A DNA stretch of 64,000 nt from Candidatus Moanibacter sp. (GCA_965215885.1 CBDCEW010000079.1:25926-89925), one strand, 5' to 3'. Shown: positions 1 to 64,000, numbered from the stretch's first letter. The notes: generated by a model not told the origin, from the letters alone. Numbers and translations: made by a program.

Positions 1-81
1 CGAAACCTGCCAGCCATAGGCTGGTCCGCCCGTGGCGGAGAACCTTAAACCGCCCGCTCGAAAGGCTTTTCGAATGGGGTC
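1..81 (+). mobile_element. Terminal fragment (transposase 3' end side) of another copy of the IS at 11896-13812, running off the window edge
   Basis: 1-81 is the reverse complement of the IS end at 35938-36018 and 11896-11976; it ends in the TIR ...ttttcgaatggggtc. Confidence 0.9.
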
Positions 82-723
82 CGACTAGAGAGACCCCGGA
101 AGATTTGTCGTTATAAAAACCCTTCATAGCTTAAGCCGTTCTATGGTTTAAAATTAAGATTTCGTTGCATACCCTGCAACACCGTTATCCAGAGTTGTGT
201 TGCTCTCTCGAGCAACTGCACGCGCTCAATTTTGCTATTACTAAAATACAGGTCGAAAAGATAAAAGCAATCCTCAACTGGCTTTCTGGAATAAAATTGA
301 GGATTTATCTTCCGGTCCCAGTGAGGGTCGCCAAAAGGATGTAAATTGTTGTATAAAAACCGCTTACAATACACAATGGGGGCAACACCCTACGTACCAT
401 AATGAGGGATCTAACCGATAGAGGTGGGGTATGGTAATGGCACTCCTGGGGGTTGCCCTACGGGTGCCAAGTGTCTCGCTGGTCGGTTATTCCCAAGGTA
501 GCATTCGGCCGCGACAAGAGATTTTAGCCGCCGTCGCCCAAAGACTTTGCCGTAGATGCACACGGTTTATAGCAGGGAACGCGCGCCACCCCGGCACCCG
601 TCTTCGCGCGAGGCAGGCAAGAACGGAGCAGCCAGAAATCAAAGGCACGCTAAACACGTACTAGAGCCTGTTCGAAAAGTGTAAAGACCCACTGATGTGA
701 GCGTAAACGGGGCAAGGAGAACT

Positions 724-3057
724 TTATGGGGTCCAGATACTCGCTATCGCGGTGTCGTATTGGGATTTACTCAAATCCTGGAATGCGGTGCGGCGATAGG
801 TGCGGAGGTTGGGTGAACCGGGAGGGTAGACGCCGTTGCGGAAGTTGTCATTGAAGCCCCAGTCGCGATTGGGCGCTTTGTAGTAATGATCGAAATCATC
901 CGGCATGGCTTCTACATGCACCTCACTCTCAAAGAGGGCGACGAGCGATCCGCGGATGGTCAAGGTAACATTTTTCCAATTTTCCAAAAACCGTGGGAAG
1001 TTGTGAGCGCCGCCACTCCGCTTGCCGGAAGGGGCACCCGTCACCGGATCGTCGGGAATCGATGGCTTGAGCCCGGTTAATATGGCCGTCGCAATTTCCA
1101 CAAAAACATCAGCGGAGGAATCGCCGCCGTTTTTGATTTTGCGCTGGCTATGACTGCCGTGATCGCTGTGTATGCGGTGATCATCTAACCATTCGTTGGA
1201 AAGAATGGTTAGAGCGTCAGAAACAACGGCGGCGGGGGGTTCGGAGGCGTCGTCGAGCAAATTAGCGTCGTCGGTGTGCGCGAAGCCGTTTGCGTTATAA
1301 TTGCCGACAATATACATGGGAGCGTTCGTGGCCACGGTGAGCCCGATCTCAGAGGTGTAGGAAGGACTCGGAAGTTCTTCACCATTGACAAGCTGTAACG
1401 CCAGGACCTTTTTATTCGCATTGTCAGCCGAATCGGAATATCTTTTCGCCTGCACGACCTTATCCACTCTCCCTCCCGAACTGGCCACGGTCGGAAATTC
1501 CACATAAACGACGCCATTCCAGTCGTTTGCCGGGACATAGTCCGAACAGGCACCACAACTGCCATTAGGATTGTCTGTTGTCCAATCAGTGGCATCATGG
1601 AGAGCGTGGTTATCGTCGACGAGCTTCGTCAATTTCTCGATGTTGATAGAGATCAAGTCCTGCTCCACATTTTCGCGGTGGTCATACATACCTTCAAGGA
1701 CATCACTACCGTCAAAGGAATAGCTCTCCACGGTAGCGTCCGATTCGAGCCCATCCCACTTTGTGATGTCGCCCCCGGCAGTTTTATCGTTTTCGAGGTC
1801 ACCGATCAAGCCGGTAGGTAGCTTCACCGGGATCTCAACGGGATCGCCGTTGGCGTCGAGGACGGGCGGGCTGCTCGAATCGAACGGATTCGTCCGGCTG
1901 TATCGATGTGCCGTCACCTTGAAAGTACTCGTATCATTTGGAGTGGCAATGGGTGCTTCCACTCGCAGAATAAGGCCCGCCTTAAAGGCGAATTTCTCCT
2001 TGCGCACATCCTCACCTTTGTAGTCCACGTGGAGCGTCGAAAGGACGGGCTCGATAACGGAATATCCGTAATTCTCCAGTTCATTGGGAAAGGTAAAGGG
2101 ATCGTCGGGCACATAGTTGGCGATGCCGATCGGATTGAGAGTGGGGACGCTGTGGTCGACGTCCTGCACATTCCCGTCCCAACGCTGGGAGGCCAATGCC
2201 CGCCAGTCCGAATCGCGATGATCGAGCCAGTCCGCGTCATTTTGCCAGCTTCCTGAGCCGTTATACATGTTCGTATTGGCGCCGGCCGCATCCTCGACAT
2301 TGACAGTGCCGGATTGGGAGTGTCCTCCCGTTCTCTTGTTACCGTGAAGGACCTGGCCGGCCGCGAAGACGCCTTCGTGGAAGTTGAGTTTGGCTTTCGA
2401 CTCGAGCCAGGCGTCGGTGTTGGTATGGACCGGACCGTGGACATCCATGTTCTCACCGGGGTGGAGTTCCATGTCCATGTTGTAGAAGATGGCATGGCCG
2501 AAGAGCGGGGCATCCCGCACCTGAAGTCTCTGCATGGTGCGGGCGCTCACATTGGATCCAACTCCGGTCGATCGGGCGGTGGCCAAACCGTAGACAACGA
2601 CGTCGCGCACGAAGACCCGCCTACCTTTGAGGGGATCGAATTCGTTGGCCGGATCGGCGGGGTCGATATAGATCCATTCCCCGGGCGGCACCATGCCGCC
2701 GTGCAACTCCACGTTGGCGGTGTCGATGTTGGTGCCGGACAAAAAGGTAGTGGAGGATGAAGGAAGCGCGAGCGGATTATTCTGCGGCGCCAATTCGTCG
2801 AGGGGAAAGGATGTCTGGTTCGTAAATCGCTGAATGAGCTCGGCGAATCCGTATTCCACGACCGACTCGGCGGCGTTCTTGGCGCTTTGGCGGCGCACAT
2901 GTTGAATATTGAGCCGCTTCTCGGTTATGCCCCAGCGCAGGGTGGTCCCCATAACGGTGAGCAGACCCATGCCGATAATGAGGATTGTCATGAGGGCGGA
3001 ACCCTTGCGCGGTTCGCCGGGCCACTGATTTGTGAGTATTTTATGTTCTGTATTCAT
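724..3057 (-). CDS. PilX-like minor pilin / large prepilin-signal protein (paralog 1)
   Basis: 777 aa. Class III signal PRKG^SALMTILIIGMGLL without Glu5, KNAAESVVEYG segment, C-terminal GGAHNFPRFLENW...YYKAPNRDWGF motif of PilX/HpsA-like proteins. Confidence 0.75.
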   Translation of the reverse strand: MNTEHKILTNQWPGEPRKGSALMTILIIGMGLLTVMGTTLRWGITEKRLNIQHVRRQSAKNAAESVVEYGFAELIQRFTNQTSFPLDELAPQNNPLALPSSSTTFLSGTNIDTANVELHGGMVPPGEWIYIDPADPANEFDPLKGRRVFVRDVVVYGLATARSTGVGSNVSARTMQRLQVRDAPLFGHAIFYNMDMELHPGENMDVHGPVHTNTDAWLESKAKLNFHEGVFAAGQVLHGNKRTGGHSQSGTVNVEDAAGANTNMYNGSGSWQNDADWLDHRDSDWRALASQRWDGNVQDVDHSVPTLNPIGIANYVPDDPFTFPNELENYGYSVIEPVLSTLHVDYKGEDVRKEKFAFKAGLILRVEAPIATPNDTSTFKVTAHRYSRTNPFDSSSPPVLDANGDPVEIPVKLPTGLIGDLENDKTAGGDITKWDGLESDATVESYSFDGSDVLEGMYDHRENVEQDLISINIEKLTKLVDDNHALHDATDWTTDNPNGSCGACSDYVPANDWNGVVYVEFPTVASSGGRVDKVVQAKRYSDSADNANKKVLALQLVNGEELPSPSYTSEIGLTVATNAPMYIVGNYNANGFAHTDDANLLDDASEPPAAVVSDALTILSNEWLDDHRIHSDHGSHSQRKIKNGGDSSADVFVEIATAILTGLKPSIPDDPVTGAPSGKRSGGAHNFPRFLENWKNVTLTIRGSLVALFESEVHVEAMPDDFDHYYKAPNRDWGFNDNFRNGVYPPGSPNLRTYRRTAFQDLSKSQYDTAIASIWTP

Positions 3058-3459
3058 TATTCTAATCTATTAGAGAAATCGTGAAGGTATTAGTGTCGGG
3101 AGACCTGGCCGGATCGTCGATGGGGGGGTGAATCCGGCTGATTTATCGATGGGCGGAGAAACCGTATCGAGCGGATTGGGATCATCGCAGTAGTAGATAA
3201 GCGCCAGAATAACTCCCCCTATCCCGGGCGTCGACATCGCGAATGTCGATAATCACTTCCTTGCCGTACCATTTTTCGTAATTATGCTACTCTCTCGAAT
3301 TCCTGTCGCGCAGGATTCTAGCACTTCGCATATACAAAATTAAAAAAAAGCAATCCTAAAATTGCTTCCGGGTTAAAATTGAGGATTTTAACCGATGGGG
3401 GGGTGCGGTAGAAAAAATCGCGTCGATTGTCCTACGAAGGACTCGCCTGGCAACTATTT

Positions 3460-4149
3460 CTACTCTTCTTCCTCTGCCACGATTCCCATGGTGAAGAAAA
3501 ATTGCTCGAAGCTCTTCTTCGCTAGATCGAGCTTGCCTTCCGGGCCGGAAAAGCTGCCAACAATAAGGTCGTGCTCGACCTTAATAAAATACTCGTAGTG
3601 GATTGTACGCCCCTGGCCGCCGGGAGCGGGAAGGGCATAAACGACTACCCGGTTCGATCGATCGAGAGGTTGGGTAGTCTGGCCCGCGGGGCGGTACTGT
3701 CCGTCGTCGTTGAGGAACTCAACGCGGGTTTTGTACTTTATCTTGAGACCCTCAATATAGCCTTTGATCGACTTCGGTTCGATATCGGGAAGGAACTCGT
3801 CCTTCCTGAATAGACTCATGGAACAAGTGACATTCCGGTTGCCCCGGAAATAGAAGCTGATGGAAGTCTGACTATCCGATTTGCGCGCCCAATTATTGGG
3901 AACCGCCGTTGCAATCTCAAATTCAGGGGTTTGAATTCGAAAATCCTGCCCGTCCAGACCATCCATGAAGAATTTCCTTACCCGGGATGAGAAGGGAACG
4001 CGCGGGGTTTTTGGCTTCATGTATATAGGCCCATCGTACTCCTCCTCTTCCTCTTCCGTTTGGGCGAAGAGAGGGCTGCTCATCGTCAGGCAGGCCAACC
4101 CGATAAACAAAATAAAACCTTTTAAGAGCTTCACATATAATTTCTTCAT
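3460..4149 (-). CDS. Exported hypothetical protein
   Basis: 229 aa. Sec signal (MKKLYVKLLKGFILFIGLACL...PLFA^Q) followed by an acidic tract; lies between the two PilX-like genes on the same strand. Confidence 0.7.
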   Translation of the reverse strand: MKKLYVKLLKGFILFIGLACLTMSSPLFAQTEEEEEEYDGPIYMKPKTPRVPFSSRVRKFFMDGLDGQDFRIQTPEFEIATAVPNNWARKSDSQTSISFYFRGNRNVTCSMSLFRKDEFLPDIEPKSIKGYIEGLKIKYKTRVEFLNDDGQYRPAGQTTQPLDRSNRVVVYALPAPGGQGRTIHYEYFIKVEHDLIVGSFSGPEGKLDLAKKSFEQFFFTMGIVAEEEE

Positions 4150-4476
4150 TTGGATATGCGTATCTTGTCCCCGATATTGAGAAATCCTGGAAGAGGGGAA
4201 TATTAGTAACCGGAACCCGGGTCAACTTCTGTTTTTTAATTCTTCCGGGAAACTATCGACAGGAGCCAGCCCGCGCGATCGGATCGTGCGAAAACTCTCC
4301 CCGACTTTTAAGGTGTTTTCGCCACCCAATTTTCACCCTGGTGGCGGTTTACGGCAGGAAAAAGCACCGATGATTCAATCATTCGACCCTCACTCGCTTC
4401 GTTCCGGGCTCTCTTCTCCCGCTTGGTGGAAGAAGGGCGTCCCTTCAAGAACGAGTTCCGGACGAGGCGTAGAGCC

Positions 4477-6816
4477 CTACGGGGCCCAGATATCCGCTAC
4501 CGCGGTATCGTAATCGGATTTGGTCATATCCTGGAATTTGGTGCGGCGAAATGTGCGAGCGTTGGGTGAACCGGGAGGATAGACGCCGTTACGGAAGTTA
4601 TCATTGAAGCCCCAGTCGCGTATAGGCGGGCTGTAGTAATGGCCGAAATCATTCGGCATGGCATCTTCATGCACCTCGCTCTCGAAGAGGGCGACAAGAG
4701 ATCCTCGGATGGTTAAGGTAACACCGGACCATTTTTCCAGAAAGCGCGGGAAGTTGTGGGCGCCGCCGCTCTGCGTGCCGGAGGACGCGCCGGTCACCGG
4801 ATCGTCCGGAATCGATGGCTTAAGACCGGTCAATATGGCAGCGGAAACTTCGGTGAATCCTTCGCTGGCTGCTTCGCCAGTGTCTTTAACCTTTCTTTGA
4901 CTGGTATTGTTGTCATTGCTGTCCTCTCGGTGCTTATCGTCGGTGAACCACTCGTTGGAAAGAATAGTGACGGAGTCCGCAACGACGGCAGCGGGTGGTT
5001 CGTTGGCGTTGTCGAGCGTATTTGCGTCGTTGGTGTGGGAGGTTCCGTCCGCGTTATAATTGCCCGCGATATACATAGGGCCGTTCGTAGCCAAGGTGAG
5101 CCCGATCTCAGAGGTGTAGGAAGGTCTCGGCAAACCATTATAATCGGAGGTGTCGCCATTTATCAGCTGCAGACCCAAAATCAGCTCGTTCGCAGCGCCA
5201 GTTGAATCGTCATACCTTCGGGCTTTGACAACCTTATCCACTCTTCCACCCGAATTGGCCACTGTTGGGTATTCAACGTAGACGACGCCATTCCAGTCCG
5301 TAGATGGGACAAAATCCGCACAACCCCCACTACAAGGGCTTGTAGTGCCTCCATCGTCCCAATCTGTTTCCCAATCCTCGGGTTTATAGCCACCCGAAGC
5401 CGTGTCGTCGACCAATTCAGTGAGACGATCGATGTTCAAAGAAAGCATAGCCTGCTCGACATTCTCCCGGTGGTCAAACAACCCACCGTCAACAAGGTTG
5501 CTACTATCCTCGTTGTAATTTTCAAAGAAAGCGGGGGCTTCAATATCGTCTCCACCGCTAGAGGCGTCACCGATTAATTTCTCGGGAAGATTGACTCGGA
5601 TCATAACCGGGTCGCCGTTGGCGTCGAGGACGGGCGGGCTGGTCGGATCAAGCGGATTTGTTCGAGAATACTTGTAGGCCTCGACTTGGAAGGTACTCGG
5701 ATCGGCACCGGCATTTTCGTTCACTTTAAGAATGAGCCCGGCCTTGAAGGCGAATTTTTCTTTGCGCACAGCCTCGCCCTTGAAATCCGCGTGGGTCGTT
5801 GAGAGAACCGGCTCGATAACGGCATAACCGTAATTCTCCAGTTCATTCGGAACGGTAAAGGGATCGTCGGGCACATAGTCGGTGATTCCGATAGGATTGA
5901 GGGTGGGGACGCTGTGGTCGGCGTCCTGCACATTGCCGTCCCAACGCTGGGAAGCCAATTCCCGCCAGTCCGTATCGCGATGATCGAGCCAGCTCGTGTC
6001 CAAAGTCCAGGTGCCGCCGTTATACATGTTCTGATCGGTGCCGGCGGCATCCTTGACATTAACGGTTCCGGATTGGGAGTGTCCTCCTGTTCTCTTGTTG
6101 CCGTGAAGGACCTGTCCCGCCGCGAAGACGCCTTCGTGAAAAGTGATATTGTTAGCGGCCTGGAGCCAGGCGTCGGTGTTGGAATGGACCGGACCGTAGA
6201 GATTCATGGCCGGACCGGGGTGGAGTTCCAGATCCATATTGTAAAAGATGGCATGGCCGAAAAGTGGGGCATCCCGCACCTGAAGCTTCTGCATTGTGTA
6301 AGCGCTGACATCGGTTCCAACTCCGTTCGATTTCGCGGTGGCCGTACCGTAGACCACGACGTCGCGCACGAAGACCCGCTTGCCCTTAAGGGGATCGAAT
6401 TCGTTGGCCGGATCGGAGGGGTCGATGTAGACCCATTGACCAGGCGGCACCTGGCCGCCGTGCAACTCCGCAGTGGCGGTGTCGATGTTGGTGGAGCCAA
6501 AGAACGTGGCGAAGGATGAAGGAAGCGCGAGCGGATCATTCTGCGGTGACAATTCGTCGAGGGCAAACGATGTCTGGCTACTGAATCGCTGAATGAGATC
6601 GGCGAATCCGTATTCCACGATCGACTCGGCGGCGTTTTTGGCGCTATGGCGGCGTATGTGTTGAATATTGATCCGTTTCTCGGTTATGCCCCAGCGCAGG
6701 GAGACCCCCATAACGGTGAGCAGGCCCACGCCGATCATCAGAATTGTCATGAGGGCGGAACCCTTGCGCGGTTCGCGAGGCCACGGACTTGTGATTTTGT
6801 TTTGTCTTGTATTCAT
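4477..6816 (-). CDS. PilX-like minor pilin / large prepilin-signal protein (paralog 2)
   Basis: Start moved to ATG 6816 (MNTRQNK; aligns with paralog 1; aagagg upstream). Same RKG^SALMTIL signal and GGAHNFPRFLEKW motif. Confidence 0.75.
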   Translation of the reverse strand: MNTRQNKITSPWPREPRKGSALMTILMIGVGLLTVMGVSLRWGITEKRINIQHIRRHSAKNAAESIVEYGFADLIQRFSSQTSFALDELSPQNDPLALPSSFATFFGSTNIDTATAELHGGQVPPGQWVYIDPSDPANEFDPLKGKRVFVRDVVVYGTATAKSNGVGTDVSAYTMQKLQVRDAPLFGHAIFYNMDLELHPGPAMNLYGPVHSNTDAWLQAANNITFHEGVFAAGQVLHGNKRTGGHSQSGTVNVKDAAGTDQNMYNGGTWTLDTSWLDHRDTDWRELASQRWDGNVQDADHSVPTLNPIGITDYVPDDPFTVPNELENYGYAVIEPVLSTTHADFKGEAVRKEKFAFKAGLILKVNENAGADPSTFQVEAYKYSRTNPLDPTSPPVLDANGDPVMIRVNLPEKLIGDASSGGDDIEAPAFFENYNEDSSNLVDGGLFDHRENVEQAMLSLNIDRLTELVDDTASGGYKPEDWETDWDDGGTTSPCSGGCADFVPSTDWNGVVYVEYPTVANSGGRVDKVVKARRYDDSTGAANELILGLQLINGDTSDYNGLPRPSYTSEIGLTLATNGPMYIAGNYNADGTSHTNDANTLDNANEPPAAVVADSVTILSNEWFTDDKHREDSNDNNTSQRKVKDTGEAASEGFTEVSAAILTGLKPSIPDDPVTGASSGTQSGGAHNFPRFLEKWSGVTLTIRGSLVALFESEVHEDAMPNDFGHYYSPPIRDWGFNDNFRNGVYPPGSPNARTFRRTKFQDMTKSDYDTAVADIWAP

Positions 6817-6940
6817 TGTTTTAACCTCTTGGTGATTCTGATCCCGAGAAATGAAGCGCGTCAGGCGATGGCTCAACGCATGCAAAGCAGGGAAGCGAAA
6901 AGCCCTTACCGATTACGCAAAGAAACCTTCGAGCCCGCTT

Positions 6941-7408
6941 TTAAGAGTGTTTCGGAGAGGCTTTAACGGCCAACTTTTGAAATGGAATGTCGCTCCCAAT
7001 TTCCTTCGCTTTTTCCGTTTCTCCCGATCCTCCGTCTCCACTCAGAAGTCTCTCAATTTCAGCGAGTAACAGTTCTATATCAACAATTGGCTTGCTCACG
7101 TAACCATTAAAACCTGCTTCTAAAAACCTTAATTCGTCCCCCACCAGGGCGTGAGCCGTCACCGCTATGCTTGGTATTTTTTCAAACCTGTCCGTTTCCC
7201 GAATGGTTCTCAACAGCTCTACGCCATCCATACCCGGTAAACTTATATCCAGAAGGAAAATGTCAGGTAGCGTTATGTCACGCTGTTCCAAATAAGAAAG
7301 CAGTGTTGGGCCGTCTTCAAACGATGTAACAGCGTAACTATCAGAGAGATAGTCATGGGTTAAGTCAGCGTTATCCCTGTTGTCTTCGACTAAATATACT
7401 TTCTTCAT
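6941..7408 (-). CDS. Single-domain response regulator (CheY/DivK-like receiver)
   Basis: LVEDN acidic pair, LLDISLPGMDG phosphoacceptor Asp, AVTAHA, YVSKP Lys; no output domain. Confidence 0.92.
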   Translation of the reverse strand: MKKVYLVEDNRDNADLTHDYLSDSYAVTSFEDGPTLLSYLEQRDITLPDIFLLDISLPGMDGVELLRTIRETDRFEKIPSIAVTAHALVGDELRFLEAGFNGYVSKPIVDIELLLAEIERLLSGDGGSGETEKAKEIGSDIPFQKLAVKASPKHS

Positions 7409-7630
7409 TGAATCTCAGCAAAACCTGCCAGTCTTCCTTCGAATGACTCTTCGGCCATTTCCCACGATGATGAAGCGGTTTTTCTGTTCCCTCTTTTGTT
7501 GTTATCGAAAAAGATCACCTTACTAACCGGCCGATCGGCCACGAAGGCCTGGTGATTCAGCGCCTTGCCGATCCCGCCAAATGCTTATCTTTCTGAAAAT
7601 ATCGACTATTAAGCAGGTTCCGTTCCCACT

Positions 7631-7673
7631 AGAACCTTAAACCGCCCGCTCGAAAGGCTTTTCGAATGGGGTC
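7631..7673 (+). mobile_element. Isolated 43-bp end fragment of the IS at 11896-13812
   Basis: agaaccttaaaccgcccgctcgaaaggcttttcgaatggggtc is identical to 39-81. Confidence 0.85.
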
Positions 7674-7813
7674 AATTCGTAATTGATTGATTATCAATTT
7701 TTTAAACAATTTTGACACTTTCCTTATAAACACTTTACACATTCAACGGGATGTTCGGAAAACGCCGCTTTATCCTGGGAGTTTATAGGACATTGGGTCC
7801 GACAGATTCCTAA

Positions 7814-9250
7814 TCAGGCGAGGTCTTCGCTTGCCGTGTCGGCCTCTTGGGGCACTTCGACGCACTGGATCGTGAAATCGAAAACGGAACCCTTACCGGG
7901 CTCGCTCCAGACGGTGATTTCGCCGCCCATCAACTCGACGAGATTTTTCGAGACGGCGAGGCCCAAGCTCATCCCGCCGTCCCCTTCGTCGGGGCCACTC
8001 TCCCTATGCGAGAACGGCAAGAAGAGCTCGGCCCGCGTTTTCTCGTCAATTCCGACGCCGGTATCCGTAACGGAGAATTTCAGGCCGGTGCCGCCATTTG
8101 TGCGACCGCCGGAATCCACATTGACTTCGATCCCGCCTTTTTTGGTAAATTTAACCGCATTTCCGATGAGGTTGTTAAGAATCTGCCACAAGCGCGTCGG
8201 ATCTGTTATGACGAGCTCGGGAACATTATCCGCGATTTCACAGGAGAGGTTCAGCCCCTTTTCATTGGTATTCACACGCTGGAGTTCGACGGATTCTTCG
8301 ACTAAATTGTGGAGGTTCAATTTCCTTTCTTCCAATTCCAACTGATTCGTTTCGATCTTGGAGAGTTCAAGCACGTTATCGAAAACGAGAAGCATATCCC
8401 GGCCGTTGCGATTGATTTTCTCGGCGCGGGAAACATGCTCCGAAGAAAGGTCTCCATGTGCGTTTTTCTTCAGGATGTCGGAAAAGCCGATAATTGAATT
8501 CAGCTGGGTGCGCATCTGGAGACTCACGTTAGACATGAACTCGCGGCGCTCAGTGACAGCGGTGTCGGCCCTCTCCTGCTGGAGCAAGAGCGCCTTATCG
8601 AGGAGCCTTCGACTCTCAACTTCCCTTTTTAATGTGACCTTTTCACTAACGTTAATACGCTCCTGTTTTTCGTTCCGATCCGCAATATAGCCCATGATGA
8701 GCAAAAAAACAGCAAGAACGAGGACGCTATGGAAAAGGGAGTATCCGAAGTAAATAAAAACCTGCACGCACAGAGGAGAGACAGCAGACAGGAGAAACAC
8801 CCAGAAAACCGGTAGAACCGGGGATAGAACCGACGAGGCAAGCGCGGTTACAGCGCCCGTAGCCAAAAGGAGGAAAACTAATTGAGCTGCATTGTCGTAG
8901 GGAAAAAACAAACCGCAGAACGCGCCCCAACCTGTCCCGATAAGAAGGCTGCCTAAGATAAGACCATTTACCCACCCCCTGGCTTTCAGCTCTTTATCCG
9001 GATCCGCAAGCATCTTCCTCAGGATGAAATAGGAGGCCAGGCACACCACCCCCATGTAAAGCAACCAGGTGTAGACCGCTCGCGGCGACCACTCCCTGGA
9101 AAACCAGATAGCGGAAAATAAGGAGATCGCTAAAAGAATAAGCACCCCCCTCCGGCTCTCCCGAATTACGGTTTCGACTTGAGCCGCAAAGAAAACTTCG
9201 CCAATGGGAGTCTCCTGAACGGGCCTTTGTTCTTTTTGTTTATTGGACAT
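7814..9250 (-). CDS. Membrane sensor histidine kinase-like protein (HisKA-HATPase_c) lacking the phosphoacceptor His
   Basis: Multi-TM N-terminus; H-box reads FMSNVSLQMRTQLN; N box QILNNLIGNAVKFT; G1 DTGVGI; degenerate G2 GGMSLGLAVS. Confidence 0.9.
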   Translation of the reverse strand: MSNKQKEQRPVQETPIGEVFFAAQVETVIRESRRGVLILLAISLFSAIWFSREWSPRAVYTWLLYMGVVCLASYFILRKMLADPDKELKARGWVNGLILGSLLIGTGWGAFCGLFFPYDNAAQLVFLLLATGAVTALASSVLSPVLPVFWVFLLSAVSPLCVQVFIYFGYSLFHSVLVLAVFLLIMGYIADRNEKQERINVSEKVTLKREVESRRLLDKALLLQQERADTAVTERREFMSNVSLQMRTQLNSIIGFSDILKKNAHGDLSSEHVSRAEKINRNGRDMLLVFDNVLELSKIETNQLELEERKLNLHNLVEESVELQRVNTNEKGLNLSCEIADNVPELVITDPTRLWQILNNLIGNAVKFTKKGGIEVNVDSGGRTNGGTGLKFSVTDTGVGIDEKTRAELFLPFSHRESGPDEGDGGMSLGLAVSKNLVELMGGEITVWSEPGKGSVFDFTIQCVEVPQEADTASEDLA

Positions 9251-9763
9251 CCTGATTGGAAAATCTCGGTCGATCTCGATTGAGGGAGCAGCTACAGAAT
9301 CTTGAATAAACCGTCTTCTTAAACGGTTTCATGGTTTAGACTTGAGATTTCGCTCGAAATCCCGCAGCACCGTAATTCAGATTCGTGCTACTATATCGAA
9401 ACCAAGTCGCCCTGTATTTTGCACCGCATAACATACAGGATGAGAAAGGAATATCAAGCATCAACTGGCTTCGGACGATCGTTTTAGGATAAATTTACAT
9501 ATCCGTCATCATTTCGCGGCGAGACGATTCGGTCGACTGGGTGACTCCGAAGATCGGTTATAACGGCGGAAACTTTAAGACTATAAACGTAGGGATCTGT
9601 CGTACCCTGGGGTCCGTACGTGGTTAGCGTAATGCTTTCGACTGCCGGCTGCCCCGGTCTTGTGCCCATCGTTCTGAATTTCGGTTGGCACGCAAATTGC
9701 GTGGAGTTCTCTGGTTAGAGCATGAAGAAAATGGGGAGCAGAGGGAGGGCACTGGAGTCGTTG

Positions 9764-11581
9764 TCAGGAGGCAATCCGATGGGGTTGCGGGTTTAAGGAT
9801 TGATCCTGGCGATTACAGACTTCGAAGAGTTCCTCAAGGAAGTTTTCTTTTCGCAGGAGCTTTTTGGGCAATCGACCCACGGCGAGGGTTTTTCTGTTCG
9901 CCCGCCAGTGACTGAAGGGGGGTGCTTTCTGTGCAGCCTGGGCAAGCTTTTGGGGCAGATTATCGATACTGCCTAAAACCAGCTCCACATAGCGGGGATT
10001 GTGTAAGTTGGCCAGGAGCATGTATTCTTCGGGGAGCGCTTCAAAGTCGCGCGTCAGATTTTTGCGCCCGTGGGTTTGACGGCGTTTGCGCTTGGAGGTG
10101 CGCCAGGTGCCTTCCAGCTCATTGGTCGTGCGTACGCTGTCTGGATGGGCCGGTGGGGGAAGCAGCCGCTGCCAGTATTTGTCCAGATGAGTGACCACGG
10201 TGCGGTAGAGTTTGGCTTTCGAGGGGTTGGTCAGGGAGGCGCCTTTTTGGCGATATTGGGCACGCAGCAACTGGAGAGCCTCGGTGAGCTCAGCGGCTTG
10301 TCCTGCTTGCAACAGATAAGGGTCGCTTAAAGGGCAGGGGCCGCTGGCGCTGAGCCAAAGGGCATCGCGCAAAGCGCTGAAAATGCAAAAAGCGTTTTCA
10401 TAGATAGTAGCGGCTTCGATGACGAGGGCATCAGCCAGATACTGCTTCAACCCGGTCGAAAGATGAAAGAAGCTTCGCAGAACAGAGCAACTGGCAGGAG
10501 CGCGGGCAAGCCACTGCTCCAGGGCGGCATGGGCGCGCACGACCCGCCGATGCCAATAAAGCAGGTAAGGATCGAAGGGAAAGCCCTGGCGGTGACCGTC
10601 GCAGGGATAATCCAAAATCCACAATTGCAGGGCCATGAGCAGTTCCCGTGCAAGGGTGGGATCGAAGGGCACTGCGAGCGCTTTGGCGGTGAGCAAATCG
10701 GCCAGGACGAGGGCGTGTTTTTCACGGAGGGCGTCACGGAGCTTTGCGGTGATGTGTTTGCGTTGCTCGCGCATGCGCTCCATGAGCTTCAATTGCCGCA
10801 AGCGCCCGTTGAGCATCTGCTGGGGTTTTCGATAAAGCTGTTCGCCCACATTGCGGGCGAAATGATAATGGCAGACGCCATGGGGGGCCTGGAAGGTTTC
10901 GCTCTCGCAGGCCTTGCTGATCTGAGCGCTTAAATCATGATAGACATGGTGGGGTTGGCCAAAAGCCCGGGCCGCCCGGGCAAAACAGCCACTGATCGTT
11001 TCGCTCTGTTCGGAAGGCATTTTCCAGCTGCCCAAAAGGATCCCTTCGTCGGCTTCCTGAACAGCGAAGAAAACCGGCGTCTGCGGTTCCACGGTCCCAT
11101 CCACCAGCCAGCGCAGGCAAGGGCGAGCGCTCAGGTAATCTTTAAGCACCGGAGCGGCCGCGGCGTGCAGCCGACCCAGATAAAAAAGAAACTTCTGCTG
11201 CATCTCATAGAGGCTGCTTTGAGCAATCTGCAGCTGCCCCGGGCCCTCGCGCAGTTCCCTGTGCACCTCTTTGAGGGTGGCGCTTTCGCACAAACATCGC
11301 TTGCCCACATAGGCAATCAGATCGTAAGCGTAGCGACTATGCGAGGGCACGATCTGTTCCAGGCGAGCAGAACGGTAGCTGTTGCGGTGGCTCCCTTGCC
11401 CCTGCTCGCGCACAACTTCCACCGCCTGGAAGCATCCATAGGAGAAACTGACCACCTTGCGGCGCAGGGTCTTGCGCACCTCTGAAGGACCCTCTTCGTC
11501 CTCCCGGGCATCGAAGCGATAACTCGTTTGCGCAGGCACAGCCCCCACCGTTTGCAGGGCCCGTTCAGCCTCTGCCCGCAA
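9764..11581 (-). CDS. OrfB DDE transposase of the outer IS (MULE/IS256-like)
   Basis: VDGT (D1), YHDLS (D2), CHYHF (CxxH motif), RTTNELEG (E). The frame stays open upstream to the A9C slippery site at 11617-11625. Confidence 0.85.
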   Translation of the reverse strand: MRAEAERALQTVGAVPAQTSYRFDAREDEEGPSEVRKTLRRKVVSFSYGCFQAVEVVREQGQGSHRNSYRSARLEQIVPSHSRYAYDLIAYVGKRCLCESATLKEVHRELREGPGQLQIAQSSLYEMQQKFLFYLGRLHAAAAPVLKDYLSARPCLRWLVDGTVEPQTPVFFAVQEADEGILLGSWKMPSEQSETISGCFARAARAFGQPHHVYHDLSAQISKACESETFQAPHGVCHYHFARNVGEQLYRKPQQMLNGRLRQLKLMERMREQRKHITAKLRDALREKHALVLADLLTAKALAVPFDPTLARELLMALQLWILDYPCDGHRQGFPFDPYLLYWHRRVVRAHAALEQWLARAPASCSVLRSFFHLSTGLKQYLADALVIEAATIYENAFCIFSALRDALWLSASGPCPLSDPYLLQAGQAAELTEALQLLRAQYRQKGASLTNPSKAKLYRTVVTHLDKYWQRLLPPPAHPDSVRTTNELEGTWRTSKRKRRQTHGRKNLTRDFEALPEEYMLLANLHNPRYVELVLGSIDNLPQKLAQAAQKAPPFSHWRANRKTLAVGRLPKKLLRKENFLEELFEVCNRQDQSLNPQPHRIAS

Positions 11582-11895
11582 ATCATGTAACAGCTCCGCT
11601 ACCGCGATCGTTCCGGTTTTTTTTTGAGCGAGTAAAACGCCATCACCCGCTCAATTTGCTCCCCGCTCAGCTCTACTCCCTGCTCTTGCATAAGCTCGAC
11701 AAGCTCCTTGACCCCGGCCTCGGGATGGCCGATACAGGCGACCAGCAAAGCGATCACGACCATCGTTTCGAGCCCTTCGGGAGCTGCCTGCAAAGCGCCC
11801 CGGGGGTCCCCTGCCTGAACTTGTGCCGCTGTTCTTCGCCCTTGCCGCCGCTTTTTCTGTTCGGCCCCGCCCTGTTCCCCGGCCGAGACATACAC

Positions 11896-13812
11896 GAGCC
11901 CATTCGAAAAGCCTTTCGAGCGGGCGGTTTAAGGTTCTCCGCCACGGGCGGACCAGCCTATGGCTGGCAGGTTTCGGGTTTTAGGCTGCCGGCGCTGCCG
12001 ATGAGCAGGTATTGAGCGGCCATCGGCGTGGCTTGCTGCACAATACGTATATTTGCCGCTGTCTGGAGGCATACTCATCCCGTGGTGCTTTTTTCTCTGA
12101 GCTTCAAAGCGGTCAGATTCAGGCTGCCTGTTCCAGTTCCTCCCCTCGGCGTTTCTTCATCAGTATGATGCGGCAGAAGTTGTAGGCCAGAACCTTCTCG
12201 AGCAGTTCATCGCCTACCGCATCGATGCCGCGGCGGCCGAGTTCGCCAAAGGCAAATCCATCTTTAATCGTGAACATCAGCGACTCCACTGCGGAGCGAT
12301 CGCGGCGTGCCTCGCGATACGCCTCGCTCTCCCAGTCCTCGGGGGTGGTCAACTTCTTGCCCTTCGCCCCACTGATACTGATCTGCTTTACCCCCATGCT
12401 CAGCACCTCCTTGCGTCCCTTCGCCGAAGCATATCCGTCATCGGTGCTGACCAGTTCAGCAATGACACCGGTGCGCTTGATCGAATCGCCGATGGCCGGC
12501 GCCAGCTCAATGGAGTCTGCCGCGTTGCCTTGCGGTACGATCAGGCTGGTGACAAAACCGTTTTCGCTGCGAACCAGTTGTGGCTTGTACCCGATCACTG
12601 GATTGCGGCTGCCCTTCTTGATGTAGGCCGCCGATCCGTCCGAGAGGCTCAGGACCTTCTGTGTGGACGGTAGCTTCTTTTCGTGAAACACCCGATCATG
12701 AGCATACTCAACAACCCGCTTGGCGTCGGCAATATCGCCCCTGATCTGGCTCAATGCCCGCTCCAGAAGCTCCCGGCGAGTGGGAGGCAGTGAATCCATC
12801 GACAGGCCCTCTTCAAGATGGCTCAGTTCCCCCGTTAGTGAGTCGGCCGCCTTGCGGCCCCGCTTGAGCAACCGCCGGTAGTGTTTCTTCAGCTTGCCCT
12901 TCGACTTCGGTTTGCCCGCGGCCAGACAAATCTGAAACTCCAGCTTGTCCATTTCCTCCAGCCAACGCCCAACCCATCCCTTGCGAAAATCCTCCAGCCC
13001 GAAGACATGCAACTTCTGACCCAAACGATTGGCCCGCATCAAAAGACCGCTCAGAATCTTCCCATCGGTGGGCCAGCAGCTGTTTGCTTTCACCGAGGTG
13101 CTGTCGATCGTCAGCTTCCCGAAATCGTCCCATTGCTCCTGGAGGATAAACCCAATCTGTTTATCAAAGATCAACTCGCGGGTCGTATGGCTGACCAGGT
13201 TCACGTTCTCCAGAATCGTCGTCACCGCCGGCATTCTCAGTCCCCCGCTCTGCAAAAATCCGTACAAGCTCATCGACTCGCGCACAAACCGCCGTGCCGG
13301 TTTCGTGGTCAACGAACCCAGAAACCCTCGAATCATCACGAACACGTATACCGCATAAGCCGGCATCCGCGGCCGGCCTGCCCCAAGATTCAATTCAGCA
13401 GCCAGAATATTCTCCTCCTCGATGTCCAGCTCCGGCAGCTCCGCTGTGCGCCCTTCAAAGAACCTGCGATCTTCCAATCGAAGTTTCTTCTTCTCACGCG
13501 CATGGGCGTCCAGATCCTTCTCGATCGCCTCGATGATTTGCGCCGCGAACCCGGCCAATTCTTCAACTTCATCCAGAAAATCACGGAAATCCGTGTCTGG
13601 AACCGGCAGAATGAGGTTGCTAAGGGGCGTCTTATCGCTTTTGTTCTCCTCTGTCGCACATGTTGGCATGTTTAACTCCTTTCTTAATCTTAGGTTGTTA
13701 AACACTAGCATGTTGCGACACTTTTTATCAAGCCAAAAAATGATTTTTCTCAAGTTTTTCTTGCGCCTTTTGCGCCTCTTTGCGGCCAATCAGTAGCTTT
13801 TCGGATAAGGTC
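11896..13812 (-). mobile_element. Inner IS, 1917 bp, IS5/ISNCY-like, with 6-bp target-site duplication
   Basis: TIRs gagcccattcgaaaagc / gcttttcggataaggtc; direct repeat atacac at 11890-11895 and 13813-13818. Confidence 0.92.
12119..13669 (-). CDS. IS5/ISNCY-like DDE transposase
   Basis: GRPRMP, IDSTSVKANSCWPTD, STDDGYAS and RSAVESLMFTIK motifs; ATG 13669 is preceded by aaggag. Confidence 0.9.
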   Translation of the reverse strand: MPTCATEENKSDKTPLSNLILPVPDTDFRDFLDEVEELAGFAAQIIEAIEKDLDAHAREKKKLRLEDRRFFEGRTAELPELDIEEENILAAELNLGAGRPRMPAYAVYVFVMIRGFLGSLTTKPARRFVRESMSLYGFLQSGGLRMPAVTTILENVNLVSHTTRELIFDKQIGFILQEQWDDFGKLTIDSTSVKANSCWPTDGKILSGLLMRANRLGQKLHVFGLEDFRKGWVGRWLEEMDKLEFQICLAAGKPKSKGKLKKHYRRLLKRGRKAADSLTGELSHLEEGLSMDSLPPTRRELLERALSQIRGDIADAKRVVEYAHDRVFHEKKLPSTQKVLSLSDGSAAYIKKGSRNPVIGYKPQLVRSENGFVTSLIVPQGNAADSIELAPAIGDSIKRTGVIAELVSTDDGYASAKGRKEVLSMGVKQISISGAKGKKLTTPEDWESEAYREARRDRSAVESLMFTIKDGFAFGELGRRGIDAVGDELLEKVLAYNFCRIILMKKRRGEELEQAA

Positions 13813-14655
13813 ATACACGCAGTGACGCCCTTCATAGTATCGACTCAACCGCTTCTTTCTACAAAGCACGCTTATGGGGTTGTGCACCCGTACCCCAGGG
13901 AGGGTCTCCAACTCAGCCACCGTGTAGCCGCAAAGCGAAGCTCCCACCACCGCCTCCACGGTCTCCTCCAAGGTGCCGTGGCGCGAAAAGCGCCCCTTGC
14001 GAAAACGCCACAAACCGGCCCCGTCAAAGCGCGGAATGTCTTTCAAGCTCAGGTAGCCACAATTGGCATTGTAACTGGAGTAATGGCCATATTTTTGCAA
14101 AGCCCGATAGACCGTTCGCCGCGACACCCTCTGCTCCTTCATCAGCCTCCACACCGTGCTTACCCGATCCCGCCGTACCGCTTCGACCACCTCCCTCTCT
14201 TTACGCGAAAGCTCTTCTTGCATGCACCGGCACAGTATGGAAAGGAGGCAAAACTGCAAACTTTATTTTACATACAATGCCAATACCAACTTTCTCCAGC
14301 TCCCTTCGCTTCTACTCAATTGCCACCAGAAATCAACTCCCCGTTCAAAGCGCTTTTGTAACTGATTAATACTCAACAAGTTTCTAACTGAAAACAAACC
14401 TGCAGGAAAAGCTCTCTACCTCTAACGAACCCACACACAACAATCGTTGAAACTCCATTCTGGCATACTATGTAATCAATAGAATCTTGCAAGTGCCTGA
14501 ATAACATTTACTTTGGGTTCTCCAACCCAATTTCGTAATTATGGGCACAAGACCGGGGCAGCCAGCAATCCAAGGCACGCTAATCACATACGAAATCCGA
14601 CAGATTACTTATTGACCAAATCGACCGCATCCGCCATGCATTTTTCTCTCTTTCC

Positions 14656-16083
14656 ATGAACCGGGTCTACATCAAAACCTATGGGTGCCAGATGAACGAG
14701 CGGGACTCTGAGGCGGTCGCCGCAAAGCTGCGCAAGCGCGGCTACAGCATGGTCGAGAGGGAAGAGGAGGCCGACGTCGTCCTGCTTAACACCTGTGCGG
14801 TACGCGATAAGGCGGAACAGAAAGCGATTGGTAAAACAGGGTATCTGGCCAAACGGAAGAATAGTAACCCTGATTTTATAATCGGTATTCTCGGTTGCAT
14901 GGCTCAGAACAGGGGATCGGGTTTACTCGACCGTCTGCCCGATCTCGACCTGCTCGTAGGCACTCAGAAATTTCACCGCGTGCCCGATTATCTCGATAAC
15001 ATTATCGCCTCCCTGAAGGCACAGGGTCCAAGGCCGCGCACCATTGTCGACCTCGATGGGGAGGAGGGTTCCCAGAACACGATCCGCGAACATGTCGAGG
15101 GCAAGAGGCAAGTTAGCGCCTTTGTCTCAATAATGCAGGGCTGCAACATGAAATGCACATTTTGCATCGTCCCGAAAACGCGTGGGCGTGAACGCTGCCG
15201 CTCGATTCAAGACATCGTGGAGGAGGTCGAAGAACTGGCCGCCAGGGGCACGCGCGAAGTGACCCTGCTCGGGCAGATCGTAACCAGCTATGGACGCCGC
15301 GAGATTCCCGTCCGCCGTAAAAAGGGCCCTTTTGTCCAACTGCTGGAAGCGGTAAACGCTATCGATGGGATCGAACGCATTCGCTTTACCTCTCCACACC
15401 CCAAGGGTTTCAAGGAGGATCTGATTGCCGCCTACCGTGACCTCCCTAAACTGTGCGAATACGTCCACTTGCCTATGCAAAGCGGATCGGATCGGATTCT
15501 TCGCGCCATGCATCGGCCATACTCACGCGACCGCTATAAGCAGATCGTCGACGACCTCCGAGCATCCGTTCCCGGAATGTATTTCTCGACGGATATCATT
15601 GTCGGATTTCCGGGCGAAACGGAAAGTGATTTCGAGCTCACAATGGAGGTATTCGAAGAGCTCAATTTCGATATGGCCTATATTTTCAAATACAGTACGA
15701 GAAGCGGGACGCCCGCCGCGGAAATGGATGCCCAGGTGCCGGAGCGAATCAAAGAGGAGAGAAACCATCGGTTGCTCAAAGTTCTCGAGGAGAGTTCACT
15801 GAGACGCAACCGTTCGCTCATCGGCACGACCCAGGAAATTCTCGTGGAGGGACCGGCGCGGAAAGGCGACGGTGTCTATACCGGACGAACGCGAGGGAAT
15901 CGCAAAGCCGTATTCTCAGGGAGCGAAAGACTGGTAGGTGAGCTGATTCAAGTGAAGATAGAGCGGGCAACCGTAAGCACGCTATACGGTTCCGTCGTCC
16001 CGCAAGGCGTGGATGACTCCCAAACCTTTTCGGTCCGGTCACGAGCGCGTTCCTTGCCGGATCAAAAGGGAGTGAAACTTTGA
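14656..16083 (+). CDS. miaB: tRNA-2-methylthio-N6-dimethylallyladenosine synthase
   Basis: TYGCQMNERDSE, NTCAVRDKAEQK, radical-SAM CNMKCTFC, STDIIVGFPGET, C-terminal TRAM domain. Confidence 0.96.
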   Translation: MNRVYIKTYGCQMNERDSEAVAAKLRKRGYSMVEREEEADVVLLNTCAVRDKAEQKAIGKTGYLAKRKNSNPDFIIGILGCMAQNRGSGLLDRLPDLDLLVGTQKFHRVPDYLDNIIASLKAQGPRPRTIVDLDGEEGSQNTIREHVEGKRQVSAFVSIMQGCNMKCTFCIVPKTRGRERCRSIQDIVEEVEELAARGTREVTLLGQIVTSYGRREIPVRRKKGPFVQLLEAVNAIDGIERIRFTSPHPKGFKEDLIAAYRDLPKLCEYVHLPMQSGSDRILRAMHRPYSRDRYKQIVDDLRASVPGMYFSTDIIVGFPGETESDFELTMEVFEELNFDMAYIFKYSTRSGTPAAEMDAQVPERIKEERNHRLLKVLEESSLRRNRSLIGTTQEILVEGPARKGDGVYTGRTRGNRKAVFSGSERLVGELIQVKIERATVSTLYGSVVPQGVDDSQTFSVRSRARSLPDQKGVKL

Positions 16084-16115
16084 CCCACCCTCCGGACACC
16101 CTTTCCCGGAAGGGC

Positions 16116-16205
16116 GACCCACCCCAAACCCCTCCCAGGAGGGGATCTGTTCACTGGGGAGCTCATTTATTAAGTTCCCCTCCTGGGAGGGGACAGGGGT
16201 GGGTT
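16116..16205. repeat. REP-like inverted doublet family (cccctcc-gagggga); further copies at 49800-49893 (inverted) and 63067-63164
   Basis: acccacccc..cccctcccaggagggga...taagttcccctcctgggagggg..ggggtgggt occurs in three intergenic copies. Confidence 0.85.
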
Positions 16206-16212
16206 GCTATCA

Positions 16213-16306
16213 AGCCCGCTTTTCCTCAGTGCCTAAGCGCTAATGACTGCCGGCAGACGCGATCGAGGCGAGCCGCGTTTTCGGAATTCGCAAGAAAAGC
16301 GGGCTA
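16213..16306. repeat. MITE-like element with agcccgcttttc termini; relatives at 50434-50526 and the left half of 52328-52452
   Basis: TIR agcccgcttttc / gaaaagcgggct. Confidence 0.75.
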
Positions 16307-16310
16307 ATCA

Positions 16311-16847
16311 ATGTCCCTTTTTGCCGCCACCCTTTTGACCGGACTCTTCCTCCTATCGCTCGGGGGACTTCTAATCTGGAAGAATGCCTCCACTGGTCGC
16401 CTTGCAAAACTTTCACTCCGCTCCTTTCCCGTCACGGTCGTTTCCATGGGACTCGGGTCCGGTTGGTTTCTCTACCTCGTCGCTCATCTCGGAGAAGCCG
16501 ACTTTGGAAAATACAAAGAGATTCTCTTCCTTTTCTTTTTCGGCATCGCGCTGCTTTCCTTCTTTTTCGTGCGTGATTTCCTCGCTGTGCGGGGTGGCGC
16601 CATCATTACCCTGTTGATGGCCAGAGCGCTCCTCGATGCGGCCTACATGGAAGAACCGCAAAGCCGCCTCTTCCTTGTTAGTTTCGTCTACCTCTGCATC
16701 GTTTTGGCCCTCTACCTGGGCACGGTGCCGTATAAGCTTAGAGACTTCCTCGAATGGCTCTTTGCTCGGACCACGCGCACCAGGCTTTTCGGTTCCATCC
16801 TTACTCTCTACGGCCTCCTCCTATGCGGAGTGGCGTTTGGTTACTAG
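16311..16847 (+). CDS. Hypothetical integral membrane protein
   Basis: 178 aa with ~6 hydrophobic segments; its stop overlaps the gmk start. Confidence 0.8.
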   Translation: MSLFAATLLTGLFLLSLGGLLIWKNASTGRLAKLSLRSFPVTVVSMGLGSGWFLYLVAHLGEADFGKYKEILFLFFFGIALLSFFFVRDFLAVRGGAIITLLMARALLDAAYMEEPQSRLFLVSFVYLCIVLALYLGTVPYKLRDFLEWLFARTTRTRLFGSILTLYGLLLCGVAFGY

Positions 16848-17470
16848 TGGCACAAAGTAGAGAGAGCAATTCCCTCCTCCTGATTGTTTCCGGTCCCGCG
16901 GGAAGTGGCAAAACCACCCTCTGCGAGCGTTTAATTGGAGAATTCGGACTCCAGATAGGGCAAGTTATAACTTCTACAACGAGGCCGCCTCGTGAAGGCG
17001 AAAAAAATGGTTTAGACTATCACTTTTTCTCAGAAGAAGAATTCATGCGAAGAGTAGACGCGGATGAATTCTATGAGCGGGCCCAGGTGTATAACTTCCA
17101 ATACGGTACTCTAAAATCTGAAATTCAGGAGAAGCTCCTTGTGGGTATCGACCTGCTCCTCAACATCGATGTTCAAGGAGCCGCCAGCTACCGCGAAGCC
17201 GCCCAATCCGACCCTCTGCTGGCGGAGCGACTCGTGACCCTCTTCGTTAAACCGGAGAATCTCGAGCAGCTTCGAGAGCGTCTTCAAAAAAGAGGTTTGG
17301 ACGATGAGCAGACGATTCGGGAGCGCCTTAGCACGGCGAAAGAGGAATTGGAGCACTGTCCCTGTTTCGACCATCAATTTACAAGCCACGATCGCGAAGA
17401 GGATTACCGGAATCTCAGGCGAATTTACCTCCTCGAAAAAAAGCGGCACGAAGAAGGTCTATCTCGTTAA
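16847..17470 (+). CDS. gmk: Guanylate kinase
   Basis: SGPAGSGKTT P-loop, TSTTRPPREGEKNGLDYHF, YGTLK, NIDVQGA; GTG start at 16847 overlaps the upstream TAG. Confidence 0.95.
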   Translation: MAQSRESNSLLLIVSGPAGSGKTTLCERLIGEFGLQIGQVITSTTRPPREGEKNGLDYHFFSEEEFMRRVDADEFYERAQVYNFQYGTLKSEIQEKLLVGIDLLLNIDVQGAASYREAAQSDPLLAERLVTLFVKPENLEQLRERLQKRGLDDEQTIRERLSTAKEELEHCPCFDHQFTSHDREEDYRNLRRIYLLEKKRHEEGLSR

Positions 17471-17546
17471 GTAAGCTTCGTCGAATCGGAAGCAGCGAAG
17501 CGTCCTCGCAGTTCGTCGTCGTAATCGTAGTCGAAGATCGAAAAGA

Positions 17547-17728
17547 CTAGCCCGGACATTTCACACACTTCGTAGCGAGACAGCGTAGATTGCTGCATAT
17601 TAGAGCCTTTCCGCAGGGCGGCGGGCGACAGCGTGTTGGAACCCTCTGAGGTCGGCGGGCAAGGGAAGGCTTTGATATGTAGTGAGATCCGCGGTCGTAG
17701 TAGAAGGTTTGTGAGATGTTCGGGCTAG
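17547..17728. repeat. ~180-bp MITE with tagcccggacatttcac / gtgagatgttcgggcta termini; second copy 24233-24412, partial copy ending at 52452
   Basis: Two near-identical direct copies with TIRs, bounded by TA/CTAG. Confidence 0.88.
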
Positions 17729-18140
17729 ATCGACCGGAGATCACGATTGAAAGCCACGATGAGAGAGGGAAATCCTCATCGATCTTCCGTCGGGATCATA
17801 ATCGTGATCTCCAGTCGATCTTCAAACTTTGTCGAAGGGCCAGTTCTAAGAGAGATGCCGGTGGCTCCGAGTTCTTCGACCGACGAAGTTTACGACAAAG
17901 TTTGGGTGGGCATCAACCCCAAACGGTATTTTCGAAGATTAATCTTGCCAGCGAAAAAGACGGCGATAGCTTCACTGCCTCTTTCTTAAAAGAAGGCCTC
18001 CCCCACGAGAGAACTCCCGCTCTTCGAAGCGCTACGTTTCCGCTCTATTTGCCTTGGTAATACCTAGTATAGCTTATTTCCTCAGGCTAAGAGCCTGTCG
18101 GACTCTGCCGCCAGGCTCTTAGCGACAGATCTTAGGTAAA

Positions 18141-20438
18141 ATGGACCCGCAGCCCGATCAGAACAATTACGCTTTGATCGAACGTTATCTCGATCAGCCG
18201 GCAGTGATGCCGAAAGAGATCAGGGCTCATCTCGAAGCTGCCTGGAACGATCAGCCGGTGCAGCTCTATGCCCTCGCCGATCTCAACGAGTCGTTCATTC
18301 TCACGCGCACCTGGGTCGCGCTCGGTCCGGAGCATGTCGCCATCCTGGGAGAGGGTAGCGGGGCAAAAGACTTTCATCTTTCCACGTTCCCTCGCTCTCG
18401 GGTGCGCGAGATTCGGGAACAGTCGGGACTGAGCAACACGGTAGTGACCCTGATGGATAATGATAGCGACCACGCCCTTGCCGTGATCCGCTACACGCAT
18501 CGGCAGCGCGACGCTATGGGTCCCATTCTGTTTCTCCTCAAACAGCAGGGGGCCACAAGAGCGCTTACCAGAGAGGAGGGCGATGACCTCTACGCCTCGT
18601 CCATGGCAAAAGGGATTAAGAAGGCGCAATCGTCGGTGACGGGAAACCGTCTGGATGTCTTCTGGCGCTTGGCGGCGTTCTTAAAGCCCTACTGGAAGCG
18701 CTTCACCGTCGGTGTCGTCAGCGCACTATTCTTAACTGCGTTAAGTCTGACTCCACCGTATTTGACAGGTTACCTCTTAGATGACGTCCTCCTGGCCTTC
18801 GCCGACGGACAGCTTTCAATCGAAAAGGCCTACCGCCTCGGGTGGATTGTCCTCGCCGTTATTGTCGTCGTTTACATTCTGCGCGAGATTCTCCTGTGGC
18901 TGCGGCTGCGAATGATGACTCTTGTAGGTGAGAAGGTTGCACGCGACCTCCGTACCGCGGTCTATGACCACCTGCACAAGCTGAGCGTGAATTATTTCTC
19001 GCATCACCATACCGGAAGTATCGTGAGCAGGGTCAGTTCCGATACCGATCGTATCTGGGACTTTATCGCATTCGGCCTGGCCGAACTCACCCTCTCCCTT
19101 CTCATGGTTCTGGGCATCGGAGGTGTCCTCATCGTTCTGGATTGGCAACTCGGCCTCGCCGTGACGCTCCCGGTTCCCGTCATCTTCTTTGGCATCTACC
19201 GGATGGGGCAAGGATTGCGCAGGCGTTTCCTCCGGATGTGGCATAAGTGGTCGGAAATGACAGCGGTAATTTCGGATACGATTCCGGGTATCCGGGTTGT
19301 TAAAGCATTCAACCAGGAAGACTTTGAAAGGGAGCGCTTCGGCAAGCGCAATAGAGGTATCACCGAGGAGGCCTATGGGGTGATCAACTTATGGACGACA
19401 GCCTGGCCGATCATCTATTTCGGCTTGAGTCTGATGATGGTCATTGTCTGGGCGCTGGCGCTGCCCAGACTGCTGGGAGACGGCTCTGCAGAGAGCGTGA
19501 GTCTGACACCCGGACTCTTTGTAACCTTTCTCCTCTACCTCGGGCTCTTTATCGCTCCAATCGAGAGCTTCGGGTTCCTGACGCGAATGATCAATAGATC
19601 CCTCAGTTCAGCTCACCGAATCTTTGAGGTCCTTGATACGGAACCCGAAGTCGTCGAGGCGGCAGACAGCATAACGCTTGATCCGGTCAATGGGCGCATT
19701 GAATTCGAGGAAGTGTCGTTTGGATACGATCCGGTACGTCAGATCGTGAGCGATATCACCTTCGATGTGGCGCCTGGTGAAATGATCGGCCTCGTTGGCC
19801 CGTCCGGCGCCGGAAAAACAACCATCATAAACCTCATCGCCCGCTTCTACGATGTGAATTCCGGTCGCATTCTCATCGACGGGGTGGACCTCCAGGATCT
19901 GGATTTGGGAAGTTACCGGCAACAGATCGGAATGGTCATGCAGGACCCCTACCTCTTCAACGGAAGTGTTCTCGATAATATTCGATACGGGATCCAGGAG
20001 GTGGAAATTGAGAAGGTCATTGACGCGGCTCGCGCCGCCAACGCTCACGATTTTATCTGCAGGATGCCTCAGGGCTATGACACTGTGGTCGGAGAACGGG
20101 GTCATACTCTAAGTGGAGGCGAGAGACAGCGGGTCTCTATCGCGCGCGCCGTGCTCCACGATCCCAGGATTCTCATACTCGACGAAGCGACGAGCAGCGT
20201 AGACACAGAGACCGAGCGCAAGATACAGGAAGCTCTCGAGCGACTGGTTGAAGGCCGCACCGTGATCGCCATCGCTCACCGCCTCTCTACGCTACGAAAG
20301 GCCGACCGGCTCTTTGTTATGAAAGAGGGTAAGCTTGTCGAGCAGGGTCAGCATTCCGAACTTCTCGCCAATGCAGACGGCGTCTACCGGCGTCTGCACG
20401 ATCTCCAGCAGGAGCTACAAGAAATGTACGCCGTCTAA
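18141..20438 (+). CDS. ABC exporter (fused TMD-NBD) with ~170-aa N-terminal extension, DUF1854-associated type
   Basis: TM domain, Walker A GPSGAGKTT, signature LSGGERQR, Walker B ILILDEATS, H-loop IAHRLST. Confidence 0.92.
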   Translation: MDPQPDQNNYALIERYLDQPAVMPKEIRAHLEAAWNDQPVQLYALADLNESFILTRTWVALGPEHVAILGEGSGAKDFHLSTFPRSRVREIREQSGLSNTVVTLMDNDSDHALAVIRYTHRQRDAMGPILFLLKQQGATRALTREEGDDLYASSMAKGIKKAQSSVTGNRLDVFWRLAAFLKPYWKRFTVGVVSALFLTALSLTPPYLTGYLLDDVLLAFADGQLSIEKAYRLGWIVLAVIVVVYILREILLWLRLRMMTLVGEKVARDLRTAVYDHLHKLSVNYFSHHHTGSIVSRVSSDTDRIWDFIAFGLAELTLSLLMVLGIGGVLIVLDWQLGLAVTLPVPVIFFGIYRMGQGLRRRFLRMWHKWSEMTAVISDTIPGIRVVKAFNQEDFERERFGKRNRGITEEAYGVINLWTTAWPIIYFGLSLMMVIVWALALPRLLGDGSAESVSLTPGLFVTFLLYLGLFIAPIESFGFLTRMINRSLSSAHRIFEVLDTEPEVVEAADSITLDPVNGRIEFEEVSFGYDPVRQIVSDITFDVAPGEMIGLVGPSGAGKTTIINLIARFYDVNSGRILIDGVDLQDLDLGSYRQQIGMVMQDPYLFNGSVLDNIRYGIQEVEIEKVIDAARAANAHDFICRMPQGYDTVVGERGHTLSGGERQRVSIARAVLHDPRILILDEATSSVDTETERKIQEALERLVEGRTVIAIAHRLSTLRKADRLFVMKEGKLVEQGQHSELLANADGVYRRLHDLQQELQEMYAV

Positions 20439-20582
20439 TCGCCTGCGTATGTGTTTATCGTGATGGATCACCATTCGACAGACGTACCTCTTTCTTGGTT
20501 ATTCGGGGACCCCTTACCGGATACAGTACGAAAGCCTTTTCAAGCATCACGCTAAACACAAACGCAGGCGATTAGAGCAGCC

Positions 20583-21056
20583 ATGAAAACAGACCCCGAT
20601 TCACTCCAGATCGAGTTGGATCCCAGTGGCTCCCTCGTTCTGCTGAGGGATGGAGAGCGGGTTTCCGTTAACCTGCACCTCTGCTTTCCCTGGTCGCAAC
20701 CCGAGAAGTTTCTCTCCCTTCGCGACAGCGACGGGGAAGAGGTGGCATTCCTTCCAAATCTGGACGGACTCACGAACGACGTCAGGGAGGTAGTTGCGGC
20801 AGCTCTCAAAGCATCGCGTTTCACTTTGGTTATAACTGAGATCGAATCGATTCAAATGGATTTCGAACTCCGCGTCTGGAAAGTCGATACCCTTCAGGGA
20901 AAACGCACCTTTCAGACTCGACTGGAGGACTGGCCAATCGATTTACCTGATCAGAGCATCGTTATCCGCGACCTCGCCGGCGATCTCTACCATATCCCCG
21001 ATCCGGAACAGCTCGACAAAAAATCCTACCAACGGCTCTGGGCCTTCCTCGAGTAG
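20583..21056 (+). CDS. DUF1854 family protein
   Basis: CFPWSQPEKFLSLRD...WKVDTLQGKRTF...IRDLAGDLYHIPDPEQLD pattern; directly follows the ABC exporter, as usual for this family. Confidence 0.8.
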   Translation: MKTDPDSLQIELDPSGSLVLLRDGERVSVNLHLCFPWSQPEKFLSLRDSDGEEVAFLPNLDGLTNDVREVVAAALKASRFTLVITEIESIQMDFELRVWKVDTLQGKRTFQTRLEDWPIDLPDQSIVIRDLAGDLYHIPDPEQLDKKSYQRLWAFLE

Positions 21057-21147
21057 GAATCTGTCGAGTAGAGGTCTTCGCAACATTCCGGTGCTCTCGA
21101 TTTAGAAGTGCCCGATGTACATTCCGGCGAAGTGCGACAGATTCCTA
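21054..21147. repeat. MITE family with taggaatctgtcg / cgacagattccta termini; also 52001-52067, half sites 7798-7812 and 47539-47552, and a split copy 9590-9602 / 14596-14611
   Basis: Shared 13-15-bp TIRs bounded by TA; two copies begin on the TAG stop codon of the upstream gene. Confidence 0.85.
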
Positions 21148-21339
21148 CAGCCACTTGCGGCCGAAGAGGATCGGGACGGATTTACCTTTGATGCCCATTA
21201 GCGTTTGCACCTCTTAAGATTCTTTCCAATAATCTCTTTAAGTATGCCGCCGCACTTCCCGCCTCATCCGACCCGATTTCCTCTTCCTGGGATTAAAGGC
21301 TCTACAGACAGCCAGAGAGTTGCCTTCCATTCAGTTGGC

Positions 21340-24235
21340 ATGAAAGCCCCTCCCAATGGCCGTTACCGGGAGGGAATAATTCAGTTTCGCAAATACGGGC
21401 GCCGGTTTGAGAAAGTCAAAAGTCGGCTCGAACGCAGAATCGCTGCCGGCACCTTTTACAGACTGCCAGTTGGGACCCAGCGCTACCTGATTCGCAGATA
21501 TCATGCGCTGAAGGCCAAGCTGGAACGACTTGGGGTTCGCCTACTGAAACTCGGTGGAATCGCAGCCTTAAGTCTCGCCTTTGCCGCTTCTCAGACCCAT
21601 GCCGGCGCCCCGAATCCATTGGAGCTTTCCGCTCTGGATGGGAGCAACGGCTTTGTCATTAACGGCATCGACAGCAATGACTTCTCCGGTTATTCAGTCA
21701 GCAGCGCCGGCGATGTGAACGGGGATGGCTTCGACGACATCATTATCGGGGCCTATCGTGCCAATAGCTTCACCGGAGTAACCTACGTCGTGTTTGGACA
21801 GGCAGGCGGCTTCGAGCCGAGCCTGGAGTTGTCGAGCCTGAATGGGAGTAACGGGTTCAATATTAACGGTATCCAAACCGGAGATGACTCTGGCGCTTCG
21901 GTCAGCGGAGCCGGCGACGTGAACGGGGATGGCTTTGACGACCTCATTGTTGGGGCCCTTAGTGCCGTTCCCCGTGGCAATACGTATGCTGGTGAAAGCT
22001 ACGTGGTGTTTGGGAAAGCAGGAGGCTTCGGGCCGAGCCTGGAGTTGAGGAGCCTGGATGGGAGTAACGGCTTCGTCATTGAAGGCATCGATATCTCCGA
22101 TTATTCGGGCGTTTCGGTCAGCAGTGCCGGCGATGTGAACGGGGATGGCTTCGACGACATCATTATCGGGGGCCTTGGCGCCGATCCGGGCGGCAATGCC
22201 CTCGCGGGAGAAAGCTACGTCGTGTATGGGAAAGCAGGCGGCTTTGTGGCCAGCATGGAGTTGTCGAGCCTGAATGGGAGCAACGGTTTCGTCATGAACG
22301 GTATCGACGTCCGCGATTATGCAGGAATTTCGGTTAGCAGTGCCGGCGATGTGAACGGCGACGGCTTTGACGACCTCATTATCGGCGCCTCCGGGGCCGA
22401 TCCCGGCGGCAAGGACTTCGCCGGAGAAAGCTACGTGGTATACGGGAGGGCAGGCGGCTTCGGGGCCGTCTTGGAGTTGTCGAGCCTGAATGGGAGCAAC
22501 GGCTTTGTCATCAACGGCATCGACTCCGATGATTATTCCGGCCGTTCTGTGAGCGGGGCCGGCGATGTAAACGGAGATGGCTTCGACGACCTCATTATCG
22601 CCGCCTACCGAGCCGACTCCAGCGGGAGGGCAGAAGCGGGAGAGAGCTACCTGGTGTTTGGTAAGGCAGGCGGCTTCGGGGCCAGCCTCGAGTTGTCCAG
22701 CCTGGACGGAAACAACGGCTTTAACATTAACGGTATCGACACCAATGATTATTCCGGCCGTTCCGTCAGCATTGCCGGCGATGTGAACGGGGATGGCTTC
22801 GACGACCTCATTATCGGCGCCTATCTTGCCGGCCCCGGCGGCAGGTCGGGAGCGGGAGAAAGCTACCTGGTGTTTGGCAAGGCAGGCGGCTTCGGGGCCA
22901 GCCTGGAGTTGTCGAGCCTGGACGGGAGCAACGGCTTCGTCATTAACGGCATCGACTCGCTTGACACTTCCGGCACTTCGGTGAGCAGTGCGGGGGATGT
23001 GAACGGGGACGGCTTCGACGACCTCATTATCGGCGCCCCTCGTGCCGATCCCGACGGCAGGTCGGGAGCAGGAGAAAGCTACGTGGTCTTTGGCGAGAAT
23101 TTTACCGGCGGGCTGCAGAACCAGACCGTTACGTTTGATCCGATCGGGGCTGCCACTTATGGGACCGACAGGATTACCCTGAGTGGGACGGCTTCAAGCG
23201 GGCTGCCGGTGACGTTTACCGTCGTGTCGGGTCCCGCATTGCTCAACCCGGACAACTCCCTCAGCCTTACCGGTCCCGGTAGTGTTACGCTGCGGGCCTC
23301 TCAGCAGGGTAATGCAGCATTTAATTCGGCGCCGAATGTGGAGCATAGCTTCACCGTTACCCAGCAAAGTACGGGAGGGGCTTCGTTGCTGGAAGCGGGC
23401 AACGCGAAGTTTGTCAACGACGGCACTTTTTTTCGACGGGAATACCTATAACGGCTTCGAACTGGCCGGGGATACAGGTACGTTCAGCTCAATCGCAGGC
23501 GAGATTACCCGTATCTCATTTCTCGATCGGGACGGAGATCTGATGTTCGCAGAGTTTGGGAGCGACGATCCGAACACCGTTCTGATCATCACGTTCGAGG
23601 AGTTTATGAGTACGTCGGCGGCTTCACCCTATATTCAGCCGACGACTGTTTACGCCCAGGGTCATCCCAGTTTCGAGATTCAGAATTCAACACCATTGAC
23701 GTTTGTCTCCTTTTTCAGCTTGGGAAACGATGTCTTGCGGGTCGACGGGTCATTAATCAAGAGCGATACTTTCGCTGATGCCGTCAACGGGGTGGCGGAA
23801 ATCCAGTCACTTACTATCAATGACGGATCGACCGCCATCGGCGGGATCAATGCTGCCAATGCAAATATTACCGGGTCCGCCGGTGTTCTCGGCATTAATG
23901 CACCTGATCTGTCCGTGGGAGTATTTCTCTTAGTGGGAGATCTCACTCCCTCCGGCACAGCCATGCCCAGGCTTCGGATAAGCCCGGATTCGACGATTGA
24001 CGGCCTCTTAATCACGGGCGGCGATCTCGCGGAAGCTATCGGTGCTTTCCAGATCGACACCAACGGTGTGGTTTATTCGTTCCCGATCACCGCGACAGAC
24101 GGCCAAAGATCGATCAGCAATGCACCCTTGCGTCCTGATCTTGGTGACGGAAGTCTTCCGCCCGTTACCAACACTTTTGTAACGAATCCGGATGATTTCT
24201 TCGTCACCGATGGGATCAATGTGGGCGGGCCTTAG
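21340..24235 (+). CDS. FG-GAP (integrin-alpha-like) 7-blade beta-propeller surface protein with an Ig-like domain and an Opitutus-type C-terminal domain; frameshifted at a T7 run
   Basis: 7 x GDVNGDGFDD repeats. ORFs 21340-23451 and 23282-24235 fuse in frame (DGTFFDGNTYN) if one T is removed from 23427-23433. Confidence 0.85.
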
Positions 24236-24467
24236 CCCGGACAATTCACACACTTCGTAGCGAGACTGCGTAGATTGCTGTGTCCCAATGCCTTTCAGCA
24301 GTACGGCGGGCGAAAGCGTGTTGGAACCCTCTGAGGTCGTCGGGCAAGGGAAGGCTTTGGTACACGGTGAGATCCGCGGTTGTAGTAGAAGGTTTGTGAA
24401 ATGTTCGGGCTATTCGTTGCCGGCGCCCCGAATCCCTTGAGGCTTTCGGACTCAGGTCTTCGCGACA

Positions 24468-25008
24468 TCCCGTAGCCGGACGACTTCGTCGTTCGGTTCA
24501 TCGGAGTTCTACGATCGACCAGATTTCGACAAAGTTCGCGACAAAGCTTACGACAACGATCTCAAGATCTCTTTCTACCACCAAGATTCGAATCATCCTC
24601 AAGCCAGACTCCGTCTGCGACTCTACCACTCTGCTATCCTTCCACGGGCGATAGCCCATCCTTCAACAATCGATCAGCGAAATCTCAAGCGTAATCTAAG
24701 GTCGACAAAGCTCGCGATCCCGCTCAGCGGGATTGACGACGAATATCGGTAGCCGCGTCGGCAACGGCGCGGTCTCCCTCTCCATGCCAGATCCACCCTT
24801 CCTCTTTGTCCCGGCTTGCCGCGATCTTGGCGAGAGTTTCTCCTCATCCGCTGCCGTCCTTTCATCGGTTGCCAATCATAAGAAGAACCGACGAAGTTAA
24901 CGACCCGTCTCCGCTACGCTGCGCCGTGGCAGGCGAGGCTTACGACAAGGTTAGAAGAGTATCTTGGACAGAGCAGAGATCCCGTAGCCGGACGACTTCG
25001 TCGTTCGG
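24468..25008 (+). repeat. Two direct copies of a GTAG-type REP (gtagccggacgacttcgtcgttcgg) at 24472-24496 and 24984-25008
   Basis: Identical ~30-bp direct repeats: GTAG followed by a hairpin. Confidence 0.75.
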
Positions 25009-25293
25009 ATCAATCGAACGGCGTTCTGGATCAATGTGAAGATGGAAGTGACCAACACCCAGTACACCCTCCGAAGCCTTGGCGTAGGAGGGCAGCAACC
25101 AGCATTCGGAGGAGACAGACAACGGACAGTTCAGTCCGCATTCGCAAAGACCTGATAACGTTTGCAAATGATAGCAACCTGACTAACTTTCCCGAAAAGA
25201 CTGCCGCACTCCCCACCTCACCCGCCCCGACTCCCTTTTCCCGAGATCAATCGTTCTACGGTCCACCACACAGATACCTTCCCATCTGTCGGT

Positions 25294-28200
25294 ATGCCCC
25301 CTCCCAATCGGCGTTACCGGGAGGGATTCACCCAATTCCGTAAATACAATCGCCGGTTTGAGAAACTCAAAAGTCGGCTCGAACGCAAATTAGCTGCCGG
25401 CACCTTTTACCGACTGCCCCCCGGGACCCGGCGCTACCTGATCCGCAGATACCATGCGCTGAAGGCCAAGCTGGAACGACTCAGGGTTCTCCTGCTGAAA
25501 CTTGGTGGAATAGCTGCCCTGAGTCTCGCCTTCGCCGCTTCTCAGACCTATGCCAACGCCCCTAATCCATTGGAGCTGTCGAGTCTGGACGGGAGCAACG
25601 GCTTCGTCATCAATGGCATCGACTCCTTTGATGAATCCGGCCGTTCAGTCAGCAGTGGAGGGGACGTGAACGGCGATGGTTTCGACGACCTCATTGTCGG
25701 GGCCTATCGTGCCGATCCTGGCGCAATTAGCGGTGCGGGAGAAAGCTACGTGATCTTTGGGAGGGCTGGCGGCTTCGCGGCGAGCCTCGGATTATCAAGC
25801 CTGAATGGGAGCAACGGCTTCGTCAGCAATGGCGTCGCCTCCATTAATTATTCTGGCCGTTCACTCAGCAGTGCAGGCGATGTGAACGGCGACGGCTTCG
25901 ACGACCTCGTCATCGGAGCCATTTTTGCCGGCCCCGGCTATAGCCGTGCCGGAGAGAGCTACGTGGTGTTTGGACAGGCAGGAGGCTTGGGGACGAGTCT
26001 GGAGTTGTCGAGCCTAGACGGGAATAACGGCTTCGTCATCAGAGGCATCGACGTTGATGACTTCTCAGGCAGTTCGGTCAGCAGTGCGCGTGACGTGAAC
26101 GGAGATGGCTTCGATGACCTTATAATCGGCGCTCGGGGTGCCGACCCCGGCGCAAATAGCCGGGCGGGAGAAAGCTACGTGGTGTTTGGACAGGCGGACG
26201 GCTTCGGGGCCAACCTGGAGCTGTCGAGTCTGGATGGGAGCAACGGCTTCGTCATCAGAGGCATCGACGTTGATGATTATTCTGCCTATTCGGTCAGCAG
26301 TGCGGGGGACATAAACGGAGATGGCTTCGACGATCTCATCATCGGCGCTTGGGGTGCCGACCCCGGCGGCAAAATTCGTGCGGGAGAAAGCTACGTGGTA
26401 TTTGGGAAGGAGGGCGGCTTCGAAGCCAGCCTGGGGTTGTCCAGTATCGATGGAAGTAACGGCTTCGTCATTAACGGCATCGACTTCAGTGACTTTTCTG
26501 GCTTTTCGGTCAGCTGTGCGGGGGACGTGAACGCGGATGGTTTCGACGACCTCATTATCGGAGCGTGGCAGGCCAATCCCGGAGGCAACATTGATGCAGG
26601 AGAGAGCTACGTGGTGTTTGGGAAGGCGGGCGGCTTCGGGGCGAGCCTAGAGTTGTCCAGTCTGGATGGGAGTAACGGCTTCGTCATTAACGGCATCGAA
26701 CATAATGATTATTCCGGGCATTCGGTCAGCAGTGCGGGGGACATGAACGGAGACGGCTTCGATGACGTCATTATCGGCGCTTTTGGTGCAGAACCAGGCG
26801 GCGTTTTCCGTGAGGGAGAAAGCTACGTGCTGTTTGGGAAGGCGGGCGGCTTTGGGCCGAATCTGGAATTGTCCAGTATCGATGGAAGCAACGGCTTCGT
26901 CATTAACGGCATCGACTGGGATGATCTTTCCGGCTTTTCGGTCAGCTGTGCGGGGGACGTGAATGGGGATGGCTTCGACGACGTCATTATCGGCGCCTTC
27001 GGTGCAGATCCAGGCGGCAACGACCTCGCCGGCGAAAGCTACGTCATCTTCGGCGGGAATTTCACGGGCGGCGCTGAGACTCAGGTAGGCGACGAGACCG
27101 ACAATACGCTCACCGGCACCGCAAGCGACGATGTCCTGATCGGCGCTCAGGGTAGCGACACGCTCGTCGGTGCCGGCGGGGCGGACGTGCTCCGAGGCGG
27201 TGAAGGCGACGACGTGCTGGCGATTTCAGACCTGAATTTCCGCAGAATCGTCGGAGGCAATGGCATGGACACTTTGCGGTTGGACGGGAGTGGCATCACG
27301 CTCGATCTGACGACAATTGCCGACAATCGCATCACCGGGGTCGAACTGATCGATATCAGGGGCTCGAGTCCCAACACCATGATTTTGGACCAACAAGAAG
27401 TGCTGAATCTCTCTAACGAATCGAATACCCTAATGGTATTGGCTTCGGCGGATGACACGGTGAACATCGGCTCCGGCTGGACCCTCGATGGCCTCCTATC
27501 TGTCGGCGGAACCCTCTTTAGCGTCTACAGGCAAGGTGCGGCAACTCTCATGGTCGCAGGGAAGCTACAGCTAAGCGATCTTCTCACAGGCGATGGGAGG
27601 GTCGGCTTTGTCATAAGCGGCATCAACATTTATGATGGTTCTGGCGATTCGGTGAGCAGTGCCGGAGACGTCAATGGTGATGGCTTCGACGACCTTATCG
27701 TGGGAGCGCCTTTCGCAAATAGTGCCACAGGCGAAAGCTACGTGGTGTTTGGCAATGCGACCGGCTTTGGGGCCAACCTGGAATTATCGAGCCTAAATGG
27801 CTCCAACGGGTTCACAATCACCGGAATCGACTCCTACGATCAATCCGGTCGTTCGGTGAGCGGAACTGGTGATTTGAATGGAGATGGCTTCGACGACCTC
27901 ATTATTGGCGCCTACGCGGCAGAACCGGGAAACAATAATACTCGTCCGGGGGAGAGTTACGTTCTGTTTGGGAAAGCAAATGGCTTCTCCACAAACCTCG
28001 CTCTTTCGAGCTTGAACGGGAGCAACGGCCTAGTCATCAACGGCGTCGACTCAGGCGATAATTCAGGCCGTTCGGTCAGCAACGCTGGGGATATAAACGG
28101 TGACGGCTTCGATGATTTCATTATCGGTGCTCCTTTTGCCGGTCCCTCTTACGGCGATCCTGATGGCAACGTCCGAAGCGGAGAAAGCTATGTGGTTTTC

Positions 28201-31200
28201 GGAAATCCAAACGGTTTTGGAACCAATTTGGAGTTGTCCGATCTGGATGGAACCAACGGCTTCGTTATAAGCGGAATCGACAAGTCCGATTCGTCAGGCC
28301 GTTCGGTAAGCAGTGCTGGGGATATAAACGGCGATGGTTTCGACGACCTGATCATCGGTGGTGTCCTTGCTGATAACGGCGACGACCAAAGCGTGGGGGA
28401 AAGTTACGTCGTCTTTGGAAAAGCTGGCGGCTTCGGCGCCAACCTGGAGTTGTCCAGTCTGGATGGGAGCAATGGCTTTGTTATGATTGGAATCGACGCC
28501 TTTGATCATTCAGGGACTTCGGTCAGCAGCGCGGGAGACGTGAACGGTGATGGGTTTGACGACCTGATCATTGGCAGTGTCGGGGCCAATCCCAACGGCA
28601 ACTTTGATGCCGGGGAAAGCTACGTGGTTTTTGGGAAAGCGAGCGGCTTTGCGGCCAGACTGGAGTTGTCAAGTCTGGGTGCGCCCAACGGCTTCGTTAT
28701 TAACGGCATTGATGCGGATGATGATTCAGGTTATTCCGTGAGCGGTGCCGGCGATGTGAACGGCGATGGATTTGACGATCTGATTATCGGTGCTAAGAGT
28801 GCCGACCCTGGCGGCATAAACAGCGGTGATGGAGAAAGCTACGTAGTATTCGGGAAAGCGGGCAGCTTTGGCGCGAGCCTGGAGTTGTCAAGCTTGGATG
28901 GGACCAACGGCTTCGTCATTAATGGAATCAACGCCTTTGACCGTTCAGGGGCTTCAGTCAGCAGCGCAGGAGACGTAAACGGCGATGGCTTCGACGACCT
29001 CATCATAGGGGCCTCTCGTGCCGATCCCAATGGCAATAGTAGCGCTGGGGAAAGCTATGTCATCTTTGGCGGGAATTTCACGGGAGGAGCCGAAACCCTG
29101 GTGGGCGACGAAGCCGATAATCTACTCGCAGGTTCAGTTGGTGGCGATGTCCTGATCGGAGCGCAAGGTGACGATACTTTGGCAGGAGGTGGCGGAGCTG
29201 ACGTGCTTCGGGGAGGAGCAGGGAATGACACTCTCGCGGTTTCGGACACAGATTTCCGGAGATTGGTGGGCGGAAACGGTTTGGATACTCTACGCGTGGA
29301 CGGGAGTGACATCGAGTTAGACCTGACCGGAGATTTGAGAAACCGACTCACGGGGATCGAATTGATCGACTTGAAAGGGGCGGGATCGAATAGCCTGATC
29401 ATCGACAAGGCCTCGGTGCTTAATCTCTCCAGAGAATCGAACATGCTAACGGTTCTCGCGACCGCGGACGACTCGATTGAAATCGGGGTGGGATGGACGT
29501 TCGACGGGCTGCACTCGATGGGAGGCATCCTTTTCAGCTCATATATTCAAGGCGCAGCCAAAGTAATGATCGGAGGACGCGTGCATGTCGCTGACCTGGC
29601 GGTAGGCGACGGAAGCGTCGGTTCACTGGCCACCGCAATTTCAGGGGGAGACTTTTTCGCATATGCAGTCAGCGCCGCTGGTGATGTGAACGGGGACGGA
29701 TTCGACGACCTTATCATCGGTGCACCAAACGCCGACCCCGGAAGTGCGCCCGAGGCAGGAGTCACATACGTAGTGTTCGGAAGACCTGACGGTTTTGGCA
29801 CGAACATGGACATTTCAACCTTGGGTGGTAGCAATGGTTTTGCTATCCATGGAATCGATGCCTACGATATATCCGGACTCTCTGTAAGTGGTGCGGGAGA
29901 TGTGAACGGGGATGGCTTTGACGACATTATAATTGGTGCACCTCAGGCCGACTTCGAATCTAACTCACTTGCTGGAGAATGTTACGTTGTGTTTGGAAAA
30001 GCGGACGGATTTCAAGCAACTTTTCAACTGTCCGATCTGGACGGTAGCAGCGGCTTTATCATAGACGATCTAGGAGGTATTGGCGGCCAATTGTTAGGCT
30101 GGTCTGTAAGCGGTGCCGGAGACTTGAACGGTGACGGATTTGACGACGTTATAGTCGGCTCTCTGTTCTCCAGCGACAGGAAAACTCAGATAGTCTTCGG
30201 TAAAGAAGGAGGATTCGACGCAAACATCCAATTGACGAGTCTCGACGGTGACAATGGCTTCGTTATCGATGGCACGCTCCCAACCCACGGCAGGGCTTCT
30301 TCCGTTAGCGACGCCGGTGATGTGAATGGAGACGGGTTTGATGATCTGATAATCGGTGCACCATTCTCCGAACCAACAGGAATCGATGGAGTGGGAAGCA
30401 GCTTCGTGGTGCTCGGGCATGGGAGCGAATTTGGAGCGGATTTGCTGCTGCATCAACTCGACGGCAATAACGGGTTTGTGTTGAACGGAATTTTCGAGAA
30501 CAATCATTCTGGAGGCGCCGTGAGTAGTGCAGGCGATGTAAATGGAGACGGAATTAGCGATCTAATAATCTCAGCGACCTCGGCGGACCCGGGTGGCAGA
30601 GATAAAGCCGGGGAAACTTACGTCGTTTTCGGAAGGAGAGAAGGATTTGAGGCCAGTTTCGAACTGGCGAGTCTAGATGGAAATAACGGCTTCGTGCTCA
30701 ACGGAGTCGAGGCAGGAGACCTGTCTGGGACATCTGTCGCGGATGCTGGGGATGTGAACGGAGACGGGATTGACGATATCATTATCGGAACCTTTACAGC
30801 GAGTCCGATTGGCAACAACAGAGAGGAGGAAAGTTACGTTGTCTTCGGTAACGCCGACGGGTTTGGTGCAAGCTTCGAACTGGCCGACCTGAACGGAACA
30901 AACGGCTTCGTTATCAAGGGTATCAACACTGGAGATCGGTTCGGACGCGCAGTCAGCGGTGCGGGAGATGTGAACGGGGACGGATTCGACGATCTGATTA
31001 TCGGAGCTGAAGCGGTAAAGATAGGAGGTGAAGATTTCGGCGGCCAGGCATATTTGATCTACGGAGGGAACCTGACCGGTGTCTTACTGACGGCGACCGT
31101 CCTCACGATCGGACTCAATGCGGGCGGGCAGTTCGAGATGCAATTTGTTGGTGTATCGGGAGTTGAGTATGTCGTGGAGAATTCGATTGATCTTATTACA

Positions 31201-31314
31201 TGGACCCCAGTTACAACCATCATCGCTACCGCCAACTCGAGGTATGTAGTGGATGTCGGCGCCGTCGGTGAGACTCGCCGATTCTATCGCGTGCGGTCGT
31301 TGAATGGAGAGTAG
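25294..31314 (+). CDS. Giant FG-GAP repeat protein: three 7-blade propellers separated by RTX-like Ca-binding linkers, with a Verrucomicrobia-type C-terminal domain
   Basis: 2006 aa; 21 GDxNGDGxxD repeats in three blocks of 7; GGxGxDxL nonapeptides; C-terminal YVVENSIDLITW...RRFYRVR. Confidence 0.9.
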   Translation: MPPPNRRYREGFTQFRKYNRRFEKLKSRLERKLAAGTFYRLPPGTRRYLIRRYHALKAKLERLRVLLLKLGGIAALSLAFAASQTYANAPNPLELSSLDGSNGFVINGIDSFDESGRSVSSGGDVNGDGFDDLIVGAYRADPGAISGAGESYVIFGRAGGFAASLGLSSLNGSNGFVSNGVASINYSGRSLSSAGDVNGDGFDDLVIGAIFAGPGYSRAGESYVVFGQAGGLGTSLELSSLDGNNGFVIRGIDVDDFSGSSVSSARDVNGDGFDDLIIGARGADPGANSRAGESYVVFGQADGFGANLELSSLDGSNGFVIRGIDVDDYSAYSVSSAGDINGDGFDDLIIGAWGADPGGKIRAGESYVVFGKEGGFEASLGLSSIDGSNGFVINGIDFSDFSGFSVSCAGDVNADGFDDLIIGAWQANPGGNIDAGESYVVFGKAGGFGASLELSSLDGSNGFVINGIEHNDYSGHSVSSAGDMNGDGFDDVIIGAFGAEPGGVFREGESYVLFGKAGGFGPNLELSSIDGSNGFVINGIDWDDLSGFSVSCAGDVNGDGFDDVIIGAFGADPGGNDLAGESYVIFGGNFTGGAETQVGDETDNTLTGTASDDVLIGAQGSDTLVGAGGADVLRGGEGDDVLAISDLNFRRIVGGNGMDTLRLDGSGITLDLTTIADNRITGVELIDIRGSSPNTMILDQQEVLNLSNESNTLMVLASADDTVNIGSGWTLDGLLSVGGTLFSVYRQGAATLMVAGKLQLSDLLTGDGRVGFVISGINIYDGSGDSVSSAGDVNGDGFDDLIVGAPFANSATGESYVVFGNATGFGANLELSSLNGSNGFTITGIDSYDQSGRSVSGTGDLNGDGFDDLIIGAYAAEPGNNNTRPGESYVLFGKANGFSTNLALSSLNGSNGLVINGVDSGDNSGRSVSNAGDINGDGFDDFIIGAPFAGPSYGDPDGNVRSGESYVVFGNPNGFGTNLELSDLDGTNGFVISGIDKSDSSGRSVSSAGDINGDGFDDLIIGGVLADNGDDQSVGESYVVFGKAGGFGANLELSSLDGSNGFVMIGIDAFDHSGTSVSSAGDVNGDGFDDLIIGSVGANPNGNFDAGESYVVFGKASGFAARLELSSLGAPNGFVINGIDADDDSGYSVSGAGDVNGDGFDDLIIGAKSADPGGINSGDGESYVVFGKAGSFGASLELSSLDGTNGFVINGINAFDRSGASVSSAGDVNGDGFDDLIIGASRADPNGNSSAGESYVIFGGNFTGGAETLVGDEADNLLAGSVGGDVLIGAQGDDTLAGGGGADVLRGGAGNDTLAVSDTDFRRLVGGNGLDTLRVDGSDIELDLTGDLRNRLTGIELIDLKGAGSNSLIIDKASVLNLSRESNMLTVLATADDSIEIGVGWTFDGLHSMGGILFSSYIQGAAKVMIGGRVHVADLAVGDGSVGSLATAISGGDFFAYAVSAAGDVNGDGFDDLIIGAPNADPGSAPEAGVTYVVFGRPDGFGTNMDISTLGGSNGFAIHGIDAYDISGLSVSGAGDVNGDGFDDIIIGAPQADFESNSLAGECYVVFGKADGFQATFQLSDLDGSSGFIIDDLGGIGGQLLGWSVSGAGDLNGDGFDDVIVGSLFSSDRKTQIVFGKEGGFDANIQLTSLDGDNGFVIDGTLPTHGRASSVSDAGDVNGDGFDDLIIGAPFSEPTGIDGVGSSFVVLGHGSEFGADLLLHQLDGNNGFVLNGIFENNHSGGAVSSAGDVNGDGISDLIISATSADPGGRDKAGETYVVFGRREGFEASFELASLDGNNGFVLNGVEAGDLSGTSVADAGDVNGDGIDDIIIGTFTASPIGNNREEESYVVFGNADGFGASFELADLNGTNGFVIKGINTGDRFGRAVSGAGDVNGDGFDDLIIGAEAVKIGGEDFGGQAYLIYGGNLTGVLLTATVLTIGLNAGGQFEMQFVGVSGVEYVVENSIDLITWTPVTTIIATANSRYVVDVGAVGETRRFYRVRSLNGE

Positions 31315-31942
31315 CCACGGATCTCAGCCCAACCCCAAAGCCTGTTTTGTCGAATTGGTTCTGCACAGATGATTGTGTCAGGTCCGGATCAGGAGTTGAC
31401 ACCAAGTTTCGGGTGTCGAGTGTCACGACCAGACACATCTATCCGTCCCTCCCGTATCTCCGTCCTCCCGCCATACAGGGAGGGGTCTCCCTTAGCCCGC
31501 ATCCTTGCCTAACCACGGTTTTCCTGGAACAGCAGATTCACAATCAAAGGAGGGGAGGGGGGAAACGGAGACGCGGAGAGAAATTCCCAACGGTTCGACA
31601 GGCTCGCCGCAGGCAGGATTCGAGAAAACAACGGATCGATTCGGCTTGCAAAATTGAGTCAGGTTATACGTGTGGAAAGTGCAAGAAACTCTCACGCAAC
31701 GGTCTTCGATCCGCAAGCGGCACTACGCCCTGTCGAGAAGTCGCTAAGACGCAAAGGCGGGTGAGGAAACCCTGTTGTATTGCGCAACAGATCATTGTCG
31801 CTCATTCTCTCTGGATTCTTCATCTTTGTCTGAGTTTCTTTTCTTCCATCCGTTGTTTTCTCAAATCCGTTGGGCACACTCTCTCTGATTCGCGTCGATA
31901 CGCGTGATTCGTAGTTTCTCTTAAGACTAAAATCGATCGTTA

Positions 31943-33031
31943 ATGGAAGAGCCCAGCGAAAGAACCCCGCAGGAGGCGGAGCACAAATTTGAAGCCCTGG
32001 CGTCGCGCCAGTTCACTTCGTGGTTACTGGAGCAGCACCTGAGCCTGGCTTTCACGACCTATCAGACCGGCAAGCTGTTTCTCATCGGTCTGCAGCAGAA
32101 CGGTCGGCTCAGTATCTCCGAACGGACCTTCTCCCGCTGCATGGGGCTCTGCGCGGCGGACTCAAATACCCTCTACATGAGCAGTCTCTACCAGCTCTGG
32201 AGGTTCGAAAACGCCATTCCGGAGGGTGAGACAGCCAACGGATATGATCGACTCTATCTACCGCAAATGGCTTATACGACGGGTGATCTCGATGTCCATG
32301 ATATCGCAATGGATGGCAGGGGCGATCCGGTATTCGTCAATAGCCTTTTCTCATGTCTGGCTAGGCCCAGCGAGTCGCACAGCTTTGTTCCGATCTGGAA
32401 ACTGAATTTCATCAGCAAACTCGCCGCTGAAGATCGCTGCCACCTGAATGGCCTGGCGATGGAGGCCGGTAAACCCCGTTACGTTACTGCCGTATCCACG
32501 ACCGATGTAAACGAGGGTTGGCGGGAGCATCGCAAGAATGGCGGCGTAGTGATCGACGTGGAAAGCGACGCTATTGTGGCAGGGGGCCTCTCCATGCCGC
32601 ATTCTCCCCGTCTCCACCACGGGACGCTTTACCTGCTCAATTCAGGTGTGGGAGAATTCGGGAAAGTGGACCTGAAATCGGGAATATTCGAGCCGATTGC
32701 ATTTTGTCCCGGGTATGCGCGAGGACTTGCGATCGCTGGTAATTTCGCCCTCATCGGTCTTTCAAAGATACGGGACAACAAGACGTTCGCGGACCTCCCG
32801 CTAGGCGCCGCATTGGATGAAAAAGGCGTCGAGGCGCGCTGCGCGCTGCAGGTGGTCGACCTTCGTTCTGGCGATTTCGTCCATTCCCTGAATTTTGAGG
32901 GGATTGTGAAGGAGCTCTACGACGTCGTGGCATTGCCCGGGGTGATGCGGCCCACCGCTCTCGGGTTCAAAACAGATGCAATCCGCCGTACCATCACGAT
33001 CGGAGATTTTCGATCAATCGAACTGAACTAA
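31943..33031 (+). CDS. TIGR03032 (DUF4915) family protein
   Basis: SLAFTTYQTGKL, TGDLDVHD, EDRCHLNGLA, GLSMPHSPR and FCPGYARGL motifs. Confidence 0.9.
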   Translation: MEEPSERTPQEAEHKFEALASRQFTSWLLEQHLSLAFTTYQTGKLFLIGLQQNGRLSISERTFSRCMGLCAADSNTLYMSSLYQLWRFENAIPEGETANGYDRLYLPQMAYTTGDLDVHDIAMDGRGDPVFVNSLFSCLARPSESHSFVPIWKLNFISKLAAEDRCHLNGLAMEAGKPRYVTAVSTTDVNEGWREHRKNGGVVIDVESDAIVAGGLSMPHSPRLHHGTLYLLNSGVGEFGKVDLKSGIFEPIAFCPGYARGLAIAGNFALIGLSKIRDNKTFADLPLGAALDEKGVEARCALQVVDLRSGDFVHSLNFEGIVKELYDVVALPGVMRPTALGFKTDAIRRTITIGDFRSIELN

Positions 33032-34054
33032 CAATCACGCCCACTAACCAAAAGAGAGAAGGAGTATTCCCATCCCGGCGCGCCGGGACTCCGCAGTACC
33101 ACGGATGGGGAGAGGGAGAAGATAACTCCTACTTCCCCGGTAACCTTGCCTGCCTCGGCAAAGCGCAGCGACGACGGGTCGACCGCAATACTTTCAATAT
33201 CAGCCATTGCTACTCCAAAATTTGCTCAATAAACAAGAAACCAAATGATTGTAGCACGGATTGAAGGAAGGATCAGAAAGGGAAAGTTTTTTCAGAAGTG
33301 TTCAATGGAACCGAGATTTCTGCTGTCAGAAAAGTTCCACCCACTCATTCCCCATCCGTGGTACTGCGGAGCCATCCATGGGCATACTCTTCCTCTTCCC
33401 CCTTTGCGTCTTTGCGTCTTTGCGACAGGGCGTAGTGCCGCTTGCGGGTCGAAGACCGTTGCGTGAGAATTCTTTCCTCTTTCTCTCCGTTTCCCTCTCA
33501 CGCGCTGAGCCCCGTCGAAGGGGTTTCCTTCTGTCCAATTCTCTTCACGACTTAAGGACCTACCACTTGCTTGCTTGCCCGCTAAATACGCGAAAGAACG
33601 CGAAATTTAGGAAGGCAGGGATAATACTGGTTAATGCTGGGGTTTATCTGAAACTTGAATGCGAAAATTGCCACAAGGGCGGCACTTAATATCCATGCAA
33701 GCACTCTCAGTCATTCTCTTTGGATTCTTTTCAGTTGTATCGGTCACCTTTCCCCAATCCGCGTTGTTCTCGAATCCGCGGAGTCTTCCACTCAAATCTG
33801 CGTCCATTCGCGTTCATCTGCGGTTCCTCTCTTTCTCTCGATTTGGTTGCCCGTTCGAGAGCCTCAGGGCCCTGAGCTGGTCGCAGGGCGGCTACGTCGC
33901 GCTAGGCTTCTCTGCCGTCATCGGTGGCCCCTCTTTCGCGCGCTTTCGCGTCTTTAGCGGGCATCCCTCTCCCCCTTTGCGACTTTGCGTGAGAATTATT
34001 TCCTCTTTCTCTCTTCTGCCCTGAGCAAGGTCGAAGGGGTTTCCCTCTGTTTCC

Positions 34055-35557
34055 CTATGCCTCGATCTGCGGCCTTTCCGGATCCGGCCAGTCGACGTGA
34101 AAGAATCTTCCTCTCGGCTGATCGACGCGTTCGTAGGTGTGGGCGCCGAAGTAATCGCGTTGGGACTGCAGAAGATTCTGCGGCAGCCGGGCGGTCCGGT
34201 AGCCATCGAAATAGGCCAGGGCCGATGAGAAGGTAGGCGTTGGGATTCCGTGTTCAGCGGCCGTGGCCACTACTCTTCTCCATTTAACCTGAGCCTTTCC
34301 AATGGCGTCGGTGAAGTAGGGATCGAGCAGCAGGTTGGCCAGATCCGGATTTCGTGCGTAGGCTTCGGTGATCTTTTGCAAAAATGCGGCGCGAATAATG
34401 CAGCCCCCACGCCAGATCTGCGCGATCTCGCCAAAATACAGCTCCCAATCGTACTCTTTCTGGGCCTCTCGCATGAGTTGAAAACCCTGTGCGTAAGAGC
34501 AGATTTTCGAGCAGTAGAGTGCGTCGTGGATCGCGGCGATAAACTCTTCCTTGTTCCCGGAGAAACTCCCGGAAGGGCCTTCCAGAATTCTACTCGCCGC
34601 GACCCGTTCCTCTTTGATTGCGCTCATGCATCGCGCGAATACGGCTTCCGCAATGGTTGGGGCGCAAATTCCCATGTCCAGGGCGCTTGCACTGGTCCAC
34701 TTTCCGGTTCCCTTCTGCCCCGCCGTATCAAGCACGATATCGACAAACGGCTGGCCCGTCGAAGGATCGCTCTGCTGAAGGATGTCCGCCGTAATGTGGA
34801 TGAGAAATGAATCGAGCACCCCCTCGTTCCACGTGGAAAAGACTTTGCCCGCTTCGCCCGCCGTCATTTCGAGCATGTGCCGCATCAGGTCGTAGGCTTC
34901 GCAGATCATCTGCATATCACCGTACTCAATCCCGTTGTGAATCATCTTCACATAATGCCCGGCTCCATTCTCGCCGATATAGGTCGAGCAGGGCACCCCA
35001 CCGACGACCGGCTTTCCCGGCGCCGCGTCCTCCAGCGGCCGCCCCGTATTCTCATCCACTTTGGCGGCTATCGCATTCCAGATCGGTTCCAACTCCTTCC
35101 ATGCCTCGAACTGGCCGCCGGGCATCACGGCCGGTCCGTATCGCGCTCCCTCTTCGCCTCCGGAAACACCCGATCCGATGAATCGCAACCCCTTCTCGCG
35201 AAGTTCCCGTTCTCTTCGAATCGTGTCCGTCCACTTGGAATTGCCGCCGTCGATGATAATATCGTCCTGGTCGAGTATGGGTACGAGCCCTTCGATCACT
35301 GCATCAGTCGGGTCTCCCGCTTTTACCAGGATGATGATCTTACGCGGCTTCGAAATCGACCGCACAAACCCCTCGAGCGTGGCCTGGCCAACGAGGCCGC
35401 CCGGCGTATCCGGATGGCGAACGACGAATTCCTCCATCGTCGCAGTCGTGCGATTGTAGACGGAAATTTGAAACCCGTGATCGGCGATGTTGAGGGCGAG
35501 GTTCTGGCCCATGACGGCAAGACCGATGAGCCCGATATCTGAATGTTCCTTTTCCAT
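34055..35557 (-). CDS. gndA: 6-phosphogluconate dehydrogenase, NADP-dependent, decarboxylating
   Basis: [58 protein letters not shown]. Confidence 0.97.
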
Positions 35558-35937
35558 AAGATCTGCGAATAATAAGCGCCCCTCCCATCTTAGGAAGGAA
35601 AAACGTGACCGCTCGTCTCGGGGCCGGTCGCTGCGAATGGGACGAAATGCTCCCGCTTTCCGCTACGCAGACCACGGCCAGTCAAGAAGACGGAAAGTCG
35701 AAAACTCTGGGGCGAGAATTAAGGTCAGGAAATCTATTCGCCGTAACACGGGGAGGTATGGCAACGGATTAAAGGACAGCAACCGATGAGCTGTGGTCAA
35801 AGCTTGAGAAACTAAAGAATCAAATTCCCACTTTTTCGAAGTGTTGGGAATCTCCCGTATTGCCGTCCGCCTGGATCAGGACGGAATACCGATTAACCGG
35901 ACTGGAGGTGAATGATACACAACACTGCGACTAACTA

Positions 35938-36543
35938 GACCCCATTCGAAAAGCCTTTCGAGCGGGCGGTTTAAGGTTCTCCGCCACGGGCGGACCAGCC
36001 TATGGCTGGCAGGTTTCGGGTTTTAGGCTGCCGGCGCTGCCGATGAGCAGGTATTGAGCGGCCATCGGCGTGGCTTGCTGCACAATACGTATATTTGCCG
36101 CTGTCTGGAGGCATACTCATCCCGTGGTGCTTTTTTCTCTGAGCTTCAAAGCGGTCAGATTCAGGCTGCCTGTTCCAGTTCCTCCCCTCGGCGTTTCTTC
36201 ATCAGTATGATGCGGCAGAAGTTGTAGGCCAGAACCTTCTCGAGCAGTTCATCGCCTACCGCATCGATGCCGCGGCGGCCGAGTTCGCCAAAGGCAAATC
36301 CCATCATTTAATCGCCTTCGGGTCCAGCTTTAATCGCCCTTCGGGTCACGCGCATTATCCTTCTTCCCCGAAGCAATTGCTTCGTCCAGAAAATCACGGA
36401 AATCCGTGTCTGGAATCGGCAGAATCATGCTAAAAGTCAGGCTAATATCAAATGCCTCGGGGCTTGCCCCGAGGATCTTTCTTCGTACATGTTGCAAACA
36501 ATGTTGATTTTTCTCAATGAGAACTTAATCTTCAGATAAGGTC
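35938..36543 (-). mobile_element. Collapsed or internally deleted copy of the IS at 11896-13812
   Basis: 35938-36300 matches 11896-12258; then colinear shards (tccagaaaatcacggaaatccgtgtctggaa, tgatttttctcaa) and terminal gataaggtc. Confidence 0.85.
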
Positions 36544-36826
36544 TAGTTAACTCGCTTGTCGAAGTGTTTCTAGCGGACCTACGCTCTTCAGACAAATCGA
36601 GCTATGTCGTCTCTCTCCAGCCAAAGTTTGAGCTACGACTACTCAGTGCGAAAAGACCGACTGTAGGAAGGGCGTCAGCTCTCTTAATTGCTTTCATCCG
36701 CTGCTTCAATTAGAACTCCTGGACGGATCCAGTCTGAGATCGCTATGCTCACTTCTCCTGAGATTTCGCTTCTGCTTTATCATCTGTTTGGACATATTCA
36801 TTACCGAAATCTAAACCGCTGACTCT

Positions 36827-39017
36827 TTGGACCAACAGAGAAAATCCCGTTTATTACCACATTGGCTGCTTTTATTCCTGGTGCCGCAGTTGGCTTTTCC
36901 TGATGATTCGGAAGAGTTTTTCTTGCGCCTTTTGCGCCTCTTTGCGGCAGCTTTTCGCTTCCTTTATCATCTGTTTGGACATATTCATTACCGAAATCTA
37001 AACCGCTGACTCTTTGGACCAACAGAGAAAATCCCGTCTGACCTTCCCTTATTTCTTATTTCTGGCTGAGGAGCAACAGACGGCGCGGGACTCCAATCAA
37101 TTGGCCGTTTCGGTACTAGACGAAGAGGAAATACGCAGGGCAGGTTTCGGTTCCCTTGAGAGCCTGTCCGCTGAAGTGCCAAACTTCAATGTCTCGAGCA
37201 ATTCTCTCCGGTCCTTTGGTGATATATTCACCATTCGTGGGTTGAGCAATACGGCATTCTTCAGCGAACCGGCGTTAGCCCTTTATGTCGATGGCGTACC
37301 GATGGGAGATTCATATACCTATGCGATCCAATTGATGGATATTGAAGAGATTGCAATTCATAGGGGGCCTCAGGGGACGCGCTATGGGAGGAATAGTGAA
37401 GGAGGAGTGATTGATATCCGCACGAAGGGTCCGGATGATCAATATCGCGCGAGTGCATCTTTTAAGGTTGGGAGTTTCGACCGAAAGATGTTTCAACTCG
37501 CGGTGTCGGGACCAATAGTAGAGAAGAAGCTCTACTTTAGGTTGGCAGGATTGTATGAGGAACGTGGGGGATACGTTAACAACCGGCTTCTTGACAGACA
37601 TACCGATACCCACGAAGCGTGGGGAGGCCACTTCAAAATTGGATGGAACCCCAACCGAGATTGGAGAATCGACTTCGGCTTCAATCTCGACCGTTTCGAT
37701 GATGGATCCCAGCGAGTCACTTCTTTGGATAGTGATCCGTTTGAAGTCAGTTCAGACTTTGAGGGATTGACCCGTATTCGCCGTGACGGGGAACACGTTC
37801 GTCTGGTTCGCACATTTGACTGGGGGACATTCGCTTCGATGAGTTCTCGGCAATTCTGGAAACTTGAGCCTAACGAACTCGATTTGGACCTATCCCCGGT
37901 TCCCGGATTCACTTCCACTATCAATCAGTGCCAGGAGCAGTGGTCGCAGGAGTTTCGATTGGAGTCGTCCATGGAGAGCAGAAGCCCATGGATGTGGAAG
38001 GCAGGACTTTTCTTATCTACCAGCGAAACGTTGGGAAATTCCCTCCGGACATTTTTCACTCCACCGATTCCCTTTCCATTATTTGTCAGTCAGCTAACGA
38101 TTTTTCGGTACGAACAAAAGAATATCGCACTGTTTGGAAATCTGACTCGCTCTTTAAGTGAGAAACTCGACCTATCCGTCGGATTTCGTTTAAACGCCTC
38201 CCATAAGAAGATCGAGCGGGTGAAGACGGATTCATTCGCGCCACCGCGAATAGTAACCGGCGACAGAGATTTCACGGATTTAGCGCCCTCCATCGAGCTT
38301 ACTTACCGGGCAAACAACAACCTGAGTATCTTCGCTTCAAGCGCGATCGGTTTCAAACCCGGTGGGTTTACCGCCTTTACCGATGACCCACTTGAGGCGA
38401 AGTATGAAACCGAAACCGTATGGAGCTCTCAAGCGAGTGTGAGATACTCAGCTCCCAACGGCTCTTTAACTCTCCAAGTCACGGGGTTTTGGAATGAAGT
38501 TGATGATTATCAGGTCGAGCGCTCCTTCACTTTTACCGATTACACGATCGTAAATGCCAAAGAGACACGATCTCGAGGGATTGAGATCGAGACCGAGCTT
38601 ACTCCTGTCGCTGGCTTCAACTTTACACTTGGTTTTGGCTATACGGACATTGTATTCAGAGATTATATCGATCCTTTTACTGGTGCCCGTTTTTCGGAAA
38701 ACAGAGCACCCTATTCTCCGGAGTACACTCTCAATTTCGGATTTCAGTATAAACATCCAGGGGGGTTTTTTACGCTTCTCAAAATTCAGTCCCTTGGCGA
38801 GACATTTTTCGATGAAACAGAGAGCGCACGGTTCAGGCAGAGCAGTTTTACGGTTGTTAACCTGGCAGTTGGCCTGAAACGCGAAAGATTCGAAGTATCG
38901 CTGTTTGGTCGCAACCTCACGGGTACGGTATACTATACCAACAAGATTACAGACATCAACGCGGGCGTTCCCGGCGAACCTCGCCTCTACGGCATTTCCG
39001 CAACTCTGAAGTATTAA
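36827..39017 (+). CDS. TonB-dependent outer-membrane receptor; 5' end scrambled by a ~76-bp duplication
   Basis: Plug motifs (IRGLS, LYVDGVP, HRGPQGTRYGRNSEGGVI), beta-barrel, FGRNLTG, terminal Tyr. Signal peptide is encoded at 36827-36915; main frame is 37014-39017. Confidence 0.88.
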
Positions 39018-39310
39018 ATTGCCTTTTCTCCAGTGGGTAAGCGCTACGGACTACCGGCAGCCGCGATTCAGCCGAGCCGGAACTGCGGAATTCGTGTGAA
39101 AGACGGGTTAATCTCGAATGGCGTTAAGATAACGGGATTATCGCTCGCAACGGTCTTCGTCCTGCTGCGCGAACTGCGCCCGGTCGAGAGCGAGCTTCCT
39201 ACGAGTTTCACAGATTGTTGTAGGAAGGCCGCTTGCGGCCGAAAAGGACCGGGACCGGATTTACCGTTTATGCCCGTTATTTTGGCGCCATTCGGGCTCA
39301 ACTCTCTTCC

Positions 39311-40690
39311 ATGTGGAACTCAGATAACGTTTATGTGAAAAGGTTTTGGGCATCGGATTTCCCGTTCGCGCCGTCGCGGTGGCCATTCTTTTACGGTTGG
39401 TGTATCCTAGTCGCGGGTACTATTGGAGGGGTCGCCACCGTTCCCGGACAGACGGGCGGAGTCAGTGTCTTTACCGACATCCTGATGGTTCAGTTGGGAC
39501 TGACGCGGCTCCAAGTCAGCGCCGCCTATATGGTCGGCACCCTGTTGAGTGGATTACTGTTGACATGGGGTGGTCGCCTGGTCGATCGCTTCGGCTCGCG
39601 AAAGGCCGGTTTCTTTTCTGCGCTGGGACTGGGTTGTTCGGTTGCGCTTCTGAGTCAGTGTGATCGCCTGACGGACGCGATCCGTGGATTGATCAATTTC
39701 ACCGACTCCTGGGGGACCGCCTTTTTTATTATCAGTATTTGTTTCCTCCTGATTCGATTTTTCGGTCAGGGAATGCTGATGATCTCTTGCCGCGCCATGA
39801 TAGGAAAGTGGTTTGATCGCCGGCGCGGATTGGTAATTTCGATCAGCGGCATCGCGTCTTCGCTGGCTTTTTCTTTTGGTCCGAAGACATTGAATATCGG
39901 TATTCAGGGCATCGGTTGGCGCGAAACCTGGATTGTAATGGCTACCATTCTCCTCACAGCCATGATCCTGATTGCCTGGGTTTTCTTCAGGGACAATCCG
40001 GAAGAGTGCGGCCTCTTCATGGACGGTTCACCGCCCGGCCGCGACGATACCGTTCCGAAAAATCCGGATCGCATTCTGGTTAAGGAATTTGACCTCCGCG
40101 AAGCGATGCGGACATACGCCTTTTGGATTTTCGCCCTTACAATGACATGGTCGGGGCTATTCGGAACCGGTTATGTCTTTCACATTGTATCTGTTGGCGA
40201 GGAGTTGGGTCTTCTCCCTGGTGCCATACTCGATCTGTTAATTCCGGCAGCGGCTGTCAGCATTGTGACAAATCTGGTTGTGGGCTGGCTCAGCGATCAT
40301 GTACGGATCAAATACATCCTGATACTCAAAGGGTTGGCATCGTCGGTTTGGCCTTTCGGCATGCTATTGATGCCCTCCTTCATCGGAGAGACGCTCATGG
40401 TTGCCGGAATGGGGATTTCGATGGGTTGTCTCGGTGTGCTGAGTGGAGTGGTATGGCCCCGATTTTATGGGCGCCGCCATTTGGGTGCAATCAGTGGAAC
40501 GGCGTTTAAATGGGGGGTTATTGGTAGTGCCTTAGGGCCTTTGTGTTTCGCGATGATTCGCGCCCTCACGGATAACTATCGGATCATGAGCATCCTGGCA
40601 GTCGGTGTAAGCCTGGTGCTCATGGCCGGCGCATTCTACGCCGATAACCCACAACGGAAACTTGCCGGGGCACAATCACGATCATCTTGA
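39311..40690 (+). CDS. MFS transporter
   Basis: ~12 TM segments, motif A GRLVDRFGSR, GKWFDRRRG; start position uncertain. Confidence 0.9.
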   Translation: MWNSDNVYVKRFWASDFPFAPSRWPFFYGWCILVAGTIGGVATVPGQTGGVSVFTDILMVQLGLTRLQVSAAYMVGTLLSGLLLTWGGRLVDRFGSRKAGFFSALGLGCSVALLSQCDRLTDAIRGLINFTDSWGTAFFIISICFLLIRFFGQGMLMISCRAMIGKWFDRRRGLVISISGIASSLAFSFGPKTLNIGIQGIGWRETWIVMATILLTAMILIAWVFFRDNPEECGLFMDGSPPGRDDTVPKNPDRILVKEFDLREAMRTYAFWIFALTMTWSGLFGTGYVFHIVSVGEELGLLPGAILDLLIPAAAVSIVTNLVVGWLSDHVRIKYILILKGLASSVWPFGMLLMPSFIGETLMVAGMGISMGCLGVLSGVVWPRFYGRRHLGAISGTAFKWGVIGSALGPLCFAMIRALTDNYRIMSILAVGVSLVLMAGAFYADNPQRKLAGAQSRSS

Positions 40691-40927
40691 ATCCGTGCCG
40701 TAGTTCTCTTGCTTTCGAGATCAGACTTTCGACTTGCGACGGGTGACTCTCGATATTAGTGCAGGTAAGTTAGGCCGACTGGCTTTTGTCGGACCGTCAG
40801 ACTGTGAGATTTTGCCCATGGCCAGATATTGGATTACGTTAACCCACCCCGGGCTCCCAGGAGGGGATATTACCTGTCGGTTTTCGTTCCTGGTTTTGGA
40901 TTCATCAGCTTGGACCGTGCATGAGCA

Positions 40928-41461
40928 ATGAAGCATCATGTTAGGGTTATTGCCCGGGAATTTACGGGCGATGAATCAAATTTGAGAGAGCGCTCCGAAC
41001 GCATCGTTCACGCGTTGCGGAATCTTGGTATAACTCATGCCGTGGGTCTACCGGACAACGCCACCCGGATCATCTACGAATTGTTGGAAGAGGATGCAGG
41101 CATCCTGGTGGTGCCGGTTTGCCGGGAGGGAGAGGCCTGGGCTATCGCCAGTGGGCTTTGGGTGGGGGGAAAGATTCCTATCGTAATTATTCAGAATACC
41201 GGATTTCTCGAATCGGGCGACGCGCTGAGAGGCACGGCGTTTGAAATCGGGGTACCTCTGCTTGCGCTCATCGATTACAGGGGACATCAAACATTGGGAA
41301 GAGAAGGCGTTGACAGCGCCGCCAGCTTTTTCGAACCGACCCTGCGGGCCTGGCAGATACCCTATCACTTTCTCGAAGATGAACGCGAGGCGGAGATTCT
41401 CGGATATGCGTATCGGCAGGCCCATGAAAAATGTGGTCCAGTCGCCGCACTCATGACGTGA
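40928..41461 (+). CDS. TPP-dependent decarboxylase alpha subunit (sulfopyruvate/phosphonopyruvate decarboxylase-like)
   Basis: GLPDN, CREGEAWAIASGLWVGG, IIQNTG pyrimidine-binding motifs. Confidence 0.8.
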   Translation: MKHHVRVIAREFTGDESNLRERSERIVHALRNLGITHAVGLPDNATRIIYELLEEDAGILVVPVCREGEAWAIASGLWVGGKIPIVIIQNTGFLESGDALRGTAFEIGVPLLALIDYRGHQTLGREGVDSAASFFEPTLRAWQIPYHFLEDEREAEILGYAYRQAHEKCGPVAALMT

Positions 41462-42051
41462 TGAAGCGTAGAGAATGTCTAGAAGTACTGCGCCGGTTCC
41501 GCCCCGATGAGGCGGTGGTCGTTTCTACAATGGGTTCGGCTGCACAATGGTCTCGACTCTCGGACTCAGAGCTCGACTTTCCCTCGGTCGGGAGCGCCAT
41601 GGGCCATGCCGCGGATTTCGCGATGGGTCTGGCGCTCGCTCAGCCCGAGCGAAAGATCTGGGTCCTCAATGGGGACGGCAGCATGCTTATGAGCCTGGGT
41701 ACGCTTGTCACAATTTGCCATTCCATGCCTCGGAATCTCGTCTTATTCGTCATGGAGAACGACACTTTTGAAGTGACCGGTAATCAGTCCATCCCCGGAG
41801 CCGGCAAAATATCGTTTGTGAATATGGCCCGTGGGGCCGGGTTTAATCGGGTGCACGAGTTTGACTCGGCCCAAGATCTCAGTGAGCAGTTGGCGTCCGT
41901 CCTTTACGATGCCGGGCCCATATTCATCAACCTGCGGATCGAGACAGGGAATGAACCCGCCCCGCAACTGGATTGCCCTCTCAAGGTGCCTGCGTCACTT
42001 CTAAGGACAGCGTTGCTCAAAAGTGGACCTGGTGTCGTGTCTCACGAATGA
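41461..42051 (+). CDS. TPP-dependent decarboxylase beta subunit (ComE-like)
   Basis: AMGHA, NGDGSMLMSLG...EN TPP-binding motif; ATG overlaps the alpha-subunit TGA. Confidence 0.82.
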   Translation: MKRRECLEVLRRFRPDEAVVVSTMGSAAQWSRLSDSELDFPSVGSAMGHAADFAMGLALAQPERKIWVLNGDGSMLMSLGTLVTICHSMPRNLVLFVMENDTFEVTGNQSIPGAGKISFVNMARGAGFNRVHEFDSAQDLSEQLASVLYDAGPIFINLRIETGNEPAPQLDCPLKVPASLLRTALLKSGPGVVSHE

Positions 42052-42067
42052 TTCTTCTGAAAAACTC

Positions 42068-42140
42068 CCACGTTCTTGCGAACGCGGCTACACATATTAA
42101 CGACTTACGGTGGACAGTAGCCGCGTTCGCAAGAACGTGG
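42068..42140. repeat. 73-bp REPIN-like doublet; further copies at 58398-58470 and 60138-60210
   Basis: ccacgttcttgcgaacgcggctac-N25-gtagccgcgttcgcaagaacgtgg; each arm is GTAG plus a hairpin with a GCAA loop. Confidence 0.9.
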
Positions 42141-42224
42141 TCGAGGATTCCGAGAGGACGACTTTTTCGGCAGAATCACGAATAAGCATTAGCATTCTTA
42201 TTTGTAAGATTCGACACTCTAGCA

Positions 42225-43112
42225 ATGAGAGACGATCTGACTGAAGTCGGTGACTACGCGAGTTTCCGAAAGGCGAACGAACATGGTCTTGTCGTCCTCT
42301 CAATGGGATTGTCCTACTGGATGTTCAAACGTAGAGGTCGCTACGTTTTATGTGTTCGATCGGAAGACGCGTCGTCGGTGATTGAACAGATCGGAAAATT
42401 CGACACCGAAAATCAGTTCTGGCCGCCCAGAATTGAGACTTTTCGTGAAGAGAGAACGAACTTTCGCGCCCTCGCCATTTATGCCTTGATTCTCGTAACT
42501 TTCTTCATTGCCCAGCAACCATTCGAGGACTGGTTCGTATCTCGGGGCGCTGTCATTCCGGTTGCAATTTATGGATACGGGGAATGGTGGCGTACCGTGA
42601 CCGCCCTCACTCTTCATGCCGATTCCGCCCACCTCGTGGCTAACCTGCTTGCGGGCGCTTTCTTTGGGTTTTTTGTTAACCGGTGCCTGAACGCGGGATT
42701 GGGATGGTTTTTGATACTCCTCAGTGGAATGGTGGGAAATGCTTTAAGCGCGGCGATTTCTTACCCTTTTCCACATCGTTCGATCGGAGCGTCGACCGCT
42801 GTCTTCGGTGCCCTCGGTATTCTCGCCGGGTTCGCGGTTGCTTCTATGAAGCGGTCGCGTTGGGGGCTCTCAAAGCGTTTTAGAGCAATCCCACTCTTGG
42901 GGGCTCTTGCCCTTCTCGCACTTCTTGGAACTGGTGACGTGAGAACGGATGTTGTCGCTCATATCTGTGGCTTCTCAGCCGGTCTGCTTCTCGGAGGGGT
43001 CGGAACAGGGTTGAATCGGATGCTTCCGAAAGCCCCAGTAGTGCAGTGGGCTTTCTTTGTCGCCTCTCTCCTCCTCCTTGCTGCCGCCTGGGTCGCGGCT
43101 GCCCGCGCTTGA
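42225..43112 (+). CDS. Rhomboid family intramembrane serine protease
   Basis: WWRTVTALTLH..HLVAN, GASTAVFG catalytic Ser, AHICGF catalytic His. Confidence 0.92.
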   Translation: MRDDLTEVGDYASFRKANEHGLVVLSMGLSYWMFKRRGRYVLCVRSEDASSVIEQIGKFDTENQFWPPRIETFREERTNFRALAIYALILVTFFIAQQPFEDWFVSRGAVIPVAIYGYGEWWRTVTALTLHADSAHLVANLLAGAFFGFFVNRCLNAGLGWFLILLSGMVGNALSAAISYPFPHRSIGASTAVFGALGILAGFAVASMKRSRWGLSKRFRAIPLLGALALLALLGTGDVRTDVVAHICGFSAGLLLGGVGTGLNRMLPKAPVVQWAFFVASLLLLAAAWVAAARA

Positions 43113-43149
43113 TTTCTGAATTTTTCGCTTGCAATTTTCCATTTCTTGT

Positions 43150-43169
43150 ATTTCTGTAATTACAGAAAT
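43150..43169. promoter_or_regulatory. Perfect 20-bp palindrome, probable operator of the downstream GbsR-type regulator
   Basis: atttctgtaattacagaaat is its own reverse complement and ends 7 bp before the regulator ATG. Confidence 0.75.
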
Positions 43170-43176
43170 TAATGAA

Positions 43177-43713
43177 ATGAAAAATCTGAGACCGATAGCA
43201 CAGAAATTCATCCTTCACTGGGGCGAGATGGGAACGCGATGGGGCATAAATCGAACGGTTGCCCAGATACATGCGCTACTATTCATATCGGAAGAGCCGC
43301 TCGACGCGGAGGAGATCTGCAAGACCCTGGGAGTGGCGCGGTCAAACGTAAGCAACAGCCTGAAGGAGCTTCAGAACTGGGGGATCGTGCGTGTGGTGCA
43401 CTTACCGGAGGACCGACGCGATCATTTTGAGTCGATGAAAGACGTCTATGAGATGTTTCGGGTGATCGCGGCAGAGAGGAAAAGGCGGGAGATCGATCCT
43501 ACTCTGGCTATGCTTCGTGAATGCGTGGGGGAGGCGAAAGGGGGCGGAAGATCGGCTGAGGTTTACACACGCGAAAGGCTTGATGACCTTTTGGAATTCT
43601 TCGAATTGGTGACGGATTTCCATGTTAAGATGAACCGTCTCTCGACGAGAGTAGCGGTTAAGGCGTTCCGCATGGGGGATAAGCTACTGAAGGCAATGGG
43701 AATAGCTGCGTGA
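43177..43713 (+). CDS. GbsR/MarR family transcriptional regulator
   Basis: FILHWGEMGTRWGINRTVAQIHALL; HTH VARSNVSNSLKELQNWG; ERKRREIDP. Confidence 0.9.
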   Translation: MKNLRPIAQKFILHWGEMGTRWGINRTVAQIHALLFISEEPLDAEEICKTLGVARSNVSNSLKELQNWGIVRVVHLPEDRRDHFESMKDVYEMFRVIAAERKRREIDPTLAMLRECVGEAKGGGRSAEVYTRERLDDLLEFFELVTDFHVKMNRLSTRVAVKAFRMGDKLLKAMGIAA

Positions 43714-43738
43714 CGATATTTGGTAACGGACTGAAAGG

Positions 43739-44137
43739 ATGAAAACATCGGAGAGCTTACGAGTAGAGGGGCATCTATTTTTTGACGGGACTTGCGCGAT
43801 GTGTAGTCGTTGGGCTGACCGTTTACGTGGAATGCTGGCGCGTCGGGGTGTGAGAGTCGTGCCATTCGACAATGGAGCCGATGAGGAAGAAATGCGTCTC
43901 AGCTGGTGTGATGGGCATGAATATCGCGGTGTCGATGCGTTAGTATTTCTATGCGGACGAATGTGGTGGGCCAGGCCCTTCTTTGGGTTGACTCATGTGC
44001 CTGGAGTTCGCTGGTTATCTCGAAAAGGATACCGATGGATCGCGAAGAACCGGCGCTGTATCGGGAGATCCTGCGCGATTGACAGTTCCGACGGTGAAAG
44101 AACCGCGTCCCACTATTTCCATATCGATGAAGAATAA
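43739..44137 (+). CDS. DCC1-like thiol-disulfide oxidoreductase (DUF393)
   Basis: FFDGTCAMC (DxxCxxC) and YRWIAKNR motifs. Confidence 0.85.
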   Translation: MKTSESLRVEGHLFFDGTCAMCSRWADRLRGMLARRGVRVVPFDNGADEEEMRLSWCDGHEYRGVDALVFLCGRMWWARPFFGLTHVPGVRWLSRKGYRWIAKNRRCIGRSCAIDSSDGERTASHYFHIDEE

Positions 44138-45062
44138 TCCGAAAGAAGAGAAAGAGCGCAGAGCAATACTGGCAGGGGGAAGCGGATTTCTTGGATGCTC
44201 ATTGGCCGAGGAACTGTTTGCCCGTGGGTGGGAAGTGATCGTGTTGACGCGAAGTCCTGACAAATATCGAGGCAGGGGTCGCGCGGTAAGATGGGATGGT
44301 CAGAGTCTCGGTGATTGGGTGGGAGATATCGACGGCGCTGAGGTGGTGGTGAATCTCGCCGGCAAGAATGTAAATTGCAGGCCGACGCGCAAGAACCGGG
44401 ACGAGATCCTGACATCGCGAGTCAACTCCGTTCGCGTATTGGGTGAGGCGGTACGCGCCTGTAATATTGCGCCACGGACATGGCTACAGGCCGGCTCTCT
44501 AGCGATTTATGGAAACCCGGGAGACCGTGTCTGCGATGAGGATACGCCCTTCGCGACAGAATTTCCCGCGAACGTCTGCACGGAATGGGAAGGGGCACTG
44601 GAGGACGTGCTTCTCCCCGATATGCGTTCAGTGGTGCTACGTATCGGCTTCGTCTTAGGACGCAGTGGTGGAGCATTACCGTTTCTTACCAAGTTGGCCC
44701 GTTGGGGCCTCGGGGGCACGATTGGTAGCGGCCGCCAATGGATGAGCTGGATGCACTTGGAGGATATGAATCGGATATTTTTGGAGGCGATCGATAACGA
44801 GAACTGGGCAGGGGTTTATAATACAACCGGCCCCGAACCAGTCAGAAACCGTGAGTTTATGAGCGAGCTTCGAAAAGCGCTGGCATGTTTCTGGAGTCCA
44901 CCCGCGCCGACTCCGGCGGTATGGGTGGGATCCTGGATCCTCGGCAGCGATCCGAATATCGCACTGACAGGCCGCCGCTGTGTGCCGTCACGCCTCACGG
45001 AGTCGGGTTTCGTTTTCAAATGGCCAGGTTTGAAGGAGGCTTTTGCAGACTTACTTCCTTAG
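44127..45062 (+). CDS. TIGR01777 family NAD-dependent epimerase/oxidoreductase
   Basis: AGGSGFLG, VNLAG, LRIGFVLG, GSGRQWMSWMH, PVRNREF. Confidence 0.9.
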   Translation: MKNNPKEEKERRAILAGGSGFLGCSLAEELFARGWEVIVLTRSPDKYRGRGRAVRWDGQSLGDWVGDIDGAEVVVNLAGKNVNCRPTRKNRDEILTSRVNSVRVLGEAVRACNIAPRTWLQAGSLAIYGNPGDRVCDEDTPFATEFPANVCTEWEGALEDVLLPDMRSVVLRIGFVLGRSGGALPFLTKLARWGLGGTIGSGRQWMSWMHLEDMNRIFLEAIDNENWAGVYNTTGPEPVRNREFMSELRKALACFWSPPAPTPAVWVGSWILGSDPNIALTGRRCVPSRLTESGFVFKWPGLKEAFADLLP

Positions 45063-45159
45063 TCTGGAAATCTCATGAATATCCAGACATAAAATCAGAA
45101 GGCATAGAGGAAAAAGTGGGATTGTACTTCAACGAAAATGGAAAGGAAAAATGAACTGG

Positions 45160-45576
45160 CTATTCGTCGATGACTCTTCTTCGAAGTGTCTTGGTCCGGC
45201 TACGTTTCTTTTTTTGATCGAGGCGCTTCTGCTGAGAGCCGGAGGAGGGTTTGGTCGGCTTTCGTTCCTTCCGGGAACGGGCCGAGTTCCTGATCAATTC
45301 CTGGAGAAGCCGCAACGCCTGTTCTTTATTTCTCTCCGGACTGCGATTCCGCTGAGTCTTGATGACGATGACTCCCGCGCTCGTGATACGCCTATCCCTC
45401 AACTTCAGGATCCGTTCCTTGTAGTAGTCGGGAAGCGATGAAGTCCCGACGTCGAAACGCAGATGCACTCCTGAGGAGACTTTATTGACATTCTGGCCAC
45501 CCGGTCCCTGCGCCCGTATGCGGCTGATCTCGATCTCCTTGTCGGGTATACTTACTCTTCTCGAAATAGGTAGCAC
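45160..45576 (-). CDS. arfB: Alternative ribosome-rescue peptidyl-tRNA hydrolase
   Basis: GPGGQNVNKVSS GGQ motif and basic tail RKPTKPS..QKRLDQKK. Confidence 0.93.
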   Translation of the reverse strand: MLPISRRVSIPDKEIEISRIRAQGPGGQNVNKVSSGVHLRFDVGTSSLPDYYKERILKLRDRRITSAGVIVIKTQRNRSPERNKEQALRLLQELIRNSARSRKERKPTKPSSGSQQKRLDQKKKRSRTKTLRRRVIDE

Positions 45577-45650
45577 TCGTCAGCTTCCTTTGATCCCCAT
45601 CATTTTTCGAATTTTTGATACAATGCGGTGAATTGTGTGGAACGAGCGGT

Positions 45651-47225
45651 CTAAACCTTACCGGCCAGGGAATCTCCCACGTAATTGATCTGAATCTTGT
45701 TGGTTAGACCGGCCTGGCCGATCGGTTCACCGAGCACGAGGACGATCCTGTCGCCTATTTGCGCCCAGCCTCGATCAATGAGGAGTTTATCGAGTTGCTC
45801 AATGAAAGCGGCGGTACTCTCAGGTTGTTCCAAAAGTAGCGGAACCACCCCATAAAGAATCGACATCCTGCGAAGCGCCTCCGGGTTGGAACTGAAGGCG
45901 ATGACCGGCACAGCCGAACGGTTTTGTGACAGATAACTGGCCCCGCCACCCAGCTGCGACCACATAACTATGAGTGTCGCGTTAAGATCCCGTACGATCA
46001 CGCTTACTCCGTGTGCCAGGGCCGCAGTGCGGTAGCGGGACTCCCTCGGTTTGCGGGGTGGAGGGATATCGATCGCCTCGGTGCGGCGATAAGCGTTCGT
46101 TTTTCTGGCGATGCGCCGCATTGTTTTGACCGCCTCTACCGGAAATCGGCCAACGGCAGATTCTCCGGACAACATAACGGCGTGGGCGCCTTCAAAAATC
46201 GCATTTGCGACATCACTTGCCTCGGCACGAGTCGGAGATGGCGCTTCGATCATACTCTGGAGCATCTGAGTCGCGACAACAACAGGTTTTCCGTAGTCGT
46301 GACAGGTCCTGATAATGTGCTTTTGAATAACGGGGACCTGTGCCAGATCCATCTCGACGCCCAAATCGCCGCGCGCCACCATAATGATATCCGATTCGTC
46401 CACGATACTATCAAGGTCGTCCAGTGCCTGCGGTTTTTCTATCTTGGCCATAACCGGAATGAAGCTCTTGGAGCCGCCCCCGTAAGAGCTGAACCGCGGT
46501 CCGATTCCACCGGTGGATCGCTTGGGACGGGAGGGACGAGCCCCCAGTTTCCGGAGGCGATCCTTCAGCGATCGCACATCGTCACTGCTGCGCACAAAGC
46601 TCAAGGCGAGAAAATCGAATCCCTCCTTAACGGCAAAATCGACGCATTGCAAATCCCACTCCGTCAACGAGGGGAGCGACAGATTCGTTTCCGGAAGATT
46701 GATGCCTTTGGCCGAAAAAAGCCGCCCTCCTCTAATCACCCGGCATAAGGCTTCAGGATTTTCCGGGTCGACTGATGCAGCGGAGCATTCGAGCACAAGA
46801 TTGCCGTCATCAAGCAAGACGGGTTGTGCGACCTTCAATTCAGGTATAAATATTGGGTTATTGACCGATACGGTTAGACGGGTTGATCTCGAGTCCGGAT
46901 CTGTCACGGCCGCTCGCTTTTCGGAAGTTAATTCGACCTCCTGGCCGGGTTCCAGTTCGACCCCTCCGTCAACTATTTCTCCGATTCGAAACTTCGGACC
47001 ACAGAGATCGCCCACTACTCCTACATTCTGTTCCGTTTCTTTTGATGCCTTCCGGATGTTATCCAGGAGTGACTTAAAGGACTCAAAGTCGCCGTGTGAG
47101 AAGTTGATGCGAAAGACATTCGCGCCGCTTTTGATCAATCCTGCGATCGTGGAGACGTCCGAAGAGGCCGGACCCAACGTGGCGATTATCTTGGTGAGGA
47201 GCAACTGGTGGTCTGGCGAACTCAT
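45651..47225 (-). CDS. pyk: Pyruvate kinase
   Basis: TKIIATLGPAS, RINFSHG, AKIEK, MVARGDLGVE, ATQMLQSM, PTRAE. Confidence 0.97.
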   Translation of the reverse strand: MSSPDHQLLLTKIIATLGPASSDVSTIAGLIKSGANVFRINFSHGDFESFKSLLDNIRKASKETEQNVGVVGDLCGPKFRIGEIVDGGVELEPGQEVELTSEKRAAVTDPDSRSTRLTVSVNNPIFIPELKVAQPVLLDDGNLVLECSAASVDPENPEALCRVIRGGRLFSAKGINLPETNLSLPSLTEWDLQCVDFAVKEGFDFLALSFVRSSDDVRSLKDRLRKLGARPSRPKRSTGGIGPRFSSYGGGSKSFIPVMAKIEKPQALDDLDSIVDESDIIMVARGDLGVEMDLAQVPVIQKHIIRTCHDYGKPVVVATQMLQSMIEAPSPTRAEASDVANAIFEGAHAVMLSGESAVGRFPVEAVKTMRRIARKTNAYRRTEAIDIPPPRKPRESRYRTAALAHGVSVIVRDLNATLIVMWSQLGGGASYLSQNRSAVPVIAFSSNPEALRRMSILYGVVPLLLEQPESTAAFIEQLDKLLIDRGWAQIGDRIVLVLGEPIGQAGLTNKIQINYVGDSLAGKV

Positions 47226-47683
47226 TTGCGTTTTTCAGGAGAAGTTTACAATCCTTATTCTCGAGCTCCGTGTTCTCGGAGGAGAGATTTCATTGCTCCG
47301 GGGACATGCTGCAAGAAGCGCAGAAAATGATGAAGAACAGGCAGAACGGATAGGGCGAGACGTTTTTGTCGGACATATGCGACTAACTTTGATTATCTCG
47401 ACATTCTCTAAGACGAAATTAATTGAGAAGGTAGAATCCGGACTATTGCAGTGAGACTCTCGAGGTGGGCAATTTAACCCGCTAAGTGTACACTTTCCAA
47501 GCCTACATTTTCTTTAGAAGATTCTGTTGGATCCAAAGTCCGACAGATTCCTGATATTCTTCGGCGTTAGGGTGAGGATCGCTCCGAGTTGCGACAGTTC
47601 TCCAGAACAGGAAATGTAAGGATTCTCGAGGAGTCGGAGGATATACGATTGCTTGTTTGGAAGCCGGTACTATATATAGATAA

Positions 47684-49170
47684 GGGTCTACAGCAGAATC
47701 TGTGGGTGGGTAACGTCGCTTACAAGAGGAAATAGAGTCGGTGAGCACAAGGAGAAGTCAGGGCGCTGCCCTGAATCCCGCTCCTCCACAGCCGGAGGGG
47801 CTGGTCGGTGTTTTCTTTGCATATGGGATTGAAAGGTTGAAGCACCGGGCCGTTCCGAGGATGAAAGTAGTACCGAAAATACATCCTGAACACGGAGGAC
47901 CCAGTGCTCATCAAAACGCTACTGAATCGGTGCTATTGGCTCAAGAGCTTTGTTTACGCAAAGGCGAGTATGGAAATGGTGAAATCGGAGGAGGCGATTG
48001 TGGTGCAGATTGAGCCGCGCAAGAATAGTCGGGTGGGCTCCCAGTTCGGGGTGTGGCCGGACGGCCAGCGGCTACGACCACATGAGCGAGGCGAGGCATT
48101 TTGAATTTGTGCCCTTGTGGGGGATGAAGGTGTATTTTCGTTACCGCATGCGGCGGGTCAATTGCCGGCGGTGCGGGGTGAAGGTCGAAGAGGTGCCCTG
48201 GGCCAAGGGCAAGAGTCATCTGAGTTGGCCAATGCAATGGTTTCTGGCCCAGTGGGCGAGGCGCTTGAGCTGGGAAGAGACGGCAAGGGTTTTTCGCACG
48301 AACTGGCGCAACGTCTTCGAGTCGGTCGAGGCGATGGTGCGTTGGGGGCTCAAACGGCGCGATATGAGCGGGATTGAGGCGATCGGAGTCGATGAGGTGC
48401 AGTATCATCGAGGCCATCACTATCTCACCGTGGTCTACCAGCTTGACGAGCGGCGGCGGCGGCTATTGGGCGTATTCAATAAGCGCAACGTAAAATCGCT
48501 CTTGCGTTTTTTCTGGGAATTGGGAGCGCAAAAGAGCAGCCAGATCCTCTACGTCTGCTCGGATCTGTGGAAGCCTTACCTCAAAGTGATCAAGAAAAAG
48601 GCACCCCAGGCGCTGCACATCCTCGATCGCTTCCACTTGGTAGCCAACCTGAACAAGGCCCTCAATGAGATTCGTGCTGCGGAAGCCAGGCGATTGCAAC
48701 GGGACGGCTACATCAACGTGCTGGTCAAAAGCAAATACTGTTTCTTCAAAAATCCGCAAAATCTCACCCCCACCCAACAGATCCGCCTCAAGGAGGTGCT
48801 CCAATACGATCTGAAGAGCGTGCGGGCCTATCTACTAAAGGAGAGCTTTCAGCTCTTGTGGCATTATAAAAGTCCCTACTGGGCCCAATGGTATCTGAAA
48901 AAATGGTGCACGCGCGCCATGCGTTCGCGCCTCAAACCGATCAAAAGGTTCGTGCGCTCGGTGCGCAAACACGAGCCGCTCATCCTCAACTGGTTTCGGG
49001 CCAAAAAGGCCTTTTCCTGCGGCATTGTGGAGGGCTTTAACCGCAATATAAATCTCACTATCAGAAAAGCATACGGCTTTAAGAGCTTCGAAGTGCTTAA
49101 GATCGCCCTATTTCATACCATGGGCGACTTGCCTGAACCCGAAATAACCCACAGATTCTGCTGACGAGGC
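47684..49170 (+). mobile_element. ISL3-family insertion sequence with 8-bp TSD
   Basis: TIRs share cagcagaatctgtgggt; direct repeat atagataa at 47676-47683 and 49171-49178. Confidence 0.92.
47904..49164 (+). pseudogene. ISL3 transposase, frameshifted near 48030-48050
   Basis: N-terminus (GTG 47904 after ggagg) is in one frame; the Zn finger and DDE core (IGVDE, CSDLWKPY, LDRFH, VEGFN) are in the 47998-49164 frame. Confidence 0.88.
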
Positions 49171-49209
49171 ATAGATAAAGATAATTTTGGAACCCCTGAT
49201 GCCAGGAAC

Positions 49210-49716
49210 ATGACCGAACCACCGCAATGGAACCCCAAGGAACCGGGAGCTTCGCTTCTGGCATATGCTGAGTTTCTGCATCGAGAAGCTCGAAAGGTAT
49301 TCAAACGGGACGGCACTCATGTCGAGATCCTCTTTATCCTGGCCGATGACGGAACGATTCAACCCCAACCTATCGCCGAACCGATGACACGGGAGCATGT
49401 GGCTGAGTGCTTGAGAGAACAAATCCCCGGTAGCAATATTTACGGGCTCATTCATATCGCCGAAGCCTGGAGCTACAACGCCAAAGGCTCCGGCGATCAT
49501 ACTTTTAAGCAATTGAAATTGGGTGAGATGTGTGTTTCGGATCTTGTCGATGAGGACAGGAGCGAAATGCTCGTAGTCAGTTTGCTTTCACGTGACGGTG
49601 ACAGATTTTCCTGGATCGACAAAGTAGTGCGCACCGCCTCTAACGAGGTATCTCTGGAGGAAAGCCGGAAGTTGGCCGGCACGCAGTTTCCTTTTGGGGA
49701 TGTCTTCCGGGGGTGA
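49210..49716 (+). CDS. Hypothetical protein
   Basis: 168-aa ORF with ATG start and protein-like composition; no family recognised. Confidence 0.6.
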   Translation: MTEPPQWNPKEPGASLLAYAEFLHREARKVFKRDGTHVEILFILADDGTIQPQPIAEPMTREHVAECLREQIPGSNIYGLIHIAEAWSYNAKGSGDHTFKQLKLGEMCVSDLVDEDRSEMLVVSLLSRDGDRFSWIDKVVRTASNEVSLEESRKLAGTQFPFGDVFRG

Positions 49717-50593
49717 CCTGAGACTTTTCTGGCGTACGGCAAAGGGGGTTAGCGGACGATGGCCTAACGTATAATGGAGGTAGAAGCGGGCTTGGAAGAA
49801 ACCCACCCCTGTCCCCTCCAAGGAGGGGAACTTAATGAATGAGCTACCAAGCGAACAGATCCCCTCCTGGGAGGGGACAGGGGTGGGTCGCCCTCGCGTA
49901 AAGGAGTACACGGCATGTCACGGCGAAACTCCGTCGTACGGCAGAGTGCGAAGAGGGAAGGGTGAGGTCAAAGTCTCATCCCTGTTTCGCTCCTGTCTTC
50001 GCCGTTTGGACATATCCGGCAACCGTCGCGCGTTTTGGGGGTGACAGTTTTAGCGATCGATGAAAGTTCCGAATTCATGATGAGAAGAATTGGATATTTG
50101 GGACGTGCTATTGCAGCGGGCACACTGATCAGCGCGGAGATAGCGATTGGGGGTGAGTACGAGGTGAGAGAAGAGCGCGCTGTGCTGGAAGGGGGTATTG
50201 TCGGGATTGTTGCACAACCGGAGGGGGTAAGCGATGCGCCCGCGGCGGACACTATGGCTTTTGTAAATGCTGCCGGCGGATCATTGAAGGAAGGCGTTAT
50301 CATCGGGTGCGAAGGCCACATTTTTGAGGTGTTGACCGAAGATCAGAGTAAAGCTGAACGGGTGCAGGAGAAAACGATCGTGCGGCCATTTTGAGCTTCT
50401 ATGTCCAGCTCGCTAGGGCGTTCCAGAATTGAATAGCCCGCTTTTCCTTGCCGGCAAAGACGGTAGCACAGGCAGAATCTTGCTGTTGCTCGAGCGTCTT
50501 CGAAAATCCGTGAGAAAAGCGGGCCAGGGGTGGGTTCTTTCCTATCCAGTTCCCTCCTCTAAAGTACGTCAGCTCATCGATGAATAGATTCGC

Positions 50594-52003
50594 TTGATTG
50601 GCGATTGGGCTATTAGTTTTTTTCAGAGAGTGGAATTGAAACGCAGGATATCAACCATTGGCGGAGAATCTGGGCCGGATGGCCGGGATATCTATGCCTG
50701 GTACGTCGTTATTCTCTTTGCTTGCTTCTATATGCTCTCATTTGTCGACCGGCTCATAGTGGGACTCCTGGTGGAACCGATTAAAGCCGATTTAGGACTT
50801 TCCGACACCCAGATCAGTCTCGTTCACGGCTTCAGTTTCGCTTTGTTCTATACCGTATTTGGACTTTTCATGGGTCGGCTTGCGGATCTGTTCAATCGCC
50901 GAAACCTGATCGCGGCCGGTGTCGTGACCTGGAGTTTGCTGACGATACTTTGCGGAGCGGCTTCGCGTTACTGGCATCTCCTGGTGCTTCGAAGCGGAGT
51001 GGGAATTGGAGAGGCGACGCTGACTCCGGCGGCCTACTCAATTATCAGCGACTATTTCACCAAGGCGAGGCGCTCAACGGCCCTCAGCGTCTTTTCGGCG
51101 GGGGTCTACTTTGGTATTGCAGCCGCTTTTACGGGTGGAGCCTATCTCTATCGATTTTTCGAATCGTGGCTCGATGCGAAGGGGGGACTCACGCTACCTT
51201 TTCTGGGTGATGTTGCGGCGTGGCAACTTGTGTTTGTGGCGGTCGGTGTCCCCGGGCTTCTCCTTTCGAGTTTACTGATTACGGTACGCGAACCGATACG
51301 CACTTCCGATCGCAGGTCTGGTGACGGCGACAGTCTCGGTCCCGAGCCATTTCATGCTGTTCTCAGATACTTTCGCAGGCACTGGAGATCAGTACTTGGC
51401 CACAATATGGGTATCGCTCTAATTTCGGCTTCCGCCTATTCCAGGGACCTTTGGAATGTCGCCTTCTTCGAGAGGACCTACGGTTGGAAGTTGTACGAAT
51501 CCGGACCCTGGTATGGAGGGATCGTCCTTTTGGCGGGTGTGTTGGGAGTTTACACAGGAGGACGAATTGCAGATCGGCTGGCACAACGAAAGATTGTAAC
51601 AGCCATGCTGATCATGCTGATCGCAGTCGTCGGTTGGCTTCCGTTTGGAATGGCCTACCCGCTCATGCCCACTGCCGAGCTGTCCTTACTGTGTCTCTTT
51701 CCCGCGATATTCATGACTTCGATGCCCTACGGATGCGCGGCAGCGGCAATTCAGGAAATGATGCCTCCCAGGATGCGCGGGTTCGCCTCGGCACTGATGC
51801 TGTCCGCAAATAGCATAATCGGTTTGGGGCTCGGTCCGACTCTTGTCGCTCTGGCTACCGATTACCTGTTCGGTTACGAAAGCGCGCTCCGATATTCTCT
51901 GATATTCGTCTGCGGAGCATTTCATGTGATCGGCGCCATTTTTCTCTACTGGGCTATGAAACCCTTCAGGCAGACGGTCGAAGAACTCGCCGAAATCCGT
52001 TAG
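50594..52003 (+). CDS. MFS transporter (spinster-like)
   Basis: SFVDRLIVGLLVEPIKADLGLSD, GRLADLFNRR, GVGIGEA; start position uncertain. Confidence 0.9.
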   Translation: MIGDWAISFFQRVELKRRISTIGGESGPDGRDIYAWYVVILFACFYMLSFVDRLIVGLLVEPIKADLGLSDTQISLVHGFSFALFYTVFGLFMGRLADLFNRRNLIAAGVVTWSLLTILCGAASRYWHLLVLRSGVGIGEATLTPAAYSIISDYFTKARRSTALSVFSAGVYFGIAAAFTGGAYLYRFFESWLDAKGGLTLPFLGDVAAWQLVFVAVGVPGLLLSSLLITVREPIRTSDRRSGDGDSLGPEPFHAVLRYFRRHWRSVLGHNMGIALISASAYSRDLWNVAFFERTYGWKLYESGPWYGGIVLLAGVLGVYTGGRIADRLAQRKIVTAMLIMLIAVVGWLPFGMAYPLMPTAELSLLCLFPAIFMTSMPYGCAAAAIQEMMPPRMRGFASALMLSANSIIGLGLGPTLVALATDYLFGYESALRYSLIFVCGAFHVIGAIFLYWAMKPFRQTVEELAEIR

Positions 52004-52452
52004 GAATCTGTCGGACTTTGTGAGTCGATTGCTTTACAAGCACCAAAGTCCGTCCGACAGATTCCTATGAAGAAAATGAAACTGAATTTTGGGAGAAATT
52101 GACTCACTTTTTCTGTTTCACTTGTTTAACTGGCAAGGACAGCGAATGATTTTCTTGGTCACATTGACATATTGGCCCCGAATTCCACATCAAAAGCACT
52201 CTTAAAGTTCTCTTCCAGCAAAATTCAGTTTCATTTTCTTGTTTCTAGTCCCGGAAAGCCGGGATCGGAATGAAACACAGTAATTACTCCGAATGAGTCA
52301 TAAAGTCCGATCCCGGCTTGCCGGGACTAGCCCGCTTTTCTCACGAATATTCGAAGACTCTTGAACGACAGAAAGATCCTGCCTGCGCTACCGTCCCTGC
52401 ACGCAACGATCTACGCCGTCTCGCTACGCAGTGTGTGAAATGTCCGGGCTAG
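52001..52452. repeat. Chain of four abutting inverted-repeat elements
   Basis: 52001-52067; 52070-52240 (perfect 22-bp IR aagaaaatgaaactgaattttg); 52245-52330 (ctagtcccgg...ccgggactag); 52328-52452. Confidence 0.85.
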
Positions 52453-54866
52453 TCACGATCAGGGCGTCGGCGGCAATGGCACCTCGACCTTGCGGGAAGA
52501 CGACGAGGGGATTCACATCCACTTCGCCGAGGTAGTTGCAGGGGGTGATATTGCCGAGCTCGGTTGCCAGGTCGGAAAGCTTCAGTAGAATATCGACGAT
52601 TGCGGCGCGGTCGACCGCCGGATTTCCTCGAACTCCTGTCAGCAGGTCGGCGCCACGGATTTCTGCCAACATTGCCCAGGCATCAGACTCGCTGATTGGA
52701 ATTACTCGCAGTGCTACGTCATTGAGAATTTCAGCGAAGACACCACCCAGTCCGAAAAGCACGGCAGGTCCGCATTGAGGGTCTACTGAGATCCCAACAA
52801 TTACCTCCAATGCCTGATCGAGATCCAACATTTCCTGCACCAGTGTGCCGTCAATGGATTCATCGGGGACGATTGCTCGAACGTTGATTTCGATCGCTCA
52901 ATACCTGCTCATCGGCAGCGCCGGCAGCCTTCATAGGCTGGTCCGCCCGTGGGAACCCTTTTCGGCCAGCGACCTTGCCTCGAGGTAGTTGCCGATCTCG
53001 ACGACGATAGCGAGCCGGATTGAGAATATCCGAAGACACCACCCAGTCCGAAAAGCACGGCAGGTCCGCATTGAGGGGGATCCCAACAATTACCTCCAAT
53101 GCCTGATCGAGATCCTGCACCAGTGTGCCGTCAATGGATTCATCGGGGACGATTGCTCGAACGTTGATTTCGATCGCTTCGTAGGCCTTTTCCAGCGATG
53201 CCTCATCTACGATAGCGAGCCGGATTATATCCGCTTCCGTCTTGTGGGGCAGATCCGGAGAAACCGCCTTCAGGACGACCGGGTAGCCGATCTCCGATGC
53301 GGATTCCCTGGCCTCTTCCAGCGATGAAACGATCCGCTCGGTGGTCGTTGGTATACCATATAGATTCAGGGCATTTTTCGATGCATGCTCCGAGAGCCGG
53401 GGGTGCACGAATTGGGCAATTGCCTCTGAAACCCGATTATCGTCTCGCATCGAGTCGCTTCCGGATTGTTTTTCGTGCGTTCTCGTCGAAAAATCGATCA
53501 AATGAGAAATAGCGCGCAGGCTCTTCTCTGATCCTTGCAGAGTCGGTACTCCTCCGCTCTCGAACACAGCGAGCAATTCCCGGTTAATGCCTGTAGAAAT
53601 GTTGCTGAATACGATGACCGGCTTACTGAGTTTCGCTGCCACCTTGACGACAGACCTCGCTGCAATTTCGTAGAATTCCGCCTGATTCCGGTTCAATCCG
53701 GCCTGAACATCCAGGCTTACCCCAACGAGATCGATTCCGGGGTCACGACCGAGTATTTCAAGAGCACTCGCGTAGGTCCTGTCCAGATCACCATTGCCCC
53801 ATGCATCCAACGGATTGGATATGCTGCTGTAGGGAGGAAGGCAGTCGCGAAGGGCCTCGACTGTCTCCTCCGCCAGTGGAGCAAATTGGAGGCCGACGTT
53901 ATCCGCCAAGTCGGCGAGCATGCCGATCTCTCCACCCGAGACGGCCATCATACCGAGCCCTTTGGCTCGAGGACGATTTGATTTGAGAAAGAGCGTGGCG
54001 GTCTCCAATAGTTCGTCGAGGTCACGTACGCGTACGATCCCGCACTGCTTCAGGAGCGCGTCGAGGACAGCGTTTGAACCTGCCAGCCTGCCCGTGTGAG
54101 ACGCAACTGTTCGCCGAGCGAGAGAAGATTGCCCCACTTTAAGGAGGATGATTGGCTTACCGAGTTTCCGCGCTTTTGCCGCAACGGCACGAAGCTTGGA
54201 GATATTTTGAAAAGCCTCGACGAAGCCAAGAACAACATCTGTATCCTCGTCTTCGAGGAAGAACTCAAGATAGTCTTCGACCGTAACGACGGCCTCGTTA
54301 CCACTGGATACAACACGGTTAAATTCGATACCGCGACCGTTGTTCAGCAGTGCAATGGCTACTGAACCACTCTGGCACACAGCCGATACCCTTCCTTTGT
54401 GAAGTTCAGGAGGAACGGTGGCGCTCAATCCTCCAAATTCACTTTTGAAATTCACAAGGCCGATACAGTTAGGGCCGCAGACAGGCATTCCATTCCTTTT
54501 TGCGATTTTTCGCAGTTCGCGTTGGAGATCGGCTCCCGTTTTTCCGGTTTCCGCAAAACCACTGGCATAGACGATCGCCGAACGGGACCCTGCCTCCACT
54601 GCCAAATTCAGAATCGACGGCACCCCGGCAGCCGGAACACAGATGATTACACAGTCCACCTTTTCCGGAAGATGAGCCATATTCTCATAGCAGGGAATTC
54701 CGTGGACCTCCTTGTACTTGGGGTTAATGGGATAGAGATTACCGGAATATCCCCTTTCGAGCATATTGAGAATTGCCATCGATCCCGGACTCCCCGGGCG
54801 TTTGGAAGCGCCCACTACGGCTACGGAATCGGGGGAGAGTAGATATCGCAGATTAGAAATGTTCAT
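52424..54866 (-). CDS. Acyl-CoA synthetase (ADP-forming, acetate-CoA ligase family), interrupted by a 280-bp garbled duplication containing IS shards
   Basis: CoA-binding AVVGAS, GPNCIG, phospho-His ASHTG, ATP-grasp HKTE and FGLGG..DVNPL. Deleting 52899-53178 restores one 720-aa frame. Confidence 0.85.
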
Positions 54867-54869
54867 TAC

Positions 54870-55571
54870 TTAGCCACGTAAGTCGAACAGACTTCTGCCC
54901 TCCACGAAGTTTCTTGCCATGTATACAAATGGGGTATCGAACATGGCTATGATCCATTTCACGGTAATTTGACCCAGGATTATGGTGAAGAGTACCTGAG
55001 CATTAAATCCCTCTCTTCCCGCGAAGGCGAAGAGAATAAAACAGGTACTGTCGACGGATTGTGAGATAAATGTGGAAACAATGTTTCGAAACCAGAGAAG
55101 ATTGCGCCCTTTATGCATTTCACGAAAGGTATGAAATAACAGAATATCGACGCATTGGCTGATCGGGTAGGCGAGTATTCCGGCCAGAAGGATTCTGCCC
55201 GCGCCATCTTTCCCAATACCGAGGAGAATGAGGGCGTATTCAGCCTGATTATGCCACAAACCTTCAGCGCCCTCGATATTAACAGCGAAGATGAAAAACA
55301 GGAGAGCGAAGATCCGAGCGAAAAATCCAGACAATACAAGAATAAAGGCATGTTTTCTTCCCGCTGTTTCCGAGATGATATCGGTACAGAGAAACGTGAT
55401 AGCATAGAGGCTTGTCCCGACCGGGACCACAAGCGTCAAAAAACCCAGATTCAGCAAATAGACTTTTGAAGCCGTTACTGCAGAGACCAGGAGGCAGGTG
55501 ATAAAGCCGGTTATGCAACAATATCGGATAATCGTTGCTCGAGCAGACTCAGTTTCGATCGAGTTAATCAT
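54870..55571 (-). CDS. Queuosine precursor transporter-like membrane protein (YhhQ/DUF165)
   Basis: FLCTDIISE.G, SQCVDILLF, WFRNIVSTFISQSVDS and MFDTPFVY motifs of YhhQ. Confidence 0.88.
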   Translation of the reverse strand: MINSIETESARATIIRYCCITGFITCLLVSAVTASKVYLLNLGFLTLVVPVGTSLYAITFLCTDIISETAGRKHAFILVLSGFFARIFALLFFIFAVNIEGAEGLWHNQAEYALILLGIGKDGAGRILLAGILAYPISQCVDILLFHTFREMHKGRNLLWFRNIVSTFISQSVDSTCFILFAFAGREGFNAQVLFTIILGQITVKWIIAMFDTPFVYMARNFVEGRSLFDLRG

Positions 55572-55933
55572 GGGACCTCGACGATGACCCGGTCATTATC
55601 TATGCGAACGGGAAAAGTTTGCAACCGACCACGCAGAGGTGCGGCGAGGGCGTGGCCCGCTTTCAAGTCGAACTCCCATCCATGCCAGGGACAGATGAGA
55701 ATCTCGCCTGTCCGGTGGAAGCGAATCTCCTCGCCAGGAAGGCATGGCACCGGCGTACCGCTGATTTTCCCTGAGGAGAGGGAGGCGCCCTGGTGTGGGC
55801 AGACGTCGCGCATCGCGTAGAAGGTATCGTCATTGCGCACCAGGACAAGGCGCCTGCCGTCAATTGTCAGCGGATAGGGCTGACCCGATCGAAAATCGGA
55901 AATCGCGCCTACATCATACTCCTGCGAAGCCAT
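55568..55933 (-). CDS. Rieske [2Fe-2S] ferredoxin
   Basis: CPHQGA and CPWHGWEFD ligands; start MASQEY at 55933 overlaps the upstream gene. Confidence 0.92.
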
Positions 55934-57023
55934 AGAATTCGTTGGCATTCGCGGCCATAATTCGTTCGCGGAGGTCTTTAGGGATGCTTGGAGGCAAGGA
56001 GCGATTGGGGGCGTCGAAATCCCAGTGGGGGTAGTCGCTGGCAAACAGGAGGAAATCCTCTTTCTGGATCATTTCAATAATCTGGAGGAGGTATTTCGGG
56101 TCGGGCGGCTCTTCCATCGGTTGGGTGGTGGCGCGAAAGTGCTCGCGAATATAATCGCTCGGAGCCCTTTTGAGCCATGGCACTTCGCTGCGGAGTCCCC
56201 GATAATTCTTGTCGAGGCGCCACATGAGGGCCGGAATCCACGCGAAGCCTCCCTCGATGATGATGACTCGCGATTCGGGAAGTTCCTCAAAGACGCCTTC
56301 GCAGACAAGGCTGATGACCTGAGTTTCAAAGGCCTGGGTCATAGCTGTGTGATCTTCGATGTAGTAGGAGGGCCAACCGCATGGTGTGATAGGGTTACCG
56401 CTTCCACCGAAATGAATACCTACGGGGAGACCGAGTTCTGCTGCGGCTTGAAAGATGGGGCGAAATTCACGGCGACCGAAAGGAGCGTGGGAGCGCACCA
56501 GAAGGAGTACTTGAACAAAGCGGGGATCGCCCGCAGTGCGACGGATTTCCTTCGCGGAAGCTTCTGGATCGTGTAGATTGACAACGATCGAGCCTCGCCA
56601 ACGAGGATCGGCGTCGAGCCAGACGGCGGCCATCCATTCGTTCGTAGCGCGCATAAGGGCGTTGGAGAGATCGATATTTTGGACGGCGGATATTCCCACC
56701 AGCGTATTGAGGATGGCGATATCGATATTCCAGGTTTCGAGGAGTTGCTTTTTTGAGAACTCCGGATCGCTCCCGGGCACGTTTCCGTTGGGCGGCCAGG
56801 CATCACGGCGGGCGGCGACTGCGAATACCTTGGGATACAGCGAGACTCCCGGGAGGGGCATTCTCGCCTGGCGAATGTAGGCCTGCCAGCGTGTCGAGAG
56901 GAAAGGAAAGAGGTCCTCAATTGAATTGGGATAGTTGTGGACATCCGCGTCCACGAGAGTGGCGGCGGGTTTATTCGCGGCAGATTCGGAGCGAGATCGG
57001 GCGGGTCCGATCGAGGAGGTCAT
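55914..57023 (-). CDS. Amidohydrolase_2-fold protein, probable dinuclear oxygenase subunit
   Basis: [33 protein letters not shown]; overlaps a Rieske ferredoxin gene. Confidence 0.85.
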
Positions 57024-57052
57024 ACTTGTGAATGTTTAATGGTAGAGAGACC

Positions 57053-57080
57053 ATAGTAGAGAAAGCGGAAAGGCGGTCAA
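57053..57080 (-). promoter_or_regulatory. Candidate sigma70 promoter for the amidohydrolase-Rieske operon
   Basis: TTGACC-16bp-TACTAT on the minus strand, ~30 bp before the ATG. Confidence 0.5.
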
Positions 57081-57194
57081 GGAATTGCCCGGCACTTGAT
57101 TCTAGATTTAGGCTTCAATAAAGTCTGAGGATAATTCACAATGATCCTCGATACGCAGTTTCTCCATCAAAACTCGACAGGGGCTCAGAGAATC

Positions 57195-58295
57195 ATGGCT
57201 GGACGAGCAATAACCATCTTAGGCGGCGGTAACACCGCATTTTCTGTGGCCGCCCGGCTTTCTCTCGATGGACACGAGATTACGCTTTACGAATTACCTG
57301 CCTTTTCTGAGGCGATCGCGCCGATCCGAAAAGAACGGGCAATCCATCTCAAGGGCGCCGGCGGTGAGGGGAGAGCGGTGTTGAAAAGCGTAACGCTGGA
57401 TGCGGCTGAAGCGCTGGAAACCGCGGAGTTGATCCTCCTGATTGTGCCCGCCTACGCCCATCGGCCTTTTGCGGAGGTCTGTATACCGCATTTGCGGCGA
57501 GGTCAAACGGTAGTCCTGATGCCGGGAAACCTGGGTTCGCTGGAATGGGCACGGCTGCTGAGAGAGGCGGATAAAGAGGGGTGGGTGACCTTGGCTGAGG
57601 TCGATACTGCGCCCTATGTCTGTCGAAAGACAGAACCCGACGTTGCGACAATATGGGGAGTGGTCACCGGACTCGGCCTCGGGGCTCTTCCGAATGGCAA
57701 GAGCGAGGAAGTGCGCGAGATTCTGGACGCTCTATTTCCCGGATTGTGTGCCCACCCTGACGTGATGGCTTGCGGTTTGTCTGCCATGAATCCGATCGTT
57801 CATCCTGCAGGTGTCCTAATGAACGCGGGGCGAATTGAGTATGCCCGTGGTGAGTTTTATTTTTACGAGGAAGGCGTCACACCCTCCGTGGTGAAAGTCA
57901 TCGAATCCCTTGATGAAGAGAGGCTCCAGCTCGGGAAGGTGCTTGGGTACGATTTAATGCCGGTCGCGGAAGCGTTTCATTCAGCTGGATTCGGCCCGCG
58001 CGGAGATTTGTGGGAGACGATCAACGGAAGTTGGATGCTGACGAGGCTCAAAGCGCCCGGTTCGTTGGAGAGCCGTTGGCTGACGGAGGACATACCCTAC
58101 GGTCTCGTTTCGTGGGCGTCGATTGCGTCACAACTGGGCGTTGAGACACCGGTGATGCGTTCGCTTGTCGATCTCGGTACAATTGTAATGGGATTTGATG
58201 CCTGGGAAGGTGGCCGGAAAGTGGAAGAGTTGGGGATTGCGGGGATGGAGTTCTCGGAACTGGCCGCTTTCCTTGTGGAGGGTCTAAGAGGATAG
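57195..58295 (+). CDS. NAD/NADP octopine/nopaline (opine) dehydrogenase family protein
   Basis: ILGGGNTA Rossmann motif, MNPIVHP, FYEEGVTP, RWLTEDIPYGL. Confidence 0.9.
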   Translation: MAGRAITILGGGNTAFSVAARLSLDGHEITLYELPAFSEAIAPIRKERAIHLKGAGGEGRAVLKSVTLDAAEALETAELILLIVPAYAHRPFAEVCIPHLRRGQTVVLMPGNLGSLEWARLLREADKEGWVTLAEVDTAPYVCRKTEPDVATIWGVVTGLGLGALPNGKSEEVREILDALFPGLCAHPDVMACGLSAMNPIVHPAGVLMNAGRIEYARGEFYFYEEGVTPSVVKVIESLDEERLQLGKVLGYDLMPVAEAFHSAGFGPRGDLWETINGSWMLTRLKAPGSLESRWLTEDIPYGLVSWASIASQLGVETPVMRSLVDLGTIVMGFDAWEGGRKVEELGIAGMEFSELAAFLVEGLRG

Positions 58296-58527
58296 CGGTG
58301 AGATTTTCGTGAAGGGGTTAGCTATTTTTTGCCCGCCCTTTTTTGTCTATGGAAAAAATGGATTCCGGTGAGAAAGTCGCCATCGCGGAATGCTGGACCA
58401 CGTTCTTGCGAACGCGGCTACAAATATCAACCTGTTACCGAGCACCGTAGCCGCGTTCGTAAGAACGTGGAGGTCTTTCAGCAGAACCAGGAATGAACGA
58501 CTGAGCTCTCAGTCCGAAAAAAGCCGG

Positions 58528-59616
58528 TCAGGCGAGATTCCGAGGAAAAGATGTCAATTTTCGAACTCCGTTTTCCTCGACGAGGTAGTTCTCTTCCAGA
58601 CGTATGCCCGCTTTCAAGGCCGGTCCGTAGAGGCCGGGTTCCATAGTGAAGACATTCCCTGCCTCAAATACTGCATCGTAATTCGGGTTGAGCTCGGGAG
58701 CCTCATGTGGAGCCAGGCCAATTCCGTGGCCTAAATGATGCACCAGTCCTTCGAAACCGTTCGTATTGAGATGCCGATTAGCGATTTCGAAAACAACGCC
58801 GGCCGCAACTCCCGGCTTTACTGCTGATTCGATAATCGGGAAAAGCGAATCGATGATCTCCCAAGCCTCTTGTTGAGCCGGACTCGGGGAACATCCCACC
58901 GAGAAAGTACGGCAGTTATCCGCGAAATACCCGTGCAGCGAAGGCCCTGCGTCCAGAATGTAGAGCTCCTCCGCCTGCATGCGTCGGCGCCGAGGCGGGC
59001 CTCCCATGTCGTTTGAGCGAAAATCATTTCCAAAATGTTCCAAATCTTCCCCTGCGAAGGAAACCGCAGCGGAGCGGACGGCTGTAAACACATCCAACTC
59101 ATCGGCGCCCGGTCTGACCGCCTCACGGGCAGTTGTGTACATAACTTCGGTGACTTTGATCGCCTCACAAATGGCCTCCACTTCGTCGGGAAACTTACAC
59201 TTCCGCATGCGCCGAATGTCCGGGGTCAAGTCAATGATATCGGGACCGCCGAGTCTCGAGATACATCCAATCCCACCGCCCAGGTCCGCTCCGAGTGGTG
59301 CCCCGGCGGGGACGACCGGCGAGAGCTTTTCCGCGACAGCCTCAAACTGGCGACTGTGCATTGTAGCCAGGTAAGCCGCGTCATAGTGAATCACCTCATC
59401 AACAGCTACCGGGTCGGGTTCAACCGCACAAACCAGGGTTGTCTTCCCGTCGGACCCGATAAAGGTGGCTGCGGCATGATGCCGGTTATGGTGAAACCCG
59501 GTGAAATAATAGACGAGATCCCTTCGGGAGATGATCGCTCCGACCGCGCCTCTTTTCTCAAGTACGGCTTGAAGACATTTCTGTCTCTCACGGCAACTGT
59601 TAATGGTTAATTTCAT
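58528..59616 (-). CDS. Xaa-Pro aminopeptidase-like (M24 family) peptidase
   Basis: YFTGF, LDAG..GYFADNCRT, HHLGHGIGLAPHE, MEPGLY, GIRLEE. Confidence 0.9.
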   Translation of the reverse strand: MKLTINSCRERQKCLQAVLEKRGAVGAIISRRDLVYYFTGFHHNRHHAAATFIGSDGKTTLVCAVEPDPVAVDEVIHYDAAYLATMHSRQFEAVAEKLSPVVPAGAPLGADLGGGIGCISRLGGPDIIDLTPDIRRMRKCKFPDEVEAICEAIKVTEVMYTTAREAVRPGADELDVFTAVRSAAVSFAGEDLEHFGNDFRSNDMGGPPRRRRMQAEELYILDAGPSLHGYFADNCRTFSVGCSPSPAQQEAWEIIDSLFPIIESAVKPGVAAGVVFEIANRHLNTNGFEGLVHHLGHGIGLAPHEAPELNPNYDAVFEAGNVFTMEPGLYGPALKAGIRLEENYLVEENGVRKLTSFPRNLA

Positions 59617-59829
59617 CGGCTGTGTCAGGATCAAAGAGACGCCACTCAACCTTCGTCAACTATAATTGCGACGTCCGTGGTATAGGAAGACTCGCTGTCG
59701 TTTTCTGATTCGGGAGCTTCATCGACGCCTCTTCTCCCAAACTTCAGGGTTGGCCAATCGATTCGGATGCTGCCCGTTGAGGAAACGTGCAACATCCTCT
59801 ATGATCATACGGACTCGCGTGTTTCCAGC

Positions 59830-60090
59830 TTAATTCCGGATATGCAGAAACCGGTGAGCCTCTTTTGCGATTTCCGGTTCATGTTTCGAACGCCAGCGCA
59901 GTTTGGCAGCTACAAAATAGGGGTCCGGCCGGTTCCCGGTGCGGTTTACGATTTCGGCGAATCCGAACTGCTTCGCGATTTCGTCCGCTTCCATGCCCGC
60001 CCGCCGATCCATCCAGATGAGTGCTGGGCGAAGAGGCGTGCCTCTTTCGTCGACGGCCAGAAGGGTGGGAGCTTGGTAACAGACAAGACC
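59830..60090 (-). pseudogene. Fragment of an FGGY-family sugar kinase (xylulokinase-like)
   Basis: LAVDERGTPLRPALIWMDRRA...TGN...AAKLRW..HEPE; only ~80 aa, with a REPIN immediately upstream. Confidence 0.75.
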
Positions 60091-60248
60091 CGAATGGAGT
60101 ACCTGAAACTGAAAATAGAGATTCTGTCGAAAAAGTCCCACGTTCTTGCGAACGCGGCTACATATATCAACGACTTACGGAGCGCCGTAGCCGCGTTCGC
60201 AAGAACGTGGGGGTATTTCACCGGAATCAAAACAAGGGCCTGACCCTA

Positions 60249-61430
60249 TCACTCCCTGTTTACGACGTCCCGTTCGTCGGGTCCGACAAGATACATACCG
60301 GCGCCCCGGCGGCGACCCCAGGGGCTGGCGAAGGATGTGGGGGATGGCTCATTTACGCTGAACTCCCTCAGTTTTTCTTCGTCGAAGAGGAATCCCAGTC
60401 CCGGCTCGTCGCTCAGAACGATCCAGCCGTCCTCGATTGGGTGCGTTCCGGTGAGGACGGCACTGCGACCGGCCTCGAGGACCTCCATCTCGCAGTGGTT
60501 GGGTAGGGCGGCGGCGAGGTGGGCCATGAAGCTCGCCGGGCAATTCATCATTGATACAGGCACTTCGAAGGCGTGAGCGAGGGCGGCGATTTGCGAGGCG
60601 CCGGTGATACCGGAAGCGTTTCCGCCAAGATTGAGGATATCAACAGCCCGATTGGCGATCAGGGGCGTGAAATCGCTGATATCGTCGAGGTTTTCCCCCG
60701 AGGCGACGGACGCCCGGATACTGTCGGACACCTTCCTGAGGCCCTGCCAATCCCAGCGCCGGGCGGGTTCTTCAACCCATTTTATATCAAACTGCTCCTC
60801 GATGCGATGGAGATACCGTATTGTCTGCTTGGGCGACCAGTACTCATTCACGTCGATCATCAGTTCGGGCGTTTTCCCCGACTTGGCAAGAGCATCGCGC
60901 ATGATTCCAATACGCCGCAGATCGGCATTCAAATCCAACCCGATCTTCAATTTACCTCCACAGACTCCCTTTGCCGCCATGCTCTCATAGAAGTTGCACA
61001 ATTCGGTATCTGTCAGGGGCATGTCGATGCCGCTCGCATACGCCCGGACCCGGCGTGTCGATGCCCCCAGCGTCTTCCAGAGAGGCTCTTTGTTCAACCT
61101 TGCTTTGAGGTCCCAGAGAGCAATGTCGATGGCCGCGATAGCACCCGTGACCGCCCCGCGGTTTCCTCCCTTGAAAACATGATCGACCATCGTCTTCCAC
61201 AGACCACGCACGCCGCGCGGGTCACATCCAAGGAGCAGGTTTTCAACGAGTTGGCTTATCTGTCGGGCTGCTCCAGCTCCACCGATTGCGATTCCGGAAA
61301 CTCCTACGTCCGTATCGATATGCACCGCCAACCCGGCCACAATGTCCCGCCCCTTCGGGCCGTTGGCATCGCCAATTGGACGAGTTAGTGGAAACTCATA
61401 GAGTTGAGTGCGGACTCCTGTGATTTTCAT
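60249..61430 (-). CDS. Mandelate racemase/muconate-lactonizing (enolase superfamily) enzyme
   Basis: IDIALWDLKAR, KLKIG (KxK), metal ligands IDVN / VEEP / GEN, PGLG. Confidence 0.9.
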   Translation of the reverse strand: MKITGVRTQLYEFPLTRPIGDANGPKGRDIVAGLAVHIDTDVGVSGIAIGGAGAARQISQLVENLLLGCDPRGVRGLWKTMVDHVFKGGNRGAVTGAIAAIDIALWDLKARLNKEPLWKTLGASTRRVRAYASGIDMPLTDTELCNFYESMAAKGVCGGKLKIGLDLNADLRRIGIMRDALAKSGKTPELMIDVNEYWSPKQTIRYLHRIEEQFDIKWVEEPARRWDWQGLRKVSDSIRASVASGENLDDISDFTPLIANRAVDILNLGGNASGITGASQIAALAHAFEVPVSMMNCPASFMAHLAAALPNHCEMEVLEAGRSAVLTGTHPIEDGWIVLSDEPGLGFLFDEEKLREFSVNEPSPTSFASPWGRRRGAGMYLVGPDERDVVNRE

Positions 61431-61618
61431 GGGTGGTAAGGGTGACGAATCCCCAAGTGTTTTGAAAGCAAATGTGCGCTCTCAAATAGATTAATCGAAC
61501 GGTTTTCAATCGACTCTTCCGGACGATTCGGTTCAAATAGAATTATGTAATCCAATTCGTAAATACGATGAGGTATGCCGAGGCGAAATTTCGAATTGGA
61601 TTACTAAGGGAGGAAAGA

Positions 61619-62776
61619 TTGAAAATCACGGACATAAAGAGTTACCCCGTCTGGGTTGGGCATCGGAATCAGCTCGTTGTAAAAATCGAGACGGACGAGG
61701 GTATTGACGGTCTGGGCGAATCGGGATTGTCCGGAAGGGAATTGGCGGTTGTCGGCGCGATCAAGCACTATAGGGAGTTCCTGATGGGACGAGATCCCAG
61801 GAGGATGGGCTCACTTTGGCAGGAGTTGTATCGAAGCCAGTACTTCGAAGGAGGAAGGGTACTCTCGGCAGCGATTTCCGCAATTGATATCGCGCTCCAC
61901 GACATTGTCGCCAAGTCGCTGAATATACCAGTCTATCAGCTGCTCGGCGGAAAGCAGAGGGATGCGATACCGTGCTTCGCGACATGCTCCATGCCCTCTC
62001 TGGAAGGGCTGATCGAAAACGCGAAGCTACTGATCGACCACGGTTGGAGTGTGATCCGTACAGGGATGGCGAACCCGCGGGATGAAAGTGAGCACGTCTT
62101 CGAGCCACGTGAATCAATCGGGTTGACGGCGGATTGGCTGACCGCCCTGCGAGCGGAGGTTGGCGCCGGACCAACGCTGGGCATCGATTACCATCATCGC
62201 CTGTCCGTAGCTGAGGCTGCATCGTTTTGTCAGCGGATGCCGAGTGGGACGCTGGATTTCCTCGAGGAGCCGATTCGCGATGAGACGCCGGGAGCCTATG
62301 AGTCCCTTCGCACGATGACCGACATCCCTTTCGCGATTGGGGAGGAGTTTTCGAGCAAGTGGCAGTTCATGCCTTACATTGAGCGCGGGATAACAAATTT
62401 CGCGAGGCTGGATATCTGCAATGTCGGTGGATTCACCGAATCGATGAAAGTGGCCGCGATGGCCGAGGCCCACTACATCGATTTGATGCCACACAATCCA
62501 TTAGGTCCGATCTGCACCGCGGCAACGGTGCACCTCGGCGCCGCAGTGCCGAATTTTTCCTGGCTGGAATTTCGTGTGTCGCCGACGGAAGAGGGGCAGT
62601 TCTACGACGAAGCGATGTTTCCGATACAGTTGAGACTGGAAGGCGATCGCATTGCTGTTCCGGATGGTCCGGGACTCGGGATATCCTTCAACGAAGAGGC
62701 GGCAAAGGAGCAGACCTTCAAATTCTGGGAGGCTCAGCATTTGCGCCGGACGGACGGATCCCACACGAACTGGTAG
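61619..62776 (+). CDS. Enolase-superfamily acid-sugar dehydratase-like protein (DgoD-related)
   Basis: IDIALHDI, IDYHHR, LEEP, IGEE, MPHNPLGP; TTG start after gggagga. Confidence 0.88.
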   Translation: MKITDIKSYPVWVGHRNQLVVKIETDEGIDGLGESGLSGRELAVVGAIKHYREFLMGRDPRRMGSLWQELYRSQYFEGGRVLSAAISAIDIALHDIVAKSLNIPVYQLLGGKQRDAIPCFATCSMPSLEGLIENAKLLIDHGWSVIRTGMANPRDESEHVFEPRESIGLTADWLTALRAEVGAGPTLGIDYHHRLSVAEAASFCQRMPSGTLDFLEEPIRDETPGAYESLRTMTDIPFAIGEEFSSKWQFMPYIERGITNFARLDICNVGGFTESMKVAAMAEAHYIDLMPHNPLGPICTAATVHLGAAVPNFSWLEFRVSPTEEGQFYDEAMFPIQLRLEGDRIAVPDGPGLGISFNEEAAKEQTFKFWEAQHLRRTDGSHTNW

Positions 62777-63256
62777 TTGGTGATTCGCTGCGTTTCGACT
62801 GAGTATCCGGCGCTTTGGATTTTATCGGATTCGGTGTCAAAGTCTTGCTGACGCTGCCTGACATAGTGGAGGCGATCGGAAGGGGTTGGGTTTTGGATTG
62901 GGCACTCAGACGGTGAATGGGACCGGCCTGGCGGATCAAACAGAAGCAAAGCTTGTTATCAATGTCTCCGATTTGACCGCGGATTGCGCCGATGGCGCGG
63001 ATATGGAAAAGAGAGATGACCCATCCCGGCGGGCCGTATGCGGGAGCAATCCTTCCAAGAGGGGCCGACCCACCCCGCCTGCGGCACCCCTCCCGAGGAG
63101 GGGACCTTTTCGCATCGGAACTCATTGATTAAGTTCCCCTCCTGGGAGGGGAGTGGGGTGGGTTTCTTCGGCGCCAGTTACCGTCGAATTTAGAAATTAA
63201 CCAGCCATCCGAAAATTCGTTTCAAGTCGGTAGCGACTAGAATAATCCTTTGTGTT

Positions 63257-63922
63257 CTATTCCTCAAATCCGGGATGTTTCACATATTCTTTCGCCAACA
63301 TGTAGGTACCGATATAAATCTCAGCCCCCTCTGTAGTGGTGACGAGGGAGTAGCTACCCTCTCGTCCCTCCACGAAGCCGGTGCCGGAGCGGGAATATCC
63401 GGCATGCTCGCCAGTGGTGAAGACTAGGTAGTTTCTCTTGTGCAACTCTCCCGGACTAAGACTGGCGGAGTAGATAACGGATTGTTGAAGGTATTTCTTT
63501 CCGAAGGCGATGAGCGTTTCTAGAAAAATCTCCTCATCCATGTTGTCGGGTTTGACAACGAGAAAGGAGAGGTCCGTAACGTGGCCTTCGTAGGACCCGA
63601 CAATCTGGCGGTGCGGTATGCCACTCTCGATGAGATCGCGGTGCAGGTCAGAAAAACGTTGATGTTTCACTGCTCTGCTCTTGTCTGCGTAGAATCGGGA
63701 AGTGGATTCTATCATGCCGTATGCTCCCCTCTCGATTGTCTTACGAAGCGCCCGCTCCGAAAAATACCGGTCGAGAAAGCTGATACGCTTGACCTGAGAA
63801 TCACTGGGGGAAGCTGGACTTGGGGCTTCTAAATGGCGGCAGTGCGTAGATAGGGCTGCTGCCAGGAAAAGAACCGAACGGGCGAAAAACGGTCGAAGAT
63901 TGACGTATGATGAGGCGCTCAT
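63257..63922 (-). CDS. Exported hypothetical protein, possibly a lipoprotein
   Basis: 221 aa; hydrophobic N-terminus ending LAAALSTHC; central GSYEG..DLSFLV...FGKKYLQQSVIY segment. Confidence 0.65.
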   Translation of the reverse strand: MSASSYVNLRPFFARSVLFLAAALSTHCRHLEAPSPASPSDSQVKRISFLDRYFSERALRKTIERGAYGMIESTSRFYADKSRAVKHQRFSDLHRDLIESGIPHRQIVGSYEGHVTDLSFLVVKPDNMDEEIFLETLIAFGKKYLQQSVIYSASLSPGELHKRNYLVFTTGEHAGYSRSGTGFVEGREGSYSLVTTTEGAEIYIGTYMLAKEYVKHPGFEE

Positions 63923-64000
63923 GCTTTCATCATTCCATTGTTCCTCTCTTCAAAAATTCCTATTCGCTTCGTTCCAAAATACAATGGCCTCACCATGAAG

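Follow-up and report, generated by a model that had tools for sequence, protein, structure and literature searches.

Amidohydrolase-related dinuclear oxygenases (AROs) are recognized by a D-x-H motif near the N-terminus and, at least ~200 residues downstream, a C-terminal D-x-P-H-x-D/E motif, both reported to be absent from characterised hydrolases and decarboxylases (PMC13154177), and their pairing with Rieske proteins is already known. Described systems include 2-aminoisobutyrate monooxygenase, AibH1H2-AibG-AibF (PMC7782822, PMC10401708); SfbO (PDB 8SM6), a cambialistic sulfonate beta-monooxygenase consisting of a single ARO and a Rieske protein, which performs oxidative N-dealkylation on surrogates (PMC10811679); D3EI84 (PDB 8SM7), a low-potential ARO found through its Rieske neighbour (PMC10811679); and PtmU3, a diiron hydroxylase of CoA-ligated substrates whose pocket is larger than that of AibH2 (PMC7782822). 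The YhhQ/QPTR family (COG1738) contains the E. coli preQ0/preQ1 transporter (PMC5372724), and some QPTR members carry queuine (PMC11130926). The genes of these transporters often, but not always, lie with que genes or a preQ1 riboswitch.

We analysed a 64,000-nt stretch of DNA from Candidatus Moanibacter sp. (the window), in which a sequence-only reading had proposed a new five-gene pathway (Table 1). An ORF and domain scan of the window confirmed that all five genes and their close packing were real, and the gene order was not chimeric, as a single contig of run X1 covered 53113-58424 with 3 differences. Four minus-strand genes overlapped or lay 3 bp apart, head-to-head with a PF02317 opine dehydrogenase on the plus strand, as had been described; the ARO and Rieske genes overlapped by 20 nt, the Rieske stop overlapped the yhhQ start (ATGA) and 3 bp separated yhhQ from the synthetase gene (start at 54866). 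Spacing this tight was detected for ~16% of co-directional neighbours genome-wide (318/1962, from crude gene calls), and against this background the two extra tight junctions, somewhat more than expected by chance, favoured co-transcription. The four genes probably share a transcript without sharing a pathway. A candidate promoter had also been placed ahead of the block, but its 9/12 match was within chance expectation (6 sites observed versus 4.1 ± 1.9 in shuffles). The contigs of a close relative break beside the CTAG of this intergenic region. Comparison with orthologous sequences indicated that the dehydrogenase most likely starts at the ATG at 57198 rather than at 57141.

Table 1. Features of the ARO locus, in window coordinates
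Feature	Coordinates	Strand	Remarks
MFS transporter	50594..52003	+	PF07690; tail-to-tail with synthetase; outside the coordinates of the sequence-only reading
NDP-forming acyl-CoA synthetase (acetate-CoA ligase family), single chain, ~715-720 aa	52424..54866	-	PF13380, PF13607, PF13549
Spurious 280-base duplicated stretch (assembly artefact)	52833..53112	.	Breaks synthetase frame
YhhQ/QPTR (Vut_1) family transporter, 233 aa	54870..55571	-	PF02592, 128.6 bits
Small Rieske [2Fe-2S] ferredoxin, 121 aa	55568..55933	-	PF00355, E 4e-20; predicted ARO electron carrier
ARO, 369 aa, low-potential (predicted Mn/Fe) class	55914..57023	-	PF04909, E 1.5e-42
Divergent intergenic region	57024..57197	.	Weak sigma-70-like match 57080-57053; CTAG at 57102
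NAD(P)-dependent opine/octopine dehydrogenase family protein, 365 aa	57198..58295	+	PF02317, E 4.7e-41

The amidohydrolase scored 146.8 bits against PF04909, the TIM-barrel family of the AROs (cut-off, 26.4), in a profile search and contained the DADVH, IEGG and SDYPHWDF motifs, of which the sequence-only reading had listed the first two and SDYPHWD. The N-terminal ARO motif was D27-V28-H29, with the D and H present in 80/80 homologues, and the C-terminal motif was D330-Y-P-H-W-D335, present in 79/80, the sole exception being a sequence that was cut off. Alignment assigned D27, H29, H204, E257, D330 and H333 as metal ligands and D335 as a second-sphere residue; H204 and E257 (the bridging Glu) aligned to H211 and E265 of AibH2, and each was present in all 80 homologues. 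The class residues were a hydrophobic gamma1 (V28), a hydrophilic gamma2 (N106, assigned by our own alignment to the Thr of SfbO), an aromatic gamma4 (W334) and a hydrophobic gamma5 (F336), which together with the adjacent small Rieske protein are those of the low-potential class. The PtmU3-type high-potential signature (hydrophilic gamma1, hydrophobic gamma2 and nonaromatic gamma4) was opposite at all three positions. The best PDB matches were 8SM7, SfbO and AibH2, and a predicted model (pLDDT, 89) matched these same three structures in Foldseek with TM values of 0.85 to 0.87 (E ~1e-35), compared to 0.76 for PtmU3 (E 5e-18) and 0.64 to 0.72 for decarboxylases. Judged by sequence, the protein passes every published criterion for a low-potential, predicted Mn/Fe ARO. 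The motifs, PDB matches and fold search agreed with the earlier suggestion of a dinuclear oxygenase, grouping the enzyme with AibH2 and SfbO and not with mononuclear hydrolases or decarboxylases.

At least six lineages of uncultured bacteria contained close relatives with 57 to 75% identity, and K65, D224, H225, M228 and E280, aligned to the pocket of SfbO, were near-invariant in this clade. The sulfate-binding N67, R232 and R235 of SfbO were replaced by K65, H225 and M228, while two other AROs in the same genome (C49 and C20) retained the SfbO-type N, R and R. Because the five pocket positions are near-invariant, we tentatively suggest a small amino acid or amine-acid as one possible substrate.

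The Rieske gene (ATG at 55933, stop at 55568) encodes CPH and CPWH motifs. The proposed pairing with the oxygenase was well supported, as 76 of the 80 loci of close homologues had a Rieske gene adjoining the ARO, and so did 7/7 family orthologues; three of the four loci without one had a contig end within 103 nt of the ARO gene. No reductase was detected among the scanned flanking genes, the three PF00970 flavin reductase candidates of the genome being on other contigs, and no second ARO-fold subunit was adjacent, there being only one ARO on the contig (C79). The locus therefore lacked the second ARO-fold subunit and clustered flavin reductase of AibH1H2GF, and agreed with the earlier remark that neither a reductase nor a second oxygenase subunit was in the window.

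An imperfect tandem duplication, with exact repeats of 66, 47 and 37 nt, divided the synthetase gene in the window into two ORFs (52860-54866 and 52424-52840). Contigs of three of four runs (X1, X2 and X4) skipped 52833-53112, the fourth run not bridging the site; removal of this stretch left the frame open for 720 aa; and an intact 715-aa synthetase with 99% identity was present in a protein collection (P0026). These results indicated that the break is an assembly error. NDP-forming acyl-CoA synthetases combine a CoA-binding, a ligase and an ATP-grasp domain and have two His motifs, and this set was complete, with P0026 carrying SHTG and HKTE, although all NCBIfam scores fell below the equivalog cut-offs and no substrate-specific equivalog was reached. 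In family genomes the synthetase was part of another block that included an MFS gene, a 68% MFS orthologue lying tail-to-tail with it in G003 and G005, and the synthetase likely belongs with this MFS neighbour.

Membership of the transporter in PF02592 and TIGR00697 was clear (104.8 bits for TIGR00697; cut-off, 50.95), and it was the sole Vut_1 family member found in the genome (55571-54870). It was not the usual YhhQ of the bacterial family. It belongs to a rare clade, whose profile detected 1/401 genomes of the order, this genome alone; the gene has 46% GC and was likely acquired horizontally. There was no adjacent que gene, the que genes being on other contigs, and no preQ1 riboswitch was found in 50000-60000 by an Rfam search; tgt, queF, queA and queG were likewise absent from readable loci of the clade, in which small methyltransferases follow yhhQ. 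In the genome (90% complete), tgt, queF, queA and queG were all over cut-off, queD had no match and queC and queE gave weak, nonorthologous matches only; queC was present in 0/9 family genomes. This content is the pattern of preQ0/preQ1 salvage (PMC5372724). The TGT reads GGVSVG, with a preQ1-type Val at the gate, where queuine-salvaging TGTs typically have GG[LS][AS]G. Given the salvage pattern, the TGT and the lack of another YhhQ-family gene in the genome, the simplest role of the protein is import of preQ0/preQ1 for tRNA queuosine, which we favour with some reserve; given its unusual clade, it may instead be a homologue with a new substrate, the other option of the sequence-only reading.

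Conservation of the gene set was examined in top-80 lists of ARO and dehydrogenase homologue loci; such searches return close relatives only and could miss remote conserved clusters. The yhhQ, synthetase and opine dehydrogenase genes were beside the ARO in 0/80 homologue loci, 71 of which had at least 3 kb downstream and 75 at least 1.5 kb upstream. In the reverse direction, an ARO was detected within 9 kb in 0/80 dehydrogenase loci, 0/40 synthetase loci and 0/57 YhhQ loci from collection scans. Among eight family genomes, ARO, synthetase and dehydrogenase orthologues were present in seven, four and three, respectively, with the genes scattered and neither dehydrogenase nor synthetase adjacent to the ARO in any (0/8). 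The five-gene arrangement recurred only in close kin (~90-100% DNA identity), and the synthetase-yhhQ-Rieske-ARO block was spanned by a 95.8% identical X14 contig. The sequence-only reading had named absence of the set elsewhere as evidence against its pathway, and on these counts the proposal is not supported.

Overall, we consider it likely that the conserved unit is the ARO-Rieske pair and that the transporter, synthetase and dehydrogenase were brought in separately and have separate jobs, having likely reached the ARO through rearrangement and the import of genes in this one lineage. The predicted activity of the two-gene module is hydroxylation, with O2 and a Mn/Fe centre, of a C-H bond in a small charged molecule. 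Electrons from NAD(P)H would pass through a flavin reductase encoded elsewhere to the Rieske cluster, the ferredoxin would dock at F336 and reduce the dinuclear site, by extension from PMC13154177, and O2 activation would then lead to C-H hydroxylation or to N-dealkylation of the SfbO type.

A different view of the same tight coupling, and of the retention of the block in close kin, is a young, lineage-specific catabolic operon. The imported YhhQ would bring in an acid or heterocycle other than a queuosine precursor, which would be oxidised by the ARO and then activated by the synthetase; the dehydrogenase would take no part or be only loosely connected. Immediately upstream of the synthetase gene, G003 and G007 carry a sodium:solute symporter in the place occupied here by yhhQ, and its best match in this genome is only 27%; the closest synthetase outside the bacterial family (53% identity, locus L228) is surrounded by deaminases, an NMT1-type binding protein, enoyl-CoA hydratases, an acyl-CoA dehydrogenase and a thioesterase. 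L228 is, however, a single locus, the flanking genes scanned here included none for CoA processing, 7/7 family AROs do without these neighbours, and the genome needs a preQ0/preQ1 importer for which only this Vut_1 gene is available. We regard such an operon as unlikely.

A partnership of the ARO and opine dehydrogenase in breakdown of N-alkylated amino acids, usually unlinked and with yhhQ and the synthetase as bystanders, would fit the head-to-head arrangement, the 29 genomes common to the two top-80 lists, the ~11-kb distance between the genes in two related contigs and the presence of both orthologues in 3/3 genomes of genus g3. Shared host range is nonetheless expected among related, gene-rich heterotrophs; the two genes were at least 1.24 Mb apart in all 15 closed chromosomes with both, the four genus g2 genomes with the ARO orthologue had only a 33 to 36% dehydrogenase, and no neighbour of the dehydrogenase was conserved above 15/80 loci. 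These observations make the partnership improbable. We give still less credence to a new operon in which the imported YhhQ-clade transporter replaces the symporter, and the ARO oxidises and the synthetase CoA-activates a purine-like or deazapurine heterocycle; if true, a YhhQ-family transporter would for the first time have a catabolic role, and an ARO would for the first time be linked to nucleobase breakdown.

The queuine route put forward in the sequence-only reading, with import by YhhQ and cleavage of the secondary amine by the oxygenase and opine dehydrogenase for salvage or breakdown, could draw on the queuine-carrying QPTR members, the N-dealkylation by SfbO and the gene order of genus g2, where acs diverges head-to-head from the ARO gene and queA comes after acs. 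It is very improbable, as the TGT and the queF, queA and queG genes point to preQ0/preQ1 salvage, no ARO-YhhQ or ARO-dehydrogenase linkage was found elsewhere among the loci scanned, and G003, G005 and G007 have ARO orthologues but no Vut_1 match. An ordinary mononuclear hydrolase or decarboxylase, which would share the PF04909 fold and could draw on decarboxylase matches at E 5.6e-15 and weaker, can hardly be reconciled with the two ARO-defining motifs, the alignment of all AibH2 ligands and the conserved Rieske partner.

The dehydrogenase, with a Rossmann domain and PF02317, is a full-length but distant match (E 9.2e-44) to N-(1-D-carboxyethyl)-L-norvaline (opine) dehydrogenase (PDB 1BG6). 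The transporter shares its families and the salvage pattern of its host with E. coli YhhQ but lies well short of the E. coli-type equivalog NF008406 (25.5 versus 252 bits), forming a separate clade, and the methyltransferases that often follow it elsewhere make this clade a second lead, for a non-queuosine role. PtmU3 has the same fold and dinuclear ligand set as the ARO but belongs to the high-potential diiron class (22% identity; E 1.6e-18, versus 5.8e-92 for 8SM7), so the suggested analogy with CoA thioester hydroxylation is weak and gives no ground for an ARO-synthetase link. With AibH2, all six metal ligands and the equivalent of D342 align (TM, 0.86) and a Rieske gene is directly downstream, but AibH2 has Gln and His for K65 and M228, no AibH1-like subunit or AibF-like reductase is beside the ARO, and no aib catabolic genes were seen near it. 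SfbO has the same single ARO-plus-Rieske organization and class residues (E 6e-78) and differs at the sulfate-binding positions. The best sequence match, D3EI84, has ~40% identity in structural alignment and the DVH and DYPHWDF motifs and His at 225 in common, with Ser and Trp where the ARO has Lys (P64/K65 region) and D224. The pathway claim has little weight because the cluster is not conserved; the ARO-Rieske pair extends a known family predicted to use a Mn/Fe centre. The oxygenase clade, orphan and predicted to be Mn/Fe-dependent, has a near-invariant pocket that differs from those of SfbO and AibH2. Very few low-potential AROs have a known native substrate, and finding that of this one would add a widespread C-H oxidation to those described.

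The gene positions proposed in a sequence-only reading were all borne out (see table), and the gene order is real, since a single assembled contig from run X1 covers 53113-58424. The synthetase frame in the window is broken into two by a duplicated stretch. This split is an assembly error, as contigs in three of four runs lack 52833-53112, the frame without this stretch is open for 720 codons, and a 715-aa protein on record (P0026) is 99% identical to the synthetase. Fifteen further bases (52536-52550), missing from P0026 and from the contigs of all three covering runs, are probably a second assembly error. Co-transcription of the minus-strand genes is plausible, because junctions this close make up only 318 of the 1962 co-directional pairs detected in the genome by crude gene calling; the match count of the candidate promoter suggested for them was within chance (6 versus 4.1 +/- 1.9).

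Genes of the cluster and their junctions
Gene	Position	Strand	Junction
Amidohydrolase-related dinuclear oxygenase (ARO)	57023-55914	minus	
Rieske ferredoxin	55933-55568	minus	overlaps ARO by 20 nt
YhhQ/Vut_1 transporter	55571-54870	minus	ATGA overlap with Rieske gene
NDP-forming acyl-CoA synthetase	from 54866	minus	3-bp gap after yhhQ
Opine dehydrogenase	ATG 57198 (probable start)	opposite	divergent

Short palindromic repeats of several families, some flanked by CTAG, were present at 52025-52452, 58395-58470 and 59767-60506, with about 126 genomic copies of one family and about 64 of another; the final codons and stop of the synthetase come from one such repeat. Past the dehydrogenase (58528-62776) lie genes for an M24 peptidase and for two enzymes of the mandelate racemase family. 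A fragmented frame near 59830-60230, broken up by repeats, is presumably sugar-kinase-like, and we take 47998-49164 to be a transposase-like gene.

Conservation was surveyed at the best 80 of 193 ARO loci (79 genomes; 50 to 75% identity), which were mostly from uncultured Latescibacterota, Gemmatimonadota, Opitutales, Poribacteria, Spirochaetia and Chloroflexota, the nearest named relatives being Opitutales genomes, so that the host itself probably belongs there. A Rieske gene was present at 76 of these 80 loci, in agreement with the proposed oxygenase-Rieske association. The yhhQ, synthetase and dehydrogenase genes were found at none of the 80, of which 71 extended 3 kb or more downstream and 75 reached 1.5 kb or further upstream, and the notion of a conserved five-gene set was not sustained. 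The remaining neighbors were shared inside single lineages only, as with genes 1 to 6 kb from the ARO-Rieske pair that we take to be nitrile hydratase alpha/beta-like (L092, L107, L109, L110, L118, L122-L125 and L128, one lineage). ARO was likewise absent from the flanks of the best 80 of 132 dehydrogenase loci, of 40 synthetase loci and of 47 + 10 YhhQ loci, many of these YhhQ loci being short. Among eight same-family genomes, which are kin and may overlap the 80 loci, so that the counts are not independent, seven had an ARO orthologue (73 to 75%), with a Rieske gene every time and with the other cluster genes absent from the fetched regions (~10 kb per side); a dehydrogenase orthologue (63 to 65%; three genomes) and a synthetase (four genomes) lay away from ARO. 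An order-wide search detected a strong ARO match in 15/301 genomes, with no YhhQ or dehydrogenase gene within 1.5 kb of the new loci. Overall, it is likely that separate pieces were joined in one lineage: a module of ARO and Rieske genes, a block of synthetase and MFS genes, a yhhQ gained by import, and a dehydrogenase standing on its own. A literature search covering few subscription papers found no description of this gene set, as the sequence-only reading had stated, which is put down to the arrangement being local and not to a new system.

A contig from run X14 spanned synthetase to ARO (169 differences in 3995 bases) and another covered the dehydrogenase (126 in 1196). Both end at 57106-57107, beside CTAG, which we read as an insertion between ARO and dehydrogenase in this relative. 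Retention of the block in close kin is evidence against shuffled neighbors, as are the head-to-head arrangement of ARO with acs, then queA, in genus g2 and the position of the best-matching synthetase from beyond this family (53%; locus L228) among deaminase and CoA-pathway genes. A young catabolic operon is an unlikely alternative. A partnership of ARO and dehydrogenase is quite improbable: 29 genomes occur in both sets of best loci (80 of 193 and 80 of 132) and the genes lie ~11 kb apart on two related contigs, but in 15 closed chromosomes the distance between them is 1.24 Mb or more.

With regard to the synthetase-MFS block of the favored joining, the synthetase is tail-to-tail with one MFS gene, the same as in the window, in relatives G003 and G005, and a sodium:solute symporter precedes it in G003 and G007. 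The L228 cluster (Anaerolineales), a candidate nucleobase-like degradation route, encodes adenine deaminase-like, cytidine deaminase-like and two enolase-superfamily proteins, an NMT1-type ABC transporter, the NDP-forming synthetase, a thioesterase, enoyl-CoA hydratases, an amidohydrolase, an acyl-CoA dehydrogenase and ETF-like proteins.

The genome (90% complete) contains tgt, queF, queA and queG, with weak matches only for queC and queE and no match for queD. Family f1 (G000-G008) had queC in 0/9 genomes, one being a single contig at 98%; four also had no Vut_1 match and would need another queuosine (Q)-precursor transporter if tgt is retained. The gene content of the genome is a preQ0/preQ1 salvage pattern, and E. 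coli YhhQ is required for salvage (PMC5372724, excerpt). The TGT motif is GGVSVG, versus the GG[LS][AS]G typical of queuine-salvaging TGTs (PMC11570991, excerpt), and queuine breakdown, as had been suggested, is thus very improbable. As the window yhhQ is the sole Vut_1 match in the genome, ordinary preQ0/preQ1 salvage is its simplest predicted role. A different substrate is possible, since a quick tree places the protein within a 19-row clade (SH-aLRT 95) separate from the family's own YhhQ, the GC content of the gene is 46% versus 53% for the genome, the clade profile matches this genome alone among 401 of the order, and a small SAM methyltransferase gene follows yhhQ in all three distinct readable clade loci with downstream DNA (L275 = L276, L277 and L278; L280 is too short to show this gene). 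The need for Q precursors could then be met by another of the transporter families that carry them (PMC11130926, excerpt).

No que genes were detected near the rare-clade yhhQ loci (L275:8092-10305, L277:9-1317 and L278:2101-4185, with L279:2987-5120 just outside the clade). The methyltransferase is HemK-like, an unclassified 270-295 aa gene lies upstream in two loci, the L275 region is mobile-looking and bears a recombinase, and L279 has a different methyltransferase two genes upstream of yhhQ. Clade and methyltransferase possibly form an undescribed transporter-methyltransferase unit.

AROs, with ~17,000 members, are defined by D-x-H and D-x-P-H-x-D/E, and their Mn use is predicted from three residues (PMC13154177, excerpt; its supplement may already include this clade). 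The window ARO has both motifs (D27-V-H29 and D330-Y-P-H-W-D335), and its H204 and E257 align with H211 and E265 of AibH2 (ligand numbering from PMC7782822, excerpt). The best solved relatives by sequence were 8SM7 (E 5.8e-92; D3EI84, PMC10811679, excerpt), SfbO (6e-78) and AibH2 (4.5e-77), with PtmU3 (1.6e-18) and decarboxylases far behind, and Foldseek ranked solved relatives in the same order for a model of pLDDT 89. Sequence and fold thus uphold the proposed dinuclear oxygenase, and a plain hydrolase is scarcely credible. V28, N106 (our own mapping by alignment) and W334 are residues of the Mn-dependent class, to which the protein is predicted to belong. Electrons would reach it via a reductase encoded elsewhere; three PF00970 genes lie outside the cluster. 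Among 80 close homologues, the pocket-aligned residues K65 (77/80), D224 (78/80), H225, M228 and E280 (each 80/80) are near-constant, which suggests that the clade may share one small, charged substrate.

The ARO-Rieske pairing is already known, the family having been discovered through it (PMC10811679). This genome has four such pairs, the other three being on contigs C81, C49 and C20 (L331-L333). The sulfate-binding N67, R232 and R235 of SfbO correspond to K65, H225 and M228 in the window ARO, whereas the paralogues on C49 and C20 keep N, R and R and are candidate sulfonate oxygenases.
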